DNA from: Macrostomum hystrix
Lineage: Eukaryota; Animalia; Platyhelminthes
Direction of reading: 5' to 3'
Assembly: GCA_950097015.1 (NCBI GenBank)
Contig: CATNEN010000040.1
Coordinates: 248,001 to 312,000, forward strand
Length of the DNA stretch: 64,000 bases
Part shown: piece after piece, positions 1 to 64,000 of the stretch
Layout: each line of letters begins with the position of its first letter
How positions within the stretch are numbered: position 1 is the stretch's first letter
The notes under the pieces: generated by a model
The model's database searches: none
Seen by the model: the letters and a program-made list of their open reading frames with translations, nothing else
What the model was told of the DNA's origin: nothing
Program-made: the position numbers and the translations under genes

Positions 1-1040
1 CCCACTCCTCTCCAATCATTCAGATCCCACTCCTCTCCGATCACTCAGATCCCACTCCTCTCCGATCATTCAGATCCCACTCCTCTCCAATCATTCAGAT
101 CCCACTCCTCTCCGATCACTCAGATCCCACTCCTCTCCAATCACTCAGATCCCACTCCTCTCCAATGATTCAGATCCCACTCCTCTACAATCATTCAGAT
201 CCCACTCTTCTGCAATCACTCAGATCCCATTCCTCTCCGATCACTCAGATCCCACTCCTCTCCAATCACTCAGATCCCACTCCTCTCCAATCACTCAGAT
301 CCCACTCCTCTCCAATCACTCAGATCCCACTCCTCTCCAATCACTCAGATCCCACTCCTCTCCAATGATTCAGATCCCACTCCTCTCCAATCACTCAGAT
401 CCCACTCCTCTCCAATCACTCAGATCCCACTCCTCTCCAATGATTCAGATCCCACTCCTCTCCAATCACTCAGATCCCACTCCTCTCCAATCACTCAGAT
501 CCCACTCCTCTCCAATCACTCAGATCCCACTCCTCTCCATCATTCAGATCCCACTCCTCTCCAATCATTCAGATCCCACTCCTCTCCATCATTCAGATCC
601 CACTCCTCTCCAATCACTCAGATCCCACTCCTCTCCAATCACTCAGATCCCACTCCTCTCCAATCACTCAGATCCCACTCCTCTCCAATCACTCAGATCC
701 CACTCCTCTCCAATCACTCAGATCCCACTCCTCTCCAATGATTCAGATCCCACTCCTCTCCAATCACTCAGATCCCACTCCTCTCCAATCACTCAGATCC
801 CACTCCTCTCCAATCACTCAGATCCCACTCCTCTCCATCATTCAGATCCCACTCCTCTCCAATCATTCAGATCCCACTCCTCTCCATCATTCAGATCCCA
901 CTCCTCTCCAATCACTCAGATCCCACTCCTCTCCAATCACTCAGATCCCACTCCTCTCCAATCACTCAGATCCCACTCCTCTACAATCACTCAGATCCCA
1001 CTCCTCTCCAATCACTCAGATCCCACTCCTCTCCAATCAT
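1..1040. repeat. 25-bp minisatellite array (cagatcccactcctctccaatcact)n, runs off the left edge
   Basis: Unit read directly; about 41 near-identical copies. Confidence 0.97.
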
Positions 1041-2229
1041 CACTCCGAGGGGATTTAAAAGATTGTTAACTAGTAAATTGAGCAGAGCCCCAGCTAATTT
1101 CTAATCCCAGTTATGTCTAAATATGCCAGGTTGCAGCCCTCTGTCTTGCACAACACTCAATTTGTCACCCATCCCGTTTTTCACAGGTGTCACAAGCTGT
1201 GTGAAATCAGCTTTGTCAGTCTTTTAAAAATACTCTTTTTCCTAAATAAAGGAAAACAGAATTTTTCTACAAAAGTCTGACAGCACTCTGTGACAGTTAT
1301 ATGTGTTAACAGGCCTTGTCTGCTATCCAACTGTGGGAGTATTATGCAATCCTCCGGGATCAAAGCAAAAAAGCCATCCCTTCGAAATATCCCCATGTTC
1401 CGCTTGTTAAGTTTTACACATGTTCACGCAAGGCACACAACAACCTTATTTTGGAACAAGCTGTTGTGACGCAACGAAGGGGTAAAAATCCCTTTCCATT
1501 TTAATTTTTTAAACTTTACATGTGAGGATTTTAGTCAAAAGTGACACATTTTTTTAATTGGGACAAAGAACAAGTACCCTGGAGTTAGAAATGCGGAGTA
1601 AATTTGACGCATTGAAAAATAACTTAGAATTGCACATTCAGCTTGCGCCAATTAAAACAAATAATAAATCTTTAATATTTCCTCATATCGCTAAAATTTC
1701 ATAATCAACACATTATACTATAAGATAATAAAAATAATTCACCTACGAGTATGCCTAATGAATTTATTCTCAAACTAAACAATATACGATAGGGACAAGC
1801 AATGCTCAAAGTGTTTATGAGGCAGTGTTTATTATTATTATTACTATTGCATAATCATTGCACTACATTAAATACTAAACCAAATGATGATTAGCTTCTA
1901 TTATTTCACTTTTGGCTTATAGATTGGAGAACTAAGACCCTGTATTTGATTGTTTGGTGTTTACTAATGGCGAGCTATCTATAGTCTTGTTATTCAATTC
2001 ACAAATTTTGAAAGATTAGGCGCGTGCTTGCTTGAGAACACAGAATTTATATTTGGAGCTGAGGGACTTTCGTGAGATGTTTCTGATAGAATGGGAAAAG
2101 GAAGAAGACAGAGCGAGAAGGGATTATGATGCGATGAAAATAGGAGAGGGTGGGGATATGGGGATGGGAGTAGGAGAGGCTAGGAGAAAAGGGAGATGAG
2201 AATATGAGGCTGGGAGAATTGCGACATGG

Positions 2230-5200
2230 GAATAAGAGAGATGAAGACAATGGGAGAATAGGGACAAGGGAATAGGAGAGGCTCGGAGAATAGAGATGGG
2301 GGAATAGGAGAGGTTGGGAGAATAGAGACGTGGGAAGAGGAGAGGCTCGGAGAATAGGGACATGGGAAGAGGAGAGGCTCGGAGAATAGAGACATGGGAA
2401 GAGGAGAGGCTGGGAGAATTGAGACGGGGGAAGAGGAGAGGCTCGGAGAATAGGGACATGGGAAGAGGAGAGGCTGGGAGAATAGGGACATGGGAAGAGG
2501 AGAGGCTCGGAGAATAGGGACATGGGAAGAGGAGAGGCTCGGATAATAGGGACATGGGAAGAGGAGAGGCTCGGAGAATAGGGGCATGGGAATAGGAGAG
2601 GCTGGGAGAATTGAGACGGGGGAAGAGGAGAGGCTCGGAGAATAGGGACATGGGAAGAGGAGAGGTTGGGAGAATAGAGACGGGGGAATAGGAGAGGTTG
2701 GGAGAATAGAGACGGGGGAATAGGAGAGGCTGGGAGAATAGGGACATGGGAAGAGGAGAGGCTGGGAGAATAAGGACATGGGAAGAGGAGAGGCTCGGAG
2801 AATAGGGACATGGGAAGAGAAGAGGCTCGGAGAATAGAGACGGGGGAATAGGAGAGGCTAGGAGAATAGAGATGGGGGAATAGGAGAGGCTCGGAGAATA
2901 GAGATGGGGGAATAGGAGAGGCTCGGAGAATAGTGATGGGGGAAGAGGAGAGGCTCGGAGAATAGTGATGGGGGAATAGGAGAGGCTCGGAGAATAGTGA
3001 TGGGGGAAGAGGAGAGGCTCGGAGAATAGTGATGGGGGAAGAGGAGAGGCTCGGAGAATAGAGATGGGGGGATAGGAGAGGCTCGGAGAATAGAGACGGG
3101 GGAATAGGAGAGGTTGGGAGAATAGAGACGGGGGAATAGGAGAGGCTGGGAGAATAGGGACATGGGAAGAGGAGAGGCTGGGAGAATAAGGACATGGGAA
3201 GAGGAGAGGCTCGGAGAATAGGGACATGGGAAGAGAAGAGGCTCGGAGAATAGAGACGGGGGAATAGGAGAGGCTAGGAGAATAGAGATGGGGGAATAGG
3301 AGAGGCTCGGAGAATAGAGATGGGGGAATAGGAGAGGCTCGGAGAATAGTGATGGGGGAAGAGGAGAGGCTCGGAGAATAGTGATGGGGGAAGAGGAGAG
3401 GCTCGGAGAATAGTGATGGGGGAATAGGAGAGGCTCGGAGAATAGTGATGGGGGAAGAGGAGAGGCTCGGAGAATAGTGATGGGGGAATAGGAGAGGCTC
3501 GGAGAATAGTGATGGGGGAATAGGAGAGGCTCGGAGAATAGTGATGGGGGAATAGGAGAGGCTCGGAGAATAGTGATGGGGGAAGAGGAGAGGCTCGGAG
3601 AATAGTGATGGGGGAATAGGAGAGGCTCGGAGAATAGTGATGGGGGAATAGGAGAGGCTCGGAGAATAGTGATGGGGGAAGAGGAGAGGCTCGGAGAATA
3701 GAGATGGGGGGATAGGAGAGGCTCGGAGAATAGTGATGGGGGAATAGGAGAGGCTCGGAGAATAGAGATGGGGGAATAGGAGAGGCTGGGAGAATAGAGA
3801 CGTGGGAAGAGGAGAGGCTCGGAGAATAGGGACAAGGGAATAGGAGAGGCTGGGAGAATAGAGATGGGGGAATAGGTGAGGATCGGAGAATAGAGACGGG
3901 GGAATAGGAGAGGTTGGGAGAATAGAGACGGGGGAATAGGAGAGGCTGGGAGAATAGGGACATGGGAAGAGGAGAGGCTGGGAGAATAAGGACATGGGAA
4001 GAGGAGAGGCTCGGAGAATAGGGACATGGGAAGAGAAGAGGCTCGGAGAATAGAGACGGGGGAATAGGAGAGGCTAGGAGAATAGAGATGGGGGAATAGG
4101 AGAGGCTCGGAGAATAGAGATGGGGGAATAGGAGAGGCTCGGAGAATAGTGATGGGGGAAGAGGAGAGGCTCGGAGAATAGTGATGGGGGAATAGGAGAG
4201 GCTCGGAGAATAGTGATGGGGGAAGAGGAGAGGCTCGGAGAATAGTGATGGGGGAAGAGGAGAGGCTCGGAGAATAGAGATGGGGGGATAGGAGAGGCTC
4301 GGAGAATAGAGACGGGGGAATAGGAGAGGTTGGGAGAATAGAGACGGGGGAATAGGAGAGGCTGGGAGAATAGGGACATGGGAAGAGGAGAGGCTCGGAG
4401 AATAGGGACATGGGAAGAGGAGAGGCTCGGAGAATAGGGACATGGGAAGAGGAGAGGCTCGGAGAATAGAGACGGGGGAATAGGAGAGGCTGGGAGAATA
4501 GAGATGGGGAATAGGAGAGGCTCGGAGAATAGAGATGGGGGAATAGGAGAGGCTCGGAGAATAGTGATGGGGGAAGAGGAGAGGCTCGGAGAATAGTGAT
4601 GGGGGAAGAGGAGAGGCTCGGAGAATAGTGATGGGGGAATAGGAGAGGCTCGGAGAATAGTGATGGGGGAATAGGAGAGGCTCGGAGAATAGTGATGGGG
4701 GAATAGGAGAGGCTCGGAGAATAGTGATGGGGGAATAGGAGAGGCTCGGAGAATAGTGATGGGGGAATAGGAGAGGCTCGGAGAATAGTGATGGGGGAAG
4801 AGGAGAGGCTCGGAGAATAGTGATGGGGGAATAGGAGAGGCTCGGAGAATAGTGATGGGGGAATAGGAGAGGCTCGGAGAATAGTGATGGGGGAAGAGGA
4901 GAGGCTCGGAGAATAGAGATGGGGGGATAGGAGAGGCTCGGAGAATAGTGATGGGGGAATAGGAGAGGCTCGGAGAATAGAGATGGGGGAATAGGAGAGG
5001 CTGGGAGAATAGAGACGTGGGAAGAGGAGAGGCTCGGAGAATAGGGACAAGGGAATAGGAGAGGCTGGGAGAATAGAGATGGGGGAATAGGTGAGGATCG
5101 GAGAATAGAGACGGGGGAATAGGAGAGGCTGGGAGAATAGAGACGGGGGAGTAGGAGAGGCTGGGAGAATAGGGACATGGGAATGGAGAGGCTGGGAATA
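2230..5200. repeat. 32-bp purine-rich minisatellite (ggagaatagtgatgggggaataggagaggctc)n with variant blocks
   Basis: Unit read directly; the 32-aa periodicity of the spurious minus-strand ORFs equals 3 units. Confidence 0.96.
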
Positions 5201-5889
5201 AAAGAGACAGATTAGGTAAGAGAGGGGAATGGAATTTCGATTAAATTAGAAAGAAGGTCTAATGAAGAGGATTGAGAATGGAATTTAGGGGATTTATAGA
5301 TTTATAGATTTACAGCCATTAGAAACGACAACTCGTTTCTATTATTTACACAATTACAAGTTTTGTATTTTAATACGAATATGCAAACTCGGCGAAAATT
5401 TGTTTACAATATAAAGTGAAAAAAAACTCGGATTAGTTTAAAGCTGAGCTCAATTTGGGACTTGTCTCCAAACCCCGAGGCATGAGCTAATAGATTATTG
5501 GAAGACAAGAAAATGGCCGACAATTGCCCTCCGAAGAAATGAGGTGGGAATCACCTTGCTCATCCTGACGGGTTAGAGCAACTGATAACTTTCTTCTTAT
5601 GCCCTCCTAGCCTTAGCAACAACCAGTCGCGCCTCGGCAACAAAAAAGTAGGTGCGATCCACACCTCGTGGAACAACACTTGTCTTCTGGCTTACTTTTA
5701 GTTTTGAGATGCATCGGAGCTTTTTGTCTTGCCAAACGCACTTCCCTGGGGCAGCGCGGTAATTGTCCAAAACTTGTCTAATGCCTTTAAGGTCTTTAAC
5801 GAGGCGATAAACTGTTTTTTGTTCCACTCAACCAGCCTTCATTAGTGTATCGTGAGTTTAGGACTGGGAGGGGGTTGTTGCCCCGCTTT

Positions 5890-5985
5890 CTATTGGCTGG
5901 AGCCGATTGGGGTGGTGGGCCATCGCTTGGTCGGCCGGTTTGCTGAGAGATTTTCACACCTCAGCCCGCAGGACCATAAAATAGG
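5890..5985 (+). promoter_or_regulatory. Possible promoter of the RhoGAP gene (two inverted CCAAT boxes, TATA-like cataaaa)
   Basis: ATTGG at ~5892 and ~5906 and CATAAAATA at ~5975, in a GC-richer patch 120-200 bp upstream of the ATG at 6099. Motif match only. Confidence 0.3.
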
Positions 5986-6098
5986 CCCCGGCCCCGGCCA
6001 GTTTGGTCTTTCAACTGTACGCATCTCCTGATAAGCGAGCCGTGCCTGAAGAGAACTTCATAAAATAACTTTATATATTCAGTCAAACACAGCCAAGC

Positions 6099-9000
6099 AT
6101 GCCATTGTTAAGCGGCAGTCTGGCGACACCGAAGCCTCCAGTCAGGCCGACAACAGCAGCCTGTTCAACAGCGTCAGCGCGACGACGAAGGAGCCGCAGC
6201 AGCGGCTATGGACATAGTGCCGCTCTGTGCGTCGATGCAACTTCCAAGGTCAGATCATTATGATTTTTTCACTGCTCCATAGTATCCATGCTTCTTATCC
6301 TTCTATTGAAATAAATGTTCACTATTAAAATCACAAAATCTTTGGCCTTCCCTTCTAGCAGCAGCCAGAGACGCAGCAGCCAATAGCGCCGGCGCCAGAG
6401 TCGCAGAGCACTCGACTCAAACAGCTGGCAGCCACTATGACTCGCCCGGCCGCATCACAGGCCGCCCTGCGAAGCTTCGAACTCCTGCGCAGTCTGCTGC
6501 CTCGCCGATTCGCCGAACTGTGCAAAGTGCACCTGTCCTTTGTCATTGATGTACCCGCCGATTTCCTGGACGATACTGACGACACTGGAGCGGCTGCAGC
6601 TGCTGGCCAGACTCAGTGGCTGTGGCAGCGAGCCAGGGACAGCATGAAGCTGAAGAGGGTGCACAATACAGGTGAGCTCATGAAACAAAGTATAATATCT
6701 CCACCCTGCAATAATCCACTTATTTTCCCAACCAAGACTCTAATGTCGATACGATCTAGATCCCCATACGACTGCAAAGATCCCCGTACGAGATTTCCAT
6801 CCTAATGTCTCATTCAAGATCCCCATCCGATTGTCTCATCCAAGATCCCCATCCGGTTGTCTCATTCAAGATCCCTATCCGATTGTCTCATTCAAGATCC
6901 CCATTCGATTGTCTCATTCAAGATCCCTATCCGATTGTCTCATTCAAGATCCTCATCCTAATGTCTCATTCAAGATCCCCATCCGATTGTCTCATTCAAG
7001 ATCCCCATCCGATTGTCTCATTCAAGATCCTCATCCTAATGTCTCATTCAAGATCCCCATCCGATTGTCTCATCCAAGATCCCCATCCGATTGTCTCATT
7101 CAAGATCCCCATCCGATTGTCTCATTCAAGATCCCCATCCGATTGTCTCATTCAAGATCCCCATTCGATCGTCTCTTTCAAGATCCCCATCCGATTGTCT
7201 CATTCAAGATCCCCATCCGATTGTCTCATCCAAGATCCCCATCCGATTGTCTCATTCAAGATCCCCATCCGATTGTCTCATTCAAGATCCCCATCCGATT
7301 CTCTCATTCAAGATCCCCATCCGATTGTCTCATTCAAGATCCCCATCCGATTGTCTAATTCAAGATCCCCATCCGATTGTCTCATTCAAGATCCTCATCC
7401 GATTGTCTCATTCAAGATCCCCATCCGATTGTCTCATTCAAGATCCCCATCCGATTCTCTCATTCAAGATCCCCATCCGATTGTCTCATTCAAGATCCCC
7501 ATCCGATTCTCTCATTCAAGATCCCCATCCGATTGTCTCATCCAAGATCCCCATCCGATTGTCTCATCCAAGATCCCCATCCGATTCTCTCATTCAAGAT
7601 CCCCATCCGATTGTCTCATTCAAGATCCCCATTCGATCGTCTCTTTCAAGATCCCCATCCGATTGTCTCATTCAAGATCCCCATCCGATCGTCTCATTCA
7701 AGATCCCCATTCGATCGTCTCTTTCAAGATCCCATCCGATCATCGATCCTCATCTAATCATCCAATCCAAAAATCCCAAGCCATTTTCCTATGAAGTGAA
7801 AATCCCACTAATGCTCGTATTAAAATAGCATGTTTTCTGCTTGCAAAAGATTCAGCAGAACATTCTCCAATATCGTTTTTTTATCCGACAGTGGCCTCGC
7901 AAACTCATTTCGCTGACGTCAGAGATCTCGCCGCGGTCGACCGCCTCCTGACCCGCCTTGCCAGCCGGCCCGGCGTTGAGCGAGTGGACGGCCTGTTCCG
8001 CAAATGCGGCTCCGTCGCCCGTCAGCGCCGGCTGCTGGACGGCCTATGGGCCAACACCGGCGAGGTCAGTGCCGAGGATGTTGACGAGGCCTGGACAGCG
8101 CATGACCTGGCCGGAGCATTGAAGGTCAGTCTGGCCAGACTGTCCGAACCGCTGCTTACCAGGCGTCTGCTCCCATACTTTCAGCAGGTGAGAAATCGAT
8201 TATTTAATCAATCCTAGATTTTAAAGCCGATATGTATCGAAAAAGTCGAATTTAATTGACAAGAATTTTACTGAATCGATGAAACGAATTCGCCTTCGCC
8301 AAGGTGGCCCAGACAACCAACGCCAGTGCCTCTAGCGGCGATAGTGACGATGGAGACAACGATGGCCTGTCGGCAGTTCTGACGGCTCGCCGGTTGAAGG
8401 CTCTGCGCCTACTGATTCAGCTCCTGCCGTCGGACCGGCGCGCCCTGCTCGGCCGCCTCCTGGCACTGCTGTCGAGCGTTGCCGAGGCAGCCGCCTTCTC
8501 CCGAATGCCGCCGGAAAACCTGGGCACCGTGTTCGGCCCGGCACTGTTCTACCCGATGCCGGAGCCAGCCGCGCGAGATCTGGCAGCCGGGTTCAACTCC
8601 GCGATGGCGTTTCTAGTCCGACATGCGGCGGCAGTTATGCAGGCAAGTATTGCACCCAATGCATTTAGGGATATTGTAGCCCAGTGGTTAAAGAGTCGGA
8701 CTTCTGGATGAGAGGTCGGAAGTTCCTATCTCACCCCAACGGGGAGGGTGAGTGGCAGAGCGGTTAATGCGTTTGCCTCTTGCACCAAGGTCCCTGGGCT
8801 CGATATCGCGGCGAGGCCACATTAATTCGGGACGTAGCCGCGGAGAGAATGCTTGGGGGCTCGTCGTGCAATTTACGATCTTGAGGGCCAACCTCCAAGG
8901 CACAGTGAGAGTGTACACTGCCAGACGATGAGAAAGTCAGGGCAGATGTACACACCTATGTGAGTGTGTGCTGCGTACAGTATCTGTGAGCGTGTGTGCT

Positions 9001-9840
9001 CAGGAGTCAGCGAAATCGGCAGAACTGCATCCTCGCTGGTTGTGGGTCTTCTGTTACTAAATAATATGTGCCGTTGCCCGCAGCCCTCCAGCTCATATTA
9101 TTAATAATATTATCGCAGCCCAATGTTAAACAATGTGTATCGTGAGTCGAACCATCGACCATCAAGTCGTGACTCCGACGCTTTAGGCTAGAACACAGGT
9201 AAATTCGTAGTCTGTTCCTTAAAATATTATTTCGATAAATTATTGAATTTTTAGCATACTTTTCTTCGATTATTTAATAAATGAATTTCGTTGCATATTT
9301 TCTAGTAAATCTACTTGAAGTAGCATAGACCAAACATAGCATTAACCAAATGTGTTAAATTTTCCACAGGTTCCTGACAGCGTTGCCCAGGATGCCGACG
9401 GGATCCTTCGCCGCCTGCGCCGCTGCCGCGCTGCCCCTAGCGCCCTCGCAGCCGATGAGACAGCCATGCCCTGTTTGTCAGTCCGCTTCGCCGAGTGCGC
9501 CGACGTTGCCGTCGAGTACGCCTCCCCGGACGGCGACGCCGACGACTTCACCCGGTCGCAGGTGGCCGCCCTCTACGCCACCGTCCAGGCGATGCCGGAT
9601 TCAGCGAAACGGCGCCGACTAATTCGAAGATTCAATAGGACCAACGGCGGCCTGCCGACAGCTCCAACTGGCGCCGCATCATCGACGCCGCCGACTGCTG
9701 CAGTCTATTCGGCTTCGCCGTCGCCGTTGTCGGCGAAATCTTCGACGTCAACGTCGGGCTCGCCTTTGATTTCTTCGCCAGTGTTTGGCCGCCTATTCGA
9801 CTATCCGATGCGCTGTCTGTCTCCTGAGGCGGGCTATTAA
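6099..9840 (+). CDS. ARHGAP19: Rho GTPase-activating protein, ARHGAP19-like (~522 aa, 5 exons)
   Basis: Exons 6099-6248, 6359-6671, 7892-8187, 8304-8642, 9370-9840 join in frame (phases 0,1,0,0). RhoGAP motifs GLFRKCGS, HDLAGALK..L..L.EPLL and RM.PENLGTVFGPALF. The C-terminal LYATVQAMPDSAKRRRLIRRFN matches the ARHGAP19 tail (HDMPESAKKKQLIRQFN). Confidence 0.88.
6790..7745. repeat. 26-bp minisatellite (ctcattcaagatccccatccgattgt)n in RhoGAP intron 2
   Basis: Unit read directly; fills most of intron 6672-7891. Confidence 0.96.
8742..9112 (+). mobile_element. tRNA-derived SINE family A, copy 1
   Basis: A-box-like TGGCAGAGCGG, degenerate B-box and (TAT/TAA)-rich tail. Clearly homologous to the copies at ~30280, ~33400 and ~49886. 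Confidence 0.85.
9140..9200 (-). mobile_element. tRNA-like head fragment of SINE family B
   Basis: Reverse complement reads tagcctaaagcgtcggagtcacgacttgatggtcgatggttcgactc, similar to the heads at 51215, 52990 and 62290. Confidence 0.55.
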
Positions 9841-10299
9841 CTGAATATGAGCTACCAAATTATTTGATATTCATGCGCCAATCTAGCTACTGCCCATACA
9901 ATTAGTTGTAAGTAGCATAGCTCGCTTAGTGGTACCGTTTTTAAATCTCGAAACTGCTTTCGCCTAACAGTTAATGCATTTTCTTGGCATATTTTAATTC
10001 AGACTGCACTTACACTTTTAAATGTACATTTTTATGCTCGCACACTAGGCACACTTAGAATCGGGCATCACATTGATGTCCCGTGAATGGATGCGCTGCT
10101 CTATCGATTAGCATAATTATCCCATTTTTATCATAACCTCATTTTATGAAAAACTGCTGAAAATTGTGTCCAAGAAATTTATAATTATAATCTTTTGTTT
10201 TACAGAACTCTTTGCATCTAAATTGCGTCCAAAAAGCACAAGCCTGGCGTCGTCTTTTGCTCTTGCTTTTTTTATCATCTAGCGCAAATGACCAAATGC

Positions 10300-11900
10300 G
10301 GGTATCCAAGAGTGTCTGTGGGTATCCAGGAGTGTCTGTGGTTATCCAGGAGTGTCTGTGGGTATCCAGGAGTGTCTGTGGGTATCCAGGAGTGTCTGTG
10401 AGTATCCAGGAGTGTCTGTGGGTATCCAGGAGTGTCTGTGAGTATCCAGGATGGTCTGTGGGTATCCAGGAGTGTCTGTGGGTATCCAGGAGTGTCTGTG
10501 AGTATCCAGGAGTGTCTGTGGTTATCCAGGAGTGTCTGTGGGTATCCAGGAGTGTCTGTGGGTATCCAGGAGTGTCTGTGAGTATCCAGGAGTGTCTGAG
10601 TATCCAGGAGTGTCTGTGGGTATCCAGGAGTGTCTGTGGGTATCCAGGAGTGTCTGTGAGTATCCAGGAGTGTCTGTGAGTATCCAGGAGTGTCTGTGGG
10701 TATCCAGGAGTGTCTGTGGGTATCCAGGAGTGTCTTTGGGTATCCAGTAGTGTCTGTGGTTATCCAGGAGTGTCTGTGGTTATCCAGGTGTGTCTGTGGG
10801 TATCCAGGAGTGTCTGTGAGTATGCAGGAGTGTCTGTGGGTATCCAGGAGTGTCTGTGGGTATCCAGGAGTGTCTGTGGTTATCCAGGAGTGTCTGTGGT
10901 TATCCAGGAGTGTCTGTGGGTATCCAGGAGTGTCTGTGGTTATCCAGGAGTGTCTGTGGTTATCCAGGAGTGTCTGTGGGTATCCAGGAGTGTCTGTGAG
11001 TATCCAGGAGTGTCTGTGAGTATCCAGGAGTGTCTGTGGTTATCCAGGAGTGTCTGTGGGTATCCAGGAGTGTCTGTGAGTATCCAGGAGTGTCTGTGAG
11101 TATCCAGGAGTGTCTGAGTATCCAGGAGTGTCTGTGGGTATCCAGGAGTGTCTGTGAGTATCCAGGAGTGTCTGAGTATCCAGGAGTGTCTGTGGGTATC
11201 CAGGAGTGTCTGTGGGTATCCAGGAGTGTCTGTGAGTATCCAGGAGTGTCTGTGAGTATCCAGGAGTGTCTGTGGGTATCCAGGAGTGTCTGTGGGTATC
11301 CAGGAGTGTCTTTGGGTATCCAGGAGTGTCTGTGGGTATCCAGGAGTGTCTGTGGGTATCCAGGAGTGTCTGTGAGTATCCGGGAGTGTCTGTGGGTATC
11401 CAGGAGTGTCTGTGGGTATCCAGGAGTGTCTGGTTATCCAGGAGTGTCTGTGGTTATCCAGGAGTGTCTTTGGGTATCCAGGAGTGTCTGTGGTTATCCA
11501 GGAGTGTCTGTGGGTATCCAGGAGTGTCTGGTTATCCAGGAGTGTCTGTGGTTATCCAGGAGTGTCTTTGGGTATCCAGGAGTGTCTGTGGGTATCCAGG
11601 AGTGTCTGTGGGTATCCAGGAGTGTCTGTGAGTATCCGGGAGTGTCTGTGGGTATCCAGGAGTGTCTGTGGGTATCCAGGAGTGTCTGGTTAACCAGGAG
11701 TGTCTGTGGTTATCCAGGAGTGTCTTTGGGTATCCAGGAGTGTCTGGTTATCCAGGAGTGTCTGTGGGTATCCAGGAGTGTCTGTGAGTATCCAGGAGTG
11801 TCTGTGAGTATCCAGGAGTGTCTGTGGGTATCCAGGAGTGTCTGTGGGTATCCAGGAGTGTCTGTGGGTATCCAGGAGTGTCTGTGGGTATCCAGGATGT
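10300..11900. repeat. 20-bp minisatellite (tatccaggagtgtctgtggg)n
   Basis: Unit read directly; about 80 copies between two convergent 3' gene ends. Confidence 0.97.
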
Positions 11901-12350
11901 CTATAGGTTGTCTTTGTAGACCAGATCACGGTACCTTGAAGGCTTGAAGTGTAACACCCATCTAGTAACTCCATAGACGTACAATTCAGATTTGACAAAA
12001 GATTATTTACATAGCAACAACTATGTGACAATCACATTGCACTTTATTTTGACAAACACAATAAAAGCATTTTCCTCTAGTTCTTCTACATCAGAATCGC
12101 TTCTGTATGGATTCTATCTGGGCGAAAATCATTCCTTAGCGACTGCAATCTTATAACGCAAATGTGACGTTCATACTATGAAGAAAGGAATGGTGAAAAA
12201 TACAAGTGTCGGTTATTCTCAAATAAATATTTGAGTTCTTGAATACTTTCGCATCTTGATATAAGATTTGCAGAAATTGAATATTGACTACGACGTTAAC
12301 AGTTATCAGTTTTCAAACCCACCACTTGAGTATTTATCCAGAGGGTGCAG

Positions 12351-13499
12351 TTACACCTGCGTCACCAGCTGCCTCAACGGCTTGGCCTCAGCCTCCCCGC
12401 CTTCATCCTCTTCTTCCTCCTCATCATCGTCTTCCTGAACATTGCAGCCTCTCTCTTTGTCTTTTGCTTTGCTCCCTGATTCTCCATTCATGGCAGCGGT
12501 CATCGGTGCGGGCTCTGTTTCCACCGCAGCAGCAGCAGCAGCAGCAGCAGCTCCGTCACTGCTACAGCCGATGAGCTGTCTCGTCTCGTCCTCCTCCTTC
12601 GCCTCCCGTCTGCCCGAAGCTGTCAGCCGCTCCAGACTCAGGTCGCCTGCTCCGCCTCCTCCGCAACCGCCGCCGCCACCGCCGCCATGTCGAATCCGTC
12701 GCAGCCGCCGCCCTCCAGACTCCTTGCCGTCGTCATCCTCCGAGGAGCTCGCCGCGCCAATCCCGCCCCCGCCAGTTGCGCCAACTTCGTCGTCGCTGTT
12801 CGCCGGCGAACCGATCCTGGCGAACCGATTGCCGAAAATGCCACCGCCGACTTCCAGACTGTCGTTGGCATCGTCGTCAGCTGCGTCGCGACCGGAAGTC
12901 CTGGAGCCCACGCGAACAAGCCGCCTACCGCTGCCAGTGTCTAGGCTGATGAGCAGTCTGGGCAGTGTGCTCAAAGCCAGCGGCGTGTAGCGGCCGCCAG
13001 CGTCTCCGGGGCACCTCCAGTCGGCCGATGAGTCGGCGTCGGTGAGTACATCATCCAGCTCCAGGTCCGAGTCGTCGGCCTCCTGGCCTTCTTCGCTTTT
13101 CTGCATCACAAACACAGTGTTCTTCTTCTTACAGAAGACAATGACCGCTGCCGTGAGGCTCATGCTGACAAACAGCAGAATGCCGCCGATCACCAGCACG
13201 CCAGCCAGCGGCCTGTCTACCTTGAAGCTGCCGACTGCGCCGCCGCTACCGTCGCCGCTGTCTCCGCCACCGCCGCCGCCGCCAAGACCGCCAAGCCGAT
13301 TTGAGGAGAAAGTCGGATGCCTCGGGTACTGAGCCGATCTCGGCGGCTGCGGCGGCAGCGGCGGTCCCGGCGGAGGTAGCGACGGCGGTGGAGGTGAAGA
13401 GGGTGAAATACTACTGGTTGGCGATTGAGTCGCTAGTTGAGTCCACATCGTTGTTGAAACTCTTGACTGTCCCGTTGCAATTGAATTGGTGGAAGAAGC
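12351..13499 (-). CDS. Main exon of an orphan single-pass (type I) membrane protein with Ser/Thr/Pro-rich ectodomain and acidic tail
   Basis: Open frame from the acceptor cag| at 13499 to TAA at 12351. Hydrophobic segment LAGVLVIGGILLFVSMSLTAAVIVF followed by CKKK; ends in TQV. Upstream exons uncertain (candidates ~16232-16277 encoding ATTL11R, and ~19901-19951). Confidence 0.72.
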   Translation of the reverse strand, partial: ASSTNSIATGQSRVSTTMWTQLATQSPTSSISPSSPPPPSLPPPGPPLPPQPPRSAQYPRHPTFSSNRLGGLGGGGGGGDSGDGSGGAVGSFKVDRPLAGVLVIGGILLFVSMSLTAAVIVFCKKKNTVFVMQKSEEGQEADDSDLELDDVLTDADSSADWRCPGDAGGRYTPLALSTLPRLLISLDTGSGRRLVRVGSRTSGRDAADDDANDSLEVGGGIFGNRFARIGSPANSDDEVGATGGGGIGAASSSEDDDGKESGGRRLRRIRHGGGGGGGCGGGGAGDLSLERLTASGRREAKEEDETRQLIGCSSDGAAAAAAAAAVETEPAPMTAAMNGESGSKAKDKERGCNVQEDDDEEEEEDEGGEAEAKPLRQLVTQV

Positions 13500-13569
13500 C
13501 TGTGTTTAAAGCAAGAAAATTCAGTAAGGTATGCTGAAGAACACAATCGAGACAATCTCTGCCAACCCC

Positions 13570-14433
<864 letters not shown>

Positions 14434-15219
14434 TGAAAAGGAAAGTTCAAAAAGTTGAAATAAGTTTCGCATTCTGCAAATGCTAGAAACCTCCTGAACA
14501 GAAAGATGTGCCAACCTCCAGCATGGACCAGCTGCCACAAAATCTTTCAGTCGGGAAAAAAGTGCGCTGCTCGATGCAAAGTCAACCGACTGCCGCCGCC
14601 AATTACACAATGGACCATAAAAATGCAGGAGAAAAAAAACTAGTCGAAAGGGAGAAAGCCGAATTGCCTCCCACAAGGAGAAAGATTTTTTTAAAGGTAC
14701 GAATGCTTTCGAAACTAAACTACAGAAATGCCAAGCTGAAGCAGATGGAGGCCGGCTTCTGCTGATCCCTACTTCACCATGGAACTAAAGAGGCCACGGG
14801 GAAGTGATGGAGGACCCTGTCAACACCCCGGTCCCCACCAATCCCTATCTACCTGTCCTGTATCTAAGAGGGAGCCTCCATTAGCGCTGGACCAACCGAA
14901 CCCTGCGCCCATCTCGGCATGATGGGATCCGATAAAACAAAACATTTTCCTGTCTATCTCACCCACTTTGTAGATATGCATGCGGATATGAATGTGTCGC
15001 TTAACTTCGCTTGATTTCCTTATCGCTACCCTCAAAAATAAACAGTGCTCTCTCGCTTAGACCGGGAACCATTGACAATAATTGGGGCGGCTTGGAAGTG
15101 CATGCTTTTGTGATGCAATGCACCCTAATGGTCATTCAACTGGTGTCCTGGACAACCTGCTGAAGCTGGTACACTTCATGACGAATTATATCCCCTTTCT
15201 CCTATGATTTTCTACCAAC

Positions 15220-15660
15220 AAAATCTTCCCCTTTCTCTTACAATCTTCCCCTATCTCCCATTGTCTTCTACTTTCTCCCGGATTCTTCCCCGTTCTCCCC
15301 AAATCTTCCCCTTTCTCCCATAGTCTTCTTCTTTCTCCCAAATTATTCCCCTTTCTCCCCCCAAAGCTTCCCCTTTCTCCGATTGTCGTCTACTTTCTCC
15401 AAAATTCTTCCCCTTTCTCTCACAATCTTCCCCTTTCTCCTATAGTCTTCTTCTTTCTCCCAAATTCTTCCCCTTCCTCTGATTGTCTTCTACTTTCTGC
15501 CAAAATCTTCCCCGTTCTCCCCAAATCTTCCCCTTTCTCCCATTGTCTTCTACATTCTCGGAAGATGTTTCCTGTTCTTCCTCAATCTTCCCCATTCTCT
15601 CAGAATCTTATCCATTCTCCTATGATCTTCTACTTTCTCTCAAAATCTCCCCCTTTTCTC
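15220..15660. repeat. Degenerate CT-rich tandem repeat (~20-bp aatcttcccctttctcc motif)
   Basis: Recurrent cttcccctttctcc and tcttctactttct motifs with many substitutions. Confidence 0.7.
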
Positions 15661-16234
15661 AGTAATTGTCCTCAGTCCGACTGTCAGTTTTCTGTCGCTG
15701 AGGACTCCCGGACATGAGGCAGGGCTTCTCCTGAAGTAGCCAAAGCCGAGTCCCTCAAGTGGGGCAGCAAATCTGAAGGCAGCATTCCTGCTTGCACGGC
15801 CCGACCAGTTTTCTAGCTAAATTCAATTTATCCCAGGCACTGGGAGACAGAGAGGGGAAATCGAAGCCGAGCCTCATTCATCCTTGTCTTGAGGAAAAGA
15901 TTCTTGAGAATGGTCTCAGAGCTGGTCTCTCTGATCAAATAAATAGCTGCAGAATTTCAATGGAGCCAGTCCCTGTGCTTGTGTGCGCAAATGTTTGAAA
16001 TATAACAGAGAGAAGGCAGTGAGCAGTCTCTAGCACACCCGGCGGAGTCGGTGGCTGTACTCAAGAGAAAGCAGCAGCTGCATGGCACCCGCTGGACCAG
16101 AAGAACTCAAAGCGTCGGAGCCCACTCAGGGAAGAGAGAAAAATCGAGACAGCGGGGTAAAAAAAGTTCTGCTCAGCTGGCCCTCAGGCTGCCGTTTTTG
16201 CTTCCCAATCAGGCATCGATTTGCTGGCCCACCC

Positions 16235-16269
<35 letters not shown>

Positions 16270-16739
16270 GTGGTGGCCTCTACAATTTTATCAATTAGCA
16301 ACTACAGCATGGCTTTTCTGGGAGTCATCTTCCGTTTTAAGCAAAAGCTGGACACATTCGTATTAAAATTGGTGGCAAAATAACTGGCCTCGAGAAATGG
16401 GAGGATTGGCGATCGAATAGATTTTCTTTTAGAAGCAAAAAACGGGTCCATGGCTGGGCTCTGTTCATTAGCATATTGAGATGGACTGAGATGAATGCCG
16501 CACTGCACAGGGGGACTCTAGCCTCATCAAATTCGATCCAGATGCCGGCAGGCTAAAAAAGATATAGTCACTCTATTCGATGGCCAGACCTGCCCCCCGG
16601 ATTCTAATCATCGCAGGCAGCTGCTCAACCATTGAGCACTTTTCTGACTGCTTGGAATGACTTACTTTAATTTTATACTATTATAGACGAAAAAAACTAA
16701 AACTAGCCCGGCTGGGACTGATGTACAGTCAGTGGCAGA

Positions 16740-17815
16740 GACAGAGTAGACAGGGTAGACAGGGTAGACAGGGTAGACAGAGTAGACAGGGTAGATAGGG
16801 TAGACAGGGTAGATAGGGTAGACAGAGTAGACAGAGTAGACAGGGTAGACAGAGTAGACAGGGTAGATAGGGTAGACAGGGTAGATAGGGTAGATAGAGT
16901 AGACAGAGTAGACAGGGTAGACAGAGTAGACAGGGTAGATAGGGTAGACAGAGTAGACAGAGTAGACAGGGTAGACAGAGTAGACAGGGTAGATAGGGTA
17001 GACAGAGTAGACAGAGTAGATAGGGTAGACAGAGTAGACAGGGCAGACAGAGTAGACAGGGTAGATAGGGTAGACAGAGTAGACAGAGTAGACAGGGTAG
17101 ACAGAGTAGACAGGGTAGATAGGGTAGACAGAGTAGACAGAGTAGATAGGGTAGACAGAGTAGACAGGGTAGATAGGGTAGATAGAGTAGACAGAGTAGA
17201 CAGGGTAGACAGAGTAGACAGGGTAGATAGGGTAGACAGAGTAGACAGGGTAGACAGGGTAGACAGAGTAGACAGGGTAGATAGGGTAGACAGAGTAGAC
17301 AGGGCAGACAGAGTAGACAGGGCAGACAGAGTAGACAGGGTAGACAGAGTAGACAGGGTAGATAGGGTAGACAGAGTAGACAGAGTAGACAGAGTAGACA
17401 GAGTAGACAGAGTAGACAGAGTAGACAGAGTAGACAGGGCAGACAGAGTAGATAGGGTAGACAGAGTAGACAGGGTAGACAGAGTAGACATGGTAGCCAG
17501 AGTAGACAGGGTAGACAGGGTAGACAGGGCAGACAGAGTAGACAGAGTAGATAGGGTAGAAAGGGCAGAAAGAGTAGACAGGGTAGACAGGGCAGACAGA
17601 GTAGACAGGGTAGACAGGGTAGACAGGGCAGAAAGAGTAGATAGGGTAGACAGAGTAGACAGGGTAGATAGGGTAGACAGGGCAGACAGAGTAGATAGGG
17701 TAGACAGGGTAGACAGAGTAGATAGGGTAGACAGGGCAGACATAGTAGATAGGGTAGACAGGGCAGACAGAGTAGATAGGGTAGACAGGGTAGACAGGGT
17801 ATTCAGAGTAGACAG
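16740..17815. repeat. 9-bp minisatellite (gtagacagr)n
   Basis: Unit read directly; gives the spurious (LST)n and (VDR)n ORFs. Confidence 0.97.
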
Positions 17816-18519
17816 GTTAGCTAATAGTAGATAAAGTGACAAGCCAGTGGCGAGTGCCAAGTCAGCTGAAGGCCAGCTCTCAACTCCAATGCTTAGGCTT
17901 GCAAAGTAGCTGAAGTGGGACATTGTTTGGGGAGGTGTGTGGCGTGCGAGAAGCTCGCAGTCCCCAATGCATCCATCCTCCCAATTTCTGCAACTATCGA
18001 CCCGTGAACTGTTTGATTCAGCAGCAGCAGCAGCAGGGAGGGAGAGAGAGCAGTGATCGATTAATGCGCTGACACCTCACCGACTCCCTCACTCACTGGC
18101 TGTTCGCAGCTTTATCAGCAGCACCTTCCGTCAGCGCAGTTGTTGATGAATAAGAAAGTGCACGCACGGTCAGCTGCAGCCTCAGTGCAACAAAAAATGT
18201 AACAGCCTTTTTGTACAACACAGTTGAAGCTTAAAGTGCAGTTGAAACCTTTGTAAATCCAACTATTGTCTGTAGCAATACTATGGATAGAAAAAAATTT
18301 CTTGTTTCAATTTTGCTCCCGGAAAGACTTGTTGAGTTTTAGAAAACAGCTGCGAATTTAAATGAGAAACAAGCAGCAAAAATGAATACAACTGCATACT
18401 TAGCATTCTTACAGCAGTCTATTCGCATCTTCGTCGTTTGCTAGATTAATGTCTTTGTCCAAATTCTGTATTTTTCCTTGATCTGTGACAAATATTAGCA
18501 ATTCATTCTATTCCTTCAT

Positions 18520-19860
18520 CTGACCTTAGGGACAGATTAGCGATCCATTCTATTCCTCCGCCCATCGTATAGATTAGCAATCCATTCTATTCCCTCACCC
18601 ATGGGATAGATTAGCAATCCATTCTATTCCTTCACCCATGGGATAGATTAGCAATCCATTCTATTCCTTCACCCATGGGATAGATTAGCAATCCATTCTA
18701 TTCCCTCACCCATGGGATAGATTAGCAATCCATTCTATTCCTTCACCCATCGTATAGATTAGCAATCCATTCTATTCCTTCACCCATGGGATAGATTAGC
18801 AATCCATTCTATTCCCTCACCCATGGGATAGATTAGCAATCCATTCTATTCCCTCACCCATGGGATAGATTAGCAATCCATTCTATTCCTTCACCCATGG
18901 GATAGATTAGCAATCCATTCTATTCCTTCACCCATGGGATAGATTAGCAATCCATTATATTCCTCCACCCATGGGATAGATTAGCAATCCATTCTATTCC
19001 CTCACCCATGGGATAGATTAGCAATCCATTCTATTCCTTCTCCCATGGGATAGATTAGCAATCCATTCTATTCCTTCACCCATGGGATAGATTAGCAATC
19101 TATTCTATTCCTTCACCCATGGGATAGATTAGCAATCCATTCTATTCCCTTCACCCATGGGATAGATTAGCAATCCATTCTATTCCTTCACCCATGGGAT
19201 AGATTAGCAATCCATTCTATTCCTTCACCCATGGGATAGATTAGCAATCCATTCTATTCCTTCACCCATCGTATAGATTAGCAATCCATTCTATTCCTTC
19301 ACCCATGGGATAGATTAGCAATCCATTCTATTCCCTCACCCATGGGATAGATTAGCAATCCATTCTATTCCCTCACCCATGGGATAGATTAGCAATCCAT
19401 TCTATTCCTTCACCCATGGGATAGATTAGCAATCCATTCTATTCCTTCACCCATGGGATAGATTAGCAATCCCTTCCATTTCTTCACCCATGGGATAGAT
19501 TAGCAATCCATTCTATTCCTTCACCCATGGGATAGATTAGCAATCCATTATATTCCCTCACCCATGGGATAGATTAGCAATCCATTCTATTCCCTCACCC
19601 ATGGGATAGATTAGCAATCCATTCTATTCCTTCTCCCATGGGATAGATTAGCAATCCATTCTATTCCTTCACCCATGGGATAGATTAGCAATCTATTCTA
19701 TTCCTTCACCCATGGGATAGATTAGCAATCCATTCTATTCCCTCACCCATGGGATAGATTAGCAATCCATTCTATTCCTTCACCCATCGTATAGATTAGC
19801 AATCCATTCTATTCCTCCACCCATTGGATAGATAAGCAATCCATTCTATTCCTTCCCCCC
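18520..19860 (+). repeat. 37-bp minisatellite family X, array 1 (gatagattagcaatccattctattccttcacccatgg)n
   Basis: Unit read directly; contains the palindrome cccatggg. Same family at 45350 and, inverted, at 47190. Confidence 0.97.
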
Positions 19861-20469
19861 ATGCTCTAGACTGATCATTCAGTTTTCATTCCTGAACTCA
19901 CCTGGTTTGAGTTTCCGTGAGCCGTGGACTCGGCATCGGCCAGGCGGGCCATCAGCAGGGTGTGCGCCTGGTTGCCGGGGAGCGGTTAGACTTCAGCAGA
20001 CAGTTGCTAACAGCAATGCTTTTAGGCCACTATTGTAGAAGTGTAAACACTCATATGAGACAGGTGCAGAGCTGGGCAAATCAGAAGCCAATGGGAAGGT
20101 CCACTGTCGATTTCCGCATATTTTTTATCCTCACGCAAGCCCCACTGGGATCTGAGGAGTAAAGTCGCAATCTGCATTCCCAGCCAATCAGAAGCGAGCT
20201 AGCTGCCGCCCACCATTCAGCTGCTTGCCTTCCATCATCAGCCTGCAGTTCCACAACTTCTTGCCGTGGAGTGTGACGATGGAGTTGTTTTTACTGTTTT
20301 CACTAAAAAAGCTATTATTAATTATTCTGCTTCTGCCTGGGCTGCATGCCGCTCACAGGTGCAAACAGGATTTTCTGTTTACCTGCTGATGTGAAGCTGG
20401 GCCACAACTGCCCACTTCTGATAGAGGAAAATTAAAGTGAGTCAGAAACTTATAAGAATCTCACTCTGG

Positions 20470-21010
20470 GAAGAGAGTGGGAAGAGAGTGGGGAGATAAT
20501 GGGAAGAATGGGAAAAGAATGGGAAGAGAGTGAGAAGAGAGGGTTAAGAGAATGGGAAGAATGGGAAGAAAATGGGAAGAGTGGGAAAAGAATGGGAAGA
20601 GAGTGGGAAGAGAATGGGAAGAAAATGGGAAGAGATTGGGAAAAGAATGGGAAGAGAGTGGGAAGAGAATGGGAAGAAAATGGGAAGAGAGTGGGAAGAG
20701 AATGGTAAGAGAGTGGGAAGAGAATGGGAAGAGAGTGGGAAGAAAATGGGAAGACAGTTGGAAGAGAGTGGGAAGATAATGGGAAGAATGGGAAAAGAAT
20801 GGGAAGAGAGTGGGAAGAGAATGGGAAGAATGGGAAAAGAATGGGAAGAGAGTGGGAAGAAAATGGGAAGAATGGGAAAAGAATGGGAAGAGAGTGGGAA
20901 GAGAATGGGAAGAATGGGAAAAGAATGGGAAGAGAGTGGGAAGAAAATGGGAAGACGGTGGGAAGGGAATAGGAAAAGAGTGGCACGAGAGTGGCCCGAG
21001 AGTGGGAAGA
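20470..21010. repeat. GA-rich ~11-bp repeat (gggaagagart)n
   Basis: Read directly. Confidence 0.9.
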
Positions 21011-22059
21011 GAAATGGATGTGAATAGGAGGAGAATGGGAGTAACGTTGCAGAAGCGAACGATGAGAAGATTCGAGCCCATGAGATAGGGCAACAAATTA
21101 AATAGTGTCATGAAAGATAACTGGAAGAAATCTTCTACGAGCAGATAGGCTCAGAGAAAGCATGCATTCAGTTGATTGAATGCGGACAGATGACACACAC
21201 ACACACACACGCAGATGATGAATGCAATTTAGAAAATTGATTCCCTCATAGCTATAGCTTGCGCGGTCAAAGACAATTTGAGGCAGACTGAAGCGGATGC
21301 TAGCTCGGTAGTTCATTGATCCCTGTATTTCAGGGATACTTGAAAGGAAGAACCAGATAGGAGTATGGCGTAGAGACCAGCATAGGGCAGTCAGCTTTCC
21401 GCTTGAAGGAATTCGGCAACTCGGAGCGGCCGCCTGGCCCGCCAGAGATAAGGTGGATTCGATGGCGAAGGAAGACTTCGACCCGGCGGCTTGACCGCGG
21501 GGCACAGGCTAGGCTAGGCATTGCAGCTCGATCCTCAAATTGTGAGTCGGCCCGGGCCTTGGGTTGGGGTGGGTGATGGCTGAGTCCGCGGTTGAGCAGA
21601 CTGAGGCTGGCGTGGCAGCCAATTTTTTTCGGGTTGTTGGGGGGTATAATTTCTAGGATGTGTGGCGAATGCACGCGCGGTGAGGCGACCTGAGGGAGAG
21701 CTGGATGGGCGAGATGTTTTAGACGAGTCGCTACCGAAATTAAGAAATGCGAGATCTGTAAGCACTAGTTGGGAGTTAGCTAGTTGGGAAATTTGAGGAT
21801 GACACAGTTTCCAGATGATGAGAGACGGGTGCCTCGTACAGAGATATTATTTCTTGTGGGTCTGTTTACTTAACTAGTGTTTTGTTACTGAAAATCATAT
21901 TTTTACATTTCAATTCTGCGAGTGAGTTGCCTTGGACAGAAGCGATTGTCAGATTTTTCGCTTTGTACATTGCGCGAGAAATTAAGCAAAGTAAAGAGAA
22001 AAGCTCAAGAAAACACTTTAAAGAAAAAATAAATAAAATACTAAAAATACTCGGGGCAG

Positions 22060-23290
22060 AAGATACGGGAGAAGATGGTAGAGAAGACGTTGGAGATGTT
22101 GGAGAAGATGGGGGAGACGATGGTGGAGAAGATGGGGGAGAAGATGGTGGAGAAGATGGGGGAGAAGATGGTGGAGAAGATGGGGGAGAAGATGGTGGAG
22201 AAGATGGGAGGAGAAGATGGGGCAGAAGATGGGGAAGAAGATGGTAGAGAAGATGTTGGAGATGTTGGGGAAGATGGGGGAGAAGATGTTGGAGAAGATG
22301 TTCGAGAAAATGTTGGAGAAGATGTTAGAGAAGATGGTGGAGAAGATGGGCAGAAAATGGGGGAGAAGATGGTAAGAGGATTGGTGGAGAAGATGGGGAG
22401 AAGATGGGGCAAAAGATGGGGAAGAAGATGGTGGAGAAGATGTTGGAGAAAATGTTGGAGAATATGGGGGAGAAAATGGGGAGAAGATGGGGAGAAAATG
22501 GTGGAGAAGATGTTGGAGAAGATGGGGAGAAGATGGGGGAGAAGACGTTGGAGATGTTGGAGAAGATAGGGAGAAGATGGGGGAGAAGACGTTGGAGATG
22601 TTGGAGAAGATGGGGGAGACGATGGTGGAGAAGATGGGGGAGAAGATGGTGGAGAAGATGGGGGAGAAGATGGTGGAGAAGATGGGGGAGAAGCTGGTGG
22701 AGAAGATGGGAGGAGAAGATGGGGCAGAAGATGGGGAAGAAGATGGTAGAGAAGATGTTGGAGATGTTGGGGAAGATGGGGGAGATGTTGGGGAAGATGG
22801 GGGAGACGATGGTGGAGAAGATGGGGGAGAAGATGGTGGAGAAGATGGGGGAGAAGATGGTGGAGAAGATGGGGGAGAAGCTGGTGGAGAAGATGGGAGG
22901 AGAAGATGGGGCAGAAGATGGGGAAGAAGATGGTAGAGAAGATGTTGGAGATGTTGGGGAAGATGGGGGAGAAGATGTTGGAGAAAATGTTGGAGATGTT
23001 GGGGAAGATGGGGGAGAAGATGTTGGAGATGTTGGGGAAGATGGGGGAGAAGATGTTGGAGAAGATGTTAGAGAAGATGGTGGAGAAGATGGGCAGAAAA
23101 TGGGGGAGAAGATGGTAAGAGGATTGGTGGAGAAGATGGGGAGAAGATGGGGCAAAAGATGGGGAAGAAGATGGTGGAGAAGATGTTGGAGAAAATGTTG
23201 GAGAATATGGGGGAGAAAATGGGGAGAAGATGGGGAGAAAATGGTGGAGAAGATGTTGGAGAAGATGGGGAGAAGATGGGGGAGAAGAAA
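22060..23290. repeat. GA-rich 12-13-bp repeat (ggagaagatggg)n with internal higher-order duplication
   Basis: Read directly; variant blocks recur at a spacing of several hundred bp. Confidence 0.92.
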
Positions 23291-23799
23291 AAGACACAGA
23301 GGAGAAACAGGGAAGCAATGAAGTCAGCAGACTACGAAGCCAAATCAATTTAACCATGCAGGAGCAGAAAAAAGATCAGGCAGGAAAGCCGGGTTCTCCC
23401 CCGCCAAGGGACGGACCAAAACAAGATGGATAAGGTGGCACAGAACACAAACACGGAAACCAACTGGCTTGACAGGGGCATCGGTTAAAATTGGTCAACT
23501 GTCTGCACCAGAGCCACACCTGCCAGGTCTGTGACCGAATATTAGCGAACCACCTCGGGGTCGATGCGCATTTTGGTCAGCGGGGGTGCATTTTTAGTCC
23601 ACAAATTCTTCGGGGTGACAGAAACGGCTCATAGAAATGCTGTTTTGTGCGCCAGGGCCACGCGCGATTGCTGACAGTTAGGATTTTTTAGCAAAGAAAT
23701 TCTGAATGCCAACATCAGCTTGTAGCTTTGAAGCCTTTTTGTTAAAGAAAGAAGATAGAATTTCTGATCTAGACAAGGTCAAGACTGAACAATGATACT

Positions 23800-25075
23800 G
23801 TCACTCTGCTCTGTCACTCTCCCACTCTTATTAATCACCCAGCTCTGTCACTCTCCCACTCTTATTAATCACCCAGCTCTGTCACTCTCCCACGCTTATT
23901 AACCACCCAGCTCTATCACTCTCCCACTCTTATTAATCACCCAGCTCTGTCACTCTCCCACTCTTATTAATCACCCAGCTCTGTGACTCTCCCACTCTTA
24001 TTAACCACCCAGCTCTATCACTCTCCCACTCTTATTAATCACCCAGCTCTGTCACTCTCCCACTCTTATTAATCACCCAGCTCTGTCACTCTCCCACTCT
24101 TATTAACCACCCAGCTCTGTCACTCTCCCACTCTTATTAATCACCCAGCTCTGTCACTCTCCAACTCTTATTTATCACCCAGCTCTGTCACTCTCCCACT
24201 CTTATTAATCACCCAGCTCTGTCACTCTCCAACTCTTATTAATCACCCAGCTCTGTCACTCTCCAACTCTTATTAATCACCCAGCTCTGTCACTCTCCCA
24301 CTCTTATTAATCACCCAGCTCTGTCACTCTCCCACTCTTATTAATCACCCAGCTCTGTCACTCTCCAACTCTTATTAATCACCCAGCTCTGTCACTCTCC
24401 CACTCTTATTAATCACCCAGCTCTGTCACTCTCCCACTCTTATTAATCACCCAGCTCTGTCACTCTCCCACTCTTATTAATCACCCAGCTCTGTCACTCT
24501 CCAACTCTTATTAATCACCCAGCTCTGTCACTCTCCCACTCTTATTAATCACCCAGCTCTGTCACTCTCCAACTCTTATTAATCACCCAGCTCTGTCACT
24601 CTCCCACTCTTATTAATCACCCAGCTCTGTCACTCTCCCACTCTTATTAATCACCCAGCTCTGTCACTCTCCCACTCTTATTAATCACCCAGCTCTGTCA
24701 CTCTCCAACTCTTATTAATCACCCAGCTCTGTCACTCTCCCACTCTTATTAATCACCCAGCTCTGTCACTCTCCAACTCTTATTAATCACCCAGCTCTGT
24801 CACTCTCCCACTCTTATTAATCACCCAGCTCTGTCACTCTCCCACTCTTATTAATCACCCAGCTCTGTCACTCTCCAACTCTTATTAATCACCCAGCTCT
24901 GTCACTCTCCCACTCTTATTGATCACCCAGCTCTGTCACTCTCCCACTCTTATTAATCACCCAGCTCTGTCACTCTCCAACTCTTATTAATCACCAAGCT
25001 CTGTCACTCTCCCACTCTTATTAATCACCCAGCTCTGTCACTCTCCCACTCTTATTGATCACTCTGCTCTGTCAC
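23800..25075. repeat. 34-bp minisatellite (agctctgtcactctcccactcttattaatcaccc)n
   Basis: Unit read directly; highly homogeneous. Confidence 0.97.
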
Positions 25076-25989
25076 TCATTTTTCTAATTCCAATGCCAGA
25101 AGGCACCTGCTGTGGCAGGCATTCAATAGTAAAAGTGTTTAATCCAATGGTGGAAGAAAATAAACACAGAAATCGCATTCCTATCGATGAATCACTCTAC
25201 CAAAGTGCTCAAAATCCCGAGTGAGTCCGGCTCCCATTTGCTGGGGAAGCAGCTGCTGCAGATGGCAGATTAGGATATCCCTAAAAAGTCTGGGAGGACA
25301 CACCCAACAGTGGGGGTGGGCCGCCTAAGATGAGGGCAGTTCCCTGGAGATGGGATAAAAAAGCAGCACGAGAACGGGATCAGAAATCTTGGCCAGAAAC
25401 TCCTCCCCAAACTCTCCCACACTCTTGGCGATTCCCGTGCTGAACCTCCTCTCAAACTGGGGGAGGGGGAGATGAGGCGGCCGCTGGGGAGTCTCCAGGG
25501 CCATCCGAGCATGCCAGTTCATTCCGTGCTCAAATATCCCACAGATAATAATAATACAAAGCCCTGCTTACGGAGCCGGCTGCGCGTCCCAGTGGGGCAA
25601 GCGCGGGTGGATGGCCGAGCAGCATCTGACTGGCTTGATAGTCACTGGGTATTTATCCCAAAACCCATCTTCTCCTAGCGGTAATTCCCCCTTTGGGGAG
25701 AATGTAAAACAAGCCAGATCGGAGGGGAGCTATCGGGATTTTAATCCTAATTTTCAGATAATGATGTCGATCCGAATTCTTAACTATGAAATTGACTGCG
25801 AATACGACAACGTCAACTTTGAGATCCAATGTTCCTAAATCTAATCCTTTGGGGATCCTGATTTCACATCCCAAAGATCGATACCAATTTAGGATTATCG
25901 ATCGATCAGGATCATTTTACGAGTATTATTCCAATATTCTAATCCTTGATATATCAGGATCCTAAATCCCTGTATTGATCAGGGCGATT

Positions 25990-27385
25990 AGATCCCAATC
26001 CTTGATCAAAATCCTAGATCCCAATCCTTGATCAAAATCCTAGATCCCAATCCTTGATCAAAATCCTAGATCCCAATCCTTGATCAAAATCCTAAATCCC
26101 AATCCTTGATCAAAATCCTAAATCCCAATCCTTGATCAAAATCCTAAATCCCAATCCTTGATCAAAATCCTAGATCCCAATCCTTGATCAAAATCCTAGA
26201 TCCCAATCCTTGATCAAAATCCTAGATCCCAATCCTTGATCAAAATCCTAGATCCCAATCCTTGATCAAAATCCTAAATCCCAATCCTTGATCAAAATCC
26301 TAAACCCCAATCCTTGATCAAAATCCTAGATTCCAATCCTTGATCAAAATCCTAGATCCCAATCCTTGATCAAAATGCTAAATCCCAATCCTTGAACAAA
26401 ATCCTAGATCCCAATCCTTAAACAAAATCCTAGATCCCAATCCTTAAAAAAAATCGTAGATCCTAATCCTTAATCAAAATCGTAGATCCCAATCCTTAAA
26501 CAAAATCTCAGATCCCAATCCTTAAACAAAATCCTAGATCCCAATCCTTAAACAAAATCGTAGATCCTAATCCTTAATCAAAATCGTAGATCCCAATCCT
26601 TAATCAAAATACTAGATCCCAATCCTTGATCAAAATCCTAAATCCCAATCCTTGATCAAAATCCTAAATCCCAATCCTTGATCAAAATCCTAAATCCCAA
26701 TCCTTGATCAAAATCCTAAATCCCAATCCTTGATCAAAATACTAGATCCCAATCCTTGATCAAAATCCTAAATCCCAATCCTTGATCAAAATCCTAAATC
26801 CCAATCCTTGATCAAAATCCTAAATCCCAATCCTTGATCAAAATCCTAAATCCCAATCCTTGATCAAAATCCTAAATCCCAATCCTTGATCAAAATCCTA
26901 AATCCCAATCCTTGATCAAAATCCTAAATCCCAATCCTTGAACAAAATACTAGATCCCAATCCTTGATCAAAATCCTAAATCCCAATCCTTGATCAAAAT
27001 CCTAAATCCCAATCCTTGAACAAAATACTAGATTCCAATCCTTGATCAAAATCCTAAATCCCAATCCTTGATCAAAATACTAGATCCCAATCCTTGATCA
27101 AAATCCTAAATCCCAATCCTTGAACAAAATACTAGATCCCAATCCTTGATCAAAATCCTAAATCCCAATCCTTGATCAAAATACTAGATCCCAATCCTTG
27201 ATCAAAATCCTAAATCCCAATCCTTGATCAAAATCCTAAATCCCAATCCTTGAACAAAATCCTAGATCCCAATCCTTAAACAAAATCCTAGATCCTAATC
27301 CTTGAACAAAATCCTAGATCCTAATCCTTAATCAAAATCCTAGATCCCAATCCTTAATCAAAATCGTAGATCCCAATCCTTGATT
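25990..27385. repeat. 26-bp minisatellite (ctagatcccaatccttgatcaaaatc)n
   Basis: Unit read directly. Confidence 0.97.
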
Positions 27386-27744
27386 AGGATCTTCCTTTGT
27401 CACGATTCTAGGTCACAAACATCCTGATCTGGAACTTCGTATAAATATAAAATTCACCCAACTGTTATACAGTCGCAATTTTGCAGTCAGAGTGGAATCA
27501 ATTGAGCCGATTGACATGCTAATTGTCCGGCTGCACTGAAAGCACAGTTTGGTGGCCAATCGATCGATTTGATCAAATCGCTGAATAACACGCCAACAAA
27601 ACCGTGGAAAATGAAAACACGCGACAACAGAGGCTAGCAAGAATGGAACAGAAACCGATTCTGTGCGACAAAATGAGGGCTATAACAACATAGTAGCATG
27701 CAACGACCAGTTAAACTGAATGCGACTAACGCGTATCAGACCCA

Positions 27745-28760
27745 CAGGAATGGAGAGAGATGGGAAGAGGAATGGAGAGAGATGGGAAGAGGAATGGAGA
27801 GAGATGGGAAGAGGAATGGAGAGAGATGGGAAGAGGAATAGAGAGAGATGGGAAGAGGAATAGAGAGAGATGGGAAGAGGAATGGAGAGAGATGGGAAGA
27901 GGAATGGAGAGAGATGGGAAGAGGAATGGAGAGAGATGGGAAGAGGAATGGAGAGAGATGGGACGAGGAATGGAGAGAGATGGGAAGAGGAGTGGAGAGA
28001 GATGGGAAGAGTAGTGGAGAGAGATTTGAAAAGAGGAATGGAGACAGATGGGAAGAGGAGTGGAGAGAGATGGGAAGAGGAGTGGAGAGAGATTTGAAAA
28101 GAGGAATGGAGAGAGATGGGAAGAGGAGTGGAGAGAGATTTGAAAAGAGGAATGGAGACAGATGGGAAGAGGAGTGGAGAGAGATTTGAAAAGAGGAATG
28201 GAGAGAGATGGGAAGAGGAGTGGAGAGAGATTTGAAAAGAGGAATGGAGAGAGATGGGAAGAGGAGTGGAGAGAGATTTGAAAAGAGGAATGGAGAGAGA
28301 TGGGAAGAGGAGTGGAGAGAGATGGGAAGAGGAGTGGAGAGAGATTTGAAAAGAGGAATGGAGAGAGATGGGAAGAGGAGTGGAGAGAGATTTGAAAAGA
28401 GGAATGGAGAGAGATGGGAAGAGGAATAGAGAGAGATGGGAAGAGGAATGGAGAGAGATGGGAAGAGGAATGGAGAGAGATGGGAAGAGGAATGGAGAGA
28501 GATGGGAAGAGGAATGGAGAGAGATGGGAAGAGGAGTGGAGAGAGATTTGAAAAGAGGAATGGAGAGAGATGGGAAGAGGAATGGAGAGAGATGGGAAGA
28601 GGAATGGAGAGAGATGGGAAGAGGAATGGAGAGAGATGGGAAGAGGAATGGAGAGAGATGGGAAGAGGAATGGAGAGAGATGGGAAGAGGAATGGAGAGA
28701 GATGGGAAGAGGAGTGGAGAGAGATTTGAAAAGAGGAATGGAGAGAGATGGGAAGAGGTA
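27745..28760. repeat. 22-bp GA-rich minisatellite (gggaagaggaatggagagagat)n
   Basis: Unit read directly. Confidence 0.95.
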
Positions 28761-29289
28761 ACTATGCAATTAAAAGAAAGTAATTGTAAATGCCATCCGT
28801 CACATGCGAAAAAAAATGGTTGAATAAAAAAATTAATGACTAACAAACTGATTGCTTTGAAAAAATGTTTATTTATGTTCGCACAGAAGAAAAAACAAGG
28901 AACACAACATCAGCGAATAAAACTGTCAGCTTTGAAATATGCAGATACTATAGACATGTGTAACTATGTCTAATATTATTGTCACTTCGGAAATCAGTTA
29001 AAACTCTCAATATACTACTAAACGTTACAAATTTGGCAACGGCAAAACCAAAGAATAGTAAAACGAATCAAAGAAAAGTACTTTTCTTGGAAGCCAACAT
29101 TGCAACAGCAGCGGACGCGCAGTTAAACAAGGCGACCAATTGTTCCTTAAGACAAAAGCAGACTGAAATAATGAAAGCAACAAAATAAAACAATGAGACG
29201 GATTTTCAATTTTACTATCAGCTAATTCTAGAATATTCCCATCCGAAACTAGAATTACATTAAAAGCTATAAAATCCCATTCGAAACTA

Positions 29290-29950
29290 TGATTCCAATC
29301 GATACTAGAATTCCAATCGATACTAGAATCCCAATCGATACTAGGATTCCAATCGATACTAGAATCCCAATCGATACTAGAATCGCAATCGATACTAGAA
29401 TCCCAATCGATACTAGAATCCCAATCGATAATAGAATCCCAATCGATACTAAAATCCTAATCGATACTAGAATTCCAATCGATACTAAAATCCTAATCGA
29501 TACTAGAATTCCAATCGATGCTAAAATCCTAATCGATACTAGAATTCCAATCGATACTAGAATCCTAATCGATACTAGAATCCCAATCGATACTAGAATT
29601 CCAATCGATACTAGAATCGCAATCGATACTAGAATCGCAATCGATACTAGAATCCCAATCGAAACTAGAATCCCAATCGAAACTAGAATCGCAATCGATA
29701 CTAGAATCCCAATCGAAACTAGAATCCCAATCAAAACTAGAATCCCAATCAAAACTAGAATCCAAATCGAAACTAGAACCCCAATAAAAACTAGAATCCC
29801 AATAAAAACTAGAATCCCAAATAAAACTAGAATCCCAATCGAAACTATAACCCCAATCGAAACTGGAATCCCAATAAAAACTAGAATCCTAATCAAAACT
29901 AGAATCCCAATCGACAATAATCTTAATCAAAGCTTTAATCCCAATCGAAA
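29290..29950. repeat. 18-bp minisatellite (atcgatactagaatccca)n
   Basis: Unit read directly; begins just 3' of the TIR-SLOG gene stop. Confidence 0.95.
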
Positions 29951-29991
29951 CTAGTAGAGTTCCTAATCCCAGATCGCATTAGCAGAGGAGG

Positions 29992-32900
29992 TCAGGTGGA
30001 GCCCCTCAGGCGGCACAGGTAGCCGGTCCTCTGCTGGTCTGCCGCGCGCTTCTCGTAGGAGCGCAGGCTGTGAATGATTCGAATGACATTGGCCACCAGG
30101 TGCTCGGCCGTGTAGTTGGTGCAGTCAAGCGGCACTCCAAGCTTGCTCCAGAGGCGCTGGCTAACACCGGGTGGCACCTGGGATTGGATTGGCGGCGATC
30201 GAAACATGGCCATTTAAGAAAACGCTCCATAGACTACTTACGTAAGTAGTTTTAGAATGTACGACATTTCAGCCTAGGAATAATAATATTATTATTATAA
30301 CTGCAGGAGGGCTGCGGGCAATGGCACATCATTTGCTGACACTAGACCTGCAGCCAGCGAGGAGGCAATTCTGCCCATTCCGCTGTCTCCTCAGCACCCA
30401 CACACACAGACACTGTAAGCAGGTACACACTCACACAGTGTGTACATCTGCCCTGACTTTCTCATCGTCTGGCAGTGTACACGACAAGCCCCCAAGCCTT
30501 CTCTCCGCTGCTGCGCCACAAATGAATGTGGCCTCGCCGCGGAATCGAGCTCAGGCACCTTGGTGTGAGAGGCAAACGCGTCAATGGCTCTGAAACTCAC
30601 CCCATCTAGCCGAGGAAATTGCCCAAAGTTTTGAATCAGGTATCGTAGAATTATAGCGCGAAAATTTAACATTTTTTTTACAGAAAATGTGCTTGAAAAA
30701 TGAATTTCAAGCCAGTTAAGAGAATTCGTGTCCGATGTCTGCGGACTGTGGAGGTCGTTATGCCAGTTAATACCTCGAATCGCCTCTCGCCCTCGCTATA
30801 GTAGCTGGCAGCAGCGCCCCCGAGGCACTTCAGCGGCAGCACAACCTTGTCGTGCCACATGAACTGGTCGGCCTCCTCGGCTGACTTGGCTCCGCCCTCA
30901 ATCAGCAGGCAGAGGCTGCAGGCCCTAGCAGCGATTTGCACCTTCTCAACAGGCGTATCGCCGCACACCAGCGTCTTGCCGAATGCCGGTGGCCCAATCG
31001 AAGAATTTGACGTTGTCGCGGAAGTCGACGACGATGTTGAGTCGTCGGCCGACATAGCGACTCCGGAGGGGGACGATTTAACCGCACCTGGCGCGCTGTC
31101 GTGCAACAGGTGCCAGGTGTCCTCGGGCAGGCCCAGCCGGCGCCGCGTCTCGCTGAACTGCCTGGAGACAATCTGGTCGGCGCCAGGACCGCCGCCGGTG
31201 ACTAGGCCGATCCAGTCAAGCTGCGCCAGGGCCTCGCCTAGCACCTTGCAGACGGCATCGGTGCAGCGATTGCCCAGCCGCTTGCTGCGGCACACATAGA
31301 TTAGCCATTTGTTAACTGGCAGCTGGGACTTGACTAGCTGGGCCAGCTTGTCGATGCGAAAGTCCAACGCTTTGCTCTTGTGCATGTACGCCATGGTGTT
31401 GGGATCGAAGATGGTCTCCAGGTGTCTGGCCACCTTCTCTGGCCAGCCGGACTGCTCAGAGCTCTGTGGCGCGGGGATGATGTGTGGGGGATAATTTGAT
31501 TGTAATAATTGTAATAATTTCATCCTCACGGTGGTGTACATCCGCCTTGAATTTCTTATGGTCAGGCAGTGTAGCCTCACCATGGGGATTTCTAAGCCAT
31601 GGGATCAAGAGGATTTCTTAAGCTATGTGATCAAGAGGATTTCATAAGCCATGGGATCAAAGGGATTTCTTAAGCCATAGGATCAAAGGGATTTCTTAAG
31701 CTATAGGATCAAGAGGATTTCTCAAGCCCCGGGATCAAAAGGATTTCTTGAACTTGGGGTCAAGAGGATTTCTTAAGCCTGAGGATCAAAAGGATTTCTT
31801 AAGCCTGAGGATCTAGAGGATTTCTTAATTCTTAGGGTTGATTGTTCCAAAACAAAAGACGATAAATCGTATTTTACTTTTAACAGAATACACAAGAACC
31901 TGAACTCACGATAGCATTGTTGCCCTCCAGCAGCATCTTGAGCCACATGGGCAGCTGGACATTGCCGCACAGCACAGGAATGATGTGCTTGCGCTGCTCG
32001 CAGTAGAATATCTGCCAGTTGGTGGGTTCGGTTCGGCAAGGTAAGATGCTTATGCGAGCTGCAAGAACTAAACTGATTGATCATTAGCATGATCAAGGGG
32101 AGGGGCTGCAGATCACTGAAGAGTCGGAGGGGAGTGGCTGCAGATCACTGAAGAGTCGGAGGGGAGTGGCTGCAGATCACTGAAGAGTCGGTGGGGAGTG
32201 GCTGCAGATCACTGAAGAGTCGGAGGGGAGTGGCTGCAGATCACTGAAGAGTCGGAGGGGAGTGGCTGCAGATCACTGAAGAGTCGGAGGGGAGTGGCTG
32301 CAGATCACTGAAGAGTCAGGGGTGAGAGGCTGCAGCCCACTGAAGATTGTCTTGCTGCATCAATCGATGCGCAGGGAAGGCCACCTGCTGTACGCACGTG
32401 ATTCCGTGAGCTCTTTGACGTAAGGAAGCTGTCGGACACGATGAAGACGGCGGCACCAGCTGAGTCGGCCTTGGCCTGAAAGTCCAGCAGGCCTTCGCGT
32501 GACTCATCGCAGCCCTGCTCGGTGGAAGAGTAGGAGCAGGCGTCCAGCTCGTCGCCAAGGATCAGCGTTTCCCGGGAGCCGAGGCCTGGACGGCGAAAGC
32601 AAATAGAATCATGAGCTCTGAAGCTCAGCAAAACTTACTAAAAGACGTTCCCTAAAGCAATTATTTAGTAATCGAACAAACTCACGCCGCAGGCCCACAA
32701 TGCTGCCCTGACTGTTGGCTTGGTCTCCGGTCGCGGCGGCATCCGAAGCTGCTATCTCCTGTGACATGCCGCCGCCGCAGCCAACCTCCGCGGAGCCTCG
32801 GATCGAGCCGCTGATGACAACCATCGAGACTTTGAAGCCGCGACTTGAGAGAGCAGTCCGCAGCAGGTCGGCCTTTGTCCAGTCGTCCGCGTGGTGACTG

Positions 32901-35900
32901 ACAACAACCTGGCGATTGCTCATCAGCGCCTTGTACACAGCCTCATCTTCGTCTAAAGACGCCTGTACTGTGAGCAGAGTCTGCTGCTGATGCAGCTGTT
33001 GTAAGGACCGCCTTCTGTGCTGTTGCGGTAGCTGCTGAGGCGGCTGTAGCAGAATTTGCTGCTGCTGGTCATGCAGCATTGGCGTCTGCTCCGGATAATT
33101 TATCAGATCCATCTCTCTGCAAATTGGAATTCATTTGAGTGCATTCTACTCAACGCCGAAGATTCGAACTCGAAACCTTAACCGAATTGATCTAACAGAA
33201 AATTAAACAAAGTAAGAAATTAATTAGCTCACTTGGATTGGCGGAATTTGATCGACTTGCGCGACATAATCGACAGGAAGGTCGGCTTTCGCTTGAAGCT
33301 CTGAGAAGAGGTGGGGATGAGAATGAGGCTTTTATAATACTATCTATGTAGTAGTCTGGCTATCTGGTGTCGTTTTTCTAGATGATGTGCCACTCTATAA
33401 TAATAACGATAACAATAACATTGTGGGTAATAGCTGCAGGTAATGGCGCATCATTTGCTGACACTAAACCTGCAGCCAGCGAGGAGCCAATTCTGCCCAC
33501 TCCTGAGCACAAACGCACACGGATACCGTAAGCAGGCGCTCACTCACACTAGGCGTGTTTAGTTGCCCTGACTTTCTCATCGTCAGGCAGTGTACACTTT
33601 CACTGTGCCTTGGAGGTAGGCCCTAAAGGGCGTAAATTGCACGACAAGCCCACAAGCCTTCTCTCCGCGGCTGCGCCGCAAATGAATGTGGCCTCGCCGA
33701 AGAATCGAACTCAGGGACCTTGGTGCGAGAAGAAAACGCGTTTACCGCACTGCCACTCGCCCCCCAATGTGTCACTCTACTAGATAATGTGCCACTCAAT
33801 TTCTAGATAATGTGCTACTCAATCACTAGATACTCAAACCATAGCTACTCAAGCCCGCACAGCGCAGAACTCACCGGCGGTCCAACAGGCGCCTCGTCTG
33901 GCAGCGAATCCAGCGGCTTCCGCTTGCTGGCATCGAACTGTCGCCTGATCTCTTCGGCCACCCGACCAGCTTCCTCGTTGATGTTGGACGACTCGATGTC
34001 GTCTAGTGAGTTGATTTAAGGGTGGTACAGTTTTGATGTTTAGCTGACTGTGGCCTAGTTACTCAATATAGACTCATTTAGAAATACCTACTGACGGAAT
34101 AGAACTGACCGAACTAGACCTACTGACAGGGAATAGAACTGACCGAACTGGACCTACTGACAGGGAATAGAGCTGACCGAACTAGACCTACTGACAGAGA
34201 ATAGAACTGACCGAACTGGACCTACTGACTGGGAATAGAACTGACCAAACTAGACCTACTGACAGAGAATAGAACTGACCGAACTAGACCTACTGACAGG
34301 GAATAGAGCTGACCGAACTAGACCTACTGACAGGGAATAGAACTGACCGAACTGGACCTACTGACAGGGAATAGAACTGACCGAACTAGACCTACTGACA
34401 GGGAATAGAGCTGACCGAACTAGACCTACTGACAAGGAATAGAACTGACCGAACTGGACCTACTGACAGGGAATAGAACTGACCGAACTGGACCTACTGA
34501 CAGGGAATAGAGCTGACCGAACTGGACCTACTGACAGGGAATAGAACTGACCGAACTGGACCTACTGACAGGGAATAGAACTGACCGAACTGGACCTACT
34601 GACAGGGAATAGAACTGACCGAACTGGACTTACTGACATGGAATAGAACTGACCGAACTGGACCTACTGACAGGGAATAGAACTGACCGAACTGGACCTA
34701 CTGACAGGGAATAGAACTGACCGAACTGGACCTACTGACAGGGAATAGAGCTGACCGAACTAGACCTACTGACGGGGAATAGAACTGACTGAACTATTAA
34801 AAGGCTGGTACAAGAACAACAGACAATAATGCAAGTCAAAGAGAAAGTAGCTTTCGATTGTTGCTTTCGATTGCAAGCCATGAGAGAAGCGAATGGGAAA
34901 ATGAACCACAAGCCGCAATTTAAACAAATGCAACACTTAGATCACTAATAGCTTTTGTGTTCTAATTGCATTGCACACTCAAGTGTACTCTGAGCACCTT
35001 GCAAGTTGCGATAAGCTGTTTTCAGGCCAGGCTGGCAAGCGCTTAAATCCTAAGCCATGTATGCACGAGTGCTCGCTAATTATACCAGTTAACTAAAGTA
35101 GGTCAGAGCAAAATGCAGCCTATCTGCTAGTGATAATTGACGTGTTGATCCGAGAGTCAAACAAGATCAAGCGTGAAAATTTGGCATGTGCAGCTGCTAT
35201 ATGCTTATTGTATTAGAGTTGACAGCTAAATACAATGACACATCAGCTACGAGTAGCTGCAGCTAGTCCATTTACTCCGACTCTTCAGTGATCTGCAGCC
35301 ACTCCCCTCCGACTCTTCAGTGATCTGCAGCCACTCCCCTCCGACTCTTCAGTGATCTGCAGCCACTCCCCTCCGACTCTTCAGTGATCTGCAGCCACTC
35401 CCTCCGACTCTTCAGTGATCTGCAGCCACTCCCCACCGACTCTTCAGTGATCTGCAGCCTCTCCCCTCCGACTCTTCAGTGATCTGCAGCCACTCCCCTC
35501 CGACTCTTCAGTGATCTGCAGCCACTCCCCTCCGACTCTTCAGTGATCTGCAGCCACTCCCCTCCGACTCTTCAGTGATCTGCAGCCACTCCCCACCGAC
35601 TCTTCAGTGATCTGCAGCCTCTCCCCTCCGACTCTTCAGTGATCTGCAGCCACTCCCCTCCGACTCTTCAGTGATCTGCAGCCACTCCCCTCCGACTCTT
35701 CAGTGATCTGCAGCCACTCCCCTCCGACTCTTCAGTGATCTGCAGCCACTCCCCTCCGACTCTTCAGTGATCTGCAGCCACTCCCCACCGACTCTTCAGT
35801 GATCTGCAGCCTCTCCCCTCCGACTCTTCAGTGATCTGCAGCCACTCCCCACCGACTCTTCAGTGATCTGCAGCCACTCCCCTATGACTCTTCAGTGATC

Positions 35901-38103
35901 TGCAGCCACTCCCCTCCGACTCTTCAGTGATCTGCAGCCTCTCCCCTCCGACTCTTCAGTGATCTGCAGTCACTCCCCACCGACTCTTTAGTGATCTGCA
36001 GCCTCTCCCCTCCGACTCTTCAGTGATCTGCAGCCACTCCCCACCGACTCTTCAGTGATCTGCAGCCACTCCCCTCCGACTCTTCAGTGATCTGCAGACA
36101 CTCCCCTCCGACTCTTCAGTGATCTGCAGGCACTCCCCTCCGACTATTCAGTGATCTGCAGCCACTCCCCTCCGACTCTTCAGTGATCTGCAGTCACTCC
36201 CCTCCGACTCTTCAGTGATCTGCAGTCACTCCCCTCCGACTATTCAGTGATCTGCAGCCACTCCCCTCCGACTCTTCAGTGATCTGCAGTCACTCCCCTC
36301 CGACTCTTCAGTGATCTGCAGGCACTCCCCTCCGACTATTCAGTGATTTGCAGCCACTCCCCTCCGACTCTTCAGTGATCTGCAGCCACTCCCCTCCGAC
36401 TCTTCAGTGATCTGCAGCCACTACCCACCGACTCTTCAGTGAGCTTCAGCCACTCCCCACCGACTCTTCAGTGATCTGCAGACACTCCCCACCGACTCTT
36501 CAGTGAGCTTCAGCCACTCCCCACCGACTCTTCAGTGGGCGTCATCACTTACAGGCCCCAGTCCAGGGGACGAACTGAGTAGTGGCGAACTGAATAGCCA
36601 AACACCTGGGCGGCCAATCCGAAATGAAGCTGATTGGCAGAATCTCCTTGCCCAGCACGTCCGCCAGCTTCACTTCCCTATTGGTCCACTGGGTAGCGCC
36701 GTAGCGCGGCGTGACCAGCGGTATGAAGATTTCAGTGGACGCAACTGCGTCGTTCAGGGCATCCTGCCAGTCGGAGCCGAGGGCGATTTCGTCGACGTCC
36801 TGGAAGATGCGCAAATTTCGGCAATGTTTCTTAGCACACACTACGAGTATTTAGCATATTTTAAAAGCCAGGCGTGTTCCTAACACTGCCCTCTCCATCC
36901 TATTCTCTTTTTCTACCCCACTCTCTCTCCATCCCACTCACCAAAAACACTGAGCAGCCAAGAGATGTGAGCTTCTCCTTGAGCACAACCGCCACGTGAG
37001 CAGCCTCAGCCCTGACGTAGCTAATGAGCATGTCCTTGGCGGCTGAACGGCCAGTGTGGCGGCCCTGCAGTAGGTCAACATCTCCTAGAAGCTGATCATG
37101 GTGACGCTTACTACCAGTTGCTGATAGCTGCTGGCCTCCCAGAGCTGCTGAACTGTGCGGCGGCACTGTTATTGGCTGCGTTGAGCAGAGCAGCGGCGAC
37201 GGAGGCGGCTGCGGGGGCCGATGTCTCAACGACGGGATCAGGGCTGAAGACAAGGATGGAGAAGCTGTTGCTGCTGCCGCCGCCGCTGCTGGCGCTGCCA
37301 CCGCAGCCGGGGTTATAGGAACGCCAACTGTTGTGGCGGAGGCGACGTCCTCTGCGGAGTTGGCTCCGGCGAGTTGTCGCACGTCAGCCTGCGCAATGAA
37401 AAAATAGGCCACGCATTGCCATCACTTGTACATACTCGTAACTTGACGCCTAAGGTACGAGAATGTGAACTGACCTGTAATCTAGCCAGTGCTGTGACGG
37501 CCACACTCCGCCTGTGATCGAGCACGTCATGAATTCGCAGCCTTGGTTCGTACAGTCCACTTACCGGCCAGCCGCGCCTATTCAGAAATAGGAACTCGCA
37601 GCCAGCCAGAAGGGGCAGGAAGATGCTGGCCCGTTTGCGCAGTTGTTCCAGTGTTTCCCTGGGCGACGCGTCAATAAAGCCGACGGCCAGCTCTTCGCCA
37701 GTGCTGGTCGAAGTCAATACAATGCCTATCTCCAGGCTGTCACATGCTGGAGTAAATTTGTATTTTTTGCAAGTAAAAAATGCTGAATTGAGTCTAAATG
37801 AAAATCCCTACCGATATTGTCGCCGTCTCCGATGATAAATACAGAATTAGTGCTGCGCAGCACGCAGTTAAAGGCCAGACAGTTCTCCAAATCGAGTGGG
37901 ACCAGTTCGCCTGAAAGGGATCGAAACCGGTGCTCGGGAAGAAAGTATTTTGCTTTGGTGAGCAGGAAGCTGCGCAGCTGAGCCAGAGTCTTCACTGAAG
38001 CCGGATGCAGCAATAGTAATTCGCTTTGCAATATGCACGGCCCGTCGCCTGCGAAATACTTTAAGCTGACCGCAGACATAGCGGACATGGCACCGTGTTT
38101 CAT
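29992..38103 (-). CDS. Multidomain TIR-TIR-SLOG protein (~1016 aa, 11 exons) with two N-terminal ubiquitin-like-fold candidates
   Basis: Exons 38103-37812, 37746-37475, 37388-36942, 36799-36553, 34002-33875, 33300-33233, 33116-32686, 32585-32398, 32011-31910, 31463-30774, 30177-29992 join with GT-AG sites into 3051 nt with no frameshift. TIR1: DMLISYVRAE..SVFLDVDEIALGSDWQDALNDAV..FIPLVTPRYGATQWTNREVKLA..KEILPI. TIR2: VVVSHHADD..AVFIVSDSFLTSKSSRNHIFYC..KHIIPV. SLOG: LVTGGGPGADQ..LLIEGGAKSAEEA..VLPL..LGGAA. Confidence 0.85.
30279..30604 (-). mobile_element. SINE family A, copy 2 (internally deleted), in the last intron of the TIR-SLOG gene
   Basis: Reverse complement of copies 1 and 4; lacks the ~40-bp segment between tgtacac and gacaagc. 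Confidence 0.85.
31585..31830. repeat. ~26-bp minisatellite (ggatttcttaagccatgggatcaaga)n
   Basis: Read directly; intronic, next to a short SINE A fragment at ~31525-31580. Confidence 0.85.
32098..32345 (-). repeat. 32-bp minisatellite family Y, short inverted array (ggggagtggctgcagatcactgaagagtcgga)n
   Basis: Exact reverse complement of the unit at 35275-36535. Confidence 0.96.
33397..33765 (-). mobile_element. SINE family A, copy 3, with probable 13-bp TSD (atgtgycactcta)
   Basis: Full-length reverse complement. atgtgccactcta flanks the tail side and atgtgtcactcta the head side. Confidence 0.85.
34085..34790. repeat. 34-bp minisatellite (gaatagaactgaccgaactggacctactgacagg)n
   Basis: Unit read directly; in intron 4 of the TIR-SLOG gene. 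Confidence 0.96.
35275..36535 (+). repeat. 32-bp minisatellite family Y, long array (ctccgactcttcagtgatctgcagccactccc)n
   Basis: Unit read directly; about 39 copies. Confidence 0.97.
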
Positions 38104-39602
38104 GGCTACTTCGCGGTCCTTCGGTTTGTGCCGCTTTTGCGTGCTTGGCCAGTGCTCATTGCCACTTCATAGACTGTCCCCTTAAAATTAGGAGGGGTGG
38201 GGTGGTGGGTGGCCTGAGGAGAGGGAGGCCCAAGACTGCTAAATCAAATGTTCTATTTTAAACATCAACCCTCATACGATCGATAGCGAATGACCAATTA
38301 GTGGAGGTTGGGGTGGCGGTCCGTGTACACTGGGTGAAAAGGGCGGAAAAGTGACCGTAGGGAAAGACAGACTGATTGTGCACGAGAGAAATCTTTTGGC
38401 GCAGGGGACCTGTTTTAAGTTTTAACTTTTAGAAAGCACGAGACACCGGGCTGATGCCCATGGTCTGTATATATAAACGAACGTGAAGTAGATTTATGAT
38501 TGTAAATTTGCTGCTGCTAAGACATTTTTGCGATGTAGACTTCCTAAATCCTAACTTTGTTTCTAGTCTTAATCGTCGTAAAGTTAAACCAAAGAAGCGC
38601 CAATTTTACGTGTAACATGAAAGGGTGTTATAAATACAAATTGTATAAAGAATAAATATTATTCGTTCTTACTTAGCTCGTATTTTGCAATTGGGTTTGT
38701 TTGTACTCGGAAATCGAATCGCATCAAATACTCGTACTAACTTTTTTCAACTTATAAAAACTGCAATTTGACAAACTATCAATAAACAAACCCGTTTAAG
38801 ATGACAATTGACAGACAACACAAACGAAGCGTTGTTCAGTCAAATGCGCTTTGATAAAAGAAAAAAATTCTAAAAGCGTCAGTGATTCCATTTTCTCCTT
38901 TAATACAAAATAAACAACTTTAGGTGAATGTGTCTTCCATTGTTTTTTTCGCTTTAGTCTAGCCTACAGATTGAACTATTCAACTAGTATTGTATAATTA
39001 TATAAAGTGAAGATCGGAGAAAAAAATCGGACGAACACTCGAACAGGCGGTTGTCTGTTTTTTAAACAGCGTAAGCGGCAACGTGATGCCTTAGCCATAG
39101 GCCCATAGCCTTAGCTGTTTATTTTTCTGGCGTCAATTTACATAGATGCGTACTGACAGTAGGTTGGTGCAAAATGGAATAGAAAAATATAATTGTAAAA
39201 ACGATCTATCATCAGTAATCGTAAAAGAAAAGGTAAAAGAGGATTAACAAATCTCAAAACTGAAACATGTCAATCAATCGACTCCTCTACTCCGAATAAA
39301 ATGGATAATATTGCAACGGATGCACAACGAAATTATATTAAAAAATCCACAGTGAAAAATACTATGTGCATTCCCTCGTCCATAAAAAGTATAAATCATA
39401 ATTGTATATAAATGATAAATTGCTCATACATGCCAGTTTAGAATCTAAGAAAATGCAGCCCTATAAATCCTATGCATATGGAATCTTAGAAGCTCATCTA
39501 TTAGCTGCAAGCGTATGTACATTTAAAAGCATGCAAAATACTGCCACTCATTTTCTTTGTTTTAAGCCACAGTTTTCTTGCAATACTACGTATTAGTAGT
39601 AA

Positions 39603-41266
39603 CTAGCGATTATAATCAATGCCGAGCAGGTGCAGATCCTGGATTGACCTTCGTGCAACTCGGTGCAGGGCTTCGGCCACCGCATAGTCCCTCAGGTAGC
39701 GCCACTCTCTGTGTGACTGCGGCAGCTGATCTAGAGCTGTCAGCGAATGGCCGTAGATCTCCCTGATGCGCTTCAGACTGCCAGCTGACAGGTAGCGGCT
39801 GGACAGGTGAAGCAGCAGGTGCGCGTAGCACAATGCGGACAACAGCTCCGACTTGATGTCTGCCAATATGCGCCTCAGACTGAAAGCGAAACAGTTTCTT
39901 TTGAAATGAATATTTTCGGTTTCGGGGTGATATGGAACAGGATATTGGATGAAAATGAGCGGAATTTCGGGTGATGAAATAGTGAGATTTTTAAGTGGAG
40001 AAGAAGTGGGCATATTGGGCGGAAGATAATGGGGACATTGCGTGGAAGTTTATGGGATATTGGGCGGAAGATTATGGGATATTGGGTAGGAGATAATGGG
40101 AATATTGGGCAGAAGATTATGGGATATTGGGCGGAAGATTATGGGGATATTGGGCGGAAGATTATGGGGATATTGGGCGGAAGATTATGGGGATATTGTG
40201 CAGAAGACAATGGGATATTAGGCGGAAGAAAATTGGATACATGGTGGAAAGGAAAAGAAGTAATGAGTTGAGAAAACAAATTATGAGCAATTAAATAGTG
40301 TACGAGCACATGATTGGTATGGCACGGGAAGGAATTTGCGCTCACTGGGAGGTGGCTGATCCCTGCCGCTCGTTCTCCTCCAGTTCCTCAGCAACCAAGC
40401 AGGCCACGGCCAGTCTGTTGAACAGCTGCACGAATCGGTCATTGCTGTTCGCCATTGCAATTGTGAGCTCAAACGACGTCGTAGCGGCTGGCAGGGTCTT
40501 GCTCCTCAGCCGGCTGGTGAACACACGGTCCTGGTAGCTGGTCATCCAGAGCATCGCTTGAGTCAGGTGCTTCTTGACTAGGCCAATGCCTCTGGCTAGC
40601 GAGCCTGCATGTTAGGGTAGGTGACCATTGTGCCGCTTGTTTGAGCTTAGAATTCGGTGGGAGAGGAGAGAACAAGAGGAATGACAAATGCCACCCTACC
40701 AGGAATCCCGACATGCCGACATCTCACCTTGCGGGGAATCCCGACACGCCGACATCTCACCTATTGGGAACCCAGACACGCCGACATCTCACCTATTGGG
40801 AACCCAGACACGCCGACATCTCACCTATTGGGAACCCAGACACGCCGACATCTCACCTATTGGGAACCCAGACACGCCGACATCTCACCTATTGGGAACC
40901 CAGACACGCCGACATCTCACCTATTGGGAACCCAGACACGCCGACATCTCACCTATTGGGAACCCAGACACGCCGACATCTCACCTATTGGGAACCCAGA
41001 CACGCCGACATCTCACCTATTGGGAACCCAGACACGCCGACATCTCACCTATTGGGAACCCAGACACGCCGACATCTCACCTACCTACCTTTCGGGAGAA
41101 TCCCGAAACGCCGAAATATGATTTTGAGCCGCGTACCTGATTGCTGAGCATCAGTCAGGTGGACTTGGAAGCAGACATTCACAACAGACACAGGACGGCC
41201 AAGCACCGGGTAGCACAGGGCTAACAACAGAACAGGCGCCAGGATTGTTGACACTCGGGTTGCCAT
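39603..41266 (-). CDS. Secreted four-helix-bundle cytokine-like protein B (221 aa, 3 exons), CNTF/IL-6-family-like
   Basis: Exons 41266-41137, 40604-40346, 39879-39603 (phases 1,2) give 666 nt. Signal peptide MATRVSTILAPVLLLALCYPVLG, helix-A-like RGIGLVKKHL, helix-D-like RDYAVAEALHRVARRSIQDL. The gene model is well supported; the family assignment is motif-based. Confidence 0.78.
40010..40225. repeat. ~22-bp repeat (gggatattgggcggaagattat)n in intron 2 of cytokine-like B
   Basis: Read directly. Confidence 0.85.
40740..41085. repeat. 32-bp minisatellite (gacacgccgacatctcacctattgggaaccca)n in intron 1 of cytokine-like B
   Basis: About 11 essentially identical copies. Confidence 0.96.
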
Positions 41267-41964
41267 GACAATTCTCGGGAAAACAAATCAAATATTTCGA
41301 TATAGGAGCACAGCTGAAGTCCAGAGCGCGGATGCAGTTTTTATCGTGTTGCAGTCTCACTGAGTCCCGTGATAGATTTGGAAATTCCATGATAACACCG
41401 ACCGCAGGAAACAGGAACTGGCACAGAAGAAAGTAAGAGTGCTTTGGAAATCCCAAGGATATTGTTGAAGTTGGTTTAAAATAGGCAACAACTTTCTGTG
41501 CAAAAAATAATTGAAATGCCGCACAGGAAAGCTTTGTGCGCCGAAACGAATTTCTCATTCCCGCCTGCTCTGCGCGCGCACAAGTCCTGGATAGAAAGGT
41601 GAATGAACTTTTCTGCTCCGATGTTTCCAAGAAATAGTTGCCTTTCTAGCTCGCATGCGAGTGCGCGCGTGGGCGGGCGCATGAGCGAACAGGCGGCCTA
41701 AAAATAGACCAAATTCATTGGCTTTGCTTGAGTTCCTATTTTACGCTGCAGAATGAACGAAAATGAAAATGAATGAAAGAATGTGTATTTCAAATCACAA
41801 GTACATGTGCAGGCAAAATTATGCATTAATACTCGTACATATATAAATATAAATCATTAATTAATTAGGCGCCTTATCAATGCTTTACATTTCATTAATG
41901 CCTCATTTAGACCTTATAGCATTACTGTAATATGAATCATGTAAACTGATCTGTGTGTAAAATT

Positions 41965-42112
41965 GAACACACACTGAAGGATGGGGAATGGCTGAACACA
42001 CACTGAAGGATGGGGAATGGCTGAACACACACTGAAGGATGGGGAATGGCTGAGCACACACTGAAGGATGGGGAATGGCTGAACACACACTGAAGGATGG
42101 GGAATGGCTGAA
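41965..42112. repeat. 29-bp repeat family Z, array 1 (ctgaacacacactgaaggatggggaatgg)n
   Basis: Five copies; related to the array at 44010. Confidence 0.9.
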
Positions 42113-42217
42113 TAACCGAATACGAAATGATGCTCTGAAGTTGCAATCACAGTTTTACAAGTTAAATTATATGGAAAATGCACACTGATCACAGCTTGTG
42201 GACTATTGTGAGTGAGT

Positions 42218-43227
42218 TCAGTTGTCTCTGTGCAGTCTTAAGTCTGCGGCAATGTTCGCGGCCAACTGTTGAGCGGCCTTCAGCAGGCTCTCGAGCACAG
42301 CGAATGCTCGCACGAATCCGAGCTCTCGCTCGCTGTGTGGCACCGGCGACGGCAGGTCTGGCAGCGGGTTGGCCGATGCAGGCGACCCAGCCCTGTCCAC
42401 GCCAAGCCAGTAGCGGATGTACTCCAGAGCTGTGTACAGCTCCTTCCGGATAAGCTCAAGCTCGTTTTTCCAGCTGTATGAAAAAGGCAAAGTAATGTTT
42501 TGTTAAATCTCACAGAGATCTCGGTAGAATCTCACTGGAATCTCACTGGATCACTGGAATCTCACTAGAATCTCACTAGAATCTCACTAGAATCTCACTA
42601 GAATCTCACTAGAATCTCACTAGAATCTCACTGGAATCACACTCGAATCTCACTGGAATCTCACTAGAATCTCACTAGAATCACACTGGAATCGCACTAG
42701 AATCTCACTGGAATCGCACTAGAATCTCACTAGAATCTCATTAGAATCTTACTGGAATCACACTCGAATCTCACTGGAATCTCACTAGAATCTCAACTAG
42801 AATCACACTGGAATCGCACTAGAATCTCACTGGAATCGCACTAGAATCTCACTAGAATCTCATTAGAATCTCACTAGAATATGAGAACTCACCTGGCGTC
42901 GTGCTCCTGACTTTCCATCTTGGGCAGCAGCTGAAGCAACCGGTCCAGATCCTCTGCGGCGCTGTCGCCGTTTCTCAGCGATTCCGCTAGGTCTCTGAGA
43001 GCAGCTGGCATCTCCTTGTTCATCAGTCGTTGACTTTTCAGCCTGGCCAGGAAGGCTCGAGTTTTGTTGACTCCCGAATCCAGGTGCTTTCTCGCCAGAC
43101 CCATGGCTCTCAGGGCCGTTGAGGACTGCCGCGCGGCCTGTGGAGCTGGGGCGGCCTGAACTCCAACTTGTCGGGGCTGAAAGAGAAGAAGCGGCAGCAG
43201 CAGCAGCAGCAGCAGCAGCGGTGGCAT
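42218..43227 (-). CDS. Secreted four-helix-bundle cytokine-like protein A (196 aa, 2 exons), paralog of B
   Basis: Exons 43227-42893 and 42473-42218 (phase 2) give 591 nt. Signal peptide MPPLLLLLLLLPLLLF..VQA. Blocks RAMGLARKHL, KEMPAA, ELYTALEY and RELGFVRAFAVLESL align with protein B. Confidence 0.8.
42525..42880. repeat. 11-12-bp repeat (ctagaatctca)n in the intron of cytokine-like A
   Basis: Read directly. Confidence 0.93.
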
Positions 43228-44009
43228 TGAAGCCAGTCGATGAAAACCTCTGTACCAGAGAAGCATTCTATATTCTTACAGCCTTTATTGTTTAGTTTAG
43301 AATCGGTTATTAGTTCTGTTTTAAAAGGGAAGGAGGAATCGCTGCAATTTATAGCCCAGCTTGTCAGCGATGACAGCGGGACTCCCTCGCCAGGCATTGG
43401 AATTACCAACTTCTGCTTGGCGATAAGTCCGCAATGCGACATCGGAATTCCCGAGGCTCTCCGCAAATGTCAGGTGCAGTGCTCACTGCCTGCTCTAAAA
43501 TATCACCTATTGAGCAGCACTGATATGACAGCTAAGTTGCTGAGTGAGATAAATAGCCTGGCGCGCAGTCGAAGGCTGAAAAAGAAAGCGAGAGTGGACT
43601 GGACTAATCGGAAATTCCTATTGGATTTTCTGGCCCAGGGCTAACGGACATTGGTTAGGGGGAACCGCTGTGAGGCCGACAGTTCCTGGAAATTTGGCTC
43701 TCGCTTTTTCTTGTGATTTCTATTCAGATTCGAGTGCATTGCGTGAGAAACTAAACTTCAATATAATTATTAGCGTAACAATGAAATTTTGTCAAGCGAA
43801 AAATATTAAGTTCCACTCGTTCGACAATATTATATACGATATACAATATTGTATTGAAACATTGAAACTAAATACGAGAATACATATTATTAATTCATTA
43901 AAATTCTGTTTTAAGTCAAAAATGAAAAAAAAACTTTACATTTCTTTTAGCTTGAAAAAAACTGAATTCAAAATTAGTTTTGTGATTCATTTTGTCACAA
44001 TAATATGAT

Positions 44010-44535
44010 CTGAGCTGAGCACACTGAAGGATGGGGGGATGGGAGCTGAGCACACTGAAAGATGGGGGATGGGAGCTGCACACACTGAAGAATGGGGGAT
44101 GGGAGCTGAGCACTCACTGAAAATGGGGGATGGGAGCTGAGCACTCACTGAAAATGGGGGATGGGAGCTGAGCACTCACTGAAAATGGGGGATGGGAGCT
44201 GAGCACTCACTAAAGGATGGGGGATGGGAGCTGAGCACTCACTGAAAATGGGGGATGGGAGCTGAGCACTCACTGAAAATGGGGGATGGGAGCTGAGCAC
44301 TCACTAAAGGATGGGGGATGAGAGCTGAGCACAACACTGAAAAATGGGGGATGGGAGCTGAGCACTCACTGAAGGATGGGGGATGAGAGCTGAGCACAAC
44401 ACTGAAAAATGGGGGGGTGGGAGCTGAGAACACTGAAGGATGGGGATGGGAGCTGAGCACTCACTGAAGGATGGGGGATGGAAGCTGAGCACACTGAAGG
44501 ATGGGGATGGGAGCTGAGCACAATGAAGGATGGTG
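44010..44535. repeat. ~30-bp repeat family Z, array 2 (gagctgagcactcactgaaratgggggatgg)n
   Basis: Read directly; same orientation as array 1. Confidence 0.9.
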
Positions 44536-45349
44536 GGAAGTCTAAAAGCACAGTAAACAGAAAGTATTTCGCTGAAGCCGAAGAAACTGCCACTCACTAC
44601 CATTAGAAGATGTTAAATTTCGTATTGCAAAATATTTTAGGAAGTTTTTTAGGTAGCTTTCTTAGCTTTTCACACCAGCTTTGTGTTTTTTAAAGTCATC
44701 CGTCGGTTCTGCTTTGAAGTCTGCATAACGAAAGCTAGCGAGTTTTAGTCCAGTGGCGTGGCTGTATGTGTAAAATGAATTCATATACGAAGTAGGTCCA
44801 TCTTCAATTCCAGAGAGGCTGTTCAAATCGATATTTCCCATTCAAATAATGTTAAGATTAAAATATATAACTTTAAGTACTTTAAGTTATACCAACTCAT
44901 GCAGGTGAAGTGTGAAATCTCTGGTGTATAAGTGAAATTTCTATTTCAATTCAGATAAGCAATAATGCTCAGCGGCAGGCGATAAGACTCACTGGCAACT
45001 CACCTATTTGGTTGCTGTGTCCGTAACTGGGACAGAATGCATGCATAAAGAATTATTCTTACAGTTAATTGATGGGACAACAAATAATCAGATCATACAG
45101 TATAAGCACAATAATTTCCTGCGAGAAGGGCTGTTTCACGATTGAGTGAAGAAGATTCAAGCAAAATTTTTCTTTTTTTGGATTCCCTTGACGTAAATGA
45201 GCTTTTTAATGTAGGAAGAGGCATTGGCCAATTAAACACAAGCAAAAGCGAACAGTAAAAACTTTTGAACATAAAATAAACTGACTGACTGCACTAGCAG
45301 CATTGCTGGATGGCGGCAATTTGGCAAACCTTTCACTCATGCGGTTTAT

Positions 45350-45990
45350 TAGATAGATTAGCAATCCATTCCAATCCCCCATCCATTGGATAGATTAGCA
45401 ATCCATTCCAATCCCCCATCCATTGGATAGATTAGCAATCCATTCCAATCCCCCATCCATTGGATAGATTAGCAATCCATTCCAATCCCCCATCCATTGG
45501 ATAGATTAGCAATCCATTCCAATCCCCCATCCATTGGATAGATTAGCAATCCATTCCAATCCCCCATCCATTGGATAGATTAGCAATCCATTCCAATCCC
45601 CCATCCATTGGATAGATTAGCAATCCATTCCAATCCCCCATCCATTGGATAGATTAGCAATCCATTCCAATCCCCCATCCATTGGATAGATTAGCAATCC
45701 ATTCCAATCCCCCATCCATTGGATAGATTAGCAATCCATTCCAATCCCCCATCCATTGGATAGATTAGCAATCCATTCCAATCCCCCATCCATTGGATAG
45801 ATTAGCAATCCATTCCAACCCCCCATCCATTGGATAGATTAGCAATCCATTCCAACCCCCCATCCATTGGATAGATTAGCAATCCATTCCAATCCCCCAT
45901 CCATTGGATAGATTAGCAATCCATTCCAATCCCCCATCCATTGGATAGATTAGAATACATTCTATTCCTTCAACCTATGGGATAGTTTAG
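45350..45990 (+). repeat. 37-bp minisatellite family X, array 2 (gatagattagcaatccattccaatcccccatccattg)n
   Basis: Variant unit sharing gatagattagcaatccatt; the final copy reverts towards the array-1 type. Confidence 0.96.
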
Positions 45991-46079
45991 CCACCTACCG
46001 AGTCTATTTCCTTCGTTCTTCAAACTGGAGCATGGAAAAAGCAAGAAAAATTATATGGAGAATATTCCGTCAATAAGTG

Positions 46080-47183
46080 TTAGTAGACGCCCTGCTTTAA
46101 TTCCACGACGCTAATCCCGTCAAATTTAGACCCGGCCTGCACAAGGGTTCGTCCGACATCTGTGTCTAGCCAATCAGGTGCCAGCTCACGCAGGGTCGCA
46201 GCCAATCGGCGCCCAGTGACGTCATCAGGCATTACAGCGTGCAGCCAATCGTAGCGCGCCGGCCCGGATAGAATCAGAACACTGCGCGGCGGCATCGGAA
46301 TGCGGATGTGAGCGGAGCCGGCTGATTGGCTGCCCGGACTGAGGGTCAGATAGGTGGGGCTGCACAGGTTCAATGTGACAAGCCGTTCGCCCCACAACCA
46401 GGTGTCGTCAATGTGGGGATCAATGTGGGCGCCCATCTCGGCTCGGTAGTCCAAATTGCACAGCTCCACGGGGCGGAAGTCGGCCAGCCCGGGCAGGCGC
46501 AGCAGGCGGGGCAGAATGCCGGACCAGTAGGACGGCAGGCCAGTGAAACTAGCCGGGTTTACGCGGCGCTTCTTGAAGTTCACCTTCGGCCCGTAGTCCT
46601 GGCATGGTGCGGGCGTTTTAAGGGCGGGATAATCCCTCATCTGCTTGCCTTGACTCCACCTGAATCTCTCTCGACTCCCCCTGAATCTCTCTCGACTCCC
46701 CCTGAATGTCTCTCGACTCCACCTGAATCTCTCTCGACTCCCCCTGAATCTCTCTCGACTCCCTCTGAGTCTCTCTCGACCCCCCTGAGTCTCTCCCACC
46801 CACCAGAAAGCTACCTGCTTTCTCCGACCCGATTGAGACGGCGCCCAGGGCCGGCGATCGATTTCTGCCGCCAGTGCCGCCTCTTCCTCGGGACTGAGAA
46901 AATTCGGGAACACTCGAATGCCTTCGAGTCCCAGCACCTCGGCCTGACCCTCGCAGTGGCCGCTTTCGTGATCCGGCGTCGCCCGGATCGCCTGACAGTC
47001 GATGCAAAAGTGCAGAATTGGCAGCGCCTGGCGTGACTCAGTCTCACAGCTGGGCTGAGCAACCAGCGGCAGCTGTTTGGCAGCACAGCAGAGTCGGCAG
47101 GCGCGGATGCCCTTGCAGCCGCAGCCGATGCCGCAGCCGACGTCGACTGATGAGGACGAGGAGACAGCTGGGCAGGCTGCCAT
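46080..47183 (-). CDS. ALKBH4: Alpha-ketoglutarate-dependent dioxygenase ALKBH4 (~295 aa, 2 exons)
   Basis: Exons 47183-46815 and 46598-46080. CGCKGIRACRLC N-terminus; SQSGRRKQ|DYGPKVNFKK joined across the intron; HxD motif HIDPHIDDTWLWGERL, distal H in WLHAV, and R..AT.R. Confidence 0.95.
   Translation of the reverse strand: MAACPAVSSSSSVDVGCGIGCGCKGIRACRLCCAAKQLPLVAQPSCETESRQALPILHFCIDCQAIRATPDHESGHCEGQAEVLGLEGIRVFPNFLSPEEEAALAAEIDRRPWAPSQSGRRKQVAFWWVGETQGGRERLRGSRERFRGSRERFRWSRETFRGSRERFRGSRERFRWSQGKQMRDYPALKTPAPCQDYGPKVNFKKRRVNPASFTGLPSYWSGILPRLLRLPGLADFRPVELCNLDYRAEMGAHIDPHIDDTWLWGERLVTLNLCSPTYLTLSPGSQSAGSAHIRIPMPPRSVLILSGPARYDWLHAVMPDDVTGRRLAATLRELAPDWLDTDVGRTLVQAGSKFDGISVVELKQGVY
46655..46795. 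repeat. 21-bp repeat (cctgaatctctctcgactccc)n in the ALKBH4 intron
   Basis: Read directly. Confidence 0.9.
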
Positions 47184-47189
47184 GTGAGT

Positions 47190-49325
47190 TGAAGGAATAG
47201 AATGGATTGCTAATCTATCCCATGGGTGAGGGAATATAATGGATTGCTAATCTATCCCATTGGTGAAGAAATATAATGGATTGCTAATCTATCCCATGGG
47301 TGAGGGAATAGAATGTATTGCTAATCTATCCCATGGGTGAAGAAAAAGAATGGATTGCTAATCTATCCCATGGGTGAAAGAATAGAATGGATTGCTAATC
47401 TATCCCATGGGTGAAGGAATGGAATGGATTGCTAATCTATCCCATGGGTGAAGGAATAGAATGGATTGCTAATCTATCCCATGGGTGAGGGAATAGAATG
47501 GATTGCTAATCTATCCCATGGGTGAGGGAATAGTGTGGATTGCTAATCTATCCCATGGGTGAGGGAATAGTGTGGATTGCTAATCTATCCCATGGGTGAA
47601 GGAATAGAATGGATTGCTAATCTATCCCATGGGTGAAGGAATAGAATGGATTGCTAGTCTATCCCATGGGTGAGGGAATAGAATGGATTGCTAATCTATC
47701 CCATGGGTGAGGGAATAGAATGGATTGCTAATCTATCCCATGGGTGAAGGAATAGAATGGAAAGCTAATCTATCCCATGGGTGAGGGAATAGAATGGATT
47801 GCTAGTCTATCCCATGGGTGAGGGAATAGAATGGATTGCTAATCTATCCCATGGGTGAGGGAATAGAATGGATTGCTAATCTATCCCATGGGTGAGGGAA
47901 TAGTGTGGATTGCTAATCTATCCCATGGGTGAGGGAATAGAATGGATTGCTAATCTATCCCATGGGTGAGGGAATAGAATGGATTGCTAATCTATCCCAT
48001 GGGTGAAGGAATAGAATGGATTGCTAATCTATCCCATGGGTGAGGGAATAGAATGGATTGCTAATCTATCCCATGGGTGAGGGAATAGAATGGATTGCTA
48101 ATCTATCCCATGGGTGAAGGAATAGAATGGAAAGCTAATCTATCCCATGGGTGAGGGAATAGAATGGATTGCTAGTCTATCCCATGGTCGAGGGAATAGA
48201 ATGGATTGCTAATCTATCCAATGGGTGAGGGAATAGAATGGATTGCTAATCTATCCCATGGGTGAAGAAATAGAATGGATTGCTAATCTATCCCATGGGT
48301 GGAGGAATAGAATGGAAAGCTAATCTATCCCATGGGTGAGGGAATAGAATGGATTGCTAATCTATCCCATGGGTGAGGGAATAGAATGGATTGCTAATCT
48401 ATCCCATGGGTGAGGGAATAGAATGGATTGCTAATCTATCCCATGGGTGAGGGAATAGAATGGATTGCTAATCTATCCCATGGGTGAAGGAATATAATGG
48501 ATTGCTAATCTATCCCATAGGTGGAGGAATAGAATGGAAAGCTAATCTATCCCATGGGTGAGGGAATAGAATGGATTGCTAATCTATCCCATGGGTGAGG
48601 GAATAGAATGGATTGCTAATCTATCCCATGGGTGAAGGAATAGAATGGATTGCTAATCTATCCCATGGGTGGAGGAATAGAATGGAAAGCTAATCTATCC
48701 CATGGGTAAGGGAATAGAATGGATTGCTAATCTATCCCATGGGTGAGGGAATAGAATGGATTGCTAATCTATCCCATGGGTGAGGGAATAGAATGGATTG
48801 CTAGTCTATCCCATGGGTGAGGGAATAGAATGGATTGCTAGTCTATCCCATGGGTGAGGGAATAGAATGGATTGCTAATCTATCCCATGGGTGAGGGAAT
48901 AGTGTGGATTGCTAATCTATCCCATGGGTGAGGGAATAGAATGGATTGCTAATCTATCCCATGGGTGAGGGAATAGAATGGATTGCTAATCTATCCCATG
49001 GGTGAAGGAATAGAATGGATTGCTAATCTATCCCATGGGTGAAGGAATAGAATGGATTGCTAGTCTATCCCATGGGTGAGGGAATAGAATGGATTGCTAA
49101 TCTATCCCATGGGTGAGGGAATAGAATGGATTGCTAATCTATCCCATGGGTGAAGGAATAGAATGGAAAGCTAATCTATCCCATGGGTGAAGGAATAGAA
49201 TGGATTGCTAATCTATCCCATGGGTGAAGGAATAGAATGGATTGCTAATCTATCCCATGGGTGAGGGAATAGAATGGAAAAGCTAATCTATCCCATGGGT
49301 GAGGGAATAGTGTGGATTGCTAAAA
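47190..49325 (-). repeat. 37-bp minisatellite family X, array 3 (inverted)
   Basis: Reverse complement of the array-1 unit; about 57 copies filling the LYRM9-ALKBH4 gap. Confidence 0.97.
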
Positions 49326-49426
49326 TAGCCTACACAGTGAAGGAATAAAATTGATCGATTGTGACAAATTAAATAGTGAAAAACTATTACCTAGCAGAGA
49401 AGCAGGGTCAAAGACTTGTGCCCCTG

Positions 49427-49788
49427 TCATTTGTCAGTCTTTTGATGTTGTTGCTGCTGTTTAGCGTACTGAAAAGAATTCAGATGCCGTATTGTCTAAA
49501 ATCAATCTGAATAACAGTTTATCGATTCGGAATCTAGATGAATGTTATGCCTACACAAACTAGCGAGCCTATACAAACCTTGTTCACTACCCAGTCAGCA
49601 TCGAGCAGAGCCCGATCGATAATCTGGCGGATCCTATCCGGATCGGTCTCGTCGGAGTGACTGTTGTAGGCCTGGCGAATATAATTAGAATAGTAGGGCC
49701 TGGCGTTGCTGGGCAGGGTGCGCACCAGTCTGAGCAAGTGCCTGTACAGCTGCAGCGGAGTGCGGATAGTGCGGAGGCCAACGCCTGC
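49427..49788 (-). CDS. LYRM9: LYR motif-containing protein 9 (~84 aa including an initiator Met not encoded at the acceptor)
   Basis: Exons 49788-49579 and 49468-49427: AGVGLRTIRTPLQLYRHLLRLVRTLP..YIRQAYNSHSDETDPDRIRQIIDRALLDADWVVNK|YAKQQQQHQKTDK*. Matches LYRM9 ([38 protein letters not shown]). Confidence 0.9.
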
Positions 49789-49885
49789 CTAAAACAGAAT
49801 GCAAGCAAACACATGCTAATATTTCTACTTATAGTAGTGTGTTCATAAAATGACATTTTTCAGTTTTTCTAGCTCAAGTTTAAGT

Positions 49886-50255
49886 GGAGGTGAGTGACAG
49901 AGCGGTTAACGCGTCTGCCTCTCGTGCCAAGGTCCCGGAGTTCGATTCCGAACGAGGCCACATTTATTTGGGGCGCAGCCGCGGAGAGAAGGCTTGGGGG
50001 CTTGTCGTACAATTTACGCCCTTGAGGGCCAACTTCCAAGGCACAGTGAGAGTGTACACTGCCTGACGATGAGAAAGTTAGGGCAGATGTACACACCTGT
50101 GAGTGTGTGCCTGCGTTTCAGTATCTATGTGCGTGTGCTCAGGGGTCAGCGAATTGTGCAGAATCTTCTCCTCGCTGTCTGCGGGTCTAATGTCACTAAA
50201 TGATGTCCCATCGCAGACAGCCCTCCTGCTATTAATATATTTATTACTATTTAAT
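49886..50255 (+). mobile_element. SINE family A, copy 4, flanked by a ~77-bp direct duplication
   Basis: A-box TGACAGAGCGG, B-box GAGTTCGATTCC and AT tail. Flanks 49809-49885 and 50259-50336 are near-duplicates. Confidence 0.88.
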
Positions 50256-50754
50256 CAGACACGTGCTAATATTTCTACTTATAGTAGTGTGTTCATAAAA
50301 CGGTTTTCAGTTTTTTCTTCTAGCTCACTTTTAAGTAATTGACACATCAAAGTCCATCACAATGATGCAAATTGGCAAATTATTTTCTAGTTTTTTATAG
50401 AAAGGTAGTTAAATTTGACAGCTTAATGGTCAGGTATAAAGCACAATCAATCGATAGGCAAAACAAAAACCCGGTCACTTTTTTAACTGAATAGAAAACA
50501 GTAATTCTGAGTGAAAAACAAGCACTGTGATTCCAAGTAACTGGGGAAATCAGAACGATTGGCAATAAAAAGCAACGCAAATATAATTATTTCACCGACA
50601 CTATTATGAATAGTTATTCTAACGACGCCACTAGAGCATATTAGCTGGTGACTTGAGAAAAAAAGCCAGCTCAAACCCCCTTAACTGTCCTAGACCTGGC
50701 ACACGAGTGGTGAGAGACCTGCTACAGCCCTCCCACAAGCTAGCTAGTGGGCGG

Positions 50755-51215
50755 GGGTTGTAGTCTAGTGGGGGTTGTAGCCTAGCTGGGGTTGTAGACT
50801 AGTGGGGTTGTAGCCTAGCGGGGGTTGCAGCCTAGTGAGGGTTGCAGCCTAGTGGGGGTTGTAGCCTAGCGGGGGTTGCAGCCTAGTGGGGTTGTAGCCT
50901 AGTGGGGTTGTAGCCTAGTGGGGGTTGCAGCCTAGTGGGGGTTGTAGCCTAGCGGGGGTTGCAGCCTAGTGGGGTTGTAGCCTAGTGGGGTTGTAGCCTA
51001 GTGGGGGTTGCAGCCTAGTGGGGGTTGTAGCCTAGCGGGGGTTGCAGCCTAGTGGGGTTGTAGCCTAGTGGGGGCTGTAGCCTAGTAGGGTTGTAGAATA
51101 GTGGGGGTTGCAGCCTAGTGGGGTTGTAGCCTAGTGGGTTTGTAGACTAGTGGCGGTTGTAGCCTAGTGGGGTTGTAGAATAGTGGGGGTTGCAGCCTAG
51201 TGGGACTTGTAGCAT
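50755..51215 (+). repeat. 17-18-bp minisatellite (ggggttgtagcctagtg)n derived from the SINE B 5' end
   Basis: The unit equals the start of the adjacent SINE B head and contains the A-box TAGCCTAGTGG. Confidence 0.9.
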
Positions 51216-51470
51216 AGTGGTTAGAGCGCCGGACTCACGACTTAAAGATAGAGGGTTCGATTCCCAACTAGAAAAATTTGTGTCCTCAAGCAAGACAGCC
51301 TGTGTCCTTATCTGCGCCATAATTAGCTGGGGTAATTAATGGTGGTGTGGCATTCCACCAGTCCATGGACTAGACGCAGCCTTCAGATGCGCAGCGCAAT
51401 AGCTGCGGCTGTGCTGTAGGCTGCAAATCTGGCCCGATTGATCAACTATTGCCATATTAATTAATTAAAA
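51200..51470 (+). mobile_element. tRNA-derived SINE family B (Meta-domain-like core)
   Basis: Head tagtggttagagcgccggactcacgactt..ggttcgattccc and core tgtgtcctcaagcaagac. The 3' part gcagccttcagatgcgcagcgcaatagctgcggctgtgctg is shared with 62045-62345. Confidence 0.8.
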
Positions 51471-51667
51471 TTTTGCAATACTAAATGACAAAATTGCAAG
51501 ACTTTTATGAAGGCATAATTATTTTGGTCATCGAGCACTACTAAAAGTAGTTTCTATCTGAATAATATGTACAGACTTTTTGGCCTGGCAAAAAGACAAA
51601 TCAGAGGATTGACATGCTTTTTGAAGTCAAACACTATATTCCTAAATGATTGTATTGATTCGTGCTA

Positions 51668-52548
51668 TCAGGATGACTGCAAAGCCCATGTCCTGGTCAC
51701 CAGATCCAGCTCCATCTTCAGCAATTGATTCTGCTCTCGCTGACTCTCCAGAGCATTGCGCAACTTGGCCGCGTCACTGCCATTCTCCTCGGCATCACTG
51801 TCACAGCCGGTCGACGCTGCTTCAAGCTGAGCTATGCGCCGCTTAGCCGCCTCCAGCTGCGCCTCGGCCCGGTCCAGCCGACTGTCCGAATCGTCGCAGC
51901 GTCGGAGGGCGCCGTCTAGCTGGCGACGCAATTCGTCCAATTGGCGAGCTGTTTGAGCTGCGAGCCAATCCGAGTCGCACAGCTTGCGCTCAGCTGACCG
52001 GCGCTGTTCCTGCAGCGAATGCCAGTTTTGTTAGTTTTTTTCAGTTTTCAAGCTTCGAGCTTTCAAGTATTCGCTGGCTAAGTGACCAGGGCACGGATTC
52101 GAACTCATGACCCTTGGTGGGAGAGTGGAACCTCAGAACGTAATAAAACATACTAATAGTACTGTAAGATTTATTTCGGCGCAGACTGTAGAATCTAAGC
52201 TACAGATATTGTATTCACCACAGTATTAAAATTATTCCTAACCTGTTCCATGTGAAGCAGCTGCATCACCTGCTGCATCTCAGCTTTGAGTTCCTCTTCC
52301 TGAACCAAAAACAGCTCCTGTTGTTCTACTACTGGTAGAGAGGGCATGCCCTCCTCGGCGGAAAAGTACAGCCGCAGCGGCTGCAGCCTCGACCTGGTCC
52401 TGCAAGCCGGACAGATGGACTGGCCGCCGCAGCTGCGCAGCCAGTCGCCAACGCAGCCAGAGTGAAACACGTGGCCGCAGTTGGGCAGGGCGGAGCAGTC
52501 GCTCTCGCCGTCCAGCTGAGCGCGACAGATCGGACAGTTTATTTGAGC
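51668..52548 (-). CDS. RING-H2 plus coiled-coil E3 ligase candidate (TRAIP-like layout, ~216 aa)
   Basis: Exons 52548-52243 and 52009-51668: AQINCPICRAQL..LPNCGHVFHSGCVGDWL..CPACR (C3H2C3) followed by a heptad-rich region. No in-frame ATG before the acceptor. Confidence 0.82.
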
Positions 52549-52664
52549 CTGCGGATCAAGCAGGACACATGCGCTTTTCTAGACATATAGGTTTAACGAG
52601 ATCAACTACAGAAAGACTCTACTAAGGTACCTATAGTACGCTTTTACACTTGAAATATTCATAG

Positions 52665-53105
52665 GAGGGTTTAGCCTAGCCTAGCGGTTAGAGCAGGGTC
52701 GGCAAACTCCGGCCCGCGGGCCAGATGGGGGCCCTCGAAGCTCCCAAATCCGGCCCGTTGCCCCTTCTGACATCTACAGTGTCCTGTTTCATCTCTCCCG
52801 TGTCTAATCTCTCCTGTGGCTCATCTCTCCCCTGTCTTATCTCTCCCGTGTCTAATCTCTCCCCTCTCTTATCTCTCCCGTGTCTAATCTCTCCCGCCTT
52901 ATCTCATATTTATACAGTCAATGCGGCCCGCTGTCGTCTTTTAGGTTCTCTCTTTGGCCCGCCAGCAAATAAGTTTGCCTACCCCTGGGTTAGAGCGTCG
53001 GACTCACAACTTGAAGGTCGGGGGTTCGATTCCAGACTCCCTTGGAACAATTTGTCCTTTAGCAACACTCTGCATTGCTTCTGTTCTCACAGTTGTTAAA
53101 CGGGA
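52665..53105 (+). mobile_element. SINE family B copy interrupted by a MITE
   Basis: Head tagcctagcggttagag resumes after the insertion as cgtcggactcacaacttgaaggtcggggttcgattcc..aatttgtcctttagcaa. Confidence 0.8.
52694..52987. mobile_element. Non-autonomous hAT (Charlie-like) MITE, 294 bp
   Basis: TIRs CAGGGTCGGCAAAC and GTTTGCCTACCCCTG, subterminal CGGCCCG motifs, and a perfect 8-bp TSD GGTTAGAG at 52686-52693 and 52988-52995. Confidence 0.92.
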
Positions 53106-54073
53106 ATTAATTGGGATTAAGATATCTCGCAAAACTGGTTGCTTCAACGAATTTTAGAAAGCTTAGTTTATGAGTAATCGATCTTCATTTTATCCTTTAT
53201 TTATCACGAAGCACAATAGCCTGTCAATAGCTATCTCGTGACTAACTCAATTTTACAGTCAAAATCAAAGTTTTCTAATCAAGTATAAGTGTATTACGAG
53301 AACTATGTAGAATGGCTTCACTAACAAATCAGTAGACCAAGCTGTAGCCTAAATCGGTTGGTTGGTTGGTGATTGGTTGCTATTGTGATTCATGATAAAT
53401 AAACGAAAAATTAAGAAAAATTATTCATGAATAAAGCTTTCTGAAATTCGTTAGAAAGTTTCTATTCCTATCTAGTGCGTTATTCCGGGAAAATCTGCAT
53501 TTAATAAATTTTTCCAAGAAACGAAAACGAATTCTTGCAGCCAAGTGGTTAGAGCTTTATAATTATTGTCAGCACAAGGTAAAAGTTTGAGCAAGACACT
53601 TAATTCCACTAGTACTCGTACTTCAGCTCGCCCAGCTGTAGAATACGATAATCCCCATGTCCATGGACTGAACAGCCATGTCATTCATTTCTATCTTTAG
53701 TTTTGAATACCGCTCCTTCATGTAATGAAGTCCAATTGAGAAATGAGAAAAGAGCAGGTCTGTCAGAGCAGCAAACATGAGTCCAGTCAGTCGCACTTAA
53801 TGCTGTTTATTTATTCCTTGTCAGTTATTTAGTTAGTTAAATGATCATACATAACGAAATGCCAAAAAATTTACACATTCCTGCGGCTAAAAGTAGTAAT
53901 GGTTTGTAATGGTTTCAAGCATTCAAGCATGGTTTAGCAGGAACTTATCTTAAAACGATGTTAGATAACATTGGACAGTGATTTTATTTAGCAAATTACA
54001 ATACCTTCCAAAGAGTTGACGAAATCATGAAACAACAAGCAGAAGACAAAGAGAAATGCAGCAAAATGCTGGC

Positions 54074-57000
54074 TTAACGGCTCGCTTTCTTCCCCTTCCC
54101 CCTTGTCTTTGGCTTCCCGCCAGAGTCGGCGCTGCCGCTGCCGCAGCCACCTATGGCTCGGAACCAGTTCCTCTGCTGCTGCTGCTGATGCTGAGCATTG
54201 CGACTCCCACTACCGGCCACTTCCAGTCGTTTCTGAACTCGATTCAACGACTGCTCAGCGGCCCTCTGGGCGGACTCCAGCCGCTCCTCCTGCAGCACGG
54301 CTGACACGTCCGGCTCCAGGGCGGCGATGCGGTCGCGGTAACTGGCGATGACCGATTTGGGCACAATGCGCAGCTTCACAGGGATTGGCGCCTTGCGCAC
54401 AATCTGCTTCAGCAGCGGCCGCTCCGCCTCTCCGGCCAGGCTGATGGCCAGGCCCTGCTTGCCGGCGCGGGCTGTGCGGCCCACCCGGTGAGTGTACACC
54501 TGCCAGGTGGGGTTTGGCTCAAATCTTAAATGGGAAACACGCGATAACTCCTAAAAACTCATAAATACCAACGGAAAACACACAGGAAAATCCGCAACGA
54601 AAAGCAACCTAAAATCCCAATGAAAAAATCACAATCCTGAATGGAAAAGACGCCACAATACTAATAGAAACCATGCTAATGAAATCATCCTGATGAAAAC
54701 CATGCTAAAATCCCAAATGGAAAACACGCTAAAATCCTGATGAAAACCATGCTAAAATCCCAAATGGAAAACACGCTAAAATCCTGATGAAAACCATGCT
54801 AAAATCCCAAATGGAAAACACGCTAAAATCCTGATGAAAACCATGCTAAAATCCCAAATGGAAAACACGCTAAAATCCCAAATGGAAAACACGCTAAAAT
54901 CCCAAATGGAAAACACGCTAAAATCCCAAATGGAAACCAGCTAAAATCACAATGGAAAACACGCTAAAATCCCAAATGGAAACCAGCTAAAATCCCAATG
55001 GAAAACACGCTAAAATCCCAAATGGAAACCAGCTAAAATCACAATGGAAAACACGCTAAAATCCCAAATGGAAAACACGCTAAAATCCCAATGGAAAACA
55101 CGCTAAAATCCCAAATGGAAAACACGCTAAAATCCCAAATGGAAACCAGCTAAAATCACAATGGAAAACACGCTAAAATCCCAAATGGAAAACACGCTAA
55201 AATCCCAAATGGAAACCAGCTAAAATCCCAATGGAAAACACGCTAAAATCCCAAATGGAAAACACGCTAAAATCCTGATGAAAACCATGCTAAAATCCCA
55301 AATGGAAAACACGCTAAAATCCCAATGGAAACCAGCTAAAATCCCAATGGAAATCATGCTAAAATCCTGAAGAAAACCATGCTAAAATCCCAAATGGAAA
55401 ACACGCTAAAATCCCAAATGGAAACCAGCTAAAATCCCAATGGAAACCAGCTAAAATCCCAATGGAAACCAGCTAAAATCCCAATGGAAAACACGCTAAA
55501 ATCCCAATAGAAATCATGCTAAAATCCTGAAGAAAACCATGCTAAAATCCCAATGGAAAACACGCTAAAATCCCAATAGAAATCATGCTAAAATCCTGAA
55601 GAAAACCATGCTAAAATCCCAAATGGAAAACACGCTAAAATCCCAAATGGAAACCAGCTAAAATCCCAATGGAAAACACGCTAAAATCCCAAATGGAAAA
55701 CACGCTAAAATACTAAATGGAAACCAGCTAAAATCCCAAATGGAAAACACGCTAAAATCCCAATAGAAATCATGCTAAAATCCTGATGAAAACCATGCTA
55801 AAATCCCAAATGGAAAACACGCTAAAATCCCAAATGGAAAACACGCTAAAATCCCAAATGGAAAACACGCTAAAATACTAAATGGAAACCAGCTAAAATC
55901 CCAAATGGAAAACACGCTAAAATCCCAATAGAAATCATGCTAAAATCCTGATGAAAACCATGCTAAAATCCCAAATGGAAAACACGCTAAAATCCCAAAT
56001 GGAAAACACGCTAAAATCCCAAATGGAAAACACGCTAAAATCCCAAATGGAAAACAAGCTAAAATCCTAAATGGAAAACACGCTAAAATCCCAATGGAAA
56101 ACACCATAAGGCGGGAAGCACACTAAAACGCAATGAGGTACACCTAAGCAGTAACCAAATGGTCGCCAGAAGTAATGTGTGCACTAGTCAGCAAATGACC
56201 TTGAGCGAATCCGGCAGGCTGTAGTTAATGACGGTGCGCACACCCTCGATATCCAGGCCTCTGGAGACCAGATCCGTGGCCAGCAACACGCCAACCTCGG
56301 CCTTATGGAATCTGTCCAGGGCCTCCAATCGTTGGACCTGACTCAGGGAGCTGTGCAGCTCGGCGCAGGACACGCCCAGCAGGCCCAGCAGGACGTGCAT
56401 TCGGTGGCACAGCCGGCGGGTGGGGCAGAACACAATGCAGCGCTCGTTGAAGCTGCGCTGAACCAGTGCGGCAACAACGGCCTCCCGATCTGACTCGCGC
56501 TGCTGCCGGATGCGGACAAACTCCTGCTGCAGGCGGAGGGTGACGTCGGCCCGGTCGCTTAGGAACAGCTTCACCGGATTGCGCAGTGCCATGGCGGACA
56601 GCTCGCGAACATCGTCTGTCATAGTGGCGCTGAATAGCAGCACCTGGCCGGAAATGGGTAATGAGTATGGGTTAAGGGTAATGAGCATTGGATAGGGGTA
56701 ATGAGCAACGGAGAAGGGTAATGAGCAACGGAGAAGGGTAATGAGCAACGGAGAAGGGTAATGAGCATCGGAGAAGTGTAATGAGCATTAGGGAAGGGTA
56801 GTGAGCAACGAAGAAGGGTTATGAGCATTGGATAGGGGTAATGAGCATTGGATAGGGGTAATGAGCATCGGAGAGGGTAATGAGCATCGGAGAGGGTAAT
56901 GAGCATCGGAGAGGGTAATGAGCATCGGAGAGGTAATGAGCATCGGAGAGGGTAATGAGCATCGGAGAGGGTTATGAGCATCAGAGAGGGTTATGAGCAT

Positions 57001-58326
57001 CAGAGAGGGTTATGAGCATCAGAGAGGGTTATGAGCAGTTGGTACAAAGACTGGCAGGGACGTTAAAGCACTAATGTGGAATACAGAAACGAATCTCACC
57101 TGTCTGGTAGGTGAGCACAGGCGGACAATTTCTTTAATCTGCTCAATGAAGAACTCGTCAATAAGCTTGTCAGCTTCGTCTAGCACCAGGATTTCAATGT
57201 TGCGCAGGTGAAAACTTGGCGCATTGTGCGCGTGATCGATGAGTCGGCCTGGAGTGGCAACGACAATATCCGGGCCCTTGAAAAAAAGGAAATTAAAACA
57301 AGAACATTTTGGTTCAAGCCGAAAATTACTACTAACAAGTAGTTTATTAAGACCAACAACAGCCTGTAGAAGTACACTGACCTGCCTGAGCGCAGCCTCC
57401 TGGCCTCTCAGATCCAAACCGCCGGCCGAGAGGCTCAGCGACACCCGCCTGCCGCAGTAGCGCAGCAGCTGCTCAGCCACGCTGTGGATCTGCACCGCCA
57501 GCTCCCTGGTGGGGCTCAGCACCAGGACTCGGGTCACGGGCGGCCCGGCCGGCTTATAGAGCAGGCGCTCGATGACGGGCAACAGGAAGGCGGCCGTCTT
57601 GCCGCTGCCGGTGCGGGCGCAGGCGCAGATGTCGCGCCCGGCCAGGGCCACGGGAATGCAGGCCGCCTGGATTGGCGTCGGGCGCGGCCAGGCGAGCTCG
57701 GCCAGGGCTCGGTGCAGCGGCCGGGACAGGTTCAACGCCAGGAAGCTGGAGCCGGCCGGCAGGTCCGGCTTGTCGATCTCGTCGGCGAAGCCCGGCGTAG
57801 CGGACGCGCCGGCCCGTTTGCGAGCCTTCTTGGCCTTCAGCTTGACTTCGTCGGCGTCGACCAAGTCAGGATCGACGGCGACTGCAGCGGCAGGTTCCGT
57901 CAGGTCCTGATCCGCGTCCGGCTCAGATTCTGCCGGCTTCCGAAGACTCTGCAGTCGGCGCTGAATGAGAGCGTCGACGCTGGTCTTCTCGCCGTGGGCT
58001 CGCAGTCGAATAGGCTCGCCAGGCGGCTCTGGCTGGGGATACGGGTGGGGAGGCTTCGCTGCGGACGCCGCCGGCAGGTCGAATTCGAAGTCGGGATTCA
58101 GCGCGACTTCTTCGTCATCGTCGTCGTTATCAGCGTCGGTGTCTTGCTTATCAAGGCTTTCGTCTCGCATAGAGATATCGGCTGACTCCTGCTGCTGCTG
58201 CTGTTGCTGGCGCAGCTTCCTCTTGGCGCCAGCTTTCTGCTGCTTCTTTTTCTTCTTCGCGTCGCGCCGGCTGTCTAGCGGTGCCTTGCCGGCAGGCCGG
58301 GAAGGCTTCACTGGCTGCGGCTTCAT
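54074..58326 (-). CDS. DDX27: DEAD-box RNA helicase DDX27/Drs1 (~663 aa, 4 exons)
   Basis: Exons 58326-57382, 57276-57100, 56643-56200, 54499-54074. Q motif PTPIQ, ARTGSGKTAAF, PTRELAVQ, TPGRLIDH, DEAD, SAT, ATDLVSRGLDI and HRVGRTARAG. LNLSRPL, LRQEFVRIR and PVKLRIVP are characteristic of DDX27. Confidence 0.95.
54640..56100. repeat. 23-24-bp minisatellite (gctaaaatcccaaatggaaaacac)n in DDX27 intron 3
   Basis: Read directly; about 60 copies in several variant types. Confidence 0.96.
56655..57035. repeat. 19-20-bp minisatellite (gggtaatgagcatcggaga)n in DDX27 intron 2
   Basis: Read directly. Confidence 0.94.
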
Positions 58327-58688
58327 GCTAGATGGAAATGCTGCTTGATGCGGATTGGGGCCGCGGGCTGCGGAACGGGTGGATTTTACACGTTGCTACA
58401 GTTGATATATTAATGTAATTTTAACACCTTATCTATTCACCTGTTTGGTTTTCACTTCTCTCGCTTCTTTCTTTGCTATTTCTTGTTGCTGTTTTTTCAA
58501 ATGCCCCCCACCAATATCCTCAGTCGACAGGCAACGCTTGGTGTCTGCTATAGAGCAGGGGCAACACTAAAAGCCGTAGCAGCTATCCTTCAGGAAGGGT
58601 TCAGGCGTTACCAAAAGGTGTTAAAAAGGAATCGTGCAAAAATGTTTGACTGTTTGATCGTTAGATTGTTATGCCTTCCTAATTCTCG

Positions 58689-58856
58689 TTTTGATTGTCC
58701 TTAACTCTATGGCCGAATAGCTGAGCTGCGCGCGGGAGACCCATCCGATAGCATGAGACCACAGACATTATAATTTTGATTGTCCTTAACTCTATGGCCG
58801 AATAGCTGAGCTGCGCGCGGGAGACCCATCCGATAGCATGAGACCACAGACATTAT
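58689..58856. repeat. Perfect 83-bp tandem direct duplication
   Basis: 58689-58771 equals 58774-58856. Confidence 0.92.
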
Positions 58857-58989
58857 CGTTTTGAATGTCCAAATTATCATTTAGATTGACAATAGCGATA
58901 CTATGCCAGTGACTGCACAGTTACTAGTACACTAGGAACAGCGTACCACCATTGACATCATAGATGACAAATCGGGCATAAGTGGGTCG

Positions 58990-59500
58990 ATGGATGGTAC
59001 CTTGGCTGTTGCGTCCAGAGGACAAGGCTCAAGTGCATCGAATGCTCAGTCAAAGAAGATATATACTATCGACTTGGGACTTAACGAGATGGATATTCCG
59101 ATAGCCCAAAGCCCAATTAGCAGTCCAAGCAAGTTCCGTTCTGAACGCTCTGCAGCGATGTCTCTGTGCCCTTGGATGCTGAAGGAGTTGTAATGGCTGA
59201 TGTCTTGGAAGACCAGCGGACAACCAATGCAGAATGCAGTCTATTTTGAGTCCCTGCTGCGAAAAGAACTGTGGAAAGAACTGACTAGAAAGCGGCTTAG
59301 AAATAATCTTTGTCGGCGATTCCGATTCCACCATCACAACGCAACTGCACACTGCATATTCACATCGAGATGTCTAGATGCGTGAATTTTTTAGCTGTCA
59401 AGAAGGATGCTGCACCGGGGTGTCAGCCACCAGTGTCCAAATTTCTATTCATGTCGCTATTCAGGAGCGACGGCGCCACCGCATCGAGAAGTGTCTAATT
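58990..59500 (+). mobile_element. Probable degenerate Tc1/mariner transposase relic
   Basis: Broken frames give IYTID, KFRSERSA..W, GQPMQNAVYFESLL and RKR..RFHHHNATAH, resembling mariner IxTGD, SAGKVM..W, GQTxNxxYY and HHDNAxxH. Stops and frameshifts are present. Confidence 0.45.
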
Positions 59501-59823
59501 ATGGATGGGGGCTATCACGAAAAATGTCTCTTTATTAGGATTTTTCTAAGAAAAGCTATTTATCATCATTTCTATTCTACTGACCGTCGTACAGCTCACA
59601 CGAGCATTGAACAGCATATTCAACTAACAGATTTTACTTTGGCAAGGATAAATAAGATCTCTGAGGCCACAGTTTTAGGGAAGAAAAATCAATGATTTAT
59701 ATCTAGCAAAGCAAACTCATCCAGGAGTATTATTCGCAAAACAGACTACTCACACAAGTAGATTAACAAGAATGTATATAAGGAAATGCATGGCAAAAAT
59801 GGAAAAATGCTGTTAAAGCTATA

Positions 59824-61161
59824 TTAAAGAGGCCGCGATCGCAAAAGCAGCAGGGAGTGCTGCCGCGGATCCGCAAACTCCGGCAGCGGCTGAACATCCT
59901 CGCAGCGCCATTCCAGCCAATCAGAAGATGCCGCCGCCTTCACTCGATCGAAGAAGGCCACCTCGCCAGCCAATCCGCGCCGCTTGTAAACAAACGCGCA
60001 GACAAGGCCGGCGGCATACGATCGCGATTTCAAAAGCGGCAGCAGAATGACATCAAACAGCGCCACCGAGGCGGCAACATCAAAGAACAAATCGGCGCCA
60101 ATCACAGCCAGCCAATCGCGGCCAAGAAGCAGCTCGTGATCTGGCCGGGCCCAGTCCAGGGCGGCAACTTCAATCGCGCTTAACTCCGGGATTGTGGCGG
60201 AGTTGGCGGCGAGTGAGTGGCGCAGATGCGGCAGAGCGTTGACGGCGTCGGTGGCGACCACGTTGGCACCGCGACAGGCGCAAACTAGCGAGGGCAGGCC
60301 GCAGCCGGCGCCCAGCTCCAGGACGGGCCGGGTCTGGCCGGATAGTGAACGGAGCTCAGGCGGCAGGCAGTCGGCTGAGCGGTCAATTAGAGAGGCCTGT
60401 ATTGTTCGCGAAGTGGGAAACGTAGGATTCTCTACTCTACTCTCACCTCATTCTTGCTAATTCATTTTCCCATATTCTTTCTTCACAGTTTTCTCTATAT
60501 TCATTTTGCCTTCTTAACTATCACTTTTTCTTCTCTCCTCATCTCTTTCCGGTTTTCCCGTTTATCATCTCTTACAGTATCTATTCTCCGCTTCTTATCT
60601 CTCCCTATTCTCCGCTTCTTATCTCTCCCTATTCTCCGCTTCTTATCTCTCCCTATTCTCCGCTTCTTATCTCTCCCTATTCTCCGCTTCTTATCTCTCC
60701 CTATTCTCCGCTTCTTATCTCTCCCTATTCTCTGCTTCTTATCTCTCCCTATTCTCCGCTTCTTATCTCTCCCTATTCTCCGCTTCTTAACTCTCCCTAT
60801 TCTCCGCTTCTTATCTCTCCCTATTGTCCGCTTCTTATCTCTCCCTATTGTCCGCTTCTTATCTCTCCCTATTCTCCGCTTCTTATCTCTCCCTACTCTA
60901 TCCTCCTAATCTCACTCTATTCTCCCCTTCTCATATCTCCTTATTCTCCCCTTCCCATCTCTCCCTACTCTCCCCCCAGCTCACCAGCAGGAAGCCGGCA
61001 CTCCACAGCCGCAGTCCTGTGTTACCCTGGGCGGGTCCAATTGGGCCGCTAGTCAAGTCCTGCCGAACCGCCAGACGCCGGCCGGCCAAACAGAAGTTGC
61101 GCAGCGGACTGTCGCGCTCGTCGGCGTAGGGACTGTCGAAACGCCAGGGCACTAGCGACAT
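59824..61161 (-). CDS. Class I SAM-dependent protein-lysine methyltransferase, METTL21/22/23-like (family 16; ~249 aa, 2 exons)
   Basis: Exons 61161-60985 and 60396-59824. TGLRLWSAGFLL|A, motif I VLELGAGCGLPSL, VVATD, ALDW and IGADLFFD. Confidence 0.88.
60590..60960. repeat. 24-bp minisatellite (attctccgcttcttatctctccct)n in the methyltransferase intron
   Basis: Read directly. Confidence 0.94.
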
Positions 61162-61810
61162 GGTAGGCGGTCAGGTAGATTGGGGAACGGCCTGTCCTGG
61201 CTGAAAGCTGTTTGGGTTTTTAATACATTTAATTTTATAGTAGTAAGCTTTTAAATATAATTTAAAATGACTTTTTTTAAACTACGAATGTTCTTGTTCT
61301 AATACTGTAGAAGAAAAAATCATTTGGATTTGTAAGTGAAGATTATATAGAAGTAAAATAGTGAGATAAAAATAGCGAATGTATCTTTTTAATACCGGAA
61401 AAAAGACATTAACTAGTGACAGAAATAAAAAAATTCATAAAAACTTTAAGAAAAGTGCAAAGCTAGAAGAGTACCAAAATAGAAGATAAAAAACTATAGT
61501 TACAAGAAGTCTTAAAAAATAAAAAAGTCTACGAAAGCATTTAGCTCGTGTATAAGAGTAGCAAAAATCAAATCAACATTTTTATGTGAAAAAACGCGAA
61601 AATTTCCTATCTCGCTAGTGCATTTTGCGTTAAAATCTGCCTTTTAAAATTTTTCCAAGAAACAAAGTGTCCCGTAATTCTTCTAATGGTCCTTGGTGCA
61701 GCAATCATCGCAGCATTATAGCGTTCTAGCATTAGGATGCGATTCAGAACATAATTGTTTCCCCGAACCACAGATCTAAGAAGCTAGGGATAAGTCATAT
61801 GCGATTCAAG

Positions 61811-63959
61811 TTATGTAGACATGAGCAGCTGCTCCACCGAGGGAACGTCCTCGTCTGAACCTGTGTCTTCTGAGGCGGCTGCCATTTGTCTGAAAATTAA
61901 ATTGTTCGAAAAGGCAGTCAGGAAAATGTATTCCACGAAATTCGAAACTTAAGAGCATTTAGCTTAGATAAACCAACGGATGAATGGGTAAATTCCTTAT
62001 GCCTTAAAAAACTGCAGAACTATTGAAAAAATAACAATAATAGTAATAATAATAATAATAATTGATTATATCTGCCCCAATTGGGCCAGATGTGCAGCCG
62101 ACAGCACAGCCGCAGCTATTGCGCGGCGCATCTGAAGGTCGCGCACAGCTGTTAAGTCCATGGACTGGGGGGACGCCACACCTACCTACAATTACCCCAG
62201 CTGGGTGAACTGAAGCAATGCAGAGTTAAGTGCTTTGCTAAAGGACACAAATTGTTCCAGTGGAGTCGGGAATCGAACCCCTCGGCCTTCAAGTCGTGAG
62301 TCGAACGCCCAAGTCTAACTACAAGGAACTACAAGGCTACAACCCCATGATAGCAGAATAATCAGAGCTATATACCAATAGCAGTATAATTCTGCCATTT
62401 GAATGTATTATATCTTCGTAGATATAATATATTACTCAGCTATTGGCAGCAGTATAATTCTGCCATTTGTCCTACTATAAATACAGAAATGCGTGTACGA
62501 GTACAAATACCTACAAAAAACTACAATATTGCATATTGATAACGCTCGATAAAATTATTATTCTTGCTGAAGAAAATAGTAATTAAAAACACAGAAAGGC
62601 GATTTAAACAAAAAAACAAAAAATTGACGTCCTCACTTTGCTATTATATTTGAGCAGAAAAAGACAACAAGCTTAATGAAAAGGCCTGTGGTAGCCAAAT
62701 AGATAGCTTAGCCATGAAAATCAAATGCTGAAGTATATATTGCCAAGAGTAAACAATAAATCACATAGCCACTGCTGATAATTAAGAAGTAGCTGTAGCA
62801 CCTAACAATGAAATGCCCTTTCTATTACATCACATTATCATACTTTTAAACAGAAAGAACGCAAATTTTAATAGCTAGTCAAGCTAGAGATACTACGCTC
62901 GTAGCTAGATAGTAATAGCTAGAAATACAGATGCTAATCGAATGTTTCAGAAGTACAGGGTAGCAGAAACATTCCCTGATAATTTACTTATAATTCATCA
63001 AACAAACCAAATGAGCTCTAATGCTCAATCTGTCTTTCTTGCGACTATAAAAACATTGATAGCATCGTCAGGCACAACTTAAAGAACAATAGAATTGATC
63101 ATCACTAGAATGATCAGTAGAAAAACCTAGAAATTTAACAACTAATAAAAATATAGCCCAAGTCTTAACACACAGACACACGGTTGCAATCGACTCCGTC
63201 AAGACCGCAAAAATCAGAAAATCACATTGCTGAAGCGTCGATGGAGACAAACTCGATCGACCTGCCCGAAGCGCTGATCAGAAGCAGCAAGTCGCGGTTC
63301 CCCATCCGCACTAAAGTCGACGCTCTCGACACTGGACTCTTCAATTCGAGAGCCTGGAGCACCTGGCTGCTACTTCTCAATGCAACAATTCGCTTGCCCT
63401 CGACTAGAACTGCTCCGCCGTTCCCAGCACTGAACAGTGCCACACCTGGATCCACGGCAGTCCGACGGCGCCGACCCAGCAGCTTAGTGAGCTGCGGCAG
63501 CTCCGAGACCAAGCGACTGTCGACGTCTACTCTGGACAGCGTGCCATCACCTGGATCAACCAGAATGAAGTTCGGGCAGACTGAGAACACTGACGTGAAT
63601 GAAGAGGCCGAGAGGGCAACACTGCGAATCTGCTGCAGATTTTTAGAATCGTAAACAGAAACGTAGGAAACATCATAGAGCGAGTGATACACCATAATCT
63701 GATCCGACTGGTGGCTGTAGTTCCACAGTTTGGAGTTTTCAATTTCAACTGATTTTAACGACTGGCCACACGCACTCGCAGTAAAAAGTCCATAATGATG
63801 CGCAACAATGAAACCTAGCGAACATCCGAAAATAGCATGGAAGTTATCTACATTCCTAAAAGGGAAGGGAAAACAAATACGGACTACTGCACCAAAAATT
63901 AGCTGGCATTCTGGAAAACTAAATAGCTGAAACTCGCGAGATGAGCGATTCGACTGGAA
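61811..63959 (-). CDS. Uncharacterised protein, beta-rich (possibly propeller-like), 5' end possibly outside the window
   Basis: A 734-nt open exon starts at the acceptor gtgcag| (63959) and either stops at 63222 or splices (AT|gt at 63226) to an in-phase terminal exon 61889-61811 (QMAAASEDTGSDEDVPSVEQLLMST*). No recognisable family motif. Confidence 0.55.
62045..62345 (-). mobile_element. SINE family B, full-length copy
   Basis: Reverse complement reads ggggttgtagcc..gttcgactcacgacttgaaggccgaggggttcgattcccg..tgtgtcctttagcaaagcacttaactctgcattgcttcagttcacccagctg, with a (TAA)n tail. Confidence 0.85.
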
Positions 63960-64000
63960 CTGCACAAATATAATGGACTTTGGAAGCTTTACACTCTCTT

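Follow-up and report, generated by a model that had tools for sequence, protein, structure and literature searches.

The closest described counterparts of the protein considered here are type I Thoeris, SARM1, and the SLOG domains of TRPM2 and of LOG and PpnN. Thoeris is made up of two genes, the TIR protein ThsB and the SIR2-SLOG protein ThsA, in which the SLOG domain reads 3'cADPR and gates the SIR2 domain. SARM1 (ARM-SAM-SAM-TIR) is an intracellular animal TIR NADase able to make cADPR, whose ARM domain gates its TIR, while TRPM2, in the structures matched here, holds ADPR in the LSDAT_euk-type SLOG of its MHR1/2 region. In animals, a 2026 preprint (10.64898/2026.04.20.719644) tabulates a TIR(Glu)-TIR(His)-SLOG protein for Macrostomum lignano (A0A267GNU3: TIR 287-421 with Glu360, TIR 523-725 with His671, SLOG 757-955), and the sections of it available to us list further metazoan TIR-SLOGs from Hypsibius exemplaris (A0A9X6NDW2), Ramazzottius (A0A1D1V4B3) and Patiria miniata (A0A914B4U3). 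Those same sections describe assays of isolated TIR domains only and are silent on the role of the animal SLOG.

The window, by which is meant the whole stretch of 64,000 nucleotides of Macrostomum hystrix DNA that was analysed, encodes a protein with the same domain order as these listed metazoan TIR-SLOGs, its Glu372, His684 and SLOG domain at ~741-990 being the counterparts of the M. lignano features (Table 1). The architecture is not new: it is that of an ancient and widespread invertebrate family, already catalogued and partly tested in the preprint. The impression of novelty conveyed by the earlier note was therefore too high, since the relatives, mostly annotated 'uncharacterized', number more than 200, from sponges and placozoans through to echinoderms and hemichordates, and many of them already carry precomputed Pfam TIR_2 and LDcluster4 assignments. 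Overall, the window protein is 30-35% identical to the family members retrieved for comparison; residue conservation counts are based on 155 members, and the preprint's tardigrade protein corresponds to match P0073 of our homologue search.

Likeness to type I Thoeris lies in the pairing of a TIR of the NAD+-to-cyclic-ADPR kind with a SLOG-fold domain, recognised here from homology and models. The differences are several, in that the window protein is a single polypeptide, its family's SLOG is of the LDcluster4 rather than the STALD type, the TIR of the Patiria orthologue is reported in the available sections to give canonical cADPR rather than 3'cADPR, and there are, in addition, ubiquitin-like domains at the N-terminus and a second TIR that is dead. 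Moreover, domain searches of the window protein and its homologues found no SIR2, Macro, TM or SLATT effector domain, so that it falls short of being a full analogue of Thoeris. Compared with SARM1, the family would share the fusion of a catalytic TIR with a regulatory domain that binds a nucleotide, but it has neither ARM nor SAM domains, possesses two TIRs, and carries its putative regulatory domain, the SLOG, at the C-terminus. With TRPM2, LOG and PpnN the common feature is the Rossmannoid SLOG fold; the window protein lacks the channel and Nudix modules of TRPM2, the sequence relation of TRPM2 and LOG to the family is marginal (E about 0.1), and equivalence to the LOG catalytic residues is putative.

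Table 1. Features of the TIR-TIR-SLOG gene, in window coordinates.
Feature	Position	Strand	Basis
Whole coding region, 11 exons, 1009 aa	29992..38103	(-)	GT-AG model and continuous frame
Exons 1-4	38103-37812, 37725-37475, 37388-36942, 36799-36553	(-)	
Exons 5-8	34002-33875, 33300-33233, 33116-32686, 32585-32398	(-)	
Exons 9-11	32011-31910, 31463-30774, 30177-29992	(-)	
Stop codon	29994-29992	(-)	
Two tandem ubiquitin-like (beta-grasp-like) repeats, aa ~20-181, exons 1-2	37475..38103	(-)	Family HMM; AF2 model of homologue
TIR1, predicted active NADase/cyclase, aa 298-412, end of exon 3 and exon 4	36553..37040	(-)	Pfam; family HMM
Glu372 codon GAA in QWTNREV, TIR NADase catalytic-glutamate position	36674..36676	(-)	Read from sequence
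TIR2, aa ~546-718, exons 7-9	31910..32914	(-)	Family TIR2 HMM
His684 codon CAC, last codon of exon 8, site of the catalytic Glu in active TIRs	32398..32400	(-)	In-register alignments
SLOG domain, aa ~741-990, exon 10 and most of exon 11	30052..31397	(-)	AF2 model; Foldseek; homologue Pfam matches
GGGPG glycine-rich loop, aa 808-812, after second strand	31182..31196	(-)	Read from sequence
IEGGAKSAEEA motif, aa 906-916	30870..30902	(-)	Read from sequence

Gene model and transcript

The gene is real and is expressed as one spliced mRNA: TIR and SLOG exons are found together on single RNA contigs and thus do not belong to separate transcripts. The 11-exon layout with two TIRs followed by a SLOG, as originally proposed from the sequence, is borne out by the gene model, the RNA contigs and the family profiles. 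The CDS of 3030 nt is interrupted by introns that are GT-AG throughout, and its frame is unbroken across all exons. Spliced transcriptome contigs (runs X2-X4) contain the joints E5/E6, E6/E7, E7/E8, E8/E9, E9/E10 and E10/E11; the E4/E5 joint is also supported, by a loose contig end at 34002 whose sequence is that of the final bases of exon 4, and a 2905-nt contig from X4 extends 1302 nt upstream of exon 5. The RNA comparison covered these joints, while E1/E2, E2/E3 and E3/E4 are based on GT-AG sites, reading frame and homology, the longer form of exon 2 being chosen because E, L and D, the residues that follow GWP, are conserved among family members. The length of ~1016 aa given in the earlier note was close but inexact, since the RNA sets the exon 8/9 joint at 32398|32011. 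A different GT/AG pair for this joint, 32385|32058, is ruled out by the same contigs.

N-terminal region

The complete architecture is Ubl-Ubl-TIR1-TIR2-SLOG. Each of the two N-terminal repeats closes with a GWP....E-type motif, and the family HMM for this region matches the window protein at aa 38-174 (E 3.7e-16). In the AF2 model of homologue P0002 the N-terminus forms two beta-beta-alpha-beta...beta units with a pLDDT of about 90. No Pfam family was matched by the repeats; language-model matches were to ubiquitin-like families throughout, with scores below 0.85 that make them leads only. No TM segment was found in searches of the window protein and its homologues.

The two TIR domains

TIR1, inside which intron 3 falls, is an enzyme-type TIR with its catalytic glutamate in place. 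Exon 4 directly matches Pfam TIR_2 (E 3e-9), the family TIR1 HMM recognises the domain with E 2e-59, the top PADLOC match is ThsB (E 4e-11), and the catalytic Glu is kept in 151/155 family members. The structures nearest to a homologue's TIR1 are NADase TIRs, those of SPARTA, SARM1, AbTir and RUN1 (Z 16.1 for SPARTA; Z 15.8 for SARM1, at 24% identity). Indirect experimental evidence on activity comes from the Patiria miniata orthologue, the TIR1 of which is 66% identical to that of the window protein over 112 aa. According to Table S4 and the accompanying text of the preprint (10.64898/2026.04.20.719644), that domain cleaves NAD+ and makes cADPR in E. coli, production is lost in the Glu mutant, and canonical cADPR is the only product given; the assay used the isolated domain over-expressed for 4 h in E. 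coli, as distinct from the full-length protein in animal cells. The preprint also lists Glu at the catalytic site of the family members from Macrostomum, tardigrades and Patiria. The activity of so similar a starfish domain lends support by homology to the 'writer' half of the original proposal, namely that a TIR of this protein makes an ADPR-type messenger.

TIR2 is degenerate, bears a disordered Gly/Ser/Ala-rich insert, and went unrecognised when its separate exons were compared with Pfam. Its identity as a TIR is nevertheless indicated by the family TIR2 HMM (aa 547-716, E 1.7e-29), by the matches of all 20 homologue TIR2 regions compared with Pfam TIR_2 (20/20, best E 1e-10), by an in-register hhalign alignment with TIR1 (E 3e-4), and by the beta-alpha-beta-alpha-beta-alpha-beta-alpha pattern in the AF2 model of a homologue. 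At the catalytic-Glu site, 138 of the 155 members have Gln, six have His and four have Glu; M. lignano A0A267GNU3 is listed with HIS 671 at this site of its second TIR in the available part of the preprint (10.64898/2026.04.20.719644). The domain contains an invariant FYCExRK motif, with R691 invariant and Y687 and E689 kept in 151-154/155 members. In other words, TIR2 lacks the catalytic Glu and yet is strongly constrained at other positions.

The SLOG domain

Modelling assigns the C-terminal domain to the SLOG nucleotide-binding fold. The AF2 model of exon 10 has a pLDDT of 84.7, and the best 40 PDB matches obtained with it in Foldseek are all SLOG-superfamily chains. The match at rank 41, ShosA, we also take to have a SLOG fold. 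Superposition on ThsA, LOG and TRPM MHR1/2, which had been suggested as a check, was successful in each case, the VIA-align Z-scores of the C-domain model being 16.8 for MCP, 13.9 for LOG, 13.5 for PpnN, 12.5 for DprA, 11.3 for TRPM2 MHR1/2 and 10.3-10.9 for ThsA. With the complete SLOG domain of a homologue, Z rises to 16.2-16.4 on the SLOG of BcThsA bound to 3'cADPR and 17.2 on PpnN. As a counter-point to a sensor reading, enzymes (PpnN, LOG) figure among the strongest structural matches as often as sensors do.

At the sequence level, the separate exons of the window SLOG fall below the Pfam threshold (best E 0.03 for SLOG families). Of 44 homologues, 32 match Pfam LDcluster4 and 12 match STALD; ESM-atlas neighbours that have a Pfam family belong to SLOG families only, STALD first, and the PADLOC ThsA STALD profile matches across the whole domain (E 4.6e-4). 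Both motifs quoted at the outset are found, LVTGGGPG (aa 805-812) and IEGGAKSAEEA. The GGGPG loop, where the family consensus is TGGFxG, aligns with GGGPG of the LOG-like TT1465, and T807, G809 and G812 are kept in 142-147/155 members. At the second motif, where E907, G908 and E915 are kept in 127-145/155, the family consensus is IEGGPGAAHEAEEF, and the family profile aligns the site to VLEGGPGTLHTI of TRPM2 MHR1/2, the family's EGGPG-type motif being matched with TRPM2 VLEGGPGTLH. A family-conserved Arg and Glu also lie near the LOG catalytic motifs, within about one residue of alignment.

Set against the rest of the family, the window SLOG departs at four near-invariant positions (G777R, D871N, F874I and R892K), and a Ser/Thr-rich low-complexity insert (aa ~841-875) sits in the loop that bears the family's conserved RQNxDGTF motif. 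Because of these replacements and the insert, the pocket of the M. hystrix copy may be altered and its ligand binding changed or weakened. Bacterial LDcluster4 relatives head signalling proteins (with pentapeptide repeats and a receiver domain), and in one case lie beside a Macro domain; this position at the head of signalling proteins fits a sensor role.

Proposed mechanism and alternatives

The reading we favour, with a probability of roughly 0.55, is that of a soluble intracellular TIR-TIR-SLOG protein in which TIR1 is catalytic, TIR2 is a non-catalytic partner, and the SLOG gates TIR1 via predicted nucleotide binding. TIR1 would provide the catalytic output, either producing a signal or consuming NAD+; TIR2 would help to build the TIR-TIR interface required by the active site; and the SLOG would act as a module that both binds a small molecule, of the ADPR nucleotide type, and oligomerises. 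Such gating would parallel that of SIR2 by SLOG in ThsA and of TIR by ARM in SARM1, and the fold matches of the SLOG include ligand-bound sensors, ThsA with 3'cADPR and TRPM2 with ADPR.

A stricter form, which is the original proposal proper, has cADPR, or an ADPR isomer akin to it, made by TIR1 and bound by the SLOG of its own chain or of an adjacent one, leading to cooperative assembly and further TIR activation, as a single-chain, Thoeris-like positive-feedback module. The fusion and co-conservation of TIR and SLOG in more than 150 animals, with constraint on the active site of TIR1 as well as on the SLOG motifs, argue for it, as do the fit to ligand-bound ThsA, the nearest bacterial defence profiles (ThsB for TIR1, ThsA for the SLOG), cADPR formation by the Patiria TIR and the one bacterial relative fused to Macro, an ADPR binder. 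We nonetheless regard it as rather unlikely: LDcluster4 SLOGs have no recognised ligand, the SLOG of ThsA reads 3'cADPR whereas canonical cADPR alone is reported for the Patiria orthologue, the pocket residues of the M. hystrix copy diverge from the family, and a fused sensor would be constantly exposed to product unless the TIR were restrained, for which no input domain was identified.

Distinctly unlikely is a SLOG that is itself an enzyme, a LOG/PpnN-like N-glycosidase (phosphoribohydrolase), making the protein a two-step nucleotide-processing enzyme that might, for example, break down the product of the TIR or turn it into something else, or free the base from AMP or NAD-derived nucleotides. 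A hydrolase role is suggested by the conserved residues near the LOG catalytic motifs, the Arg being kept in 141/155 members, in a stretch matching MHxRK of LOG to within about one residue of alignment, and the Glu of the EGG....E motif, which corresponds to PGGxGTxxE, in 127/155; PpnN and LOG phosphoribohydrolases are among the top structural matches, and two activities that SLOG domains may combine have been proposed, the sensing of ADPR derivatives and the cleavage of 1' N-glycosidic bonds (PMC9503650). The residue equivalence is, however, uncertain (HMMER E 0.1, one-residue offset), the window copy has Lys at the conserved Arg, the families nearest in sequence, LDcluster4 and STALD, are not known enzymes, and the build of the LDcluster4 relatives in bacteria resembles that of sensor modules in signalling proteins.

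[quoted passage not shown]

Gene structure and transcript evidence

The gene consists of 11 exons on the minus strand, all of its introns being GT-AG, and carries a single unbroken frame which, with the exon 8/9 junction taken from RNA, encodes a protein of 1009 residues. Transcriptome contigs of four public RNA runs (X1-X4) were aligned to 29950-34050, and the contigs of X2-X4 contain the spliced joints listed in the table; the reverse complement of a loose contig end at 34002 gives the final 30 bases of exon 4. Two long contigs define the extent of the transcript. The first, from X3 (2553 nt), comprises the 3' UTR and exons 11 to 5 and continues upstream for another 662 nt. The second, from X4 (2905 nt), has one end in exon 10 and extends 1302 nt beyond exon 5 on its upstream side, a length exceeding the sum of exons 1-4 by 65 nt. 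Given the reach of these two contigs, the TIR and SLOG exons sit in one mRNA, which codes for the whole protein. The single-chain TIR-TIR-SLOG protein read from the sequence in the earlier note is therefore confirmed, single spliced contigs spanning exons which might otherwise have belonged to separate transcripts, with the correction of one splice junction. That junction, exon 8/9 at 32385/32058, is ruled out by the RNA contigs, which give 32398/32011.

For the junctions E1/E2, E2/E3 and E3/E4, which lie outside the RNA stretch, the evidence is the splice signals, the continuous frame and homology. Relatives keep the residues that follow the GWP motif, and on these grounds the longer form of exon 2 was chosen over a shorter one (donor after RRGWP, ~37571). 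Some minor features of the transcripts may be recorded here. Run X1, labelled organism A, contains a 258-nt spliced exon 9/10 contig (31318-32011) with 0 differences from the window, such that it represents either the same species under another label or a mixed sample. In X4, one low-depth contig (30644-30801) continues unspliced past the donor of exon 10 and into intron 10, a sign of pre-mRNA or of some intron retention. The probable 5' UTR holds a short ORF (ATG AAG TGG CAA TGA) ~50 nt 5' of the start codon.

Positions of the gene, its RNA-supported splice joints and the repeats in and around it
Feature	Position	Copies	Location or source
Gene, 11 exons	38103 to 29992		minus strand
Spliced joint	33875/33300		X2-X4 contigs
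Spliced joint	33233/33116		X2-X4 contigs
Spliced joint	32685/32584		X2-X4 contigs
Spliced joint	32398/32011		X2-X4 contigs
Spliced joint	31910/31463		X2-X4 contigs
Spliced joint	30772/30175		X2-X4 contigs
Upstream ORF	38155-38169		5' of start codon
32-bp minisatellite unit	35275-36537	39.5	intron 4
34-bp unit	34086-34795	20.9	intron 4
32-bp minisatellite unit	32096-32346	7.8	intron 8
26-bp unit	31586-31828	9.4	intron 9
18-bp unit	29273-29914	35.7	immediately 3' of stop codon
22-bp unit	28500-28758	11.6	farther downstream of gene
SINE-like repeat, tRNA-like head	33560-33790		intron 5
SINE-like repeat, tRNA-like head	30300-30640		intron 10

Domain architecture

The window protein was compared by scripts and exon by exon. 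BLASTP HSPs to the family of animal proteins around A0A267GNU3 and A0A914B4U3 cover aa 29-425 and 521-987 (E 1e-43 to 1e-54), and the similarity is collinear over the N-terminal repeats, TIR1, TIR2 and SLOG. In keeping with this layout, family HMMs match the N-terminal region at E 3.7e-16, TIR1 at 2e-59 and TIR2 at 1.7e-29. The N-terminal repeats match no Pfam family; their language-model neighbours are weak and exclusively ubiquitin-like, and in a full-length homologue model (pLDDT 77) the N-terminus folds as two ubiquitin-like beta-grasp units. Together, these comparisons show the architecture to be Ubl-Ubl-TIR1-TIR2-SLOG. No TM-like segment is found in the window protein, where the maximum KD19 is 1.54.

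The two TIR domains

TIR1 is an enzyme-type TIR. Exon 4 alone matches Pfam TIR_2 (E 3e-9), and TIR1 of the homologue model aligns with SPARTA at Z 16.1 and with SARM1 at Z 15.8 (24% identity), AbTir and RUN1 also being near. The catalytic Glu of the WTNRE motif, Glu372 in the window, is kept in 151 of 155 members of the family alignment, from which all the conservation counts are taken. In the enzymatic (NADase) TIRs the catalytic Glu lies on the alpha-C helix and NAD+ cleavage is demonstrated, the activity demonstrated for the family being that of the isolated Patiria TIR in E. coli. The window TIR1 is 66% identical to this TIR, from Patiria miniata A0A914B4U3, over 112 residues.

TIR2 has no Pfam match on the separate exons of the window, and its assignment rests on Pfam, hhalign and model secondary structure in homologues. 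When homologue TIR2 regions are scanned alone, 20/20 match TIR_2 (best E 1e-10), and profile-profile comparison (hhalign) aligns TIR2 in register with TIR1 at E 3e-4. In the fold search with the full-length homologue, TIR2 never appears as a separate range, as TIR1 is the best alignment partner of every TIR chain. At the site equivalent to the catalytic Glu, the 155 members have Gln in 138 cases, His in 6 and Glu in 4, the window protein having His684; TIR2 is, in other words, a dead TIR. Beside this replaced residue the FYCExRK motif is near-invariant, with R691 in 155/155 members, and the window protein keeps Y687, C688, E689, R691 and K692. Such conservation adjacent to a lost Glu marks TIR2 as a conserved pseudo-enzyme and not as a decaying duplicate.

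The SLOG domain

Direct sequence matches of the C-terminal domain are marginal. With the SLOG exon (exon 10), PADLOC gives no match, Pfam YAcAr and LDcluster4 appear at E 0.03-0.07, below cut-off, and among PDB sequences the GGGPG loop meets the LOG-like TT1465 at E 0.36; the family profile meets LOG and TRPM2 at E ~0.1, which is equally marginal. Assignment to SLOG, a superfamily reportedly defined by Burroughs et al. in 2015, therefore rests on the fold and on the Pfam matches of homologues. An exhaustive HMMER search with the SLOG exon returns 120 relatives, mostly of 750-1050 aa with the SLOG domain C-terminal. Among 44 homologues, Pfam finds TIR_2 in 43, LDcluster4 in 32 (best E 3e-9) and STALD in 12 (best E 5e-5), the STALD matches being secondary to LDcluster4, and homologue P0002 passes the LDcluster4 cut-off at 26.9 against 26.3 bits.

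The AlphaFold model of the window exon-10 domain, made from 46 sequences, has a pLDDT of 84.7 and a pTM of 0.78. The 40 best PDB rows of a Foldseek search with this model are all of the SLOG superfamily (PpnN, YgdH, DprA, Moco carrier protein and LOG), and rank 41, ShosA, is a chain which we take to belong to it as well. Upon re-alignment, the model scores Z 16.8 with MCP, 13.9 with LOG, 13.5 with PpnN, 12.5 with DprA, 11.3 with TRPM2 MHR1/2 bearing ADPR-type ligands and 10.3-10.9 with ThsA, the SLOG-3'cADPR complex 7UXS included. The complete SLOG domain of P0002 aligns with ThsA-3'cADPR at Z 16.2-16.4 over ~170 residues. The predicted structure thus shows the C-terminal domain to have the SLOG fold, as had been proposed from its motifs, and it superimposes on all three reference classes, ThsA, LOG and TRPM MHR1/2.

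The window copy keeps the Gly-rich loop (TGG..G), His836, the EGG...E motif (E915), Trp921 and Pro928. It departs from the family at G777R, D871N, F874I and R892K, where G, D, F and R stand in 136-154 of the 155 members, and it contains a Ser/Thr-rich insert within the loop bearing the family's RQNxDGTF motif. On this sequence evidence, the protein is a divergent family member and not an outsider.

Distribution and prior knowledge of the family

The named relatives come from sponges (Oscarella, Corticium) and Trichoplax among the early branches; from molluscs (four classes), annelids, nemerteans, a priapulid, chelicerates and tardigrades among protostomes; and from echinoderms and hemichordates among deuterostomes. 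No vertebrate, insect, nematode or cnidarian occurs among the 120 best rows of the family search, which falls short of proving that these groups lack the family. Nearly all family members are annotated as 'uncharacterized' or 'TIR domain-containing'. 'Evolutionary conserved TIR-DC' proteins are described for invertebrates in PMC6321704, and the family probably belongs with them.

The TIR-TIR-SLOG arrangement is not new, since it is already catalogued in a recent preprint (10.64898/2026.04.20.719644). SLOG is among the domains drawn in its Figure 3A, and its Table S2 lists for Macrostomum lignano A0A267GNU3 a TIR at 287-421 (Glu360), a TIR at 523-725 (His671) and a SLOG at 757-955; the window protein shares the same rare TIR2 His, its coordinates being offset by 12-13 residues. 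The same table includes two tardigrade TIR-SLOG proteins, among them A0A9X6NDW2, which is P0073 in our own homologue search. For Patiria miniata A0A914B4U3 (857 aa, TIR 254-417, catalytic residue 327), Table S4 records an active TIR that had produced cADPR by 4 h in E. coli, and the text describes the activity of the tested animal TIRs as glutamate-dependent (10.64898/2026.04.20.719644). In the portions of the preprint text that were accessible, no discussion was found of the role of the animal SLOG domain. The gene is, in short, a divergent member of a known, functionally open animal family.

Relation to Thoeris and proposed mechanism

In type I Thoeris, an effector killing domain (SIR2; TM or Macro in other types) is coupled to the sensor, whereas the window family has none: Pfam on the 44 homologues finds TIR and SLOG families only and no further effector domain. 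For this reason the gene is not a member of Thoeris. The SLOG of ThsA is of the STALD type and binds 3'cADPR via defined pocket residues; in the family, STALD matches come second to those of LDcluster4. The Thoeris-like writer and reader suggested in the earlier note is partly supported: what stands is the fusion of TIR and SLOG in one mRNA and the SLOG fold. The ARM and tandem SAM domains that precede the TIR in the SARM1 family have no match in the window pieces or the 44 homologues.

In the most likely mechanism, TIR1 would be the output of the protein, and TIR2 may give the partner interface which TIR active sites require. The SLOG domain would then be a nucleotide-binding, oligomerising regulator. 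This role is suggested because the domain comes closest to the ligand sites of ThsA and TRPM2, because the best PADLOC matches of a homologue are ThsB for TIR1 (4e-11) and ThsA-STALD for SLOG (4.6e-4), and because bacterial LDcluster4 domains head signalling proteins with pentapeptide repeats and receivers, once beside a Macro domain. These prokaryote-type relatives (P0062, P0068, P0085, P0088 and P0094) are multidomain proteins headed by SLOG, whose other domains are pentapeptide repeats, GUN4 and the response-regulator receiver. P0068 also bears an N-terminal Macro domain, and its Macro-SLOG-receiver layout hints at ADPR-type sensing fed into a phosphorelay. The protein could be a single-chain animal counterpart of Thoeris, to which we give a probability of roughly one in five: the cADPR, or other ADPR isomer, that TIR1 makes would be read by the SLOG domain of its own or an adjacent chain, leading to cooperative assembly, with the dead TIR2 as the partner interface, and to a switch-like burst, either of NAD+ cleavage or of a second messenger.

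A real rival to this regulatory role is that the SLOG domain is itself an enzyme, akin to LOG or PpnN. In this regard the family retains an Arg and a Glu near the LOG catalytic motifs, and the window protein is partly like those motifs (GGGPG against GGGxGxMG; EGGAKSAEE against PGGxGTxxE), although the family profile-to-LOG alignment is weak (E 0.1) with a one-residue offset at the catalytic Arg, and the window copy has Lys at that position. The strict form of the single-chain scheme, in which the writer's own product is what the SLOG domain reads, is possible, with the difference that the known ligand of ThsA is 3'cADPR and the product of the Patiria orthologue's TIR is cADPR. A pure adaptor role is unlikely, because the TIR1 Glu is conserved and the orthologue's TIR is enzymatically active.

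Significance

In bacteria (Thoeris) and in plants, ADPR signals derived from TIRs are established together with the receptors dedicated to them, and enzymatic TIR signalling in animals has been reported very recently; we know of no receptor for a TIR product in animals. In this family an active-type TIR is joined to a fold that is the reader of 3'cADPR in ThsA and of ADPR in TRPM2, and its conservation extends from sponges and placozoans through to echinoderms and hemichordates. This coupling and such wide conservation make the family the most direct place in which to seek an animal TIR-product receptor, or else a metabolic gate like that of SARM1 assembled from other parts. If the single-chain counterpart of Thoeris were real, TIR-to-SLOG logic would have been inherited in common by bacteria and early animals, beginning with sponges and placozoans, and later lost by vertebrates. 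The SLOG domain of the window protein is atypical, so biochemical work would be better served by a consensus-like orthologue from a mollusc or an echinoderm.

Repeats in and around the gene

Minisatellites occupy most of intron 4 and more than half of introns 8 and 9. The 32-bp arrays of introns 4 and 8 share one unit in opposite orientation and flank exons 5-8, such that they could pair in the pre-mRNA. Among the joints listed for the RNA stretch 29950-34050, outside which the intron 4 32-bp array lies, there is no exon 4-to-9 skip or back-splice. RNA contigs cover the two copies of the SINE-like repeat to a depth of 1000-3700, compared with 8-14 for the exons, and chimeric loose ends are numerous there; from this depth and these ends, the repeat is an abundant, transcribed element dispersed in the genome.

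Follow-up and report, generated by a model that had tools for sequence, protein, structure and literature searches.

A macrostomid family of predicted secreted helical proteins, with cytokine identity as a possibility

Introduction

Long-chain cytokines of the IL-6/gp130 type include CNTF (PDB entries 1CNT and 8D74), LIF, IL-6, IL-11 and CLCF1. Their mature chains are ~180-200 aa in length and contain four helices, each of ~25-33 residues. Long connections, able to hold mini-helices, join A to B and C to D, while the B-C link is short. Tandem duplication and fast evolution are frequent in cytokine genes. In Drosophila, the Unpaired proteins (Upd1-3) are secreted, predicted to be helical and fast-evolving. 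They are hard to detect by sequence beyond a narrow clade. To our knowledge, helical cytokine ligands are essentially unknown beyond vertebrates and insects, owing to their fast evolution. For spiralians, the question of which ligands act in JAK/STAT-type signalling is still to be answered.

Secreted helical proteins with other roles are also found in worms. Helminths, flatworms included, have several lineage-specific families of secreted helical lipid-binding proteins. In cestode antigen B genes, the signal peptide is encoded by an exon of its own. The flatworm Macrostomum produces many fast-evolving reproductive secretory proteins. It is a model for regeneration and stem-cell research, and both RNAi and transgenesis are established in the group.

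The literature on JAK/STAT machinery in flatworms is split. In planarians, one study reports a homolog of stat5 and raises the question of secreted interferon-like factors acting upstream (PMC8797187). Conversely, STAT was undetected in Platyhelminthes by a survey whose statements on JAK contradict each other (PMC13203501). We found no decisive work on JAK/STAT in Macrostomum or other flatworms.

Here, we describe a tandem pair of genes, g1 and g2, in a 64,000-nucleotide stretch of Macrostomum hystrix DNA (hereafter, the window). A sequence-only reading of the window had proposed that one of these genes, g1, encodes a long-chain class I helical cytokine, with signatures of CNTF helices A and D. 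Our analysis indicates that the pair very probably represents a genuine family of helical proteins that is conserved and secreted. We also assess the proposed relationship to CNTF.

Results

Gene models, products and transcription of g1 and g2

Briefly, g1 is a minus-strand gene of three exons, with canonical GT..AG introns, that translates to 221 aa (Table 1). The interval originally proposed for the gene, 39603-41266, was borne out in full by the exons and GT..AG introns listed. A signal peptide followed by a helical mature chain of 198 aa had also been described. Consistent with this, a 23-aa n/h/c pattern ending VLG was found at the N-terminus. The three stretches of g1 quoted in the sequence-only reading were all located. 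These are helix A (residues 45-67), the loop LPAA..NDRF and a helix D ending RSIQDLHLL.

Table 1. Features of the g1 and g2 genes in the window.
Feature	Position	Strand	Description
g1 exon 1, signal peptide	41137..41266	-	Start codon 41266; signal peptide codons 1-23 = 41266-41198
g1 exon 1, rest	41137..41266	-	21-aa N-terminal segment with conserved Cys; phase 1 end before GTACGC donor
g1 intron 1	40605..41136	-	532 nt, phase 1, GTACGC..CAG; place and phase also in M. lignano
Minisatellite in g1 intron 1	40702-41083		32-bp unit, ~12 copies
g1 exon 2, start	40346..40604	-	Predicted helix A (invariant KHL), conserved RL.NK.LPA turn, short helix A'
g1 exon 2, end	40346..40604	-	G/N/S-rich break, predicted helix B, LE.QE end
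g1 intron 2	39880..40345	-	466 nt, phase 2, GTGAGC..CAG; place kept in paralog g2 and M. lignano orthologs
Minisatellite in g1 intron 2	40007-40229		23-bp unit, ~10 copies
g1 exon 3	39603..39879	-	Predicted helix C, 28-aa C-D connection (possible mini-helix); stop codon 39605-39603
g1 exon 3, end	39603..39879	-	Conserved LP(Q/H)S.RE cap, then predicted helix D ending RSIQDL
g2 exon 1	42893..43266	-	Signal peptide (alternative ATG 43227), predicted helix A, A', helix B
g2 intron	42474..42892	-	Phase 2; codon position matches that of g1 intron 2, at the helix B-C junction
Satellite in g2 intron	42506-42880		11-bp unit AATCTCACTAG, ~34 copies
g2 exon 2	42218..42473	-	Predicted helix C, proline-rich C-D loop, helix D; last three bases = stop

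The second gene, g2, is on the same strand, ~1 kb upstream of g1 (42218-43266), and its product is 209 aa in length, of which residues ~39-209 would form the mature chain. The two proteins can be aligned collinearly over their full length with a score of 123, where shuffles averaged 34 (z = 17). In tblastn comparisons, the N-halves matched with E 2.7e-4 and the C-halves with E 0.21, and identity was ~27%. Helix D of g2, encoded by exon 2, is without the RSIxDL ending.

A 173-nt contig from public run X5 joins position 40603 to 41136. The 532 bases skipped have CT..AC ends on the plus strand and are exactly intron 1. Hence, g1 is transcribed, with intron 1 spliced as modelled. The contig is RNA-like, X5 being a run of unrecorded library type, and depth over g1 is low (~3.6). 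In the runs examined, this thin, low-depth contig was the only one covering g1, and no RNA-like contig covered g2. A search of RNA runs with the 3.7-kb g1/g2 pair listed no run. For g1 intron 2, and both exons of g2, we infer the gene model from the canonical form of the splice sites, the open reading frames and the presence of conserved counterparts in Macrostomum lignano.

Signal peptides were identified, by sequence inspection, in 6/6 gene copies (g1, g2 and their M. lignano orthologs). Each has a short polar n-region, a hydrophobic core of 12-15 residues and small residues ahead of the predicted cut. By this N-terminal criterion, the family is predicted to be secreted via the classical pathway. 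Three cysteines are conserved among g1 orthologs (residues 32, 112 and 147 of g1); the g2 type has no conserved cysteine.

We also considered a neuropeptide or prohormone precursor. The dibasic pairs of g1 (KK54, RR132, KR166 and RR206) are inside predicted helices, and most of these sites have no counterpart in the ortholog or the paralog. Hence, this possibility was rejected.

Nearly every non-coding gap of the locus is occupied by a different minisatellite, including both g1 introns (Table 1), most of whose length is taken up by such an array, and the flanks of g2. Related minisatellites of 29-31 bp, the units of which contain CTGAAGGATGGGG, are found on both sides of g2 (41964-42112 and 44012-44538). 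Words of the 11-bp satellite in the g2 intron have a depth of ~6700 in DNA run X1, compared to ~80 for the flanks. Therefore, this satellite belongs to an abundant repeat family found genome-wide.

Conservation and selection in Macrostomum lignano

A DDX27 exon of the window had its best match in M. lignano, with 68-72% identity. Every other animal was at 55% or below. This result places the window in a macrostomid flatworm distinct from M. lignano, and an insect origin was rejected on the same grounds. In the M. lignano assembly (GCA_002269645.1), three contigs keep the gene order DDX27, RING (TRAIP-like), LYRM9, ALKBH4, g2, g1 and TIR gene. These are NIVC01000257.1, NIVC01000390.1 and NIVC01003594.1 (loci L003, L004 and L002, respectively). 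Between ALKBH4 and the TIR-domain gene, M. lignano has no called gene, and tblastn detects orthologs of both g1 and g2 at this place. Hence, neither the annotation of that assembly nor the protein databases include the family.

Intact orthologs of g2 and g1 are found at L003:14204-19179 and L004:14288-20080. The contig intervals that contain them are NIVC01000257.1:497362-518674 and NIVC01000390.1:570670-591817, respectively. At both loci, all exons are open and the introns are identical to those of the window in place and phase. In the third copy of the pair (L002:14934-19621), the frame is changed at four or five places by one base each, and a C-run (CCCCC) of g2 exon 2 contains at least one of these changes. 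This copy either is a decaying homeolog or has assembly indels, left uncorrected from long reads. The frame changes suggested pseudogenisation. As a family-wide explanation this was rejected, since the other two M. lignano loci are intact.

Identity between g1 and its M. lignano ortholog is 56% over 214 codons, with dN/dS ~0.27. The two intact M. lignano copies of g1 are separated by 7 synonymous and 2 non-synonymous differences (dN/dS 0.09). Therefore, g1 is a functional gene under purifying selection. The corresponding values for g2 and its M. lignano ortholog are 35% identity and dN/dS ~0.55. Judged by these alignments, g2 evidently evolves much faster than g1.

With respect to gene neighbours, a TIR-domain gene adjoins g1 in the window (29992-38103). 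In M. lignano, it is also the first gene called beyond the pair (L003:21028-21313). Hence, in both species, a TIR gene of immune type neighbours the predicted secreted helical pair. The coding regions of LYRM9 and ALKBH4 are adjacent, on the same strand, at 46080-49800 of the window. M. lignano models in UniRef merge the two as 'LYR motif-containing protein 9' (332-347 aa). Such fusion models fit either an operon or spliced-leader arrangement or a mis-merged gene model.

Searches for relatives of the family

With g1 exon 3 as query, no match was obtained among 5.8 billion proteins searched by word index. Similarly, no credible relative was recovered when a HMMER profile of the g1 and g2 N-halves was compared to 1.84 billion cluster representatives. 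Two marginal multi-stretch matches to this profile, a repeat-rich protein of 1034 aa and a TPR/CHAT-like protein of 1389 aa, were judged spurious. An Upd-like match was found neither in this search nor in Pfam.

Eight exon products (from g1, g2 and the M. lignano orthologs) were scanned against Pfam-A using hmmscan, with a threshold of E<=10. We obtained sub-threshold noise only and no family. Among the families unmatched at this threshold were IL6, CNTF and LIF_OSM, together with ApoLp-III and other helical lipid carriers. Sequence searches of the PDB, using phmmer with single halves and hmmsearch with family profiles, produced noise only (E>0.07). The matches were to ribosomal eL29, Raptor and uteroglobin fusions. 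An ESM Atlas feature search with two pieces of the proteins gave bacterial hypothetical proteins with scores of 0.83 or below, and was uninformative. No match was found when the whole window was searched against Rfam. So far as these sequence comparisons reach, g1 and g2 are known only from macrostomid flatworms, with no other relative detectable.

Resemblance to CNTF

The segments of human CNTF quoted in the sequence-only reading are exact. They correspond to CNTF residues 16-38 and 156-179 in PDB entries 1CNT and 8D74. In gapped local alignments with g1, the helix A segment scored 20, slightly below its shuffle mean (21.5). For the helix D segment, the score was 27 and the shuffle mean 21.6, and 10% of shuffles equalled the score. 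If gaps are disallowed, the helix A segment is placed at residue 45 of g1 (score 16) and the helix D segment at residue 192 (score 25). The spacing is 147 residues in g1 and 140 in CNTF.

With the segments fixed, and their spacing constrained, the joint ungapped score of 41 was reached by 0.2% of mature-chain shuffles. However, the segments in this test were chosen post hoc. Hence, in a second test, the best two collinear 23-mers were left free. We compared g1 with 467 unrelated real chunks of 200 aa, taken from helicases and dioxygenases. Scores of 41 or more were obtained for 9% of the chunks (mean 32, maximum 59). Hence, a CNTF-like signature beyond chance was not borne out once the segments could be chosen freely.

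Neither phmmer nor hmmsearch with family profiles listed CNTF chains 1cnt and 8d74 at E<=10. Both entries are within the PDB set searched; therefore, CNTF was searchable and did not score. The invariant helix A motif of the family, KHL, is KIR in CNTF. Of the helix D endings, that of g1 recurs in M. lignano, in the orthologs of both g1 (QSISEL) and g2 (RSIQEL), whereas g2 of the window has lost it. One contrast with CNTF drawn in the sequence-only reading, namely the classical signal peptide of g1, was confirmed. We conclude that the resemblance to CNTF is real to the eye, yet is no evidence of homology.

Predicted helix layout

An alignment of six family sequences was used to place helix boundaries. 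A conserved turn, RL.NK.(L/M)PA, closes helix A. A break rich in G, P, N and S follows ~13 residues past the LPA turn in every member (ANSND, RVGAG, RNGDS, LPSGAS). Combining predicted secondary structure with the alignments, the A-B connection, also of roughly conserved length, would span ~20 residues and comprise the turn, a 12-aa helix and the break. Helix B ends with LE.QE. The B-C link that follows is 5-6 residues long and coincides with the conserved intron. After helix C, the C-D connection is ~18 residues in the g2 type, where it is proline-rich, and ~28 residues in the g1 type; its length is roughly conserved. A conserved (L/V)P(H/Q)(S/K).RE cap marks the start of helix D. From predicted secondary structure and loop lengths, we infer a four-helix bundle with helices of ~33 (A), ~26 (B), ~30 (C) and ~30 (D) residues. 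The predicted layout, with long A-B, short B-C and long C-D connections, is compatible with that of long-chain helical cytokines.

Structures were predicted for the N-half (85 aa) and C-half (91 aa) of g1 using AF2 and two-row alignments. The N-half model, which is of low confidence (pLDDT 72, pTM 0.39), has helices at 2-33 and 37-84. These form a tight antiparallel hairpin of A and A'/B. The second is a single helix of 48 residues, which ignores the conserved helix break and reads through it. The C-half model, also of low confidence (pLDDT 62), has helices at 2-27, 32-50 and 56-84. Foldseek comparison of the half-chain models to the PDB gave generic hairpins and coiled coils only, with non-significant E values of at least 2.4. 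Hence, the models indicate that the chain is helical but topology cannot be read from halves. The N-half hairpin, if true, is not the up-up crossover of a cytokine.

Discussion

We propose that g1 and g2 are a new lineage-restricted family of secreted helical proteins, for which cytokine identity is a possibility. The tandem pair would encode small (~20 kDa) secreted all-alpha proteins. The mature chain would fold as a bundle of four long helices, with a short helix held in the long A-B connection. Such a product may be a soluble extracellular ligand with the architecture of a hormone or cytokine, and may bind a receptor at the cell surface via conserved faces of helices A and D. We favour this role as an extracellular helical-bundle ligand tentatively, with confidence somewhat short of even. 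The low RNA depth of g1 is more in keeping with a signal of low abundance than with a secretory product made in bulk. Together with purifying selection on g1, it leads us to lean towards a signal. Conversely, the hairpin in the N-half model leans away from cytokine topology. By the sequence comparisons made, g1 and g2 are not detectable homologs of CNTF or of any gp130-family cytokine. A cytokine-type fold, if present, would be either convergent or diverged past recognition.

Nearly as likely as the ligand reading is that the secreted helical proteins have a role other than signalling. The proteins could carry lipids or other hydrophobic ligands, in the manner of insect apolipophorin-III, nematode FAR or cestode helical lipid-binding proteins. 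Alternatively, they could be gland or reproductive secretions, of the seminal-fluid type, under sexual or ecological selection. The all-helical prediction, with amphipathic helices, is consistent with either role, as are confinement to one lineage, with no homologs found, and the fast evolution of g2. The lipid-binding families of flatworms, and the reproductive secretions of Macrostomum, provide precedent. However, carriers and gland products are usually abundant, and the RNA depth observed is very low. ApoLp-III and other helical carriers were unmatched in Pfam. With its long C-D loop, rich in proline, and its conserved caps, the predicted chain resembles a fixed globular bundle more than an exchangeable apolipoprotein, and purifying selection on g1 is clear.

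It is unlikely that g1 and g2 are flatworm four-helix cytokines of up-up-down-down topology, acting as ligands upstream of the planarian STAT homolog via a Domeless/gp130-like receptor. Another reading has g1 as a long-chain class I helical cytokine proper, sharing descent with the CNTF/IL-6-family ligands and using a gp130/Domeless-like receptor and JAK/STAT for signalling. We consider this improbable, and membership of the gp130 cytokines a minority possibility. Predicted secretion, the fitting size and helix lengths, and the long/short/long connections all suit a cytokine homolog, as do the tandem arrangement and fast evolution. The R(R/Q)SI.(D/E)L ending, found in g1 and in the M. lignano orthologs of both genes, resembles VRSIHDL of CNTF. 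However, this ending is lost in the window paralog and KHL, the most invariant motif of helix A, differs from KIR of CNTF. The joint CNTF match is rare among shuffles when segments are fixed, but unrelated proteins match as well, at the frequency given above, under post-hoc segment choice. The IL6, CNTF and LIF_OSM families were unmatched by the exon products, CNTF chains were not returned from the PDB and the N-half model is a tight hairpin. With respect to the pathway, a STAT5 homolog is reported in planarian, and a secreted upstream factor sought (PMC8797187), while the survey in which STAT was undetected in Platyhelminthes is self-contradictory on JAK (PMC13203501).

Finally, that g1 is a chance chain of ORFs, or a decaying pseudogene without function, as its absence from M. 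lignano annotation and protein databases and the frame changes in L002 might suggest, is largely refuted, and very improbable, given the spliced RNA-like contig, intact frames in the window and at two M. lignano loci, conserved intron places and phases, and low dN/dS both between species and between M. lignano copies.

Returning to the ligand reading, the g1/g2 locus provides a concrete candidate for the spiralian ligands sought. The genes are conserved, tandemly duplicated and overlooked by gene annotation, and their products are predicted to be secreted. If they do encode four-helix cytokines, no spiralian would have yielded a helical cytokine ligand before them. Should the cytokine reading fail, the locus still documents a lineage-restricted secreted family absent from M. 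lignano annotation. There is also a lesson for annotation from sequence: short motif likeness to a cytokine may look striking, yet fall within chance.

Comparison with known systems

Compared to the IL-6/gp130 long-chain cytokines, the mature proteins encoded by g1 and g2 are alike in size. Their predicted layout shares the four helices of similar length, the long A-B and C-D connections, with room for mini-helices, and the short B-C link. The C-terminal helix ending of g1 (RSI.DL-like) resembles CNTF residues 170-176. Tandem duplication and fast evolution are also in common. Conversely, g1 and g2 have no significant sequence or profile similarity to these cytokines. They have a conserved phase 2 intron between helices B and C, which we list as a further difference. 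Unlike CNTF, which is without one, they have a classical signal peptide.

The likeness to Upd1-3 lies in secretion, predicted helical structure, fast evolution and narrow detectability by sequence. Upd proteins are glycosylated and about twice as long as those encoded by g1 and g2.

Apolipophorin-III, nematode FAR and cestode antigen B-type carriers share with g1 and g2 a signal peptide and an all-alpha amphipathic chain. They too are confined to one invertebrate clade and encoded by tandem gene copies. As in cestode antigen B genes, the signal peptide of g1 is on its own exon. The differences are that g1 and g2 are unmatched in Pfam and that g1 transcript depth is very low. Furthermore, the long proline-rich loops and conserved helix caps predicted for g1 and g2 are unlike the exchangeable amphipathic repeats of such carriers.
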